Shown here: in pieces, positions 1 through 64,000 of the stretch | Layout of the letters: each line of letters starts with the position of its first letter | How positions within the stretch are numbered: position 1 is the stretch's first letter | Assembly: GCA_001179505.1 (NCBI GenBank) | Contig: CDMY01000469.1 | Coordinates: 6,467-70,466 of the forward strand | From: Vitrella brassicaformis CCMP3155 | Lineage: Eukaryota; Protista; Chromerida | DNA length: 64,000 nucleotides | Direction of reading: 5' to 3' | Translations under genes and position numbers: made by a program | The notes under the pieces: model-generated | The model's database searches: none | What the model was told of the DNA's origin: nothing | Seen by the model: only the letters and a program-made list of their open reading frames with translations

Positions 1-1755
1 GACACATCAAAGCTGGCGAAGGAAGTGCCGGTCAGTCTACAGACACCCACTCACTCTCCTGCGAACACATGTACGTGTGTATGTGTGTGTCGGTCATCGA
101 TCAGGCGTTGAATGTGTACATGGCCAAGAGTGCCGTCACGAGCCTCGACCACCACTGGAGCAGACACCTACTCGGTCACCATCGCAGCCACACACACAAC
201 AAATGCCTACACACACATCCACTCATCCCTGTGTGTGTGTGTGCAGTGTCGACAGGCGACACGGTTGACATATGGGATCACCACCGGAGTGCGCCCATCC
301 AGTCGTTCGAGTGGGGATGCGACTCAGTCATATGCGCAAGATTCAACCCTGCTGAGGTTAATGGACATCCTACGTGTCTACGTGTCAGTGTCATGCCTCT
401 CGCTTTCTGTGTGTCTGTGTGCAGCCGTGTCTGATCGCGTCCACTGCATCTGACAACACAGTCGGCCTCTACGGTGTGGATGAATGGATACACGCACATG
501 TGTACATGGTGATCTGTTTCTCTGCTCTTTCGTTAGATTTGCGTGGAAGCTCACCGATAAGGAAAGTGCTCTTGAAGGTATTTGCCCACGCAGAGGACAC
601 ATAAATCACATACACACGTGTGTGTGTGGCCCTCTGTGCATCAGATGCGGTCCAACGCAGTGAGCTGGAACCCCATGGAGCCACTCAACTTCACTGTGGT
701 GCGCACACCTGCAGACAGGCACCTGACGTGTGTTGGTCCATCGGGGTGTGTGTGGAGGATGCAGGCGAATGAGGACTGCCATCTGTACACATTTGACATG
801 CGCAAGCTGGACATAGCCCTCAACCTCCACAGGGACTTCACAAACGCCGTGTACGCATGGCATCCACACACACTCATGTCCAGGCACAACACAATGTACG
901 TGTGGATCTCTCTCTCTCTCTCTCTCTTAGGTTGGATGTGGACTACTCCCCGTCTGGGCGAGAGTTCGTCGCTGCCTCATACGACAGAACGGTACACCCA
1001 CTCCGACATCCCATCCATCTCACCTACACACAATATCCATGAATGCCTGAATGTGTGTCGTGTTTATCAGATTCGCATCTTCCGTGTGTCCGAGAGCCGC
1101 AGCCGTGAGGTCTACCACGCCAAGAGGATGCAGCGGGTCCTCTGCTGCAGATTCACTGCCGACACCAGATACGTCGTATCAGGTACGTACACATAAAGAC
1201 ACATGTGTGCATCCATCCATCCATGCGTATGCGTGGGTGTGTGTGCAGGTTCTGAGGACACCAATGTGAGGGTGTGGAAGGCAGAGGCGTCCAAGCCTCT
1301 GGGACCGGTCAGTGAGTGATCCCACACTGGGTGGGCAATGATATCTCTGTGTGTGCATTACATTGTGTGGTGCAGCGGCCGTTTCGCGAGCGTCAGGCGA
1401 TGGCCTATCGCGACGCACTGAAGCGGAAATTCCAACACCTCAAGGAAATCAGACGAATCGCACGGTACAGACACACACACACAGGCGCGCATCTGCATCA
1501 TGTGTGTGTCGATTGACTGTGTCTGCTGTAGGCATCGTCACGTGCCGTCTCTGATCAAGAAGCACACAGAGAAGAGGAGAATCATGGCGCAGGCCAAAAA
1601 GAGAAAGGTACGCCACACACAAACAAACCTGCGCACGCACAACCAGTTGTGTCACCATGTGTGTGTAGGAGGAGAATTTGCGTCGTCACTCCCGGCCTGG
1701 TGCGGTGCCCTTCGAGTCCGTCAGGAGGAAACCCATCAAGAAACAAATCGAGTAG
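1..1755 (+). CDS. DCAF13: DCAF13/WDSOF1 (Sof1) WD40 U3 snoRNP/SSU processome protein, 3' part of a multi-exon gene (5' end outside window)
   Basis: Exons read IWDHHRSAPIQSFEWGCDSVICARFNPAE, MRSNAVSWNPMEPLNFTV, ANEDCHLYTFDMRKL, LDVDYSPSGREFVAASYDRT, YHAKRMQRV and HRHVPSLIKK (Sof1 C-terminus), separated by GT-AG introns; TAG at 1753-1755. Confidence 0.93.
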
Positions 1756-2247
1756 TGACCGTACATGTGCCGTCTCTCTCGTGTGTGTATGTCGTGTGTA
1801 CAGACAACATTTGTGTGTTGCATGTGGACATCTGTGGCTTTTGTTGACATCTCGCCTGAGCGAACACCGTTGTCAAATGCGTCGCACACATGACAACACA
1901 CACGCCTTAAGCAAAGTCGAGACAGCGATACATAGGAAGGCCATAGGCGCACGGAGCCATTGATATATGACGTACAGCCAGTCAGCCAGCCCGAGACAGA
2001 CACACACAAACATGTCCAATCGACAAGATACTGATAAGAGTGTTAAGATGGCGTGTCAGTCAATGTTAAAAACTTGAAATATCACTCCATTGACTCCAAT
2101 GCACATATGGATGCGTGTGGGTCCTCAGACATATGGGTGCACTCAGATGCCTCGTAAGTAACGACACAAGGCACCAACAATACAAACACAGGCCCCCAGA
2201 CACATCACACACAACAGCCAGTGAGCCAGCCAAGAGAGATACGCTCA

Positions 2248-2400
2248 CTATCACAGGGCACCAGCAGGGAAACACACCAACACACCCCGATTCTGCAGCC
2301 ACTGATGCAGACCTCCCAGCTGCTGCCCCGCCTGTTTGGGTAGCTTCTGTCCCGATTACCATCGGGTAGGGTGTGGCTGTGCTCCTACTGGGGCCAAGCT
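2248..2400 (-). pseudogene. Relic of the C-terminal cap of the MORN gene family
   Basis: Minus strand reads RW*SGQKLPKQ...LHQWLQNRGVLVCFPAGAL-TGA-TAG, matching the LHQWLQSRGVSGYFPAGAL-TGA-TAG end of full copies; internal stop, no upstream MORN repeats. Confidence 0.75.
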
Positions 2401-2807
2401 AGCACTCCCTTCGGTTCCGGTTCTCAAGCCGGGGCTGTCCCGACACCCCGACGGAGGAGGGAACGGTGAGTCAATGACGAGCAATTGGACATGAGTACGA
2501 GGAACGGCGGCGAGGAACGAACGCCTGCATCTGTGTCAGGTCAACATGCGGTTCAGAATCTTTCTGCGCCACCTGCGGGCCGACACGCTGCAACACAGGT
2601 ATCGATGAACGCAAACACGACGCCTGTGAATGCCTTTCGCGCACCATCATGCCCAATCACACAAGTTCTGGGATGGGATCTCACTTCGTCGATGGGATGC
2701 CGCTTCGTCACATGCTTGCTCGTGTGGCTGTCAACTGAGTACTTTCAGGTCCATATGGGTCTCTCCACCGCATTGACTCTTTAGATGAGACATGCGACAA
2801 CAACGTC

Positions 2808-4772
2808 ATGGCATCCACACAGACCGGGGATGGTAAGATATGCCAGTCGATGAGGCCAACTCACTGGAAGGTGGGTGTTTTGTCAGTAGCTGGTCGCCTT
2901 CTTACGGACGGGTGTCCTGCGGGACTCACATGCAACGTTCCCACCTGTTTGAAGTGTATATCGAAGGGTGCTCTTGGCGGCGGGGAGTGCTATCGTGTCG
3001 TCCGACAGGGCACTAAACGAAAACCAAAAGTCAATGATAAAATCGTCGTCGACAAGTGTGACGATTGCCCATCATCACTGTGTGAGTGGAGGCATCCTAA
3101 CATCTGCAGTATTCCTCTTTTATTCCTTGTCTGTCTGCAGGTCGTGAGGACGTCGATGCCTGCAGCGTACGGTGGCGTGAGTACCCCTACGGGGACGATC
3201 AGCGTAATTGGCTAGTGTGTACAATGGCCCATGACTGGCAAATGCCGTCGGTGCGCGTGGGAGATGTGATAGAATGGGTCTCCAAATCGACGGCGGCGGT
3301 CCCTTCCAAATCGAGAAGTGTGTTGGTTGCCTGTTATCACCCTCATGACTCGCTCTCTTGTGTTATCGTCCGCGATGCCTTCACTACGACGCACAACGGC
3401 ATCACGGCTCGCATGGGGACCTTCCAATGCTCGGGTGTGAACAACGCCTTCGGCCACACGCTTGAGCTCGTGGACATCAAATATTATGGGAATATTCCAA
3501 GCGGCACCTATGACGGCTCTGTGTGGCGCGATGGGAGGTTCCTGGAGAAGCCTGGTATCTGGCTTTCTCACCAGATCCAGGATACTCCGTCCACGATTTG
3601 CCAAGGCACTTATGTCGAGAACTCGAATGGCTGCATCCTTGTTGGCGAGGGAATAGCGCTGGACGACGAAAAGGGGCCGATGGTGACGGCGAGTGAAGAT
3701 ACCATGAATGCCATACTCGAGGGGGTGGATATTGAAGGCACCAAGGAAGAGGACTGTCCCCCCCAATCTCTTACGATTCGGAATATCACTATCACAATCC
3801 ACACACCCTGTTCTGAGGGCCTTCCTATCAGAGTACCTGAAAGGGGTGACATATGCTATCGCATCGTGCGGCAGGCTGAGGACTACCTATGGTACTGGGA
3901 GCGTGGGATTGTGAAGGGATTGCCGGGGCCATCACCCAAACTCACTGATACTGTCACGTTCGAAGAATGTGAGTCACAGAGACATCAGCACCTGCAGCAC
4001 CCCTCTCTCCGTACATCCAACTGTCGTTGGTTGCTATCTGTCTTGTCTGGTTGCAGGGTTCACCTCAGCACCGTGGTGGCCTGCAGGCGACGCCGGATTT
4101 ATGAGAGAGCGAAGGGAGGTACCCATGTCTGAGATTCCCGAGGACGATGGGATTCGCGATATAGCTCTGTCGCTGCGCGTGGGAGACAAAGTGGAGTACT
4201 TCTATCCAGAGCAGCCCTCCCCTATATTTGAAGTCCGCTTCGTGGCCTGCAGCTGCCTCTCTACCCTCTCTTGTGTCATCACCCGCGATGCATCCCCAAC
4301 CACACACAACAACATCACGGCTCGCTTGGGGACCTTTCAATGCTCGGGCGTCAACAGCGCCTCCGGCCACACGCTCGAGCTCGAAAACCAACTGAAGGGG
4401 CATATTCCAACCGGCACCTATGATGGCTATGTGAGGCGTGATCCGGGATCGAAGAACCTGGGCCCTCGCATCGAGCTGAAGAATGTGGATGGCTTCGAGC
4501 GCATCCAGATTCACGAAGGCAACTACGTCCGCAACACGGAGGCCTGCATCCTCCCTGGCACACGAAGAGCCATGCATGACATAGAGGGACCGATGGTGAA
4601 GGATAGCAAACCCACCATGAAGGCCATACTGGAGGGGGTGGAGGACAAGAACACCAAGATCATCATCACAGTCCAGGGGGGCGATCAGACAACTGCTGAC
4701 GCAGCGAAGCACACGGGCAAGTCATGGTGGGGCGGGGTGGCAATGGCGGTGCTCATGTGGGCGATGCTGTAG
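2808..4772 (+). CDS. Three-exon protein (~605 aa) with two tandem DUF5675-like (YkuD/L,D-transpeptidase-like) domains and a hydrophobic C-terminal tail
   Basis: Phase-1 introns 3082-3140 and 3969-4056 (GTGAGT...CAG) join three ORFs in frame (exons 274+828+716 nt). Domain 2: GHTLE...IPTGTYDG...LKNVDGFERIQIHEGNYVRNTEACILPG; domain 1: GHTLE...IPSGTYDG...ICQGTYVENSNGCILVG. Confidence 0.75.
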
Positions 4773-5286
4773 CCATTGTTCAGCTGAAGACATGGATATG
4801 CACATCCGCGGTGGGTGCGTGTGATGTGCTTTGGTACACGCATGCTGCAGTTGGTGTGTTTGGGGCGCTGCATGGTAGGGATAATCAGGCTGCTGTGCAG
4901 ACAGGTTAAATGTGGCTGAGAGAGGTTTAAAGTGTTCTCGCGTATAGACTCATTCACTTTCTGCTCGTCTTTTTCCCTATGTCCCCTATATCTCTCATCG
5001 CTGAACGGAACTTTTCCTTCTACCTTTGGCGCGGGGTTTCTATCAGAGCAGTCGCCACATGTGTGCACGTCCTTGCAAGACGCTCTGCGCCAGTGTAATA
5101 TTCTTTCAATCAATTTTGCAGCGCATGGAAGGGTCATGCGATTCCTCTTGAGATGGAGATACAACTCACACGAACACTTGAGATGGTGAATTGCGCAATT
5201 CAATGGATTTTTGATCGATCCAAGTACGCACTGAGCCATCCTCACACACGGACACGGAATGGAGACGTGTGTGGTGTTGTGTCTTG

Positions 5287-5630
5287 CGTGTGTCGATTGT
5301 GTCTGTCGTAGGCATCGTCACGTGCCGTCTCTGATCAAGAAGCACACAGAGAAGAGGAGAATCATGGCGCAGGCCAAAAAGAGAAAGGTACGCCACACAC
5401 AAACAAACCTGCGCACGCACAACCAGTTGTGTCACCATGTGTGTGTGTAGGAGGAGAATTTGCGTCGTCACTCCCGGCCTGGTGCGGTGCCCTTCGAGTC
5501 CGTCAGGAGGAAACCCATCAAGAAACAAATCGAGTAGTGACCGTACATGTGCCGTCTCTCTCGTGTGTGTGTGTGTGTGTGTGTGATGTGTGTACAGACA
5601 GCCTTTTGTGTGTGTGATGCATCTGGACAT
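5287..5630 (+). pseudogene. Duplicated last two exons, intron and 3' flank of DCAF13
   Basis: Near-identical to 1503-1830; exon text appears identical and the intron differs by one GT unit; no upstream DCAF13 exons. Confidence 0.9.
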
Positions 5631-5913
5631 GTGTGAGACGTCACTGTTAAAATCTTCTGTGATTCCTTGATGACGTCACTGGAAACAGAGGGCGTTCGTT
5701 CGAGGCATCAACACACTGAGTCTCACACATGACGACAAGATCACTCACCCACGTCTTCACCCACGTCTTACCAAACACACCGAACAGACAGACGCAAGCT
5801 CGTCAAACAGACTAGCACACTTAAAACAACGTGTTCAATCGAGCCACTGACAGAATGGGACAAAAAAGCAACCTCTCTCTCCCTCACGTCCGTCTCCCCC
5901 GGCCCAACATTGA

Positions 5914-7486
5914 TCAAGAGATGCAGCAGATAGCAGATGCAGTCTCCCGCCCTGATGCTGCCGTCTTAGCAGATGCAGTCTCCCGCCCTGATGCTGCCGT
6001 CTGAGGAAGCGCCCCCTCAGGCAAATACCGATCCACCCAACACCTGGGTATCAGCAGCGTTTCCAGGAAGGCATGCAGCTTGACCTTGCACCCTCCCACT
6101 TTCGCGTCAGGTATTTCTTCTCCCGTCTCCCACGGGATGGGTGTCATGGGCCACACGGGGGTGCCGTCGGGAAACATCTGTCCACGGCAAGTCCCGTTTG
6201 GGAAAAGCGTCCCCTTCACAATCTGGTTGTCCCTCCATTCTCCCTCGAACCACAACACAGGACCGTCGTACTGGTAGTATGCCTTCCCCTGGCCGTGTCG
6301 CTTTCCGTCCGCCCACTCGCCCTCATAGGTAGCCATTCCTCCATCGTCGAGTGCCTTTCCACGGCCGTGCCGCTTGCCGTGCTCCCACTGGCCCTCGTAT
6401 TTAACACGGCCCTGTGTGTCGAACTCCTCGCCGTGGCCACGGCCGTTAGTCCATTGACCCTTAAAGATGACGTTGTCATGGTGGTCTCGCAGCTCCCCCT
6501 CGCCGTGTGGTCTGCCATCGAGCGTGGGGCCATGATAAAAATGGCCCTCCCACCACATGCCCGTCGCCACGCCAGCTCCCTTCTTCTCTCCATTGACCCA
6601 CACGCCCTCGTAGGTCACCCTGCCGCCAGTGAGCTCCTTGCCATGGCCATGCCGTTTGCCGTTCCGCCAGTCACCGCTGTAGATGACATTGTTGTCGCGG
6701 CGGTCTCGCAACTCGCCCTGGCCGTGAGGTTTGCCGTCGAGAGTCGGGCCGACAAAATAGCCGTCTTTTTCCCACCGCATGCCCGTCGCCACGCCAGCTC
6801 CCTTCTTCTCCCCTCTCACCCACACGCCCGTGTAGGTCACCTCGCCGTTAGTGAACTCCTCACCATGGCCGTGCCGCTTGCCGTCCACGAAATCGCCCTC
6901 GTAGACCATCTGGCCGTCCGATGCGTATTCGATGCCCTTGGCGTGCCGTTTGCCGCCCTTCCACTCTCTCTCATATCGCTTCCTCTCGCCGTCCAGCAAC
7001 CACAAAATGCCCCATCCGTGCGGCATCTCAGTGCCACCCACTTTGCAGATGGAGCCGTAGTAGACACTGCCCTCGTACATGATCGTGCGGTCAACGCTTT
7101 CGGCTTCCTGCTCGGCAGCACCTTTCGCTTGCAGCCGCTCTCTTGCAACGTCAAGTTCGGCCTCGGCTTGCTGAGCCCGTTGCATCCATTCATCCCTCTC
7201 TTTTCTGTGCTCGTCTCCCTCCTTTTTGTAGTCGTCTCTTTCCTTCTTGTAGGCATCTCTCTGGGTCTCGAGCTCCTCAATTCGTTTGTTGAACTGCTCG
7301 CGCTCACTGTCCATCGAACGACTGATATCTGAGTACACATTGCGTGTTCTTCATGGTGCGTGTGAATGCGTGTCTGTCGCATTACTTACCATCGACGATA
7401 TTCTGCAGTGTCTCCCTGTCGTCGACATCCGTCACCGACGGGATCGCACACGTGCGAGCATCTGATGGGCTCAGCAGACCAGCCAT
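5914..7486 (-). CDS. Coiled-coil + MORN-repeat protein, copy 1 (apparently intact)
   Basis: 97-nt first exon (ATG 7486, phase-1 donor at 7389) spliced to the long ORF with many YEGEWxxGKRHGxG repeats and a PVLWFEGEW...LFP cap. Confidence 0.85.
5931..6002 (-). repeat. 36-nt tandem duplication extending the C-terminus of MORN copy 1
   Basis: agcagatgcagtctcccgccctgatgctgccgtct occurs twice, encoding TAASGRETASA x2. Confidence 0.85.
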
Positions 7487-8199
7487 CACGGGCCGGTGCC
7501 TGCCAGCCATCGTGACAAGGAGGGATCATGCAGCTACACGGATAAGGCGAGAAGGTTCAGAAAATTTGGGGCCTACCGTGCACGCAGAGATCACACAAAG
7601 ACGAGAGTCTCGATCGCTCAGAATGCATCACCTGAAAAGCGGATCACAGCTCAGAAGCTGAGACGCGTTACGGTACTATGTGCTGATCCGCATCTTGTGT
7701 GTGGTCTGTTTCTCATATGGATGGGTGCCTACCAGGAGATGAGTTGAAATCGTGAAACTGCTGATGCGGAGGCTTCTACACACCCCACACTGTCTGAACC
7801 ACACAGACCATGAAGATCAGTGAGTCAGACACGGTGGATGTGCGGTGGGGCTCAGTGGGGCTCACCTGGAAAGTGTTTGTCTGGACTCACTCTTCCCTAG
7901 CGCAGGCCCTTCGATTGCTTTCTTCGGCAGCCGCGGTTGTGAAAACCCTGAGACCCCAGACCCGAAACCCTGCGGCCTCCGCGCCCTCCACTCTCCCCTC
8001 TCTCACCGCCGCACGTGAAGGACTGCAAAAGACCTCACCTGGATCTGCCCTGCCCACCTCCCCATCAGCTCATCTCACCTTATTCGACCGCCCAGCGACT
8101 TCCCATCTCTCAGCGCCTGTTAGCCACCGGAGTATCCCATCTGGCCCTCAACCAGCCGCACTGCAACTGACTGCCCGGCCTCTCAATTGCCCGTCAGCT

Positions 8200-8874
8200 A
8201 TGGCCCTCATCTCCCGCCTGATGCTCCTGCTTGCGGCCTCTCTGCTGGTGGCCGTGTGGATGCCGTCGACCGCCGTGGCCATGGCTGCCGACGAGGCCCT
8301 CCCGACTGGCCCCCCTGCCGCTGCTGATGACGATGGCCTGACGACTGTGGACGACCAGCTTCTGCTGAGCGATGAGGATGGCGATGAGCCGTTGGTGTCG
8401 TCTGGTGGTCTGCGGGGTTTGCAGTCGTGCATTGCCTCTTACTCAAAGAAACAGTGCAAGAAGACCTCTCACTGCTGCTCGCACAAGTAGGGCAAAGGGA
8501 AGAGGGAGAGCCATGGCGATGCGTGTGTTGATGTGTGTGTGTGTGTGTGTGTGTCTGCAGCTGTGTGAACGGCCAGTGCCGTAAGGGCGGCGATCTGAAT
8601 GACATTGGCCATGGCTGTCGATATGACAACGACTGCCACTCACATTGGTGCACGAATGGCAAATGTGAGCCGCACACTCACACACAGAGGGGGCAATGTG
8701 GGCGTCATCCCTTCTGTGTGTGTGGTGTGTGATTTAGGCAAGGAGAGGGGCCACCATGACGACCACCATGACGACCACCATGACGACCATCGGTGCAAGA
8801 AAGACCATGATTGCAAGCGTGGCCATTACTGCTGGAAGAAACACCACGACCACAAATACGGCAAATGTGAGTGA
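8200..8874 (+). CDS. Small secreted Cys/His-rich protein (3 exons)
   Basis: Signal peptide MALISRLMLLLAASLLVAVWMPSTAVA; in-frame introns from 8487 and ~8667; motifs CRYDNDCHSHWCTNGKC, HHDDHHDDHHDDH, CKKDHDCKRGHYC. The end is uncertain because GTGAGT at the stop could be a donor. Confidence 0.7.
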
Positions 8875-9873
8875 CACAGGCAGACACAGTGGGCGGACAG
8901 ACAGACCTATGGGCCGTGTCCATCCACTGTGGCCATGTGTGTGTGGTCTTCAGGCCGTCGGCATTAGGCGTCCAACTCATTCAGACACTGCGGCTCGTGT
9001 GTCGTTGTTTGTTCATGTGTGAGTGGACGGCGCTGGTCTCGCTGTCTGTCTGTCTGTCTGTCTTACTGTGCCCAAGTTGTTTGTACAGTCAATCACGTGA
9101 CGTCTGTCTGTCTTTCAGTCTGCTGTGTCTTTGGTATTGTGTGGCTTTGCAGTCAGCGTGAATAAGGGCGGGGTCGGCGGGATGTCACTGGTTGGGGGCG
9201 GTGAGCCCTCAGGTGCATTCGTATTGCTTGTACTCAAGAGAGGGGCAGAGAGAATGGTGTGGTGAGTGTCGTGGGCATCAAAAGATGGCCACCACACACA
9301 CGTCTCAATTACACATGCAGTGGTGCATCTGGTGGTGGGGTGCATTCCTTCGTGGGCGTCTGCGGGACATACACACATACATGTAGTGTGGTGTGTGTGG
9401 GTAGTGCCCCTGCAAAGCATCGTGTGTGACATAGTAAGCTGACCTCACTCAACTTGGTGTGTGCTCCTTTGTGACCGGCAGACAGACACATTGAGGGAGA
9501 TTTTTTTTTCTTTTTTTTTTTGAACACATGGGGGGTGAGAAAGGGCTTTTTCCTTGATGTTGAAGGTCATTTGTCCTTGCAGTTTTCGTGTCGTTCCGGT
9601 TGGGTGGGTTTGGGGTGGACATTACACAAAGACAGGACTCACACGTGTCCGTTCCGTGTCTGTCTGTCTCTGTCTGTCCGTCGCTTTTATCCACTTGGTA
9701 TGTCTCATTAGCAGACCGCTTTTGCCTTACAAATACAAACCCGCCCAATCGACCTATAACCCCAAACAAACACACGAACAGCCGACACAAAAATAAAGTG
9801 GAAAGAAACAAAGAAAAATAGATATACACGTATATACCCATCGACACACGAGACACAGAGCCGCTTGCTTTTG

Positions 9874-11144
9874 TCACAGTGCTCCATCAGGAAAATACTT
9901 GGGCAGACCTTCCTCCCGCAGAAACTCTGCCAATGTCCATCCGCCCCCCAGATCCCTATTGGCTAGCTGCTGCCCCTCCTCCCAGCGAATGGGCTTGATG
10001 GGCCACGTAGGGGTGCCATCAGGTTTCTTCACTCCACACCAGTCGCCATCAGGGAAGAGGGTGCCCCTCTCGATGAGGCCTTGTTTCCATTGGCCCTCAA
10101 ACCACACCGGAGAACCAGCAGAAGGGCCGGCCGCCTTTCCCTGGCCGTGTCTCTTGCCATTCGCCCACTCGCCCGAATAGATGACTTTGTTGTTCTGGTA
10201 GTCTCGGAGCTCGCCCTGGCCGTGTGGCTTGCCGTCGAGTGTCTCGCCATGATAGAGACCCACTCCCAGTTCATTCCCGTCGCCACACCGGTTCCCGTCT
10301 TGTCTCCTTTGACCCACTCACCCTTGTAGGTCACCTTGCCGTGAATGCGCTCCTCCCCCTGGCCGTGCTGCTTTCCCTCCTTCCATCCGCCGTTGTAGAC
10401 AACGCCACCGCATTGGTGCACTTCCCCCTCGCCGTGCGGTTTGCCATCGAGTGTGGGGCCAGTGAAGAGGCCGAAATGCTGTCCTTTGGCGTCCTTGAGC
10501 GTCAGGTTGGTAATGTGGCCGTCTCCCTTCATCTCGTCATCCGCCCATTGACCCTCGTACACTGTCTGGCCGTGCTGATCGATGGTTGTCGATTTGCCCT
10601 GGCCGTGTCTCTTGTCGTCTTTCCACTCGCCCTCGTAGGCCTTGACAGTCTGCGGGCCGCTCGATGCGTATTCAGTGCCCTTCCCATCTCGCTTGCCGTC
10701 CTTCCACTCGCCCTCGTATCGCTTTCTCTCGCCGTCCAGCGACCGCAGCAGCCCCGTGCCGTGGGGCAGCTTCTCGCCGTCCACCGTGCGAATTGACCCA
10801 ACGTACTGACCCTCGTCGTAGATGATCGTGTGGGCCTCGCGGCTGTGAGCGCTCTCTTCCTCGTAGAGTCTCACTTTGGCTTCGAACTGCATGCATACGT
10901 ACACAAACAAACAAACATGTGTGGCTGTTTGTCGTTGTGTTCGGAGCCCTCTCTCTCAGCGGTTGGGTACCATTTCGCATCGGCATTTCCATTCGTCTCT
11001 CTCCTTTCTGTATTCGTCTCTTTGTCTGGTGACTTCGTCGATGAGCTGCTGCTTGGTCCGCAGGTGGTCCTCCAGCCGAGTCATCATCCGTCTCGAGTGG
11101 GGGGAGAGGCCGTTGGAGTCGTAGGGGCCAATTTCGTCACTCAT
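9874..11144 (-). pseudogene. MORN copy 2, frameshifted near 10255
   Basis: Coiled-coil exon (MSDEIGP...RDEWKCRCE) then MORN repeats; the frame shifts between GVATGMNWE and YHGETLDG (ORFs 10029-10910 and 9874-10317). Confidence 0.8.
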
Positions 11145-12635
11145 GTTGTAGAGAGGAACTTCAAGGAGAGATATGTGGGAGGGGGGAGTGGTTCGGGAAA
11201 AAGACTGGTTCAAGCTCGCAACGCAACGGAAAGTGGTGTTGCCTGGATGTGGTGGGGACGATCAGCCGGCGCCTATAGGCAACTGCACGAGCAACTGCAT
11301 TCATTAAAGGAACCAGTCGCTCACATGAATGGACGTGTTGGATGTGTTCTAGCCAGTGACAGCCAACCAGACACACGTGAGACACACACGCGCAGGCAGA
11401 CGAACGAACGAATCAACCGAGGCGGCCACGCAATACACGCAATCAGCCAGAACACACAGACACAGACACAGGTTAGACACACATGGACACATGCAGGCAT
11501 GCAGGTGGTATGTGGTGGTGGTGGGTCACAATGGCACGGCACTCACTCATGGATTCAGACAAGTGCGAAAAAGGCACTCAACTTATAGATAGCGATGTGG
11601 TGGTGTTAATATACGTGTGTGTGCGTGTGTGTATGTGTTGGTGTGGTCCTCTAAACAGATCCCCCCGCCCCCCCGCCCGCAGCACCCGCCCCACGTATGT
11701 GTGCCCTCGTCGAATTGACTGCTGCCTGCTAAACGTGGGGTGAGTGCATGAAGTGCACCATGGCTGGCGCGTTAAAAAAGCTGCGTACCTTTGTAGCATT
11801 GCCCCCGCTGGCTCGATGACGCATCAATCAGATGAAAAACACACAGCCCGATGGACGGATGATGGGGGTGTGCCTGTGTGCATGGGGTGTTCTGGCCGCC
11901 CGGCTGTGCACAGCACTCCACACACACATACATATCGGCGTGTACACGCACGCATTAGGTGTACGCGGCCATATACAGAGGTGTGTGCGTATGTGCGGAA
12001 AAAGAGTGCCCCGCCATTTGGTTCTGTGGGTGCGTACGTGCGTGCGGCCATGCACCCACACACACACACAGATGGCGAGACGTGGTTTGTGCAATCGGCT
12101 AGCTGACTCACCCACCTACCTCACCCGAACAGCACACCCCAGCACCCATCCATCCATCCATCCAGTTGTCCGCTTAATCCACACACACGTGCGTGTGCGC
12201 ACACACATTATGCACACACACACGGCGAATGAAGACGTTACGAATCGATACATGCCGACATACATGGCCACTGACTGCCTCTCCCCCTCGCTCTCACACA
12301 GACGCTCCTGGACTGCATGACGCCCCGCCGCCCCGATCAGCAACGCCCCTTTGGTTGTGTTACTTGGTTTGTTTCCCGAGCCCCCGACCGCCAGTAATAG
12401 ACTTCGCCCCGCCCCGCCCCCTCCCCTCCCCGTGTGTATGTCGTGTGTGCACCATACACGTCCGGATACGTTATACAGAGTAATCTCCCCTGTCTGTGTG
12501 CAAATATGCAGTCAATCAGTCAGTGAGTCGGTGCGAACAGACGGACACACACACACATCTGCGCTGATACATACACACACACATGTCGGTGCACACACAC
12601 ACACACACAGACAACCCCACACATCACTCCATCAC

Positions 12636-14822
12636 TCAGTCTTCATAATGGTCAGGGGCAGCTTCCTTCAACGCTGCACACACACACACACACACACACA
12701 TCCATCCATCTCAGTACGTGTGTGTGTTGCCGCGTATGTACTTTGCACACTGATGCCCATTTCGGCCATCTGCAGCTTGACCAGCGGCGAAGTCGTCATA
12801 TCGTCAGACGACTTGCGCGTCTGCGTCACGGGCGTCAGGGGAGAGGTGGTCTCCCTCTCCAGCGGCGTGTGTAGGGGCACATCTGCACACACACACATCC
12901 GCTCATCCATGTGTGTGTGTGTGTCTGTGTGTGGTGGTGGGCCAGCTTACGTGAGACATTGACAGGTGAGTAGCAGACGGCCGGGAGGGGCAGCATGGGC
13001 ACCGTCAGGGACACCTTGGGGCTGGTCGGGACAACATACGCTACCTGAAAACACACACACAGGGACCAACGCACACATGATTCGCCCATCCGTCTATCGT
13101 CCCATGTGTGTGTCTATGGCTTACACTCATGGGGCTGGCTACTCTGACGGCCGGCACAGGTGTGCCGGTGAGGGGCTGCACGGCGCTCGCCGGCAGCATA
13201 GCGATGTCGGGGTGGGACGACGCACGAGACCTGAGGCATCACACACAACAAATGCATTATGTCCTCACGTGTGCGCGAGTGTGTGTGCCGTGTTTGCCGA
13301 ACCGTCTGCAGCATGTCGACTCTGGGGAGGGGGTGGCTGTCGACGAAAATGAACCTGCAACACCATACACAACCAGAAAGAGGCGATGATAGACACACAC
13401 ACATCCGTACACACGTGTGCACAGATGTGTGTACTTACCCTTTTTGACGAGCACGCCGCCCGTAACGGGGTTGACTGCGATAGGGGAGGCCGACGAGTCG
13501 GAGGAATGCAGCTGAGTCTGCGGTAGCTGACCACAACGGCCAAGGCAGGCCCACACGCGCATGGTGAATCAATCGCCTGTGTGTGCATATATCGGTGTGG
13601 TGTGTGTCACCGTACCATTCTGGACTCCAGTATGAGTTCCTTGAGGGGTCTCTTCTCCGCCAACGCGCGCTTCTCCAACTCAGTGCGGCGATACCTGTTG
13701 GCACACACACACAAATTCAGTCAATGCGTGTGCTCAGAGGGATGGATTGATGGGTGGATGGATGTGTGATTGCGTACGTACCTCCTGTCTCGCACTTCGT
13801 GGAGTCCGTGTGCGTGTCTGCAGCGATCGCCCAACGTGCAGATGCCCTGCTTCCAGAACTTGCACAAATCTGAATGAATGAATGACCACATACACACATA
13901 CAGACACACACATGGTGTCCAAGACGCCTCTGAGTTGTGTGTGTGGACGTGACGCACCTGTTTTGTAGTAGTCCTCCGTGCTGTGTAGGTCCTCCTCGCC
14001 GTGCGCAAACGGACAGGCGGAGGCAGGCAGCGGACACACACCCTGGGCAGCACAAGACGCGATGTCCATCCATGCATCCATCCATCCATCCATTTGTGTG
14101 TGTGAGTGTGTGTGTGTGTGTGTCCATCCATCCATCCATGTGTGTGTGTACGTACCTCTCTCCACCTCTCGCACAGCCGCGTCTTGCGCAGAGAGGGGGA
14201 CGGTCGCAACTCAGCTGACAACCATACCAACACACACACGACGGAAGCACGTTGATCCACCCACTCCACCCAGCATCTGTGAGTGGGTGCGTACCTTTCG
14301 AGTGCGCGTAGTTGCACTCGTTGCCGCGTCTGCATCGACCGCGGGGGAAGTACGGACACATCTTGGTCTGACCACACACACAACCAGACAGAGAGAGAGA
14401 GAGAGAGATGGGATGGGTCTCATCGTGCCACACTGTGTGTGTGTGGATCGTGTCGCGGCACCCACCGTCGTCACTCACCTTATAGAACTGGTCTTTGGCC
14501 TCGCGCTTGGGCAGGACGGGGTAGGTGGGAGTCGGGAGGAGAGGCTGACAGAGAAAGGACACAGAGAGGGGACAGGACACACCGAGCGAGACCATCCATT
14601 CCCCGCACCCATGTGCTTGCTCTCTCCACCCACCCCTCCTCCATGTGTGTGTCGTCCTCCTCAGCGTACCTTCCTCACTCCCTCGTCAATCTCCCTCTCC
14701 GGCCCGCTGGCCGTCGCCGCCGTCGGAAGCGGCAGATGGTGCTGCTGCGGGTGGTGGAGCTGCGGATGCTGCGGGTGCGCATCCGCAGCAGCAGGTCCCT
14801 GAATCGACGGCTGGATGCACAT
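12636..14822 (-). CDS. Tandem CCCH zinc-finger (ZFP36/C3H-type) RNA-binding protein, multi-exon
   Basis: Three C-x8-C-x5-C-x3-H-type fingers: YKTKMCPYFPRGRCRRGNECNYAHS, KTRLCERWREGVCPLPASACPFAHG, CKFWKQGICTLGDRCRHAHG; C-terminus LKEAAPDHYED-TGA at 12636. Confidence 0.88.
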
Positions 14823-15125
14823 GATCCTCGCGCCAACAATCACTCAACAAGGCTACCAACACGCGCAGCGATGAGTCAGCACGGCGTGGCTATCCGTCTC
14901 AAGGGGATGAAAGCGGAGCCGATGGTAGGTCCCAGGACAGGTGTCTTGGCTTCTGTCGTGCGTTCGCACGCTCCTCTGCTCTCTTTGAGATTTCCCAAAG
15001 TATCAGGTCACAAGCGGGTTCCTGCGGAAACCCTGCGAGCTCCCCAAACCCTAGAATCTCCAACACACTTTGACGTTCTGAACACGTGAATGTGATGGGG
15101 ATGGAGATGCGGCGCATATATTGAG

Positions 15126-16531
15126 ATGGCCACAACAACACGCGACGAGCGATCCTCTTTTGTCACGCACAAGAGCGGGAAGCGTACAAGCATGCCCTCT
15201 ATCAACGAAATATAGTGAGCCCCCAAGAGAGGACGGGCCGGCCGTGTATTGTGTGTATTATTGTGTGTGATGTGTGTTGTCGTGTTTGCGTTCAGTGGTG
15301 GTCGTCAGCGGTTGAAGGTGCTGTCGAACGTGAGGGCCAACCCTAAATGGACGATCAAGTGAGGGAGGGATGGAGGGGCTCACTCACACACATTCGCAGA
15401 CACGCAAACACACGAAGAGAGGGAGGGAGAGAGAGAGAGAGAGAAGGGCCAGACAGGCAGACAGACACCTCTGTGTGTGCGGATGTGGGTCTGTCTGTGT
15501 GTGTGTGTCGTGTCAGGGGTCGTCCTCGTGATTTGAGTCCCGTTGTCAACGTTCCAGGGCCGGGCACATATGGGAGGCCTGCAAAAGAAGTCGAAAGCAA
15601 CCAGAGGACCGCCGCAACCACCGTGTATGTGAAGCGACCACACAGGGGATTTACTGCTGGCAGCACACACGTGACATGACCGCCCATCTGACTGTGTGTG
15701 TGTAGATTTGGCACAAGTCATCGAGATGAGCTGAAGCCGTACCAGGGGCCGGGGCCAGGTGAGAGAGACAGGGGCAAGATAGTGACACGTACGGATGGAT
15801 GGATACACGTGCCGCCTGTGTGTGTGTTCAGGTGCGTATCAGTATGCGGCTGAGGCGGGCAAGGGCATACGGTCGCCCCCACAATACACCATGACGCCCA
15901 GAAGGTACGTGTGTGCACCACGCAGGGAGCCACGCATCCATATACGGCAGTGTCGGTGGGGCGGGTGGTCTTGCAGACCTGACAAATCGCTGATGGGCAA
16001 CGATCTCCCCTCCCCTGACGCCTATATGCCGACGGGGGCACACTTGGAAAAGGCGCCTGTCTTCGGGTGAGTAAAGTGTGCTTGGATGCGGCACAGTCAC
16101 CGGCAGTCCCAGTGTGTCTTTTTGTTTTCAGTTTTGGGTCGTGTGAGCGCAAGACTCTCACTCTGGCTGAGGGGCCCGGCCCAGGCACATACAGGGTGAC
16201 GCTGCCGCCAGCCACGCCATCATATGGGTACTCATGGATTGATGCACACACTATCCACACACGCAGGATCTGTCTGCTGGTATATCAGGCTGGGGACGAC
16301 TCCCCGACCCTCTATGGGCAGCAAGGAAGCGAGAAACTCTCCAGGTAGATGTGTGTGTGTGTGTGTGTGTGTGTGCACGGATTGGGTGGATTCTTGCTTC
16401 TCTGTAGGTCCTGGCGCGTACAGCGTGCCATCTCCCGTGGGCGAGGGGCCGAAGTACTCCCTGGGAGCCAAGTACACATCCTTGTTCGGCGGCAATGGTC
16501 AGCCTGCCAGAAAAGTGTGCGTGTGCGTGGA

Positions 16532-16564
<33 letters not shown>

Positions 16565-17983
16565 CTGTGTGTGTGTGTGTGTCTGTGTGCAGGGAATGTT
16601 GGCCCCGGGGGCTACGAAGTCAAGAGCACTGTGGGCGACAACATCCAGTGGAGGTGTGACACACACAGCACACATCCATCCATCCATCAGTCCATCCATC
16701 CATGTGTCTGTCTTCATCTGTGTCAGCCTGCGCGGCCGTCCGAAGGATGACATCTTCATCAGGGGAGGCGGCAAACACACACCAGGGCCAGGCAACTACC
16801 GAGTGAGCGGCAGAGCACGAATGCCACATGTACACATGCATCAACCGGTGTGTTGTGCGTGTGTGGTCAGCTGGAGCGCTCTGACGGTTTTGTGTCTGGG
16901 TGCGCGCGAACTTCGCCGAGATGGGGGTTCGGCTCGTCTGCCAGGAAAGGTACGCACACCAGTCACTACACACGGCGCGACGTTCCTCTCTATCTCTCTG
17001 TGTCTGTGTCTGTGTGTGTGTGTGTGTGTGTGCAGGATTGACGGCGTCATCCGACCCCTCTCCCTGCGAGTATCAGATCAATGACGGATACAGCTCACTC
17101 ATCCGGAAACAGCCCATGTTCGGGTATGCACTCAAATGTGTGTTTGTGTATGTCTGTGCACACATGCATTTCTTCATCTGCGTCCATCTGGTGTGTGGGT
17201 GTGTATGTGTGCAGCTTTGGGTCGTCATCTCGGCCGCCAATCAACAGTCCTGGTACACAGCCACCTGTGCATCTTGCCAACTACAGACACACGCACACCC
17301 ACCGCCTATCCCTTGGATGCGCACGCAGGCATTGCCCCCGGCCCTGGCAACTACCAAGTGGCTTCGCTCGTCGGGAGAGCACCCATGTAAGGCCACCAAG
17401 ACACAGCCACATACACACATCGGTGCATCCGCACACACATGTACCCACTCATGCAGGTACTCGATGACCCCCCGCCGCGAAGCCATCCAAGAGCTAGTCA
17501 AACGGAGATACAACACACCTGGTCGGCATCCACACACGCAGCGACACACAGACTCAAGGAGCCTCACCTCTGTGTGTGTCGTGTCGCAGCTCCCGGCACG
17601 TATCGCGGCCCCGATCAGCTTCACGGTCCGCGCTGGGGGTTCGGCTCGTCAATGAGAAGCGACATGGCCAGGGGCAAGGAGGGCGGCGCGGGGCCAGGTG
17701 AGACAGACAAGACGAACTGAAATGGTCGATGGGAGATGGACTCATATTGTGTGTCTGCGTGCAGGTGCGTATGCCGTGGCGTCTCTGGTGGGCGAGGGGC
17801 CGAAGATCTCACTCAGTGGACGGCCGAAGGACCTCAAACCATTGTAAAGCGACTGACACGCATATGCACAGCGCGGATGCATGTGTGTGTGTGTGTGCAT
17901 CCATTGAGTCTCTCTCTGTGTGTGTGTGCAGCGAAGTTCCTGGCCCGGGTCACTACATGGCGGATGCAACCGAGTTCGATTGA
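15126..17983 (+). CDS. SHIPPO/ODF3-like sperm-tail PG-rich repeat (axonemal) protein, multi-exon
   Basis: Repeated VPGPGTY, GPGPGAY, PGPGNY, APGTY and VPGPGHY units with spacers such as GPKYSLG, GPKISLSGRPK; TGA at 17981-17983. Confidence 0.85.
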
Positions 17984-18486
17984 CGAGAGCGACTGACTAA
18001 CGTGTCTGGGTGTTCCATTCCATTCCTTTTCTTTGCTAGCTGGCTGGCGTTGTTGCTCTGCTCGTGTACATAACATAACATAACATATAACATAGACATA
18101 CATACATACGTACGTACATATATACATATAATACCTAATATGGATAGACCAGAACATACGCGTGTGTATGTATGGAGTATCTCTTGTGTTGTCTTCGTCT
18201 GGTCTGCCTCTGAGTGGTCTGCGAATGAAGTGCACGAAGGGAAGGAAAAGCGACAGACCGACGGACATATATACATACTTGGACGCTGTAATGGGCTGAT
18301 GCGCTGTGCCTTTCTAACGGTCACTCAACGGTTAAGTGCGAGATCAAAAAGCGACGATCAACAGTCTCGCTGGTTGGCTGACTGCTCGCTCATCCCGCCA
18401 TCTTATTGAGAAGAGTGAGGTGCGATGGCTCGTCGGCCGCCACCGTCGGATGCCCCGTATCAACGCTCGAGTGGGTGACCGTCGAA

Positions 18487-19710
18487 ATGATGCAGAATGT
18501 CATCGACGGTAAGGAGACAGGCCTAGGAGAGAGGGATGCACACCATGACAGACCGATGCCGTATCTGTATGTGTGTATGCAGACCTTCGCCGTTCGATGG
18601 ACAGAGAGCGGCAACAAAGCGACAAGCGAATCGCTGAGCTTGAGACCCAAAGGGATGAGTACAAGAGAGAGAGGGACGCCTACAAGCGTGAACGAGACGC
18701 CGCCCTGGACAGGCTCAGAGACCTTGAGGAAAAGGTGGCTGCCGATGACGAGGCCCACAGCCGTGTTGCCCGCTCGATTGTGCACGACGGCGGCCTCTAC
18801 CACGGCTCTGTCCGCACAAGTGGGCGGCACCGAGGTGCCCCACGGGACGGGGCTGCTGCGGTCGCTGGACGGCGACAAAAAGCGATATGAGGGCGAGTGG
18901 AAGGACGGCAAGTACCACGGCAAAGGCATCGAATACGCTTCATTCGAGACGCGCAACCAGCAAGGCCAACTGGAGACCAAGATGTGTCTCGTGTATGAGG
19001 GCGACTTTGCGGACGGCAAGCGAGAGGGACAAAAGGGCACCGAATACCAAGCCATAAACGGGCAAATGGGGAAGGTCTATGAGGGAGAATGGAGAGACAA
19101 CAAATGGCATGGACAGGGGAGGGAGCTTCCGCACTACGATTCGAGCTCAGGACAGCGACAGCATATTCTCGAGTACACTGGAAGCTGGGTGAACGGCAAG
19201 CGGCACGGCGAGGGCGAGGAGCTCACTGACAGCAAGGTGACCTACAGGGGCGGCTGGGCAAATGGAGAGAAGAAAGGCAACGGGACGGCGGGCGGCATGG
19301 AGCTCAGAGACGACAACGGACAGCATTTGGGCAACTATCACGGCCCCACCCTCGACGGGCAGCCAAACGGAGACGCGGAACTGCGATATGGCAACCAAGT
19401 CGTCTACAAGGGCAACTGGGCGAGCGGCAAGCGGCACGGCCAGGGGAAGGCATACTACGACTACTGTCCTGTGTTGTGGTTCGATGGCGAATGGCGGGAG
19501 GGCCTGGCCAACAACGGCATGCTCTTCCCTGACGGCGACTGTTGGGGACAGAAGAAGGCTGACGGCAGCCCTGTGTATCCCATCAAACCCATTCGATGGC
19601 AGGCGGGACAGCAGATACCCAACACCGATGTGCCTGGCTGCGGATGGAAGCTGCATCAGTGGCTGCAGAGTCGGGGTGTGTCGGGATATTTCCCTGCTGG
19701 TGCACTGTGA
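18487..19710 (+). pseudogene. MORN copy 3, +1 frameshift near 18819
   Basis: Intron 18509-18582 joins MMQNVID to DLRRSMDRE; an extra A in cgcacaagtgggcggc separates YHGSVRT from VGGTEVPHG (copy 1: YYGSICKVGGTEMPHG). Confidence 0.8.
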
Positions 19711-19816
19711 TAGCGAGTGTGTCTCTCGTGGCTGTGTGTTTTGTGTGTCTATCTGTCTGTCTCTCGTGGCTGGCTGGCTGTGTGTGTGCGTCTCTCGTGG
19801 CTGGCTGGCTGTGTAT

Positions 19817-20171
19817 TGTGTGTTGTGTGTGTGTCATATGTCTACGGATGTGTGTTTGCATCCGTTGGGGGGAGGGAGAGAGGCAGTGCAGTGTCTGTTT
19901 TATTCGATGGTTTGTGGCCTTACAAGACCCGACGGCTGCGTGCGGTTGTCTGTGTGCTGATGTGTGTCTGAGTCTCTCTTTGCTGTCTGTGCGTGTAAGC
20001 GGATAGAAGTAAGTTGATCGGTCAGACAGGTTTTCGCACCATAGCCATGAGGACTCTCGTGTGGGATGTTTTTGCTGCACTCTTGTTGCGATTCCGATTG
20101 ATTTATTTGAGACCGAAAGTGCATTGCCATCGTATTGATGCAGTGTCCATATTTGGGCGTCCTCACCTTTG
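19817..20171 (+). repeat. 3'-flank repeat shared with 34598-34940
   Basis: ~350 bp near-identical block (gtcatatgtctacggatg...ttattcgatggtttgtggccttac...ggcgtcctcacctttg) downstream of MORN copies 3 and 6. Confidence 0.85.
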
Positions 20172-20972
20172 ACACAGACCCCAAGGCGGACAGACGCGCA
20201 TCTGTCGAGCACACATGCGCAAGGGGCGAAGACCAAGACCACACACGCATCGAGACACAGCAGCTCTTTGCTGTCGTTCGTACGGCTGTAGGGTGTGTTG
20301 GCTGTTGTCCTTCGTCCTCCCTGTGCGGCTGACTGGCAGCTGGTGCGAGTGCTCGCTCACACACAGCGGCCATTCAGCGGCAGACAGATCGGACGCAGGA
20401 CCACAGACACACACACCAATAGAAAATCACCATTAGAAGGGAACAGAGTACATTGATGGCAATAAAGCCATCAGCACCAGAGAGCACAGCCACACCATCG
20501 CTCATCTCGCACCCCCGCCCCCCTCTCCCAGACACACAGCAGCAAGCGACAAATAGACGGCCACCATCAGGTGGTAGCGAAAAAATGAACACACAAATCG
20601 TGAAGCGTCCGACATCAGCGGGAATAGCAATTACGCGGTTCAAGCAGCTGCAGAATTGGCACAAAGTGGCCCTCGGCGGCAGCATGCAGAGAGACAGTAA
20701 GACGCCATGCTGAGCCACGACAGCCCTCCGTGGTTTGTACGGCTCACACAGTGGACGGAGGACAACAGACCAAGCACTCACACACACATCCCAGCAGGCG
20801 GAAAAATCATCGCAGCAACACGCCGACAATCTCCCTCGTCATATCCGCTGCTCACTGCAGCAGATCCGCACAGCAGTCGACACAGTGGATGCACTCTCTC
20901 ATCCATTGATCTCGATCAATAATCCCATCCATGAAGCCCCACCGACCCGCATTCCGTTCCGCGCCACGGGGG

Positions 20973-23900
20973 CTAAGCTACAGGCTGGCTGTCCATCGCC
21001 TCACTGTCCTCACACACCGGCACGCCACCGGGAAACGAACCTCTCTCACACGGACTCTCGCCTCTCTCAAACACAATCATGTTGTTCCCACTCACACTCT
21101 TCGCCATCGCACTGCCCGGGAACCCCAGCCCCTGCGCACATGCCATGAGCATGCCCCTATCACAGGACACCCCTTCGCCCATTCCCAGGCCGACCTTCTC
21201 AACTGTGGGAAATCGCGTCAAGACCCACCAGGCATTGAAAGCAAAGGACGAGAGACACGCGGACAGCGACGGCAGTGCGGGCGGCGGTGGCTGGTTGCCC
21301 GCCCCTCCCTCATGACGCACATTGAGATTCACCATCGCTTTCCTCACCCTGGCTTTCAGCACTGCCTCAAGCTCATCTGACTCCTCTTCTACCGTCTGCC
21401 AGTGAAAAACTGGCACTGAAAAACCATTCTGCGACGGTCGAGCGCTCAGAAAGACATCCACGAACACGTCGAGAGGCCCCCCCTTGCCAGCACAGTGCTT
21501 CAGCCCCGCCCCCACCAACGGTACAAGTACGTTTTGCGAAGTGAACGTGACTGGCACAACGTGAATGACACGTGAGAGGTGAGGCAGCCGGCCCATGACC
21601 TTGTCTACCCCTCCCTCATACAGCGACACGCCCGCTGGCCCACTGCTGTGGTCCAGCCAGAGTGTCTTGACAGCACCGAACATCGACGGCACGCTCTCGG
21701 TGATCCACTCCGGCAGAGGATGGCGGGCGTCTCGCTCCGTCATGCCCTCCGGAAACCTCACGATTAGGTCAGCCGCTTGCTTGAAGGAGAGGCCATAGAG
21801 CTCGCTCGCGCCCGTCGCATGACTGTCGAGGAGGTAGGGGAGGAGAGCGACTCGTGCCGCGCTCGCCGCCAGGAACTGCAGGGTCGGTCGAGTGCCGGCC
21901 AGCTCCTGTGACCTGCCGATCAGCGGCAATTGGATGTTGAGGGGGGCGCGGCACTCGCGGGTTGCTCGCCTGACGAGGCGAAGGCGTCCATTGTCCATCT
22001 CTCCAATGTGGTACAGCTCCTTGGCGCCCTTTGCCAGCCACGAGCTTCGGAATTCGTGCCACATCTACGGACAAGAATGCACGGCCACGTCGAAATACAT
22101 ACCATTGCTGCGTCGCCATATGGAGGTGTCCCACCTGTATGCCACCGGCTTGGGAGAGTATCGGTAGTGTCACAACCTCCAGGCACTCGAGGCCGCTGAG
22201 GGAGGAGACTACTCTATCGAAGCTGATGGCACCGGTGAGCGATTTGATGGTCCCGTGAGAGGGGGTGCCCTGAAGAGATTGGACGACTGCCCCGAGGGGC
22301 TTGTACACGGGAAGATGTCCACCAGCTGACACCTGCGAGGAAGTGGTAACAAAACGACACACGCTATCCACCCCCTCATGGCCGCATTACCCCACCTGGT
22401 CGAGGAGATGGAGCGACCGCAGGCCGCCAGTCACCCCCTTGAGCATCGTCAGCCCCCCGTGTGCAGGCCACTCGACGCTCAAGTGGGTCAGGGCGGGCAT
22501 CTCATACACCTGCCCAAAACAATGGTGCGGCTGCATCAGCTCCACCCACTCACGCATCAGGACGGCCTTGACGAGCCGCGGGAAGCTCACAGTATTGCCG
22601 CCGGTGATCACTCTGCGATGTGTTCTGCGGTCGGCGGCCGTGTCGACGGTGATCTCAGTGACGGCGGGAGCGGCGGCCTCGAGCAGGGCGACACTGTTGA
22701 CGCGCGGGCCGGCCTCGATTAAGACCCGGACGTTACTGGCGCGGGAAAGCACCTCTGAAGGATCCATGATGACACACAGACAAGTGACCGGTAGTGAGTC
22801 GGCTACTGCTCTGTGTTGCGCTGTATTTACCCTTCCACTTTTTGTGTATGGGCGGGGGGCCGCGCCAGGGATGCGTTGTGACGTCGATCAGCTGGTGTTT
22901 GGGGTTTGCGATCAGCAGAATGGGATGCATCTTGGGGTTGCCGACGATGGACGCGATCGCCGTGCTGACACCCGAGAGGGACTTGACACACTCGACAAAG
23001 CCCAGATAACCACCTGCAGACCAAACCAGACATTGACTGAGCCGATCTGGACATGTGTGGTCGATATCAGCGTACCGATGCCGGTCCGATCGGTGTCGCT
23101 CAGCCACAGCACCTCGGGAATGCCCTCCAAACAGGGCTCATGCTGTACACACAAGCCAGCCTCGTAAGCAGAATCTATCGCTTGCGTGTGCCGCCCTGTG
23201 TCCGACTCACCGGTGTCTCCAGCAGTCCTTGTATCACGCGGAGTTTCTTTGCTGAGGGGGCGGTGAGTGCTTTGACGGCTGGGGTGATGGCCTGGATGGT
23301 GTGCTTGGCTTGGTTGTCGACTAGGCTCTCCTACACACGCAGATTCTGCTCAACCGCCTGACAAACAGACAGACAGACAGACAGAGATGAGTGTGTGTGT
23401 GTGTTCATCGATGTGCTGCTTGTCACACATACCTGTGGTTTGTTTGGTGTGTTGAGAAGGTTGACTGCCTGTTGCCTCTGTTTGTCCACCAGCTGCAGCT
23501 GACTCCTGAGCACTCGGCTGAGGTCATCCAGCCCTCGCAAGTGCTTGGCGAACTGAACAAGAAGGCACACACATACACATATCAGGAACAGGGCCAGCCA
23601 TCCCTGTCTGTCACCTGTGTGTGTGTCTCGCTCACCAGCCTCTGCTGCACTTGTGGCGATTGCGGCCCTTGTAGTGAGGGGAGGCCCCCTCTTTGCTGCA
23701 GGCACACTGCGGCAGTCGGCGGATGGCTCCAGGCGACCAGTGGATGTAGCCCGGTGGCGCCCTGGGGGCTGGGTGGGGGTGGGGGGAATGGGTAGGCCAG
23801 CTGAGGGGGCGGCTGTTGGTCAGGGTGACCACTGCTTGATGAGCCGACATGCCTGACGCACACAACAAACACATCAAGAAAGAGTGAGTGCCCTTCAGAG

Positions 23901-24592
23901 ACGCTCACAAAAGGTGAATGGATGGACGGCTTACGGCGCTGTGTTGTGTTGTGCCATGCAGTAAGGCGTGATCAGCTTGTCAATCACACGCTGCCAGCAA
24001 TCTGCAGTGCAGCGATGAATGACAAACACGATCACATGACACACCGCTGCCAGTGCTCTTGATGCTCACCTGTCGATGTGTGGTAGTGCTGTGTGATGAA
24101 GTCATCCTCCGCCCTCCCATGTGTGCCGCAGACACGACACAGTGTTCGCCTTTCGCCACTGCAGACACACATACAACACCATAACGTACACCATCTGTGA
24201 GAGAAATGAGGGATCTCTGCCGACCTGTTGTCGAAATGGAATCTCCGGTCACCGACAAACAGGCTGCCCGGCTCTCTCACCACCTCCTCGGTCACGTCGG
24301 TGTGCGGAAAGGCCCAGACGACCTCAAATACGGCATCCACGAGCAGGCACTCACTGCCAGTGCATTGGACGATAGGCGGCGTGAGAGGCCGCTTGTTCGA
24401 CCGATACGATGGCGCATTTGCCTCGGGGCTGCCGTAGAGATGGGCACTCGGGGATGCAGCGTCGCCGATGTGCAGGGGGAGGGCGGGAGGGGGCGAGGTG
24501 GCGGTGTTGTGCAGTTCTCCATCGTTGTCGGGGAGATCTCCATCGGCACCATCGACACGTCGCTTCTTTCTCCTGTTTGGCTCCTCCGCCAT
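20973..24592 (-). pseudogene. Large lineage-specific gene of unknown function, apparently disrupted
   Basis: Chain of protein-like ORFs (24032-24592, 23331-23705, 22733-23107, 22387-22767, 21769-22371, 20973-22064); in-frame TAA at 22387-22389 and frame changes without clear intron sequence. Confidence 0.55.
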
Positions 24593-24873
24593 CGCCGAAA
24601 GCCGTCTTGCCCACCTTCGACGATGGATCTCTGCTTTGCAAGCTTAGCTCGCAGATGGAGGAGAGAAGGAAAGGAGGCAAGGAGGACGTAGAACCCGTCC
24701 AAGAGGTATGCCGGGAGGTGTGCATGTTGAAATCGATAGATGCGTCGTATGTGTTGATTGGGTCAGTCATTCTTGCCTGTCTGCCTGTCTGCCCTGTCAG
24801 ACCCCGCTGTGCCCTATTGATTCCAAGCACTGATCTCTGCTGACTGAGCCAACCGTTCCTCATCAACGCCGCC

Positions 24874-25826
24874 ATGTCTGACGCCGCGTCAAGCCACACC
24901 ATCTCCTCTGAGATGCTGCAAAAATCATGGACGGTGCGCTCACATCGACAGAGGGGCGCGGGTGTCTGTCCATCTGCGATGTCATCATGTGCACTCAGAA
25001 TTGCGTCGTGCGACGGACCGAGAGCGGCAGCAGTATAAAATGCGAATCGAGGAGCTCACTGCTCAGAGAGATGAGTGGAAGCAGCGCTGCCAGCAGGTAC
25101 ACAAACATAGGCAAGAGACGAACACACAACTGTTTAAGTCCCGTGCGTGTGTAGGCCGAGGCGAAGCTGAAGGCCTTCGAGCAGGAGCCGACATTGGCGA
25201 GTCTCCATTGGGAGGGGGGCGTGTACCACGGCAATGTCCGCAATAAGATGCCCCACGGCGAGGGCATTCTGCGCACACTCGACGGCCAGAACTCATTCTA
25301 CGAGGGCCAATGGGCGGACGGCAAACGACACGGCAAAGGCAAGCAATACGCCCCATGCCAGGTGTCCAACCAGCAACGCCAAATGGAGACCAAAATCTGT
25401 CTCGTGTATGAGGGCGATTGGCAAGACGGCCAGCGACATGGCAAAGGCACTGAATACGCCCCGTGCCAGGTGTACGACCAGCAAGGCCAACTGGAGACCA
25501 AGATGTTTCTCGTGTACGAGGGCGAGTGGAAAGACGGCAAGCGAGAGGGACAGGGGAAGGCCTACTAATGGAGTGCTGCGGCTGTGTTGTGTTTTGAGGG
25601 CGACTGGTGGGAGGGCCTGGCCCACAGCGGCACCCTCTTCCCTGACGGCGACTGGGTCGGACAGAAGAAGGCTGACGGCAGCCCACGGTGGCCCATCAAG
25701 CCCATCCAATGGCAGGCCGGACAGAAGATACCCAACACCAACCTGCGTGCCGGATGGGGCAAATTGCATCAGTACCTGCAGTCTCGGGGTCTGACTGCGT
25801 ATTTCCCTAATTGTGCACTGAGATAG
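24874..25826 (+). pseudogene. MORN copy 4, in-frame TAA at 25566-25568 and probable 1-nt deletion near 24920
   Basis: GQGKAY*WSAAAVLCFEGDW versus GQGKAFYEWHGPVLWFDGEW in copy 6; same frame on both sides of the stop. Confidence 0.8.
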
Positions 25827-26331
25827 CGAGTGTGACACTCTGTCTGGTAATATCTCTGTTTGCATCGAGGGAGAGAGAGGGAGCAGCTGTCGTCTGTGTT
25901 GAGTGTCTTGTGTTTCCATGACGCGTTGCTCAGTCGGTGTGAAGATAAGCGGTTGTGACTGAAGACCTTATCAGTTGGTGTGATTGTTCGCTTCACTCGA
26001 GTCATTGACAGTACTAGTAGTCACGCCATCCTCTCACCAGACAGCATGTGTTCCACCCACCCATGGCACAGAGAGACGCACAATCAAACTCATGCACCAC
26101 TGTGTGTATTACGCACTGAGGCCATCTAGAGGCCATCTATCAGGCTTTTGTGCACAAAGGCAGGCAGCAGCTGAGACGGTCCGATCCACATCAGCCTCTC
26201 AGCTGGCTGCACCAACTGCTCGACAAGAGAGAGAGAAAAAACCACTGCAATGATCTTCTGCGTCGCTCCATGTATGTGTCGGATTATGCAAAAGCTCATG
26301 TGTGCTCGGCCACTCACTGCCAACCATCTGT

Positions 26332-26733
26332 CTATCGGTCAAACATCAGGGCTGCGACGACGCGCCCCAGCGCCGCACGGGCCAGCCGGGTTGTCACCGG
26401 GAAACGCTCTCTGAAAGGGTCACTCGACGAGGCAGTGGCCGGCCGCTCAGTTGTGAACACCTGAACCTTCACTGCACAAACACGACAACAAAGTGCGACA
26501 GAAATCTGTGTGTGTGCGTTCCCTTCGTGCCGACCGTCGTTGGCGTCGCCAATGTGGCAATCCCAGATGGACACCCAGGCAACGAACTCGTGGCTCGTAT
26601 CGGTCAGCACAACGCGCCGGGCCTTGCCATATCGCGGCCAGAAGTACGACACGCTCGTGCTGCACCCCTCGACCAGTGAGTGGGGGGACTGCGTGAGCAG
26701 CGTGTGCAGCCGATGGTCGTCCACATGCCTGAC

Positions 26734-26768
<35 letters not shown>

Positions 26769-27733
26769 GACGACGGAGACGACGGACACTCACACAGGCG
26801 GTGTGTGCAAAAGAAGACGCCCTCATGCCCGACCTGTTGATGTTTCTGCTGGACGAGTTGCTCTGGCGAGCGCGGGTGCGCGCGAAGGGCGCCATGATGA
26901 CGCTCTTGATGAACGACGACGCCGACGAGTACGTCGAGGCGCCGACCGAGGTCCAGTAGCCACGATCGGGCGAATAGCCGATCTCACTGCGGACCGGAGG
27001 GTCGTGCTCCTGGCGGTGCTGCTGGTAGAGGTGGTCGGGAGGGATGGGCGGGCCGATGGTGAGCTGGAAGTCCCGCTGGTTCTTGATCATGCGCATCCTC
27101 TCGCCGGCCTGGAACACCTCGAACGTCACGCCGCCGCCGAAGTGGATGTGGGGACCGACCATCCGCAGCTGGGCCAACACACGGGGGTCCGCAAGATACG
27201 CCTGACACACACACACACACACACAAAGGACATCGTGAGATGTGCCCGTTCCATGCCTTTCTGCCATGAGTCTCTCTCTCTCAGCCGCTTACCGTCTTGT
27301 TGTCATAATGGTGAAGGTCACTCCCGTCGAGCCTCACCGGCAGGTGGCAGTAGCCGCACGACGCCGCCAACTCGATCGCCTCACTCATCTCGCCCCAGCC
27401 CCCCTCCTCAAGCACAAACATGGCCACCAGCAGCTCGGCCTCGCCCATATGCTGAGCATCAAACACCAGCAGCGGCACCGCCTGTCCGTTGCGCACCCGT
27501 CGCAGGCCCCTCTGCCTGCCGAGGGAGTGGCTGAGTCGCTGCCGGAGCTGAGACGCGCCGAAGACGTCCCGGAGAGAGGTGCATGTTGCTCTCAGATGGA
27601 CGACGTCGATGACGCTGAGGAGGAAGAAGCTGCGGCGGCCGACGAAGATGTAGCACATGGGGTGCTGCTGATGCTCCTGCATGTCCTCCTCGTCCATCAT
27701 GACAGACGACAAGGCAACCTCCGGGACGGACAA
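26332..27733 (-). CDS. Lineage-specific hypothetical protein (3 exons)
   Basis: ORFs 27281-27733 and 26332-27267 joined by introns containing CA/GT repeats; globular protein-like composition; no recognised domain. Confidence 0.65.
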
Positions 27734-28028
27734 ACCAAAAACTCAAATAGAGCGCACCCGACGGCGTCGCCAAGCCGACGGCTCAATGCCTGCCTGCGAT
27801 GGCAAAGCTGAAACACGTGAACTCAAAAAGCGCGCATGCTAAGCGCGCAGATTCCGCCGGCGCAGAGGAAGGAGTGGACTCAAAGGAGTGGCTCAAGACA
27901 CCCAAGAGGTATGCCGGGAGATGTACACAACGAAATGGATACAATGATCATGATGGATTTGTCTGTCTGTGTGTGAGTGATTTTTCCATCCCTGCGCGTC
28001 GCTCTCTGTCTGTCTGCTCTCCGCTGAG

Positions 28029-28962
28029 ATGATGGACGAGCCGCCATCTCCCACTGGCACTGCCTCGTCAGCTGCCGTCACTCTCGTGACTATCGAGATG
28101 ATGCAGACGCAGATTGAGGACCAGCAGAGGCAGATTGACCAGATCAGACAGCAGCGAGACCATTATGAGGCCGAGAGGGACGGGTGGAAGCGACTGTGCG
28201 AGCAGGCTGAGGGCGAATGCAGGAATTGGAGGCGCCGCTGTGAGGAGGTACCCAGAACTAACCCAGCCAGTCAGCCAGCCAGCCAGCCATCCAACCAAGA
28301 AAGAATGTGTTCTCTTTGTCTGTGTACGTGCAGGCCGAGGCCCAACGTGACATTGCAAGGGAGCAGCTGCGAGCGGAAGTTGCTGCCGCCCAGGCCCGAT
28401 GCGATGACTGGAGGCGCCGATGCGAGCAGGTAGACGAACACACGCCGGGCAGCAACACAGCAGTGCACGTGCTGTATCGTCACTCATGCAGGCAGAGGCA
28501 CAACGCACGATTGTTCGGGGACCTGAGACGAATAGCATTACAGTGCACAGGGGCATGTCCTTTGAGGGTGGCGTCTATCACGGGCAGCTGATGGGTGGGC
28601 AGCCCCACGGCAGCGGCACGCTCTGCACACAAATCGGCCGTGTCATCTACAGCGGTGACTGGCAGCACGGCAAGCGGCACGGCCAGGGGAAGGCATACTA
28701 TGACATCGGTTATGGTCCTGTGTTGTGGTTCGATGGCGAGTGGCGGGACGGCCTGGCCCACAGCGGCACCCTCTTCCCTGACGGCGACTGGAGTGGAGTG
28801 AAGAAGGCTGACGGCAGCCCTCTGTATCCCATCACGCCCATCCAATGGCAGGCCGGACACAAGCTACCGAGCACCGACCTTGTGGGGGGATATAAACTGC
28901 ATAAGTGGCTGCAGTATCGGGGTGTGTCGGGATATTTCCCTGCTGGTGCACTGGGAGAGTGA
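28029..28962 (+). CDS. MORN copy 5 (short, intact, 3 exons)
   Basis: Exons 28029-28247, 28334-28429 and 28492-28962 join in phase 0; two coiled-coil exons, two MORN units and the conserved cap. Confidence 0.85.
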
Positions 28963-30889
28963 GTGTGTCTCTCGTGGCTGGCTGACTGGCTGTGTGGCTG
29001 TGTGTCTGGAGGTTTGTATGTAGTGTGTGTGTCATATGACACATACACACACATCCGTAGACATATGACACACACAAACGTAGTCCCTTTGTCTGGGAAT
29101 ACGTGTGCTTGCGCTGCTTCTTGCCATTTTCTCGTGTGTGGCTCTCTTTGTGCATTCACATCTCCGTCTGCGGCGCATCAAGGAGCTAGAGGCACACTTA
29201 GCACCACCTCTCAAGTGTGTGTGTGATGGTCCCCATACAGATCAGCAGCACAGGCAGCAAGCAATAGTGTCAGAACTCGGTGCACACGTCGACTCCCCGG
29301 CGATGTCTTGTCTGTGCTGACTGACCCCTTCACATATCCCGTCAGAAGTGTCAAAAGCTCGTGAGACGCGCACACACCACACCACACCACACCATCTACG
29401 CACCGGACTGCTGTCGTCAGAGAGATGATGTCGACGCGATGGTCCCACTGAATCTCTGCGCTGTTGCTCTTTGCTCTCTGCCACCCACACCACACATCAA
29501 TCAGCTCACCGTACGTAAGTGAGATGGATCAATAGCCCATGAGAGGCACCCACACCACCCACCCACGTGCAGATTGCTCGCCCTCACATCGGCGCCAACC
29601 AAAAACACCACAAGCATGTCATCACCACGACAATATCATCATCCGTTTGCTCGAGCCGTGTGCCGCGACGCTGCCGCAACGCGACGGCACGAGAGCCAGA
29701 AGGACTGCACATATGAATTCTGCACTGCATATTACGAATTTGTCGGCATCTGTGTGTCGAAAAACTCATGTATATTATATAGAAAACGGACTGACGGTTT
29801 GTGGTGTCCGTCCCCCCGGCTGGCTGGCCCGCTGGCCGACCGAGTGAGAGAGTGATCGGCAGAGCAGTAGAGTCGATGCATGGCATCACACACGTACATG
29901 TAGCAAAATGGTTGGTTGCCCAAGAGAGAAATAACCCCCCACACAAGTCACCCACCCACCCCGTCAACCCCACATGCGCATACGCAGGGAAGAAAATGAG
30001 ACAGACAGACAGAGATATATAGGCAGCACTTCATGGCCAGACGGACGGGCGCAACAGACAAGCGAACCAAGCCCCCCTCAGGTCACCCAACCAACAGACA
30101 ACCCCTCCCATTCATCGCTCCACCCCTTCGCACCAGCCGACCCGCTAATGCGGTATCCGGGCCACAAACTACGACAAAGATGCACGCAGCAATGCAGGCC
30201 AGTCAGTTGAGCTGTTCGAGAGAGTGCGGGACGCCATCACATGAGTGAGTACACTGAAGGGAAAAATGCCAGTCCATTCACCAGTCAGGCAGGCAGGCAA
30301 CTGACACCCCACCATCCCACCCCACCACCCCATACGAACGATAGATCCATCAGCCCCCCTACCGCCCCCGTCCCCCCCTGCACTACGGTCAGACAGACAG
30401 ACAGACAGGCAGACATCAGTCCCTTCGGGAATGATTGATTAAGTGAGCGAGTGAGTGCGGGAAGATAGCATCGTGTATATTAGGGCGGTTCCCACCCGCC
30501 CTGTCCTGGGCACACGGCACAACCCATGAACTCCCTCACCCCTCTCGCACGTCACACACATGAGACGCGCAACCAGCTCATCGGATGCTCACATATATAC
30601 ACACACACACACCGCTACGCACATATCCGATTGCTCCAATCGCTGTGCGACGGACGGCACGAGAGCCGCACACGCTGCATTGATTTACCACTGACCTTGC
30701 TGTTTTCCGGCACATAGCCGCTTCTGGTGGACAAAGAAGCGGCCGCAACTGACCTCACTCACTCACTCCCCCGCTCAATACATGCAATACTTAGATAAAC
30801 ACCGGTGATGGCCTACCTACCTACCGCCGTCCCCTTCCCCCCCACCCATACATACATACATACATACACTTGGACGACTGGCGGCTCGG

Positions 30890-30990
30890 ATGTCTTGTGC
30901 GTCACGCTTGCCATGTGGTGGGCCAGTCGGGCCTACGAGCATGGTAGGCCCGACTTGCCCACCACATGGCGTCAGTCACACACAAGACAT
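30890..30990. repeat. Imperfect inverted repeat (47-bp arms, 7-nt loop)
   Basis: atgtcttgtg...gccatgtggtgggccagtcgggcctac / gagcatg / gtaggcccgacttgcccaccacatggc...cacaagacat. Confidence 0.9.
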
Positions 30991-31561
30991 GCGATCCACA
31001 TGACAGACAGAGAGACAGACAGACAGATTGGGTTCCCACCCACTCTGTCCTGCACACACGTCTGGGAGCTTCGGGCTTCGAACTCATCAACCGGCTCCCT
31101 CCCCCCTCTCGCACGTCACACACACATCCAGCCGGGAGGGAGCCAACCGACATGTAAGAGACCCCTCCCGACGCACACCGCTGTCCAAAAAAGGGCGGCA
31201 AGACCAGGATATCTGTTGCTCAAGCCGTTGCTGGCGACAGACGGCACGAGACCGATGTAGAAAGGCTGCATTTGTATGCCACGTGCAAGGTGCACACAGA
31301 AGCAGCCGCAACCGACTGAGGGATCACTGATACTCACACAGCAATTAGAAAAACACTGTGGATGGCCCACCACCTACCACCGCCCCCATTGCCCCCTCAC
31401 ACAAACCCACACAAACTCTCGCGCTCGCTCCATTCTCACCCCTCTGACATGCAGACACACACAGATAGCGAGGCAGCACTCCCACCCCCCATCGCCCCTC
31501 CAAAACAATATCACACACATCACACACAGACGCTCTCTCTCGGTCGCTCCCACATCGTTCG

Positions 31562-33622
31562 TCAGATCCACGGCTCAGGGTATGGCGGTGGGTCGTCCCC
31601 CCAGTAGGGTGGCGCGCTGTTCACCCGACCCGGTAGGCCGGCCATGGCCACCATGCCCCACCCGAAGGCATGGCCACTCTCCACCTGTGGCCACGGCCGC
31701 CGTCGCCAGAGGTTGAGCCTCTGCCAGAAGGATGGAGTGCTGGGGATCACCGGGGCGGTGTCCGGCTCGGTGATGCGATAGAGCTCGCGCGCCTCGACGG
31801 CCTTCTTCTGGCGAAGGGGGTCGGTCTCGCCTTGGTCGTCCCCGGACTGGTTGCGGCAATTGGGGATGAGCAGGACGCTCTCGATCTCGTGGCGGCTGGA
31901 CGGGGAGTGAGAGGGCAACGAGACAGACAACCAGACAGATGGTTTGCTCTCTCTCGGTCTGTCTGTGGTGAGCGACTCTCTCACCATAGCAGACATCGTG
32001 GCCGGCAGCAGCTTTGGTTCGTGGCTGCGGGGTTGGCGGCTCTCTCCTGCAGCGGCCTCATGACCACCTCACTGGCACAACCTGAAATGGCACAAAACAA
32101 TGACACGTACAATGACTCACAAGCGCACGGGTGGCTTCTCATCGACCGACCTACCTCGACACATGCCCCCATGGCCGCACGGCAAGAAGACAATCTCCCT
32201 CCGCCCCTCGAAGCACACTATGCACTGACTCGAGGCATTGTCGGCGTCGCCCGACGGGTTCACCGCTTCCAAGGAAGCACCCGCACCCACACTCACATCG
32301 ACGTCACCCTCATCCGACCCGGTAAGATTAGACGGCAGGGCGCCTGGAAAGCTGGCAGACCGCGTGCGCATCCCCGGCCCCTCACCGACTGCCATTTGCT
32401 CGTCGCCGTCAGCGAGCTGGAGGCCGCTGGACGGGCGGGGCACGAGGTCCATCTGCAGCGGCTGGATCATGCTGTCGTCCTTCACCGACGACCGGCCGTA
32501 GAGGTCAAACCGCCCGCCGCGGCACGGCGCGATCGACTGGGTGTGGGTGTGGCTGTGGGTGTGGTTGCTGCATTCAGATGGGGCGGCGTGGTGTGCGGTC
32601 GGGGTGTCTGGCAGGGACTCAGTGCTCGACGAGGTGTGGGAGAGAGAAAGCGCCTCTGCAAGCATTCACACACCACACGACACATTCATGTCTGCCTGTC
32701 TGCCCACTATATTCTGCAACCCACCCGATGACACGCTCGTCGAGGCCGTGTCGGTCTGGTCGCTCTCCAGGCCCTCCAGCCTCCCAGCAACAGCTCCAGC
32801 GCTCAGTGTGGGCAGACCGATGATCGTCGGCGCGGCGACGTCCGAGCAAAGCCGCCCCGTTATCCACGTCAGCCAGTTGAGGCCGTGTGGCGCGCGGCCC
32901 TTGTCTTTGGCTGCGGGTCTGAATGAGATGACGTGCTTGAAGAGGGTTGAGTGCTCCTGCTCGAGGATGACGTGCGTGTCGGCGTTCTGCACCACTGCGA
33001 ATCAAACACACAGACACACATGAGCACAGACGTCTTGAGATGTTTGGCTTGTGTGTGGGGGGTGCCCTCGGTCACCTTTGCCGCCCTCAGGGATGATGTG
33101 TGCACCGTCTTTGCCCTCATCGCTCTCCGACGCGACCACCACATAGGGCGGGGCCGCCTCCGCCACCTCCTCCTCAGGCACCACACCCTCATTGCCCCGA
33201 CAAACTGAAGCGCACAGCAAAGCAACACCCACACACACCGACACACACGGACAGACGGCGCATGCACAACACAGCGGATGAGGTTCCTGCTTGTCTCCAC
33301 CGGATCCGTGTGTGTGTGTGTTTCGGTGTGCTCACTCACTGCAGTGCCAGAAGAAGAGAAAGACAGTGAACAGCACCGAAGATCCGGCAACCAGCCCCGC
33401 CACCAAGCCGTTGCCGGACTGCAGCTCGACAGCTCGGGCTTCTCCAGACGTCGATTTGAAGTGCCCGTGGCCCTGCTTCTGCTCCAGAAGGGCCCGATAG
33501 GCCAGCTGCAGGTTCAGTGTCGGATCTGCCTCGGCCACCAGGACAGATCCGGAGAGCAGCAGCAGCAGCATGAGCATCCAAACAAGGCTCATGGCGACGG
33601 TGCGCTGCCGCCAACACGCCAC
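31562..33622 (-). CDS. Signal peptide + transmembrane + cytoplasmic RING-HC (C3HC4) E3 ubiquitin ligase, multi-exon
   Basis: N-terminal MSLVWMLMLLLLLSGSVLVAEA and TM GLVAGLVAGSSVLFTVFLFFW; spliced RING reads CIVCFEGRREIVFLPCGHGGMCRGC...CLLCRHEIESVL. Confidence 0.8.
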
Positions 33623-33703
33623 GCGACCACAAGGGGTTTCGGGAAAAGGTTGCTTGTGTGCGAGCCTTTTGGCTTTCTAGGCTCGCATCCCTGGATTGGC
33701 AAC

Positions 33704-34539
33704 ATGAACGACGACGCCCTCTCCGACGCCCAATCGAGTGCCTTCACTGCGGTGCACACAGAGATGATACAACAGGAGATGGCCCGCCATGACCAAGCAG
33801 CAGCTCATTGACGAGATCAGCGGGCAGAGAGACGAATACAAGCGGGAGAGAGATGAGTGGAAGCAGCGGTCTCAGCAGGCCGAGGCCGAATGCAGAGACT
33901 GGAAGCGGCGGTGCGAGGAGGTATACACAACCAAGCCAAAAGGCAGAGAGAAACACATCTACGCGCTGTCTGTGCGTGTCTGTCTGTCTGCAGGCCGAGG
34001 CGAAGCTGAAGGCCTTCGAGCAGGGGCCTTCGTTGGCGAGCCTCCATTGGGAGGGCGGCATGTACCACGGCAATGTCCGCAACAAGATGCCACACGGCGA
34101 GGGCACTCTGCGCACACTCGACGGCCAGAACTCACTCTACGAGGGCCAATGGGCGGACGGCAAACGAGACGGCAAAGGCAAGCAATACGCCCCATGCCAA
34201 CTGGGAAAGGAGACCAAGATCTGTCTCGTGTATGAGGGCGATTTTGTGAACGGCAAGCGACACGGCCAGGGGAAGGCCTTCTACGAGTGGCATGGTCCTG
34301 TATTGTGGTTTGATGGCGAATGGCGAGACGGCCTGGCCTACAGCGGCACCCTCTTCCGTGACGGCGACGGGGTTGGACAGAAGAATGCTGACGGCAGCCC
34401 TCGGTGGCCCATCAAGCCCATTCGATGGCAGGCCGGACAGAAGATACCCAACACCGACCTGTGTGGGTGGGGATATGCCCTGCATCAGTGCCTGCGTGAT
34501 CAGGGTGTGTCGGGATATTTCCCTGCTGGCGCACTGTGA
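33704..34539 (+). CDS. MORN copy 6; N-terminal frame break near 33788, could restart at ATG 33789
   Basis: MNDDALSDAQSSAFTAV (homologous to the copy 7 N-terminus) is out of frame with MTKQQLIDEISGQRDEY; MORN part and cap are intact. Confidence 0.75.
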
Positions 34540-35689
34540 TAGTGAGTGTGTCTCTCGTGACCGTCTGTTTGGCTGTGTGTGTTTGTGTCTGGAGGTTTGT
34601 GTGTTGTGTGTGTCATATGTCTACGGATGTGTCTGTCTGCATCCATTGGGGGGAGGGAGAGAGGCAGTGCAGTGTCTGTTTTATTCGATGGTTTGTGGCC
34701 TTACGAGACTCGACGGCTGCGTGCGGTTGTCTGTCTGCCGATGTGTGTCTGAGTCTCTCTTTGCTGTCTGTGTGCGTGTAAGGGGCTGAAAGTAAGTTGA
34801 TCGGTCAGACAGGTTTTCACACCATGGCCCTGACGACTCTCGTGTGGGTGTGTTTGCTGCACTCTTGCCATTGATTTGAGACCGAAAGTGCATTGCCATG
34901 TCGTCAATGCAGTGTCCATATTTTGGCGTCCTCACCTTTGCCACAGCACGGCGGACACACAGAAAGGCATGCATTGTGACGCGCATGTGTAAGTGTGCGG
35001 GAAATGTGCACCGCAACCGAATCGTTGGAATGATTTCCACACACAATGCACTTGATGGATCGATGCATGTGTTGCAATGGTGTGTGGTGGTGTGTGTCTG
35101 CAGTGACATACGGCACTCACGCCTCCTTCAGTCAGTCATCAGCACATTCGTTGATGCCATTTATCCATCGGCGCCCTGGTGGCGCTGCACTCACTCACAA
35201 CAGCACCTTCACACACACACACACACACCCATCCATCCATCCATGAATCCGTCCACTTAGCCAGTCATCCGAGGAGTGAGTCACCACATCAACACGCCAC
35301 CGTCCGTCCACATCCATCAGTGCCACCGACAGGGGCGGCGCTTATGCCGCTGGTGGACACGAAGGGAAGGGGAGAGACGGTGAGGTGCATATGAACACAT
35401 TGGTAGGTAGATGTGCACACAGAGAGACAGAGAGAGAGTCCGTCCGTCTGTCTGTCAGCAATGCATCTTAGCTACATCCATCCATCCGGATCCAACCAAT
35501 CCTGTGACTAAGTAAGTATGTCATCCCGTCCACACACATCTATCGGTCGGGCAGGAAGCGGAGAGGCGGTGCATATGGCGTGTGCAGACAGAGACAGAGA
35601 CAGAGAGGGAGAGGGAGAGGGAGATGGCGAGAGAAAGGGACACATACGCACGCCCCCATCCACCTATTGGCACGCACCGTCACGTCAAC

Positions 35690-38480
35690 ACTCACCGTCA
35701 TATAAAATGTAGACAGCAATCGCATGGACGATGGCAAAGACGCTCAGGCGCTGCGTGGCTCCGTCGGTCCACATCTTGCCGCTTTTGACGGTCTCAGTGA
35801 CGGTGGTGGTGGTGGGCCTGGGGATGCACCTCAGATGGCGGTGGGTCGTGGCGGCCATCCTGCACAGCACACACATTTAAACGTGTCAGTCAGTGGACGT
35901 GCAATCAAACAGTCATGCAGTGCAGCAGAGATGGAAACTGCTGATTGATTGGTATCTATGTACCTCTTGGCTATGTGTCCGATGTAGGCCGACGCGATTT
36001 TGATCTGGTGGAACGGATGTGGGCGACCCTGCTTGGCCGCTCGAATGTCTTGTGCGTGACGCTGGCCATGTGCTGGGCCAGTCGGGCCTACGAGCATACA
36101 GACAGACAGACAGACAGCCGGTGTGTGCAAGAGAGCGGCCGGCGTCCGTGAGTTGGTCACTTATTATGTACCAGATCGCCCAGAGAGGCCTGACGGGGGC
36201 TCTTGAAGACGAACGAGTCACTCAAGTCGCACATGGCGGCCATCCTCTCGTATGCAATCTGAGCCAGGAACAAACCCAACCAAATCAACCAAACCACATG
36301 TGTGTGTGCAGTGAGTGCATATGGCCATCGGATCGGTTGTCAAGCTCTTGTCTGTCTGCTCCTTCCTTGCAAGCAAGGCAATTCCGCCCACCCATCTGCC
36401 GTCGGGGCCCATGGTGGACAAGTTGAAGTGGTGGGAGTGACTGTTGTAGTGCGGCCCCCATGGGAAATCAGCAAACACCTACACACACAGACATACAGAC
36501 AGACAGACAGACAGACACGGACACACGTAAGATGGTCGACCATGATGTGTGTGTGGCGGGGACAGATGCACAGAGGCAGGCAGCTTGCTGTGCTGTGCTG
36601 TGTGGGCTTGGCTTACCGCATCGAACTTGGCGTTCGGGGGTCGAAGCATCCCCCATATCAGCAGGTGCTTGTCGATGCGGTCGGTCGGTGACCTCCTCAA
36701 AGGGCTCCTCGCACAGCATCACCTGCCCCTCACTCATACCTGGTTGTATGTATCGTATTAGCAAAGGAGGGAGGGAGGCGAGACACACACACCCAAACAA
36801 ACAAACAAAACACACACGCACAAGAATAAGAAAGAAAGAGAAAGTTCGCCGAGTTGGTTGGTGTGGCGTCCTCCTGCCTGCCCACCGTACCGTATGCCTT
36901 GTAGAGGTTGGCCTCAGCGATGGCATAGTGGACCGGGTTGACCTCGCAGCCATAGACCTCCAGGCCCTGCCGGGCTAACGCTACCGAGTTGCCCGTTGCA
37001 CAACACATCACAACACAACAGACACACGCACACACGTAGTAGTGTGGTGGATGGGGTAAATCAAGTGCTCTGAGGGTGTGGGCGTCTCGTCTGCTATCCC
37101 TCCTTACCGGCACCGACGCACGGCTCGAAGATCAGGCCCTCCGGGTACACCTTGGCGACGGCCTGTGCGGTCAGGTTGGCGATGGCCTCCTCCGTGACGC
37201 TATACCTGAATTAATCAATCATCCATCGACAAACACCCACACCAATGCCACCCACCATACATATGAGTGTGTCGGTCAGCGCACACATGCAGCTCACTCA
37301 CTCACATGAGCTCCTTTTGGTTTGAGATGTTGCTCATGGCCGTCGGGTTGTGGAAGAGGGCTGCGTCGTCGACCACCTTGACGGTCAGGATTACCTCGAC
37401 CTTCAGGCGGTCGACGGCCCGCGACATCGGCCGCACTGGCGAGGCGGTCGTCGCTCGGTCGACCGGCGCGTCCCCAGGCGGCTGTGTGGCGGCAACCTGC
37501 ACAAGTAGTTACATACAGCCACCACGATACAAACCAATTTGTCTTCCATGTCGTCTGTGCCCCTCACCCACCTGATCCGATTCGCGCCCCTTGCCCGTCT
37601 CGTTGTGGCCGTCAGGCCCGATATGGTCGTGCTGCCTCACTGGCCTGTGCTCGCCATGATCGTCGGCCGCAACCCCCACACCCACACCCACTCCAGCGCC
37701 CCCCCCGGCCGTCCTCGCCCTCCTGTGGTGTGGGCGGGGTGTCGATGACCACCTCCAGGCACTCCACACCGGCACCCGCAGAGACGCTACGCTCGTCAGC
37801 AGACCTACTGCACACAGACACACGCACGGTGCGCTTGTTTCTCCCTCCCTCCCTCCCTCCCTCATCGTGTGTGTCTGTGGGTATTCATTGTACCTTTCTG
37901 TCGTCTGGTTGGCCCATTCGCCCTCGTACTTGGCCACCCCACCGCCCCTGCCCCCGACCCACTCACCGACGTACACACCCTCGCACCCCTGGCCGTCGCC
38001 GGCAGCCTGGAGCACAACACACGCAGCAGAGAGCCGCCGCCACCGACGCACGCCCCGGCGAGTGAGATGGTCCTCGCCGTGGCAGCTGGGGCTGGGCAGG
38101 GCAACGCATGGCTCGCTGCCGGCGGGTGTGTGTGTGTGGGGCATGCCGGCGTCTGGTGCGGGTGGGGTGCGCGGCGGGTCGGCTTTGTGGGGTGGCACCA
38201 GCAGCGTGGCATCGACCTGCAGGACGCGCTGGGTCTCCTGTGGTGGCACCAGGAAGAGAACCAGCTCGTCCATCCAGGACAGGTAGGTCGGCCTGACATA
38301 CACAACGTCACCCTCCTGCTGCGACGCGACAACAAACAGTACATAGCACGATCAACACATTCGCTCCTCAGTCGGACCGTATCAAGCGTGTGCGCATCGG
38401 CGGGGGCTTGCAGCTGCCGACGGCCCGCTATCTGTTGCCACATCCACCTGACCACACACACAGACAGACACACACGCCAT
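35690..38480 (-). CDS. TGS1-like class I SAM-dependent methyltransferase, multi-exon (both ends uncertain)
   Basis: YSVTEEAIANLTAQAVAKVYPEGLIFEPCVGAG|GNSVALARQGLEVYGCEVNPVHYAIAEANL (motifs I/II, TGS1-like YSVT..IA), FADFPWG (motif IV), IKIASAYIG. Confidence 0.62.
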
Positions 38481-39321
38481 CCGGGCAACATCTGTCTGTC
38501 ATGACTGTGCGGTGCGTCACATCAATGTGAGCATTAAGGCTGTTCTCTGTTGCACCTCAACGTATCCATGGCTGGCTGCCGCTCAAGGCCTTCCTTCGAG
38601 GACACGGACAGATGCTGCCTGGCAGCTGGAGACCTGTCTGCCGGCGTCGGTTCTTTCTCCGGCAGCCTGCAGCACAACACACACAGCAGAGAGCCGCCGT
38701 CATCGGCACGCCATCATGCCATCATAGCTCAATGCAGAGCTGCATGAGCGTCGACGGCATTACGGCAGAGGGACCTCTTTTCCCTCACTGCTGTGGGCTG
38801 CCCGTCCTCACACTCATACCTTATGGCCGCTTGCGATTCGAACTTCTCGGACGCGTCGAAACCTCTCGAGTTCGGCCGATTACGGCCGGCCCTCTTCGCA
38901 AGAATATCACAGCAAGGAAGAGAGCGGATGCAGAGAGCTCACTGAACGCTCCTCGCCACAAAAGAGGAGCCCCAAGATTTTTGAAATATTTTCTTTTTTG
39001 TTTGTCCCCCCGTCTCAGATCGCGACGCTCAATGCAACTGTTTTACGGATTTCTTTGCGAGCCCTGAGCTGTGCCGGGAATGCGCACAAGAAGCACAGAA
39101 GGGGAAGACTCCCGGAGACCTTGCAACGACGAACAATTGCGGGGAAAAGAGGTCCTGCGATGCTTCAGCGGTCATCCCGGTTGCTGGCCCCACCGGAAAC
39201 GAAAGGTAAGTAACAGGTCCCTTCCATCCCGTCCTGATTAATCAATGCCCGTTGCTGCTGTTGGTGTGTGTGTTTGCTGCCAGGCTGACTAAGTGAATCT
39301 CTTCTCCCACAATTACCCACA

Positions 39322-40269
39322 ATGAGCGAACAGCACACGGACGACAGCCCCTCCGCTCAATCAAGCGCTTACACTGTGGTGGCGGCCGACATCATGCAGC
39401 AGGGGCAGGACCTTCAAAGGTCACAAGAGGCACTTGCCGCCCGGCTGACAAGACAAATGGAGGAGCTGGAGGCACGACACCGGGCGGACCGAGCAAGGGA
39501 TAGAGATGAGTGGCGACGGGAGCGCAGTGTACTTGAGGGCCGTATTCGACAGCTGGAAGCCAACTCCATTATGGTGGGCAGTCTGACCTGGGAAGACGAC
39601 CCCGAGTATCATTCACAGCCATTGAATGAAAGGTATCGCATCTACGACGGGCAGAAGCTGAATGGGCAGCCCCACGGCAGCGGCACTGTGCGGAAACCTG
39701 GCGGGTCTGTCGTATTCAGTGGTGACTGGCAACACGGCAAGAGACACGGCCGAGGGACGGAGTTCCGCGGTGACGGCCAGCTGGTGTACGACGGCGAGTG
39801 GGCCAACGGAGAGAAGACAAACAGAGGGGAGGGAAAGGTGGGCTTCATGGAGCTCAGAGACGACAAGGGACAGCTGGTGGGCTACTATCACGGCGAGACA
39901 CAAGACGGGCAGCCAAATGGCGAGGGGGAACTGCGAGACGGCCGCAACAATGCCGTCTACAAGGGCGGGTGGAAGAACGGCAAACAACACGGCCAGGGAA
40001 GAGCATACTACGACGGTTATGGTCCTGTGTTGTGGTTTGATGGCGAGTGGCGAGAGGGCCTGGCCCACAGCGGCACCCTCTTCCCTGACGGCACCTGGCA
40101 TGGAGTGAAGAATGCTGACGGCAGCCCCCAGTGTCCCATCACGCCCATTCGATGGCAGGCCGGACAGAAGATACCCAACACCGACCTCGTGCCTGGCAGC
40201 ACACGTAAGCTGCCTCAGTGCCTGCAGGGTCGGGGTCTGTCGGGATATTTCCCTGCGGATGCACTGTGA
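39322..40269 (+). CDS. MORN copy 7 (intact, intronless, 315 aa)
   Basis: Single ORF: coiled coil, MORN repeats, cap ending GLSGYFPADAL-TGA-TAG. Confidence 0.88.
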   Translation: MSEQHTDDSPSAQSSAYTVVAADIMQQGQDLQRSQEALAARLTRQMEELEARHRADRARDRDEWRRERSVLEGRIRQLEANSIMVGSLTWEDDPEYHSQPLNERYRIYDGQKLNGQPHGSGTVRKPGGSVVFSGDWQHGKRHGRGTEFRGDGQLVYDGEWANGEKTNRGEGKVGFMELRDDKGQLVGYYHGETQDGQPNGEGELRDGRNNAVYKGGWKNGKQHGQGRAYYDGYGPVLWFDGEWREGLAHSGTLFPDGTWHGVKNADGSPQCPITPIRWQAGQKIPNTDLVPGSTRKLPQCLQGRGLSGYFPADAL

Positions 40270-40879
40270 TAGTGAGTGTGTCTCTCGTGGCTGTCTGGCG
40301 GTGTTTTTGGATGGCTGCGTTCACAAACAGAAAATCAGACAGATGATGGAGGGCTGAGCCTCTTGGAGAACTGATTGAGTCTCGTGCGGCCGCATGGGTG
40401 CCTGGCTGTTTGTGTCTATGTCATGTGTGCCATTGGTCTGATGATCTGCGTATATGCACTGAAGGACAGACAGAGGGAGGGAGAGGCTGCATTGGTGGTG
40501 CCTTGTGTTCTCAGGATGCTTTCTGTGTGTCATGGTGTCTGTGTGGATGCAATCTGTGTGCACCGACTTAATGACGTCACTACGTATCACGTTGCTGCCT
40601 GCTGTCTGCTTTTGTGCTCGCATTTTCTCAATAAGAGCGTCACAAAATGGAGTCGGTGGTGTGACACTTGGGGCCTTGAATGAAAGGCCCTCACTTCGAA
40701 ATGCGACGGTTCTCACCGCATCACAAGATTGAAAACATCCACGGATGCATGCAGGTCACACCGAGGCTAAACGCATTGGCCACACGCACACAGACAACAC
40801 ACCACACGGAGCAGACAGACCACCACCTGAGGGCACTTTGGACGGGAGGAAGTGGTATGATCGCGACCCCACGCTGTCT

Positions 40880-40985
40880 GTCGATCGCATGCCGTGGCAC
40901 GCCGGCCAGCGTGCGAATTGCCGCGGTTTCTGAAGCAGTGGGTCTGTCCAGGAATTTCCCTTGCTGGTGCACTGCCTGCTGGTGC
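40880..40985 (+). pseudogene. Possible degenerate relic of the MORN C-terminal cap
   Basis: gtgggtctgtccaggaatttcccttgctggtgcactg resembles ggtctgtcgggatatttccctgctggtgcactg of full copies. Confidence 0.4.
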
Positions 40986-41542
40986 ATCGATGCAGTACGT
41001 GTGTCTTATCTGGTGGCTGGCTGGCTGTCAACCTTTTTTTTGTGCGGGTGTGTGCGTTGGTGGCTGCTGCCGTTTTCTGACGCTTTGTGTCTTCATGACC
41101 CCTGCCTGTCTGCCTAGCTGTCCTCGTCTCTTCGTCCCTTCATCGTGTCAGCCATGACTCGAGTGAACATGTCTGCTTTATCAAGTATCGTTGGTTGTGA
41201 TTGCATCTCAATTTCATTGCTGCCCTACGCGCCAACATTCCCACACCCATGCGCCAAGACAGACAAGACGCCACATAAGAGATGAGCGGGCGCCCTTGGG
41301 GATGGATGGAAACGAGATTTTGTGCAACCCAAGGCCTGAAGACGATGCAAACCACCCTCAGACGGAGCGAGGCGTCGAGAAAAGCAGATCCACTCGCCTT
41401 TGCCAATCGATCGCGATCGACCCCAATGGCGAAGCGAATTTCAGTCATGTTTCGTTCAGTAGGTGTAGATTCCGGCCGTCTGTCCTCCTGAAATGGTCCG
41501 TCCGCCGAGCTGAGGCGAGATCTCCCATTTTCTCAGCTCCCG

Positions 41543-42780
41543 ATGGCGGCCACGGCGGCCGGTGGCACGGGCAAGAAGACTCTTGAGGATGACCAGTCGG
41601 AGCACCTGGCGCCCAAGCAGGTCATCGACAAGATCCGACTGGATAGGTTTCGCATTGGAGGTAGGATGGATGGTCGGCACAGGCACACACACGCAATCAC
41701 ATGACAGATCTGTCCATGTGCACGGATGTGTGGATGTGTGGGTGTGTGCAGCTGCATCTGAATCATCGTCGTCGGGAGGCGGTCAGGAGACCTTGGTTTG
41801 GGCGCTCAACAACGTCCTAAAAGGCGTTGCCGTCAATGTATGTGGCGACGGAGGGAGGGAGGGAGAGAGGAAGGGAAGAAGAGTGCCCATTCTCTTTCTT
41901 TCTGGGTGTGTGTGTGTCATCAGGTCAATAGCGAGGCGGACCACTGTGTAGAGGAGCTTGTACAGAACGTCCGGTGCGTCCACATACACACACACACACA
42001 CACAGATCCATCCATCCATCCACAGACAGACGCGCAAACACATGTATTGCCTTCTGCACATCCCATGCAGCGACGCGCAGCTGAGTCTGCCTGAGGGCGA
42101 GAAAGGTGTGTTGGAGATAAGGCTGCTGCGGAGGGACCCGCTCAACTGCATCCACAGACAAGACTGGCTGGACCAGTATGCCCGACACACACACACACAC
42201 ACACACCCCTAGCCACGTGTGTATGCCCACTTTTGTGTGTAATTGTGTGTGTGTGGTGCAGCGACATGGACGCGAAGCATCCTGTGCCTGAGGAGTGCAT
42301 CCAGGACAGAGGCTGCCTGCTGCTGGTGGGTGCTTGTGGACATCGATCGACAACATGGCTGAGAAAGAATGAGTGCGTGAATGTGTGTGTGAATGTTTGT
42401 GTGTGGTCAGGTGTACAATGAGCGGGGGTTCAGGGGCACGGATGTTGACGCCATCTGCGACCTCGGCAGGGTACCACTCATTACTACCCCCCCACTCCTC
42501 CACAGAGAGATCTCCCATGTGTGTGTGGATGATGGGTGCATGCAGTCGACCAAGAAGGATGCGGGCGGCAAGTTTGTGGGGGAGAAGGGGCAGGGCTTCA
42601 AGAGCGTCTTCAGAGTCGCTGAGTACAAACCACACACAGGCAAACCAGGCGCGCACCTCTCTCTCTCTCTGTGTGTGTGTGAGTGTGTAGGTTCGCGTAC
42701 ATTCTGTCCGACCAGCCGGACTCGCAGTACTTCTTCCGCCAGAGGAAACACGAGCACCCTGATGCCGGCGTCTGGTAACC
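41543..42780 (+). other. GHKL (HATPase_c) module of NO VEIN/sacsin type
   Basis: VIDKIRLDRFRIG N-terminal helix, ELVQN motif I, NERGF..DVDAIC motif II, GEKGQGFKSVF motif III. Confidence 0.85.
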
Positions 42781-44656
42781 ACACACACACTCCCACACAC
42801 CAACTAACCTAGAGAGGGAGATGGAGTGGTTGTGTATGTGTTGGCACAGGTTGGTGGTGCCCGACTTCATTCAGAAGGAGAGCATCCCCACAGACATCAG
42901 AGAGCTCATCAAGGTGAGCTGTGCATCCAACCTTCTTTCTCACACAAGTGTGTGTGTGTGTGTGTGTGTGGATGGGGGGCGCAGGGCAAGACCTGCATCG
43001 CTCTGTCGATCGGCACCCCCGAGAGCAGCAGGGACCCCGACGCACACTACAACACCATCTACGACAAACTCACAACCGTACGCCTCGACCACCCCACCAC
43101 ACACACATATACACACACACATCGGTCCAGCATCACCATTCATCCCTTGTCCCTTGTGTGTTCAGAAGTTGCTGCCCGAGTGTTTCCTGTTCCTGGACAA
43201 ACCGGACACCATCAAGATCTCCGCTGAGGTGCCCTTCCATCCATCCATCCATCCAGATGCACAGACGAATGGCTGCCGTCGTGTGGGTGTGCGTGCAGAG
43301 GCCGGACGGCACTCGGACGGACGAGCGTGTGTTGGAGAGGAAAGTTGTGATGCACAGCCAACAGGAGGGCTACTCGGTGACCCGCCTCACCCCCAAGACA
43401 CACGCACACACGCACAGAGAGAGGGAACCATTCACACACGCGCCCCCCTGTCTGTCTGTCTGTCTGTCTGTCCGTCCGTGTGCAGTTGGTAGTGTTGTCG
43501 TTGCGCGTTGAGGGTGGCGGTGGCGGTGGCGGTGCGGCGGCTGCGGCGGCTGCGAGTGCTGGTGCGGGCGGTGGTCTGACCATCGACCGGCCCTACCTCG
43601 TCATCGAACAGACCTTCAACGTCCCATCCAACATCGCAAAGGTCACATAGCCCTCACCCCCTCTCCCCGAGAACACACACACACACACACGCAATGGTGT
43701 GTGTGCGTGTGTGTGCAGAACACCGAGGGCCGCAAGGACGCCAAGGAGCGCACCATCTGGGTGGCCATGCTCGTCGAAGAACTCTCCACACTAATGCGTA
43801 CACACACAGGGAGAGAGAGAGAGATCGCCCCCACACACTAGATGTGTGTGCATTCTGTCTGTCTGTCTGTCTGTTTGTCTGTGTGCACATCAGAGAAGCG
43901 CGCCGAGATCGGTCGTCACAAGGCCGCCTGCAGCCGGCGGGACGGCGGCGGCGACCGCATTGCGCTCAAGGACGACACCGAACTGCCGATGGTCTTCACA
44001 TACCTGCCCACAGGCAAGCCCACACACACAGAGAGAGGGACATAGGCATATGTGTGTGGACCTCTCTCTCTGTGTGTATGTGTGTGCAGATCAGGAGCGC
44101 ACTGGCCTGCCCGTGTTGGTCAACGCTGATTGGCGGCTGGTGGCTTCGCGTAAGCAGCCAGACCTCATGGGGGTGCGTGTGTGTATCACTGCGAGTGGGT
44201 GTGTATATGTGTGTATGTGTGTGCAGGTGAGAGTTGTTCTACATCTGTGTGGAACTTCTGGCTGGCGGGCAACATCAGACACGTCTACACCAAGGTCAGT
44301 CCGCCTACACCCACACAAGTGCGTTGGTCGATCACATCTGTGCGGCTGCAGGGTTTGCACGTGCTCTCGTCCCTCCAGCAGTACGCCCACCTGCTGCCGC
44401 GATTCATACCCATGAGGTGCCTCTCCCCACCTCCCCTCCACCCTCCACACACATACCTACACCCTCTCTGTGTGTGTGCGTCTGTGTGTCTGATGGCATC
44501 GGCTGCAGCAATGTGCGCGACGTGTCGCGAGTGTTTGATCGCAATGAGGACGAAGATCGGCCGATGAGCGTCGCCGAGGAGATACTCAACGGACTCAGGT
44601 GAGCCACACCTCTGCACGCACACACACAGAGAGAGAGAGAGAGAGATCCGCGCCCC

Positions 44657-44699
<43 letters not shown>

Positions 44700-47600
44700 T
44701 ACAGGGAGGGCAGCGAGAAGCTGCTCATCCCGGGCGTCTTCACGCCCGACAGACGGGCGCTCATCGCGGCCAAGGAGGGCACAATGGCCGACACGGCATT
44801 CACCCAGTGGGCCGAATCGCTGCTCGGTAAACGCATTTCGCACACACAGACACATGGACTGGTGGACATGTGTGTGTGGATTTGGATGTCTCTGTGTGTG
44901 GTCAGGAGTCGAGAAGGTTGCCGCTTTCTATCGCAGCGAGAAGATCATCTGGCAGAAATACAGCGACAGCACAGACAAATGGTACCCGCCACACACACGG
45001 CCACTCACACATTTCTATCCCTCTCTCTCTCTCTCCGTATGTTGTGTGTAAAGGTCGGAGCGTTTGGAGTCGATCGGCGTGCGGGCGGCCACCCCGGATT
45101 TCTACGTCAAGTGCCTCAAGCACAAAGACATCAGAACGGTATAAAGACGCACCCACCCCTACACACACGCGCGCGCGCAGAGAGAGAGAGAGAGAGAGGA
45201 ATGCGTGTGTGTGTGCACAGGCGTTGAAGCGTGCCACTCGTCAGCAGTGGGTGTCGCTGTTTGTGTTCCTCTACGACCTCCCGCACATGACCTCAGAACT
45301 CGCAAAGGACGTCCCTCTCAAAGTGGTATGTCTCCGTATCATCACACCACACCTTGTGTGAGTGGATCTCTCTCTCCCTGTGTGTGTATGTGTGTGCATG
45401 TGTGCAGCGTGACGGCACCATCACGACCCACGGGAGTGTGTCGATCTACTTGCCGGGGGCGGCGGCCGTCAGCAGACTCGACAAACTCCCCATTGAGGTA
45501 CCCAATGAATCTGTGTCTTTGTGCACACACAAACGCCCATTCCTCTCTCTCCCTCTCTGTGTCTCTGTGTCTGTCCTTCTGCAGGGCATGCAGCCCAACT
45601 TCCTGCACACCGACTGCTACCCATCGGCCGCCTCAGCTGATGATGGCGACACCGACATGTCTGGGGTGGTGAGTTCTGCGGACCATGCCAAGGTGGAGGA
45701 CTTCTTCGACAGAAGCATGAGGATCACACACTTGTATGGATTGTCGAAGGCACCACAGACACACACACATGGATGGATTGTGTGCCTTGGGGTGTGGGTG
45801 GGTGCAGCAAGATCGTAGGGTTCCTGCGGGACCTCATCGCGCGTGTTGGGAGAGGCAATGCCACAGCGCAGAAGAGGGCACAGGTACACACACACATCAA
45901 CGCACACGCACACACACACACAGCCATACACACGTGCCTGTGGATGTATGTGTGTGTGCAGGTGTTCTGGTGGTGCTACGACGCTTACTTGGCGTCCAAG
46001 GCCGCGAACGACAGCGACGCCAAACGGACCACACTCATGTGTGCCCCCCCCCCCCCCNNNNNNNNNNNNNNNNNNNNNNNNNNNNNNNNNNNNNNNNNNN
46101 NNNNNNNNNNNNNNNNNNNNNNNNNNNNNNNNNNNNNNNNNNNNNNNNNNNNNNNNNNNNNNNNNNNNNNNNNNNNNNNNNNNNNNNNNNNNNNNNNNNN
46201 NNNNNNNNNNNNNNNNNNNNNNNNNNNNNNNNNNNNNNNNNNNNNNNNNNNNNNNNNNNNNNNNNNNNNNNNNNNNNNNNNNNNNNNNNNNNNNNNNNNN
46301 NNNNNNNNNNNNNNNNNNNNNNNNNNNNNNNNNNNNNNNNNNNNNNNNNNNNNNNNNCCCCCCTCCCTCCCCATCGAACACACACATAGGGAGAGAGAGA
46401 GGGGGAGGGAGAGGTGCAGACGCACCCATGTGTGTTTGTGTTTGTGTGTCCGCCAGAGAGATATTGGGCAACGATCTCCGTGTGGACCAGAAGGGCAAAG
46501 CCGTCGACTCGGGCACAGTCATCTACCTCCCAAAGAAAGACGGTGCCCCCTCCCCCACCCAAATACACACATACAGAGGCATGTACGCGCATCCCTCTCT
46601 GTCCCTCTCTCCCTCTGCGTGTGTCTGTGTCTGTGTGCGTCTTGGTGAAGGTGTGTGGCCTCTGCTGTTCCCCCACATCTCCATATCCCTGCACGACGCC
46701 TTCATGACGGAGCGACCACCACACATGCGGGACACACACGCGGCCAAGTACGCCCCCGCCCCCTACACACACACACACAGCTGCACAGATGGATAGATGG
46801 GTGTGTGTGTGTAGGGTGGCCCTGTCGACGTCTCTGCGAAATGTGTGTGACGTGCCTTCGTACGGGGACCCGCTGTGGCACACTATGGTGGCGGGCAAGT
46901 AAGACCACACACACACACACACACGTGCTTCTCCCTCTCCATCCATCCCTCCCTCCCTGTCTGTCTGTGCTTGTATGGTTGTCTGTCAGCTTCAAGGACC
47001 TACCGCACTTCAGGGGTGCTGGGCTTGAGGACCGAATTGCTGAAATTGCCAAGCTCAAACGACTGTCACCTGCCTGGTAGGGCAACCAATGCACACACAT
47101 GCGTGTGTCTGTGTTCACCATGTCCCTCCCCCACCTACCTTTCTCTCTGTGTGTGTGTGTGTGTGTCAGGTGGTCGTTCGGTTTGCCCCACAAAAATGAG
47201 AGTGTGTCGGCCGAGGTGAAAAAGATCACAGACATCCTCCAGCAGAAGACGCCCCCCAGAGATGCAGGTAGGTGTCTATGTATGTGTGACTGTGACACAC
47301 TAAGCCCACAATCGACCTGTGGATCTCCCCCTCTCCCTCCCCCTCTCTCTCTGTCTCTGCGCGTGTGTGTGTGCACAGATCGTGTGCTGGCCGATCCCAG
47401 AAGTGGACACACCTTCTTCAGAAACGAAGTCTATCGGGTTAGTAACCCCCTAACCCACCCCCCGAATCACACCCACCCCCGCCACACGTGTGCATGTGGT
47501 GTGTGTATATGGTGCAGACGCCCATCTGCCCTCCCTTTGTGGGTGATCGCTTCCGCGAGGCCGTCAGGAGCAACACACTCGACCCTGCAAAGGTGACCGA

Positions 47601-47746
47601 GTGGTGCGTGTCCACATGGGTCTGTGTGTGGGTGTGTGTGGATGGTGGATGGTGTCATGTTTGTTTGTCAGTGTGAGAGGGACGCCATGTCGGATGAGAA
47701 CACGATAGAGATCATCGTGACCATCCTCAAGTGACCCATACAGACA

Positions 47747-47781
<35 letters not shown>

Positions 47782-50700
47782 GGGAGGAGAGAGAGAGGGC
47801 GACACGTGTGTGTGTGTGTGTCCTAATGGCTCGTGGATGTGTTGAGTGCAGGTGGCTTCACCACAACCCCGAGCTCTTCTTCGCCCGGGTGTACCCCGAT
47901 GGGGCCCCCATGTCGTCAGAGGCGCACAAACACTTCGACTCAGAAATCGCGTATGTCAAGACGCAACCATACACACAGAGAGAGGGGGAGGGGAGGCCCT
48001 CTCTATGTGTCTGCTGGTGTGAACATTGCAACAGGTACTTCGCGCACTATGCCCCCTGGCTGCCGGCCACCATCACCACCCCACACACACAGCGAGCGAT
48101 CCAGCAGCAGCAGCATGGACCACGGCCTGCTGCAGGTGCGCACACACCCTCCCCACCCTAACACACACACATGAAGAGAGAGAGGGTCCGTGTGTGTGTG
48201 TGTTGGGTGTAGGTGGTGGGCGCGGTGCTGGCCGAGGGCGTGGTGTTGCTCCTGCTGCTGCTGCCGCTGCTGCCGCTGGTGGGGCTGGTGGCCCCTCTCA
48301 GCAGCCTGCTGCAGGCACTGTCCGGCACATTTGGTGCCCGCCTTGTTTGGTGTTCGCCAAAGGTACCAAGATCATTGTCTGTGGTGGATGGGGGGATGCG
48401 TGTGAGGGATGGATGTTGTGTGGGTGTGTGTAGGTGTGTTTGATGGTGCTGGTGTGCCGATTCTGGACCTGCCGCAAGCCGACGTTGACGCACTCAGGTA
48501 CGCAATCCACCCACCCCACACACAAACAGGGGTTCACACGCTGAGGGGCGTATAAGTGTCAAATATGTGTGTGTGTGTGTTGGTAGGGCGTTGGATCGTG
48601 ACCGTCCTGGGGATTGGGGTCTGGGGCTGACCATCCACGAGAAACCGACGGCAAACGACCTCATCAACAAGTATACCCACACAGACACAGACACAGAGAG
48701 GGAGGGAGGGAGAGAGAGAGAGATGCCTGGTGTCCATCTATCTGTGTGGTGTCAGGTTGCGTGCCATCCGGAAGTACCAGCAGTTCTTCGGCTCCGTCCC
48801 CCGGCTGCGCATGCAGGTGATACTCGACGTCGTCAAGGCCGTCTACACATTGCTGAGCGGCGACGACTACAAAGACGACCACGTAAGCTGAGCATCGCGC
48901 GTGTTGAGTGTTGAGTGTTGCCTCTCACTCTGTGCGTGGGTGTGGGGTGTGGGGGAGATGGATTGTTACAGGGCCGCATCAAGCAGTATTTTGAGAGCCG
49001 CAATGCAAGCGATGCGCTGATCTACACAGACCAGCATCAGCACCAGCAGCAGCATGGAGAGCGAGATGACGCCAGTGCAACGCCATCACACACATGGATC
49101 ACACTCAGCGTACTTACGTCCACTCAGAGAGAGAGAGAGAGAGAGACGTGTGTGTGTGTGTGTGTTGTGTGGTCTATAGGAAGCGTCATGGACCGGTGAG
49201 GGCTCGTCAGTGCCTGGGCTGCGGCTGAAGGACCTCTACAGCACGCCAGCCAAGTGCAAAGACTTCTTCACCAAAGTCCTGCAGGTGCCCCTCTCCCCAT
49301 CACCCCCCCCCCCCCNNNNNNNNNNNNNNNNNNNNNNNNNNNNNNNNNNNNNNNNNNNNNNNNNNNNNNNNNNNNNNNNNNNNNNNNNNNNNNNNNNNNN
49401 NNNNNNNNNNNNNNNNNNNNNNNNNNNNNNNNNNNNNNNNNNNNNNNNNNNNNNNNNNNNNNNNNNNNNNNNNNNNNNNNNNNNNNNNNNNNNNNNNNNN
49501 NNNNNNNNNNNNNNNNNNNNNNNNNNNNNNNNNNNNNNNNNNNNNNNNNNNNNNNNNNNNNNNNNNNNNNNNNNNNNNNNNNNNNNNNNNNNNNNNNNNN
49601 NNNNNNNNNNNNNNNCCCCCCCCCCCCCTAACACACACACACACATGCACGTGCCTGTGTGTTGTGTGGTAAGGTGTCGGAGTTGCCTCCCCTCTCTGTC
49701 TACTGCGACCGCTATCTCGCCATCCAGCGCACACTCACACACACAGACGACGACAAGGACGACGCTGAACAAATGGACGAAAACAGGTGGGAATGCACAC
49801 ACACAGAGAGAGTGGATAAATGTGTGTGTGTGTGTGTGTGGTGTAGGCGGCAGGCGTTGTTCAAGCAGCTGGAGAGTGCATTCGGCAACATACTCATGTG
49901 GCTCGAGAGTAATATGAGCAAATGCCCCCCACCCCTCCCACAACCACACCTGTCGATGTGTGTGTGTGTGTGTGTGGATGCGTGTCTGTGCAGAGGACTC
50001 CTCCATCAGTCTGCCTTCGGCCTTCGTGTCGTCGGCCATGGTGCCCATAGCCTGGGAAGACGGAACCATCGTCAAACTCGCCGTAAACCACACACGCCTA
50101 CGCCATCCACAGACACATACGCAGACACACACGTGTGTATGAGTCCTCCTCTTTCCCTCTCTCCCTCTCTCTCTCTGTGTGGGGGACGGCAGGCGCCATC
50201 GCGGGCGTATCGGCCGGACAGCGATCCGCCGGACAGCAATCAGCTGCGTAAGGCCTTCAGCGGCAAACTGGACTTCGTCCTCATCCCGCCCAAGCGCACC
50301 AGTAAGAAACAGAGAGAGAGAGAGAGAGGGAGAGAGAGAGACTTTCCACACACACATCACACACATCTGATGTGATGGTCAGAGGTTGTGCGTCGTTTCT
50401 ACGACAAGATGGGCGTCCGGAGGATCACCGACGTCGCCAAGGCGGAGGCCAGGGGGACCAACCCCGTGCAAGTACGTGTGTGGTGCCTGTGGTGCCTGTG
50501 TCCATTGTATGTCCCAGACACACAGAGGGAGGGAGGGAGGGAGGGGGAGAGAGATCCATGCCCCCACATGTGTGTGTGCCTTCGTCCATGCGTTCAGGTT
50601 GACGGCAGCAGCAGTGGTGTTCCGCAGCTGCTGACCCGTGGGCTGAAGGAGCACCTGTGTCGGCTCATCTTCAGCAGCTCCACACAGGGAGAGGGAGACA

Positions 50701-51532
50701 AAAAACTAGAGTGCGACCACACACGCACACACACACACATGTGGACAGGCACACAGACATCTCTATCTCCCTCCCTCCCTCCCTCCCTGTGTGTGTGTCG
50801 TTTGTGCGTGCAGGCAGCTTCTGTCTGACGGTGGTGTGCTATCGGCCATCTGTGAGGCGAAGGAGCGCTACTTCGAAGAGGTCCAGGCCGTCTACTACAT
50901 CGAACGGTCCATTGACGACACCACCGGCGGCGGCAGCAGCAGCAGCGGCCAAGGGCAGCCCCCCCACCCCCACAACCAGACAGAGCGCGTCGACAGCGCC
51001 CCAGTGGTGTGTGAGACGGCGCAGCTGCAGCTGACGTCACAGCCATACGAGCTGCTCATGCACAAGAAATTCGTACCTGGTACGCGCAGACAAACAGAGA
51101 TGGATGCATCAAAACATACACACAGATAAAGATGGTTGTGTGCAGGTGGCGTGTTGCCCCATCTTGACATCGATCTGCTCAAGTCCCTGTGCGCACAGCT
51201 GCGGGTCATCTTCGGGCTGACACACCAACAAGAGGTACGTCAGCACACACACAGAGGGAGGGAGCGACACCACCTCTGCACACACGAGGTCCGTCTGTTT
51301 GTTTGCAGGAGGAGTTGAAGTTCTTTCTGTTCGGCGGCCAGCATCGCCAAACCACCACCAGCAGCAGCAGCGGCGGTGCCACTGGTGCTGGTGGCAGTAG
51401 TGTTGGTGTGTCGGATGTGAGGATTCCCTTTGGTCTGTGGCGGAGGATCGACCAGGCCCTCAGCAAAACACACGGACAGGTACACACAGTGTGTGGGTAC
51501 GTTTTAGTGGGTGTGCAGACCAGAATATCTCC

Positions 51533-51564
<32 letters not shown>

Positions 51565-51882
51565 CGGTGGTCGTGTGTGCAGGTTTCTGGCTCGTCATCA
51601 TCCTCGGCAGCTGCTGCTGCTGCAGCTGGTGGTGGTGGTATGTCGGAGATCTCCCACAACCAGTCCATCGACCCCTCTGCACACGGTGCACACCTCACCC
51701 ACCCAACACACATTCACAGAGAGAGGAGTGGAGACAGACACAAAGTGTAAAGATGTGTGTGTGTCTGTGTGGTGTGTGGTGTGGTTTGATGATGATGATG
51801 AAGATGAAGACATGAACGACGATCCAATGGGCCAGCGGCAGCAGAAGCAGGAGACCGGACCATCGGTAACACCCTCCCCCAA

Positions 51883-51916
<34 letters not shown>

Positions 51917-52301
51917 TACACACATCCATCTCTCTGCAGGCGAAGGCCATCCTGGCGAGCAAGGCCAAGAAGGAGACCCACCCCCAACCCACCGTCGCCA
52001 AGCGCACAGTGCCGCGCATCACCGCCATCCACCGAAAGGGCGAACTGAAGGCAAGTCATGTCCACACACACACCACACACAGAGGGAGCGAGGGAGAGAG
52101 GAGGATATGTGTGTGTGTGTGACTGTGTGTGTTGTCAGTGGGAGATGCAGGTCAACCGGTGCCCCGGCGCCACCCGCGTGTTGCTCGAGATCTACGACGC
52201 CAGCGATCGCACAGCAGCTGACGCAGACGACGAGCAAGAGGTACACACACATCTGTCATTTACACGCACATGCCCTCACTGATGCATATCGCCCTCTGCC
52301 C

Positions 52302-52334
<33 letters not shown>

Positions 52335-53801
52335 GCACAGGCCCGTCCTTTGGCGCAGCTGTCGCCGCCCATTGCCGATGCGGCACCTGTGTTTGTTGTC
52401 AATCCCGAGACCGTCGAAGGGTCCGTCTGTCTGCACACACACACACGCAGAGAGAGAGGGAGAGGGAGAGAGGGGGCCTCCATATGAGCGTGCAGACACA
52501 CACAGCTGGATGTTTGGATGTGTGTGTCTGTGTCACAGGTTGGAGTTGCTGCATTTGTATGAGTTGATTGTGCGGGCCGAGTACCCACACCACAACAAGG
52601 GCGGCCGGAGGAAACACATCAAGAAATCAAGGGCACGCCAGCAGCCAGCAACACCCACCCAATGAGCCCCACTCACTCATAATGATTGCTGGCGTGTCTT
52701 TGTGTGTGTCCATGTGTGTAGGATGCCGACACGATGGACATCGACGAGGAGAGCGACCCCGACAGCCCCACACACGCCTCCGCCAGCAGCAGCAAAGTCA
52801 AAACAGAGGTGGATAACACCATGCAGCCGAATACAATGATCTGTTGTGTGTGTGTGTGTGTGTGGATCTGTGCGTGTGTGTGTCGACATGAATGCAGTTG
52901 TCGCCCTGCATGGACTTCCCCACCCCTTTGCCAGCGCCATCCTTCGTCGCAGACGGATGCACGCGCATGCCAGACGTACGCACACACACACACACCCACC
53001 GGCACAGACCCATCCACACTGACACACAGGCGTCCATCGGTGTGTGTGTGTGTGTGTGTGGTGCGCAGGGCTGGTCACCGGAGGATTTCTACGACAAACA
53101 CAAGAAGGACAAAGGTACTGATGCAGGGAGGGAGGGAGGGAGGCATACACACGAAAATGTCCTTCCATCCATCTGTGTGTGTGGTGGAGCAGAGTTGGCT
53201 CCCCTCAAGTCGGCCAAGATCAAGCTCAAGTTCTCGTCTGTCCAACACGCCAGCAGGTCAACATATACACACACACGCGGACACACAGACACACACACAC
53301 ACAGAGAGAGAGAGGCACTCTTATGCGCCGAAAGGCATCCATCTGCCCATCTCTGTGTATATGTGTATGTGTGTGTGTTTGTAGGTACGAGGTGCGGTAC
53401 TGCTTCCAGCAGACCTTCGCGGCCTTCGACCACGTCGAGGAGACCGACCGGACCACACTGGAGATCAAATTCGCGGGCGACAAGGACAAAGACAAGGCCA
53501 ACCAAACCGTCCACGCACAGGTACTCAGGTGGACAGACAGAGAGGGGATGGTGCACAGACAGACAGACACACACACACACACACAGACATGTCTTGATGT
53601 ATGTGGCGTGTGTGTGCCGTGTGTTGGTGCAGGTGCGTGCTGTCCACGGCGGCAATCCAGCCTTCTGCAGCGAGTGGTCGCCGCTCATCTCACTGTGCCC
53701 ACGGGGGTTCACCAAAATACTCAAACACTCCACTGCTGACGGTACGTTCCTCATGAGGATGGACGGATTGCATCTCTCTCACTCTCTCTCTGTCTCTCTC
53801 C

Positions 53802-53834
<33 letters not shown>

Positions 53835-54875
53835 TGTTTGGGTGGCCACAGGTCGTGTGGACGACTCCTCAGTGGTAGACGAGGGCGGCAACCTGCTGCA
53901 CACAGCCATCAAGGACGACCAGCCCATACGACACAAAGACATGGAAACCGTAAGTTGTGCCCGTCAGCCACACACACCTGACCTCACTCTCCCCCCCCCC
54001 TCTGTGTGTGTGTGTGTGTTTGTGTGTGTGTGCAGGACGCGGCACTGCACGGGGTCGCTGAGGTTCGACACAAAGGTATGTTGCAGCCTCATGGATGGAT
54101 GGATGGATGGTCGCGCATGTTCGTGTGTGGTGAATGCAGGTCGTCGTGACGAGGAGGATCTGACGTTCGAGGGCATCTCCGCGCAGGAGCGGCAGAGGAT
54201 CGAGCAGCTCATGAAGGACGACCGCACGCGCGCCGCGGGCACGCGAATCGACCCCGTACCCAGACCCCCACCGCCCCATCACACAAACACAGAGGGAGAG
54301 AGGGAGAGAGGGATCATTAGGACAGACACGGAGCACACCCACACCCATACCTCTCTGTCTGTCTGTCTCTGTGTGTGTGTATGTCGTGTGTGTAGGCTGA
54401 TGTGGTGAAGGGCTCGTTTGTGAAGTTCAAGTTTCACTGGAGCGGTGAAATCGGCGGACGAATTGGGCGCGTCTCTGAGCCACCCAACTCATCAGTAACC
54501 AAACACCCACCCTCAGACACAGACAGACCGACAGACAGAGACAGAGAGAGGGGGGGGCATCCGTGTGTGTATTGTGTGCAGGGTGAGTTTGCGTGTGACT
54601 ACTTCTACATCCTGCCGGACGTCAGTGTCTTCAAATGCAGCATCGAAGACAACCCACACGAGGCAACCACCACCACACCCTCCCCGACACACAGAGGACA
54701 GATGCTGTGTGTGTGCCTGTGTCTGTCTGTGTGCGTATTGGGTTCGTATAGGTCATTGCGCGAAGGCTGATGCGTTGGGTGCGTCTCGACTTTGTGGAGG
54801 CGATGGTCACCGTCACCCACCTGCCGCCCTTCTGTGAGGTCCCCAACCCCAGCAGAGACATACAGGCACGTGGGA

Positions 54876-54910
<35 letters not shown>

Positions 54911-55248
54911 TGTTGGTGTGTTCTATATCTCTCTGTGTGTGTGGTTGTGTGTGTAGGGAGTGCGTTCGGATCAGCTGAAGGACTACTGGTGCCGGTGCCA
55001 CCTGCGCCAGTTCGAGAAGCAGTTCATCAAGCCCAGTGAGTGCTCACCCACACAGCCCCACGCCCCCTTCCCTGTCTGTCTCTCTGCACAATGGATGTGT
55101 GTGTATGTGTGTTAGACGATCCGGCGTACAACCTGGTGCTGGAGCCACTGGAGCCAAGGCACGGCCTCTTCGCATCAAAGTAAGTACCCCAATATACACA
55201 CACACACACACACACACGAACACGCTGTGCACTGATCTGTATGTGTCG

Positions 55249-55280
<32 letters not shown>

Positions 55281-57306
55281 GAGGTACGTCGACGAGTACA
55301 ACCGGCGTCGGTTCTCGCTGAGCGGCGACTACTTCAAGGGCAAGTGGCCGGCTGCCGACATGTTCGCTGGCGGCGGTATGTATGCACAGACACAGAGAGA
55401 GAGCCTTTGTGTCAATGTCTATGTCTGTGGTGTGGTGTGTGGTAGGCGGGACGTCTATTGGCCTCACCAAAGGCGGCATGGACGTCGAATGGGCCGTCGA
55501 GCGCGTACACACACACACATCCCCCCCCCCTCCCNNNNNNNNNNNNNNNNNNNNNNNNNNNNNNNNNNNNNNNNNNNNNNNNNNNNNNNNNNNNNNNNNN
55601 NNNNNNNNNNNNNNNNNNNNNNNNNNNNNNNNNNNNNNNNNNNNNNNNNNNNNNNNNNNNNNNNNNNNNNNNNNNNNNNNNNNNNNNNNNNNNNNNNNNN
55701 NNNNNNNNNNNNNNNNNNNNNNNNNNNNNNNNNNNNNNNNNNNNNNNNNNNNNNNNNNNNNNNNNNNNNNNNNNNNNNNNNNNNNNNNNNNNNNNNNNNN
55801 NNNNNNNNNNNNNNNNNNNNNNNNNNNNNNNNNNACACACACACACATCCCCCCCCCCTCCCACACACACACACCAGCCATATCCCCCCCCCTCTCTCTC
55901 TCTGTCGATCGGTGCATCGATCAGAACGACATCGCGTGCAGCCACTGGCAGGCCAACCACCCCCACGGCACCATGTACCGCGAGGACGTCTACCGCACCC
56001 TGGACCACATCACCACCGGGGTGGAGGGCTACCCCCTCCCATTCGGCACACGCTTCCTCACGGCCAGCTCACCATGCCAGGGATTCTCCACCATCAACGT
56101 CAAGGGTACGCCCGGCGGCACACACACATGTGCACCAGTGCGTGTGTTTGTGTGTGTGTGACAGGAGGTGTGTTGGACACGGAGAACAGGAAGCTGATCC
56201 ACTCGGTGACGGCGTACCTCGACACACTGCAGCCAGAACACGTCATGTTCGGTAACCCAATGCACGCACCCACACAGAGAGAGGGAGGGAAATGCACACA
56301 TGGGCTCCACATGGACCCTTCGCACAAGTGTTGATGCTGTCTGTGTGTGTGGTGTGTATTGTGCAGAGAACGTCGTGGGCATGGTGCACGACACCAAGAA
56401 CAAGTCCTCCGACTTCTACGCCTTCCTCCTGGGCCTACTCAACAGCGGATACGGATTCAAAGCAAAGGCACCACACACCCTCACCCACATGCACCCCTCC
56501 CATATGTGTGTGTGTGTGTGGTTTAGGCGATGGTGGCGTCCAAGTACGGCTGTCCCACCATCCGGTGCAGGATCATCATCATGTGCTGGCGGTGGGACAA
56601 ACTCGAGCCGGACTGGCCAAGAGAAGTACACCCAGGTGGACACACAGACACACACACACACTTGTGTGGACACACACACACACACACACGTGTGTGTCTG
56701 CCTGGTGTCGGCGTAGGTGCCATGCCGACCATCCGTGACGCCATCAGCGACCTCCCGCCCATCCATAGCGAGCTCGGTACCCTCTCCCTCTGGATCCCCT
56801 CCACAGCGACACGCGCTCATCAATGTGTGTGCAGGTAGTGACGTCGTCACGTTGTATGAGGGCAACGAGGGCCAGCACAACCCCGACACCTCCACGTCGG
56901 CCAGTGCTGCTGCTGGTGCTTACGGCAATGGTGGTGCTAGTGGTGGTGATCTGTCGGCGTACGCCACACTGATGAGGGACCGACCGAAGCACTCGACCAT
57001 CACCGACCACCAAGTTAGTATCCTGCCCTCTCTACCCTCCCTCCCCCCCAAACACGCACATGGGTGTTGCATGCACACACAAATGGATATCTCTGTGTGG
57101 GTCTGTGTGGGTGTGTGGCCATGCAGGTCGGCGCCAACCCCTCTCAGCTGCCCCCGCTGGCGGCCATCGACCGGCCCGCCAAGACCGTCCTCTGCAGCGT
57201 CCTCGAGTGGCCATCGCGGCACCCCACGCAGACCAACCGGGTGTTCACTGTGTACGCACCATCCACCCACACACGTGTGTGGGGACATCTGTGGGTGGGC
57301 ATTTCC

Positions 57307-57340
<34 letters not shown>

Positions 57341-58723
57341 CATGCAGGAGGGAGGTGTCCCGGCTGCAGAGTTTCCCGGACTCGTATACCTTCTGTGGCG
57401 GATCGGCTTTGGCGCACTACAAGATACGTACGCCTGAAATGTGGTGTGCGTGTGGGGACTTTGTGTGTGGGGACTCTGTGTGTGTGGTTGTGGTGCAGTT
57501 GGGAATGCGGTTCCTCCGTTGCTGGCCGAGTGCATCGCTCGGCAGCACACCAACAACTTCGCCAGCCACCCTGTCGACATTCTCAATGCTGGTACGCACA
57601 CACACAGCCACCATACCCGTGCATCCGCCAGACACACATCTGTGTGTCTCCATGTGTGGTGCTGGTGCGATCAGCGTTGATGCCCGAAAGCATTGCCGAT
57701 GCCTCTGGTGCCAACTCTGGCCACGTCAAGCTGGGCGAGGTCAACCAACAGACAACTGCGGCCGCTGCTACTGCTGCTGCAGGTACACCACCGCACCCCT
57801 TCCCACCCACAAACCTACCACCAAGGCGCACATGCGTCTGTGTGTGTATCCGGGTGTGTTGTCCGTCCATCGTTGTCTTCAGCAGCGTCTTCATCTGCGT
57901 CTGGCGGTGGTGCGGCTCAGCCCAAGGCCAAGGGCAAGGCCAAGGCGTCACCGGCAGCAGCAGCAGCCGCCACAAGCCCCAAAGCCAAAGGTATTCCCCC
58001 CCCCCCCNNNNNNNNNNNNNNNNNNNNNNNNNNNNNNNNNNNNNNNNNNNNNNNNNNNNNNNNNNNNNNNNNNNNNNNNNNNNNNNNNNNNNNNNNNNNN
58101 NNNNNNNNNNNNNNNNNNNNNNNNNNNNNNNNNNNNNNNNNNNNNNNNNNNNNNNNNNNNNNNNNNNNNNNNNNNNNNNNNNNNNNNNNNNNNNNNNNNN
58201 NNNNNNNNNNNNNNNNNNNNNNNNNNNNNNNNNNNNNNNNNNNNNNNNNNNNNNNNNNNNNNNNNNNNNNNNNNNNNNNNNNNNNNNNNNNNNNNNNNNN
58301 NNNNNNNCCCCCCCCCCCCACACTCTCCCACACCCTCTCCCTCATCTGTGTATCACTGCAGGCAAGTCCAAGCCCAAAGCCAAGGCCAGCCCCTCCCCCA
58401 AGCAGCAGCAGCAGGCCAACAACAAGGGCAAGAAGCGCTCCCGCCCGCAGGAGAGCTCGGCCGAGGACGAGTCATCCGCCGAGTCGTCAAGCAACGAGGA
58501 GGAGGAGAGCTCCGCCGACAGTGACAGCAGCAGCAGCAGCAGCAGCTCTGGCGGCCAGGAGGATGGCGAGGGGGACTCGGGTGGTGAGGCCAACAACAAC
58601 AAGAAGGCCAAGGGCGGCAAGGCCAAGGCGAGCAGCAGCAGCGGCGGCAAGAAGCAGCAGCCGGCCAAGAAGAAGCAGAAGGTGGATGGCAACAACAAGG
58701 GCAAGGGGGCCAAGGGCAAATAG
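41543..58723 (+). CDS. Giant multi-exon gene: NO VEIN/sacsin-like GHKL ATPase + long spacer + FN3-like + BAH-like + C5 DNA cytosine methyltransferase + low-complexity tail (predicted single fusion)
   Basis: GHKL motifs EELVQNVRDA, YNERGFRGTDVDAICDLG, STKK..VGEKGQGFKSVF (41950-42620). MTase motifs DMFAGGGG, ASSPCQGFS, FENVVG, ASKYGCPTIRCR, REVSRLQSFPDSY, GNAVPP (55360-57530). The halves join in frame through a GC-AG intron at 52633-52721. Confidence 0.75.
46058..46357. other. Assembly gap (300 N); others at 49316-49615, 55535-55834 and 58008-58307
   Basis: All four N runs are 300 nt, sit next to C-homopolymers and lie inside introns whose flanking exons join in frame. Confidence 0.95.
55280..57560 (+). 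other. C5 cytosine methyltransferase catalytic domain (DNMT1-like)
   Basis: Motifs I, II (WAVERN), IV (PCQ with catalytic Cys), VI (ENV), VIII, TIRDAISDLP, IX and X occur in canonical order. Confidence 0.93.
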
Positions 58724-58779
58724 ACTGTGGGGCTGACGGGGTGGGTGGCCGGTTGTGTAGCTCTCTTTCTCCTCTCTCC

Positions 58780-58811
<32 letters not shown>

Positions 58812-59036
58812 ATGTGTGTGAATGTGCGGGGGAGAGGGTTGACTGACGTGGACGAGAGAGGTCCGCGTGTGTGTAGGTGGGCAGCTCCATACATGACGGG
58901 ACTGTGTGGATGGCATATCAGTCGATTGTATTGCTCATCGATGGACGGCCGACAACACTTGAAATATCACTGCCATGCACTGGATGCGTGTGGGTCCTCA
59001 GACAGATGTCCGATCACACAGACACAGGCAGCCAAC

Positions 59037-59185
59037 GGGGGCCGGAGGCCAATGGCATGCATCAGCCTACATCAGCCTGGCCTGCATTGCTGTCCCTGCG
59101 TGTGTCCCACTTGGCTTTCAGGACACCCCCGGAGGTGCATCGGCGAGTATGCAATCCGACAGTCAAGCATCGATGACAGCTGAGC
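59037..59185 (+). repeat. 149-bp inverted repeat, left arm (partner 61126-61274)
   Basis: gggggccggaggccaatggcatgcatcagcc...gacagctgagc is the reverse complement of 61126-61274 except for ~2 nt. Confidence 0.92.
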
Positions 59186-59347
59186 CGAAAGAGAAAGGCA
59201 GCAAAGAGCAGCCACCGCCCTCCTCCTTCCCCTCAGTGCAAAGACACAGATCGATAGGCACATTACACACGACACAGCCAACCAGCCTCGAGAGAGAGAG
59301 AGACAGATGGACACACGAGACAGACACCACGAGAGGCACACTCACTA

Positions 59348-61384
59348 TCACAGGTCATCAGCAGGAAATAATCCGCCGCAACTGCAGCTGTAGGGTATCT
59401 TCTGTCCCGCCTGCCATCGAATGGGCTTAATGGGATACTTAGGAGTGCCGTCAGCATTCTTCCGTCCATCATAGATGCCGTCCGGGAAGAGCGTACCGCT
59501 GTGGGACAGGCCCTCTCGCCATTCGCCCTGGAACCACAACACAGAACGACACTCGTCATAGTATGCCTTTCCCTGGCCATGTCGCTTGCCATATGCGAAG
59601 CTGCCTTGGTAATTGCCGTCCTTCCACTCGCCCTTGTGGATGACTCTGTTGCGGCCGTCTCGCAGTTCCCCCTCTCCATTTGGCTGCCCGTCAAGTGGTA
59701 GAAGTTCTGTTCCCACGGCATGCCCGTCGCCACTCCGTCTCCCTTCTTCTCTCCATCTTCCCAGCCGCCCTCGTAGGTCACCTTGCCGCCAGTGAGCTCC
59801 TCGCCTTTGCCGTGTCGCTTGCCGTCCTTGAAGCCGCCCTTGTAGACGACGAGACTGCGGTATCGCACTTCTCCCTCTCCATTTGGCTGCCCGTCTTGTG
59901 TCTCGCCGTGGTAGTAGTGGCCCTGCCACCGTCCCTTGTCGTCTTTGAGCTCCATGAAGCCCACCTTTCCTTTCCCTCTGTATGTCTTCTCTCCGTTGGC
60001 CCACTCGCCCTCGTACAACAGCTGGCCGTCGTTCTGCTGGAGCTCTGTCCCACGGCCGTGCGGTCTGCCGTCGAGGGTGGGGCCGTGATAGTAGCCAAGC
60101 CGCTGTCCCCTGTCGTCTCTGAGCTCCATGCCGCCCGCCGTCCCGTTGCCCTTCTTCTCTCCACCTGCCCAGCCGCCCTTATAGGTCACCTTGCCGCGAC
60201 TGAGCTCCTCACCCTCGCCGTGCCGCTTGCCGTTCACCCAGCTCCCAGTGTACTCGAGAATATGCTGCCGTGTGCTCGAATCGTAGTGCGGAAGCTCCCT
60301 GCCCTGTCCGTGCCGTTTGTTGTCTCTCCACTCGCCCTCATAGACCTTCACCATTCTCCCGTCGAGGGCTTTGTATTCGGTACCCATCTGTCCCTGCCGC
60401 TTACCATCCGCAAAGTCGCCCTCGTACACGAGACACATCTTGGTCTCCATTTGGCGCTGCTGGTTGCGCGTCTCGAATGAAGCGTATTCTTTGCCCTTGC
60501 CGTGCTTTTTGCCGTCTTTGAAATCGCCCTCATATGTCGTCTCGCCGGAGTGCTCATCGAAAACGATTCCGTAGCCATCGTATTTGCCGTCTTGCCAGTC
60601 TCCCTCGTATCGTTTGACCTTCCGGTCCGCCGTGCTCAGAAGGCCAAAGCCGTGTGGCTTCTCATTCTGCACCGTGCCGTGATAGAAACCACGATCCCAC
60701 ACCAAGTCTCGAGGCTCCCGATGCAGACTCGCCAACGTGTCCTTCTGCCCACACATAATCACACATGCAGACAGACAGACAGACAGAGACAGACAGACAG
60801 AGGGACAGACAGCCAGATGCATGCGGTTCTTGGCGAGAGTGGCTGGCTGGATGGCATGTTTGTGTACTGTACCTGCTCATGTCGAGCGCGTAGCTCGGCG
60901 TTTTCCTTGCGAAGCTCTTCGATGATTCGGTCCTTGTCCTTGACCTGAGCCTGATGATCAGCCAGCTGAGCCTGATGATCAGCCAGTCAGTCAGTGATTA
61001 GTCTCAATGAATGAAGGGCTGTTTGACAGTCACGTCAGGTCATGGCTTCCCTACCTCCAGTTTCCGCTTGTCCGCCCTCAACTCCTCTTGACTCGAGGTG
61101 AGGAAGTCAAAATACTTGTGAAACTGCTCAGCTGTCATCGATGTCTGACTGTCGGATTGCATACTCGCCGATGCACCTCCGGGGGTGTCCTGAAAGCCAA
61201 GTGGGACACACGCAGGGACAGCAATGCAGGCCAGGCTGATGTAGGCTGATGCATGCCATTGGCCTCCGGCCCCCTCTCTTACATCGGCGCGGGAAAGGAG
61301 GCGACTGATATCACCGAGGTCAACGACCACTTGGGGCTGAGAGCCCGTGCCGCTGGGCCCATGGGGGTTGCTGGGCGCACTCAT
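59348..61384 (-). pseudogene. MORN copy 8 (longest repeat array), frameshift near 59695
   Basis: Spliced N-terminal exons (MSAPSNP..., DTPGG...RKLE, DHQAQ...RHE) then MORN repeats; ~10-nt deletion between FYH and LDGQPNG relative to paralogs (YHGPTLDG). Confidence 0.8.
61126..61274 (-). repeat. 149-bp inverted repeat, right arm (covers intron 1/exon 2 of MORN copy 8)
   Basis: Reverse complement of 59037-59185. Confidence 0.92.
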
Positions 61385-61508
61385 GTGACGGCAAGGGCAG
61401 CGCGGAGGACACCGACCAAGTTGATTTCAAGTTCAAGTTCACTTCAAGTTCGATTTGCCGGCTTGGGGGCTCGTGGGGGCGGCGTGTCTCCATCCCTGGC
61501 AGTCTCAC

Positions 61509-62719
61509 ATGGACTCGGATGCTTCCAGGGAGTCTCGCGTAGCGCAGTCGGCTCCCGCCACTCGTGCACCCTCTTCTGATGCGCCGCGCAACGACCAAGA
61601 ACTTGCGGACAGAACCGGAAAAACAAAGGATCATCCGGCAAGACGTCTGGTTCGGCCAAGGACTGATCACCTCCCGACGAAGCCGTCGTCGAAGCCGCTC
61701 AACCGAGTTCTCTTTGAGGCGGTGAAGGGGGCAGTGAAAGTGGATCAGTATCAAAGATATCACGAGGAGGTATTAGACGCCGCGAATGAGAAGCACAAGA
61801 TAGCCATGTCCCGCCTTGGGGAGGAGGTAAAGTCGCTCATGAAGACGAATGCCCAGCTGGTGAAGGAGGTCGCGGCCCTGACTGAGAAGGGAGATTCTCT
61901 GAAAGCAGCTGTGACCGCCTTAGAGGTATCGAGTACACGTACATCCAGCGGTCTCTCACTCTGCCTTACCCTTTCTTATTCTCTGGTTTTCAACAGGATG
62001 ATCTGGCTGGCAAGGTAGAGGCCTTCACTTACCTGTCTGCTGAGGTACAGCAGCATCAGGAGGACATCAATGAGCTCAAGGACGAGAATCAGGCCCTGAG
62101 ACACAATCAGTGTGCGGATCAAGAGAAACAGAGAAGGCTGCAAGAGCAGAACAGCAGAATGGAGCGACGACTTGAGGATTTGAGAAAGGCCATCGAGGAG
62201 ATGAGGTCTGAAGAGCAACGGCTAGAAGAAGAAGAGAAGGCCCTGCTACAGAAGGTGCGTGAGCTCAAGCGGGACAGCCGCGCCATTCCTATCCAATGCA
62301 AACACAATCCCTCCCAAGATCCGTTCCACTGCTGCCGCCACTGCCCCTGCCACTTCGTCGGCTACCATCAGACCGACGAGGCTTCAGCCGCGAGCTTCCC
62401 GAAAACTGTTGAGGATGCCTGCCGACGTAGAGGCCTTTCTTGTGTGGCGCATCCCAAGGCAATGATCAATAAGACGGCAAATGGCAGCTGGATGATGAAA
62501 CTGGCGATCAAACTGGGCCGTGTGAGAGAGAAAAACACACAGAAAGGGCCTCTGTCACCCGTCGACCCAGCCAAAATAGCCAAGCTGCCCTACGATGCGA
62601 CAATTGAGCAGGAACCCGATGGGCTGGAATTTATTGTTCACTCTCCATGGCAAGTGAAGGTGCTCGGGAAGAAGCAGATAGAAGGATGGCCGCACAACCC
62701 CAAGTATGAGGCTTTTTGA
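61509..62719 (+). CDS. Coiled coil + Cys/His cluster + degenerate PARP/Gig2-like ADP-ribosyltransferase domain
   Basis: Intron 61926-61996 in frame; VGYHQTDEASA, MKLAIKLGRV, PYDATI and LEFIV align to the minus-strand paralog, but the GxGxY segment is replaced. Confidence 0.65.
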
Positions 62720-62882
62720 TAGAGTGAGAGGACAAGTAAGAGGTCACTTCTGGCAATGAGTTCTGGTTAAGACATTAACTTAAGTGTGTGTCCATGCGTG
62801 CTGTGATGGCTTCATTTGGACCAGACATGACAAATGCTCACTTGCACGTCTACCAAGACCACACACCACAGACCCCTACCAC

Positions 62883-64000
62883 TTAATGTCTTTGTCTGGG
62901 GTACGGGTACCAGTCAAGCGGGACAGCACGCGCCCCCTCATATATGATATACTCCAAAAAGTTGGTGTACGCCACAATCACCGAATCATAGCCCATCGCC
63001 TTCAATCTCTCGCCATCCAATGGCTCGTTCAAGGGCCCTCTGGCTCTCGCTCTTCCTCTCCCATCCTCGTCGAATATACGGGCCCGACCCAGTCGAAGTC
63101 CCAGCTTCACCATGAAGCCCCGATTGTGGGCCTTGTGATGGGTGTAGTCTTCACGAGAGGTTGTGTAGAAGCCCTTGCCTGCAATGTAAGGCTGACACAA
63201 TGATATGTCCACGCCGCGATGATAGATGTTCTTGGCAGACTTCTCATCGGTCTGGTGGTAGGCGATCATTGCAAATGGACACTTCTCGCAGAAGTGGTCT
63301 CCTTTGCCGCTCGGATTGTTTGGACATCTGTCGCTGCTCAGCTGCTTGTCGAGCTTTTCGCGCAGGTCAGCAATTTTGCCCTCAAGGTGTGCCGTAGAGC
63401 CCTCCAGTTCCTTCTTGAGGCCCTTCAGATGAGAAACCGATGCAGAGGACGCTTGCTTTGCTGCCTTCAGGGCTTGATTCTGTTGGCGGACAGCCTCCAG
63501 CTGCTGCTCGAGCTCGTTGTTGTGCTCTTCAAGGGCCTTGAGGTCCTGCACGAGCTGCCGTCTCTCCTCAGATAGGCCCTTGATATCCTCGATGTATTCA
63601 TCCACAAATCCACGAAGGACAGGCAGAGACTCGAGAAGCGACGTGGCTTCCTCCGTCAGGGCGGCGATTTGCAAGTTGAGGGCATCATTCTCTGCTTGAC
63701 AGACGTCTTTCTTTGCTTGCAGATCCCCCAGTTCCTTCTCATTCTGCTTGAGCTGCTGTTCGTTCTGGTGATCAATCTTAGCACATTCTGTTGTATTGCC
63801 GCTTGCGCAATCGCCTTGAGTTTTTTCTCCCCACGGCACTTTCTTGTGTGGTGGGTCTTCGGACGTCTTGCCGGATGATCCTTTGTTTTTCCGGTTCTGT
63901 CCGCAAGTTCTTGGTCGTTGCGCGGCGCATCAGAAGAGGGTGCACGAGTGGCGGGAGCCGACTGCGCTACGCGAGACTCCCTGGAAGCATCCGAGTCCAT
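62883..64000 (-). CDS. Coiled coil + Cys/His cluster + PARP/Gig2-like (H-Y-E) ADP-ribosyltransferase; frame break near 63780-63840
   Basis: IAYHQTDEKSAKNI, AGKGFYTTS, MVKLGLRLGRAR, GYDSVIV and LEYIIYE follow the H-Y-E ART layout; ATG at 64000; TAA at 62883-62885. Confidence 0.72.
63862..64000 (-). repeat. 139-bp perfect inverted repeat with 61509-61647 (may extend past window edge)
   Basis: atggactcggatgcttcc...ccggcaagacgtc is identical in both orientations and encodes the shared first 46 codons. Confidence 0.93.

What the first reader, a model, noticed from the sequence alone, without database searches (positions are those of the whole stretch)
41543..58723. Candidate novel fusion: NO VEIN/sacsin-type GHKL ATPase joined to a BAH + C5 DNA methyltransferase
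Seen: GHKL motifs at the 5' end, a same-strand exon chain, and a full MTase motif set at the 3' end. At the junction the apparent stop (52663-52665) is only 56 nt from a strong acceptor (52721), leaving no room for a promoter. AGG|GCACGC at 52633 is a phase-0 GC donor mirroring local GTACGC donors, and it joins KKSR to DADTMD in frame. Established: NOV-like proteins usually end in a DUF3883 nuclease-like domain; the related MORC GHKL ATPases act in heterochromatin silencing and occur near prokaryotic restriction-modification genes; I know of no DNMT family with this architecture. Inference: an ATP-driven clamp coupled to cytosine methylation, perhaps for silencing repeats or invading DNA.
Basis: partly seen in the sequence, partly recalled or inferred. 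Interest (0 to 1): 0.93.

Follow-up and report, generated by a model that had tools for sequence, protein, structure and literature searches.

The report
GHKL ATPase fused to DNA methyltransferase
The stretch is one long, intron-rich gene of the alga Vitrella brassicaformis that joins a Tiamat/NO VEIN-type ATPase to a cytosine DNA methyltransferase; the gene model is already public (GenBank CEM15752, 2826 residues), but I found no paper that discusses this domain combination.

Summary
From ATG 41543 to the stop at 58721-58723 runs one + strand chain of about 88 short exons. It encodes a sacsin/NOV/Tiamat-type GHKL ATPase at the N-terminus and a complete C5 DNA methyltransferase at the C-terminus.

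- All four N gaps lie in poly-C runs inside introns. The reading phase is compatible across all four.
- The proposed GC donor (52632|52633) and acceptor (52721|52722) bound an 89-nt intron that is typical of this gene in length, splice context, composition and self-complementarity.
- GC donors are used elsewhere in the gene. One is proven by homology.
- The window is Vitrella brassicaformis CDMY01000469.1. The public annotation already calls a single 2826-residue product starting at 41543, with Pfam SACS and DNA_methylase hits. This is GenBank CEM15752, placed in the DNMT4 clade by an eLife 2023 survey.

The fusion is therefore probably real, but it is not a new gene model. No Pfam hit is on record for BAH, FN3 or the NOV-type nuclease. 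I saw no junction-spanning reads, because the read tool was lost to a filter. No paper I could search describes a GHKL-DNMT architecture, so it is a new variant of ATPase-coupled methyltransferases. The scan had noted this same stretch once before in an overlapping window, not on other DNA.

The parts
41543..58723 (+). Whole coding span of the gene (about 88 exons; public product 2826 aa, my model about 2826-2828 aa)
   Evidence: Own exon-chain model. NCBI annotation of CDMY01000469.1 calls a + strand gene starting at locus 12222, which is window 41543, with a 2826-aa product.
41543..43228 (+). Exons 1-11: GHKL (Bergerat-fold) ATPase of the sacsin/NOV/Tiamat type. N-box in 41924-41973 and 42071-42175, NERGF in 42411-42470, GQGFKSVF in 42546-42622
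   Evidence: Spliced by hand, open frame. TmtA profiles E 2.7e-6 on 42393-42809. Pfam PF25794 SACS on the annotated product. Atlas nearest clusters are SACS, a lead only.
44090..44149 (+). Exon with the LPVLVNADWRLVAS motif, a second Tiamat/NOV-family signature
   Evidence: TmtA profile PDLC03965 positions 285-317, E 0.034, collinear with the first hit.
43299..51865 (+). About 1450-residue middle region of unknown fold, crossing assembly gaps 1 and 2; no nuclease signature
   Evidence: Exon chain. No PADLOC or Pfam hits at exon level. No DUF3883 or DUF3684 hit on record for the product. No D...EVK motif.
51940..52632 (+). Exons H-K, FN3-like by eye (unverified). Exon H ends in a GC donor; exon K ends at the GC donor of the junction
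   Evidence: No Pfam support.
52633..52721 (+). The junction intron: 89 nt, GC-AG. If retained, the frame stops at TGA 52663-52665
   Evidence: Length 89 against a median of 85. A+C 0.80 in the 5' half and G+T 0.73 in the 3' half, rank 9 of 83; only 0.4% of random windows reach this. Donor context rank 21 of 83, acceptor rank 44 of 83. 10-bp exact inverted repeat, reached by 0.15% of shuffles. Hairpin fold typical of the gene's introns.
52722..52808 (+). Exon L, an acidic/Ser-rich linker (DADTMDIDEES...), holding the in-frame ATG 52734 that a two-gene model would need
   Evidence: Out-of-frame ATGs at 52682, 52712 and 52723 precede it.
53193..53741 (+). Exons N-P, second FN3-like stretch (unverified)
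   Evidence: Read by eye. No Pfam support.
54396..55035 (+). Two of them end in GC donors (54662, 54865)
   Evidence: No Pfam BAH hit at exon level or on the annotated product. Atlas uninformative.
55284..57591 (+). C5 DNA methyltransferase catalytic domain. Motif I 55284-55375; motifs II-IV (SSPCQGFS) 55925-56105; ENV 56367-56467; motif VIII 56527-56635; IX 57348-57427; X 57499-57591
   Evidence: blastp to phage vB_E555 methyltransferase, 92.8 bits, and to E. coli Dcm, 40.4 bits. Same letters as CEM15752 in the eLife supplement. PF00145 on the product.
56468..56526 (+). GC-AG intron proven by homology, inside the catalytic domain
   Evidence: GT-only in-frame joins would delete 28 aligned residues. 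The ungapped alignment across the join and the GenBank protein both use it.
57675..58723 (+). Low-complexity Lys/Ser/Glu/Ala-rich C-terminal tail with NLS-like runs, crossing gap 4, and the stop codon
46058..46357 (.). Assembly gap 1, in a poly-C run inside an intron (45962-46038 | 46457-46542); phases compatible
49316..49615 (.). Assembly gap 2, in a poly-C run inside an intron (49180-49284 | 49674-49786); phases compatible
55535..55834 (.). Assembly gap 3, inside the intron between ...EWAVER and NDIACSHW...; nothing coding is missing
58008..58307 (.). Assembly gap 4, in a poly-C run inside an intron of the C-terminal tail; phases compatible

Best explanation
This is a single nuclear gene of Vitrella brassicaformis (GenBank protein CEM15752, 2826 aa). 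Its mRNA is spliced from about 88 exons. The junction is an ordinary 89-nt GC-AG intron (52633-52721) that removes the stop at 52663.

Shown: the protein has an N-terminal GHKL ATPase of the sacsin/NO VEIN/Tiamat family and a C-terminal C5 cytosine methyltransferase whose catalytic motifs are all intact. Between them lies a long undetermined region of about 1450 residues. No NOV/Tiamat-type PD-(D/E)xK nuclease is detectable.

Inferred mechanism: as in other GHL ATPases, ATP binding would dimerise the N-terminal domains into a clamp on nucleic acid. In this protein the effector that the clamp positions or licenses is a DNMT4-type methyltransferase rather than the family's usual nuclease. Targets such as repeats, transposons or incoming DNA would then be methylated and silenced rather than cut. 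The Lys-rich tail suggests nuclear localisation.
For: - One continuous exon chain in which no intron exceeds 140 nt, apart from the four N-containing ones.
- Phase is compatible across all four gaps.
- The junction intron is typical by five independent measures.
- 7 of 83 donors are GC, and one is required by homology.
- The in-frame ATG 52734 is preceded by three out-of-frame ATGs within 52 nt.
- The public annotation was made with Augustus using RNA-seq intron evidence. It calls one 2826-aa product from 41543 with PF25794 SACS + PF00145 DNA_methylase.
- The eLife supplement puts the DNMT domain at residue 2269 of CEM15752; my model puts it at 2270.
- TmtA profile hits support the ATPase family.
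- The methyltransferase aligns end to end with a phage enzyme.
- The RNA-labelled run X2 holds 0.39 of sampled words over exon K + intron + exon L, against 1.00 in DNA-like runs. The spliced expectation is 0.50.
- CDS-to-CDS distances between neighbouring annotated genes are 196-1273 nt, against 68 nt here.
Against: - No junction-spanning read or transcript contig was seen; read laying was lost.
- The word-share test is also compatible with exon K plus a short 3' UTR.
- Vitrella is compact, with a median 92 bp between genes, and gene predictors can merge neighbours.
- If the intron is retained, the frame stops after 10 codons, and an in-frame ATG follows 13 nt after the acceptor.
- No orthologue with the same architecture could be found, because the protein searches returned nothing.
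- ATPase and methyltransferase activities, and any coupling between them, are untested.
Confidence: 0.8

Rival explanations
1. Two adjacent same-strand genes, wrongly merged by the reader, by my chain model and by Augustus. One would be a NOV-like ATPase ending at TGA 52663-52665. The other would be a methyltransferase gene starting at ATG 52734.
For: A stop lies 30 nt after the putative donor and an in-frame ATG lies 13 nt after the acceptor. The genome is compact, with a median intergenic distance of 92 bp. No junction reads were obtained. The donor is non-canonical (GC).
Against: - Only 68 nt would have to hold a 3' UTR, a poly(A) site, a promoter and a 5' UTR, whereas neighbouring CDS are 196-1273 nt apart.
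- Three out-of-frame ATGs precede ATG 52734.
- The 89-nt stretch carries the full intron signature of this gene.
- GC donors are proven in the same gene.
- The join is in frame.
- The RNA-seq-hinted public model is fused.
Confidence: 0.12
2. Both forms exist. Splicing of the GC-AG intron gives the fusion. Retention of this weaker intron gives a shorter ATPase-only protein ending ...KKSRARQQPATPTQ. The intron would then act as a switch between isoforms.
For: GC donors are generally weaker, and retention gives a clean stop after 10 codons. Run X2's word share of 0.39 does not exclude some intron words.
Against: Every intron of this gene gives a stop when retained, so nothing singles this one out. 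Its donor context is better than the median. There is no isoform data.
Confidence: 0.2
3. The fusion is real but one module is a non-catalytic scaffold, for example a GHKL domain that binds but does not hydrolyse ATP. The protein would then be simply a DNMT4-type enzyme with a long targeting arm.
For: The N-box reads NVRDA rather than the usual NADDA. The G1 box reads YNERGF with no Asp, which by my memory of sacsin is family-typical. The methyltransferase sits on a long branch in the published tree.
Against: The catalytic Glu and Asn of the N-box and the Gly-rich G2 box are present. All methyltransferase catalytic residues are present: PC, ENV, RxR and GNAVPP.
Confidence: 0.15

Closest known systems
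Tiamat (TmtA) / NO VEIN / sacsin family of GHL ATPases
   Same: The N-terminal Bergerat-fold ATPase carries the family motifs. TmtA profile hits are E 2.7e-6 and 0.034, collinear, and Pfam SACS is on record for the annotated product. A 2026 preprint reports that family members swap their C-terminal effector and that prokaryotic ones often sit next to DNA methyltransferases.
   Different: No PD-(D/E)xK (DUF3883) nuclease is detectable. The C-terminal effector is a C5 DNA methyltransferase, which is not among the effector types listed in that preprint: helicases, HNH, Schlafen/peptidase, S1, LOTUS, het-6, CDK, J/HEPN.
DNMT4 clade (fungal RID/Masc1; diatom DNMT4)
   Same: A published tree of DNMT domains places CEM15752 with diatom and Tribonema DNMT4 proteins. 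All C5 methyltransferase motifs are present.
   Different: Diatom DNMT4 proteins are a lone catalytic domain or carry a chromodomain. This one has a roughly 2270-residue N-terminal extension with a GHKL ATPase. Its branch is long (3.45) and support is moderate (78.6/92). An MMETSP survey found no DNMT4 outside diatoms.
DNMT5 (SNF2 ATPase-coupled maintenance methyltransferase)
   Same: An ATPase and a C5 methyltransferase sit in one polypeptide. In Cryptococcus the ATPase is needed for methylation, as cited.
   Different: The ATPase there is SNF2, a DNA translocase, and lies C-terminal. Here it is a GHKL clamp-type ATPase and lies N-terminal. The DNMT clades differ too. This is a functional analogue only.
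MORC GHKL ATPases acting with DNA methylation pathways
   Different: MORC proteins are separate polypeptides from the methyltransferases and belong to another GHKL subfamily. Here the best profile matches are TmtA/SACS, not MORC.
DNMT1 / Dim-2 / CMT (BAH-bearing methyltransferases)
   Same: DNMT4 and DNMT1/Dim-2 are related clades.
   Different: No BAH, RFTS or CXXC Pfam hit is on record for the product. The motif VIII-IX spacer is about 150 aa, like bacterial enzymes. The published tree does not place it in DNMT1.

Membership tests
C5 cytosine DNA methyltransferase (PF00145) | Motifs I (FxGxG), IV (PC), VI (ENV), VIII (RxR), IX and X, in canonical order in one reading frame | tested here: met
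   The spliced model aligns over residues 9-323 of 329 of a phage C5 methyltransferase, 92.8 bits. PF00145 is on record for the annotated product.
DNMT4 clade | Phylogenetic placement of the catalytic domain with RID/diatom DNMT4 | not tested
   Taken from the published tree (PMC10538959 supplement: support 78.6/92, long branch). I had no reference sequences with which to rebuild it.
DNMT1 family | RFTS, CXXC and paired BAH domains N-terminal to the catalytic domain | tested here: not met
   Precomputed Pfam hits for the 2826-aa product list only SACS and DNA_methylase.
BAH domain (PF01426) | Profile match to BAH | tested here: not met
   No hit at exon level at E up to 10 and none on record for the product. 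A divergent BAH is not excluded.
Fibronectin type III (PF00041) | Profile match to fn3 | tested here: not met
   No hit at exon level and none on record for the product. The resemblance is by eye only.
Tiamat / NO VEIN (TmtA) | N-terminal Hsp90-like GHL ATPase with the family motifs | tested here: met
   Five TmtA profiles hit exon 42546-42622, best E 2.7e-6. A second, collinear hit covers 44090-44149. PF25794 SACS is on record for the product.
Tiamat / NO VEIN (TmtA) | Central DUF3684 region | tested here: inconclusive
   A long middle region exists, but there is no profile hit at exon level and no DUF3684 hit on record. PF25794 may cover part of it.
Tiamat / NO VEIN (TmtA) | C-terminal PD-(D/E)xK nuclease (DUF3883) | tested here: not met
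   No DUF3883 hit on record and no D...E-V-K type motif in the model.
Sacsin proper | [quoted passage not shown] | tested here: not met
   Only one ATPase region was found. No DnaJ or HEPN hit is on record.
DNMT5 | SNF2-family ATPase and RING fused to the methyltransferase | tested here: not met
   No SNF2 or RING Pfam hit is on record.

The most novel reading that the evidence does not exclude
A member of the Tiamat/NO VEIN immune ATPase family has exchanged its nuclease for a DNMT4-type cytosine methyltransferase. This would give an ATP-gated clamp that marks recognised DNA (repeats, transposons, incoming viral DNA) by methylation instead of cutting it. It would be a second, independent invention of an ATPase-dependent DNA methyltransferase besides DNMT5.
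Probability: 0.35. Interest if true: 0.8.

Novelty: new variant of a known kind. Interest (0 to 1): 0.55.

Why it matters
ATPase-coupled DNA methylation is so far known from DNMT5, which uses an SNF2 ATPase. GHKL ATPases such as MORC act beside methylation pathways as separate proteins. A single polypeptide with a Tiamat/NOV-type GHKL ATPase and an intact DNMT4-type methyltransferase would link two things: a family now being described as a conserved antiviral ATPase-nuclease, and epigenetic silencing.

It would also give an experimentally approachable case of an effector swap from cutting to marking. It extends DNMT4-type enzymes to the closest photosynthetic relatives of apicomplexans. Whether Vitrella has 5mC is not recorded in the survey I read.

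The limits are clear. It is one species, the gene model is already public, and nothing is known about its activity.

Tried and rejected
- Word-share test: the test with the look-up of sequencing runs on exon K + intron + exon L gave 0.39 for an RNA-labelled run. That rules out full retention in its contigs but does not prove the splice.
- Protein-database routes from exon-level references all failed. The representative search with exon 50814-51079 gave only a low-complexity hit. Three homologous-protein searches found nothing.
- Collection scans: the spliced junction 37-mer and a DNMT exon were not found in metagenome contigs. The genome-contig scan returned a false relative caused by translated intron sequence.
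- Exon-level Pfam and PDB searches are too weak. The Atlas search of the BAH-like piece was uninformative.
- The spliced protein has no reference, so I did not submit it to Pfam, PDB, structure prediction or fold search.
- Rejected ideas: a gene boundary hidden in a long non-coding stretch, because none exceeds 140 nt. A canonical GT alternative for the junction, because 52569|52722 is in frame but cuts into the FN3-like stretch of exon K and has a poor donor. Spliced-leader trans-splicing at the acceptor, which to my knowledge is not reported for chromerids and is not mentioned in the genome paper.
Full report
**What is there.** The window is GC-rich (about 0.57) eukaryotic DNA with very short exons and introns. 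I spliced the first eleven exons by hand. I then built an exon-chain model by dynamic programming that allowed GT and GC donors, run separately on the five stretches between the four N gaps. From ATG 41543, which has an in-frame stop 51 nt upstream, to the stop at 58721-58723 the chain has about 88 exons (median 89 nt) and 83 modelled introns (median 85 nt). It encodes about 2826-2828 residues. This model is forced to chain exons, so on its own it is not evidence of a fusion.

**The gaps.** All four 300-N gaps are flanked by poly-C. Each begins 17-31 nt after a predicted donor and ends 54-99 nt before the next predicted acceptor. Without the Ns the four introns would measure 118, 89, 120 and 71 nt, which is the normal range for this gene. 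The reading phases of the independently predicted chains fit across all four gaps (chance 1/81). Across gap 3 the protein aligns to a homologue without any gap. The gaps are most simply unresolved homopolymer runs inside introns. Small exons hidden in gaps 1, 2 and 4 cannot be formally excluded.

**The two ends.**
- C-terminal domain: the spliced C-terminal model (459 aa) aligns over residues 9-323 of the 329-aa DNA cytosine methyltransferase of Burkholderia phage vB_E555 (92.8 bits). It aligns more weakly to E. coli Dcm. Motifs I (DMFAGGGG), IV (SSPCQGFS), VI (ENV), VIII (PTIRCR), IX (RLQSFPD) and X (GNAVPP) appear in order.
- N-terminal domain: the N-terminus carries the GHKL N-box (ELVQN..DA), NERGF and GQGFKSVF.
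- Family of the ATPase: five PADLOC profiles of the Tiamat protein TmtA hit the last of these exons (best E 2.7e-6). A second, collinear TmtA hit covers the exon with LPVLVNADW (E 0.034). A language-model search pointed to Pfam SACS (sacsin/Nov) clusters, as a lead only.

**The junction.** Exon K ends at 52632 in phase 0, GC lies at 52633-52634, TGA at 52663-52665, the acceptor AG at 52720-52721, and the join reads KKSR|DADTMD. The 89-nt stretch behaves like the gene's other introns in every respect I could measure:
- Length is 89 nt against a median of 85.
- The 5' half is A+C-rich (0.80) and the 3' half G+T-rich (0.73). That ranks 9 of 83 introns, and only 0.4% of random 89-nt windows of the whole 64 kb reach it.
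- Ignoring the dinucleotide itself, the donor context ranks 21 of 83 and the acceptor 44 of 83. Only 25 of 1109 GC dinucleotides in the gene span score as well.
- It holds a 10-bp exact inverted repeat between its two halves, reached by 0.15% of shuffles, while exons reach at most 9 bp.
- It folds into the hairpin typical of these introns.

GC donors are not exotic in this gene: 7 of 83 donors are GC. The one at 56467|56527 is required, because GT-only in-frame joins would delete 28 residues that align to the phage enzyme.

A two-gene reading would need a 3' UTR, a promoter and a 5' UTR within 68 nt. Three out-of-frame ATGs lie in front of the in-frame ATG 52734. No non-coding stretch in the chain exceeds 140 nt.

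**RNA evidence.** This is the weak point. Two runs labelled RNA hold 0.15 of the sampled words of 50500-55500, where exon-internal words make up 0.36. Over exon K + intron + exon L, run X2 holds 0.39 of the words, while DNA-like runs hold 1.00. The expectation is 0.50 if spliced and 0.25 for a single exon. This argues against full retention of the intron, but it does not prove the splice.

**Identity of the locus.** The supplement of Funabiki and colleagues (eLife 2023, PMC10538959) contains 'CEM15752_Vitrella_2269-2619'.
- Its 251 aligned letters equal my spliced model, including the join across gap 3 and the GC-donor join. The only difference is one Gly from a NAGNAG acceptor at 56163-56167.
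- In my model the same motif starts at residue 2270.
- A look-up with the intronless MORN-repeat gene 39322-40266 returned the NCBI record GCA_001179505.1, contig CDMY01000469.1 (window = record minus 6466).
- That annotation calls a + strand gene starting exactly at window 41543, with a product of 2826 residues. The Pfam hits on record are PF25794 SACS and PF00145 DNA_methylase, and nothing else.
- That annotation was made with Augustus, using strand-specific RNA-seq as intron evidence.

The fused model is therefore public since 2015, and my independent model reproduces it to within two residues. Neighbouring annotated coding regions are 196-1273 nt apart, although the genome paper gives a median of 92 bp between genes.

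**What is not supported.**
- No BAH or fn3 hit exists for the annotated product or at exon level. These two domains rest on reading by eye.
- The nuclease that defines NOV/Tiamat (DUF3883) is not detected.
- The other note's 'DNMT1-like' label does not fit. The published tree places the domain with diatom and Tribonema DNMT4 proteins, on a long branch with moderate support.

**Comparison and novelty.**
- A 2026 preprint on Tiamat catalogues effector swaps in this ATPase family and notes methyltransferase neighbours in prokaryotes, but it lists no methyltransferase fusion.
- The companion NOV preprint, two DNMT surveys and a full-text search for the accession give no description of the N-terminal part.
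- Diatom DNMT4 proteins are a lone catalytic domain or carry a chromodomain.
- The closest functional analogue is DNMT5, where an SNF2 ATPase is needed for methylation.

I therefore class this as a new variant of a known kind: an already deposited gene whose architecture is unreported. The mechanism, an ATP-dependent dimerising clamp that delivers methylation instead of cleavage, is inference from family behaviour and is untested.

**Verdict.** I put the probability that the locus is one gene giving the fused protein at about 0.8, and that it works as an ATP-gated methyltransferase at about 0.35. The scan had noted the same stretch once before in an overlapping window (s1-233244), not on other DNA.

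Noticed in passing
41543-58723, all 83 modelled introns: The introns have an A+C-rich 5' half (mean 0.62) and a G+T-rich 3' half (0.68), often (AC)n against (GT)n. Each can therefore pair its two ends. 35% fold with z below -2, and the longest exact inverted repeat has a median of 7 nt against 5 in exons. This resembles the AC/GT-bridged introns described in teleost fish (my memory, not checked).
   Followed up: partly
44013, 47962, 52050, 52632, 54662, 54865, 56467 (last exon bases): Seven of 83 donors are GC, all GCA[AC]... This is about 8%, far above the roughly 1% usual in eukaryotes. One is proven by homology and by the GenBank protein.
   Followed up: partly
46058-46357, 49316-49615, 55535-55834, 58008-58307: All four assembly gaps sit in poly-C runs inside introns. 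The flanks of gap 3 repeat the same ACACACATCCCCCCCCCCTCCC motif, so that gap may be an unmerged overlap rather than missing sequence.
   Followed up: yes
56163-56167: Tandem NAGNAG acceptor (CAG|GAG|). The GenBank model uses the upstream AG (KGGVLD) and my model the downstream one (KGVLD).
   Followed up: yes
51686-51803: My model bridges exon 51583-51685 to 51804-51865 through a doubtful 9-nt exon. A single 118-nt GT-AG intron is also in frame and looks more natural. A 12-nt exon at 47794-47805 and an optional 78-nt exon at 52898-52975 are equally uncertain.
   Followed up: partly
39322-40269 (+), 33808-34539 (+), 59263-60822 (-): MORN-repeat genes flank the locus on both sides. The one at 39322-40269 is intronless and annotated as a 315-aa protein. 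The one on the minus strand converges on the 3' end of the methyltransferase gene, about 540 nt away.
   Followed up: partly
42471-42545 (intron read in frame): Translated intron sequence produced false homology: ITTPPLLHRE matched a bacterial oxidoreductase-like gene (L003), and designed ankyrin repeats in the PDB. This is a caution for searches with stop-free pieces that run through introns.
   Followed up: yes
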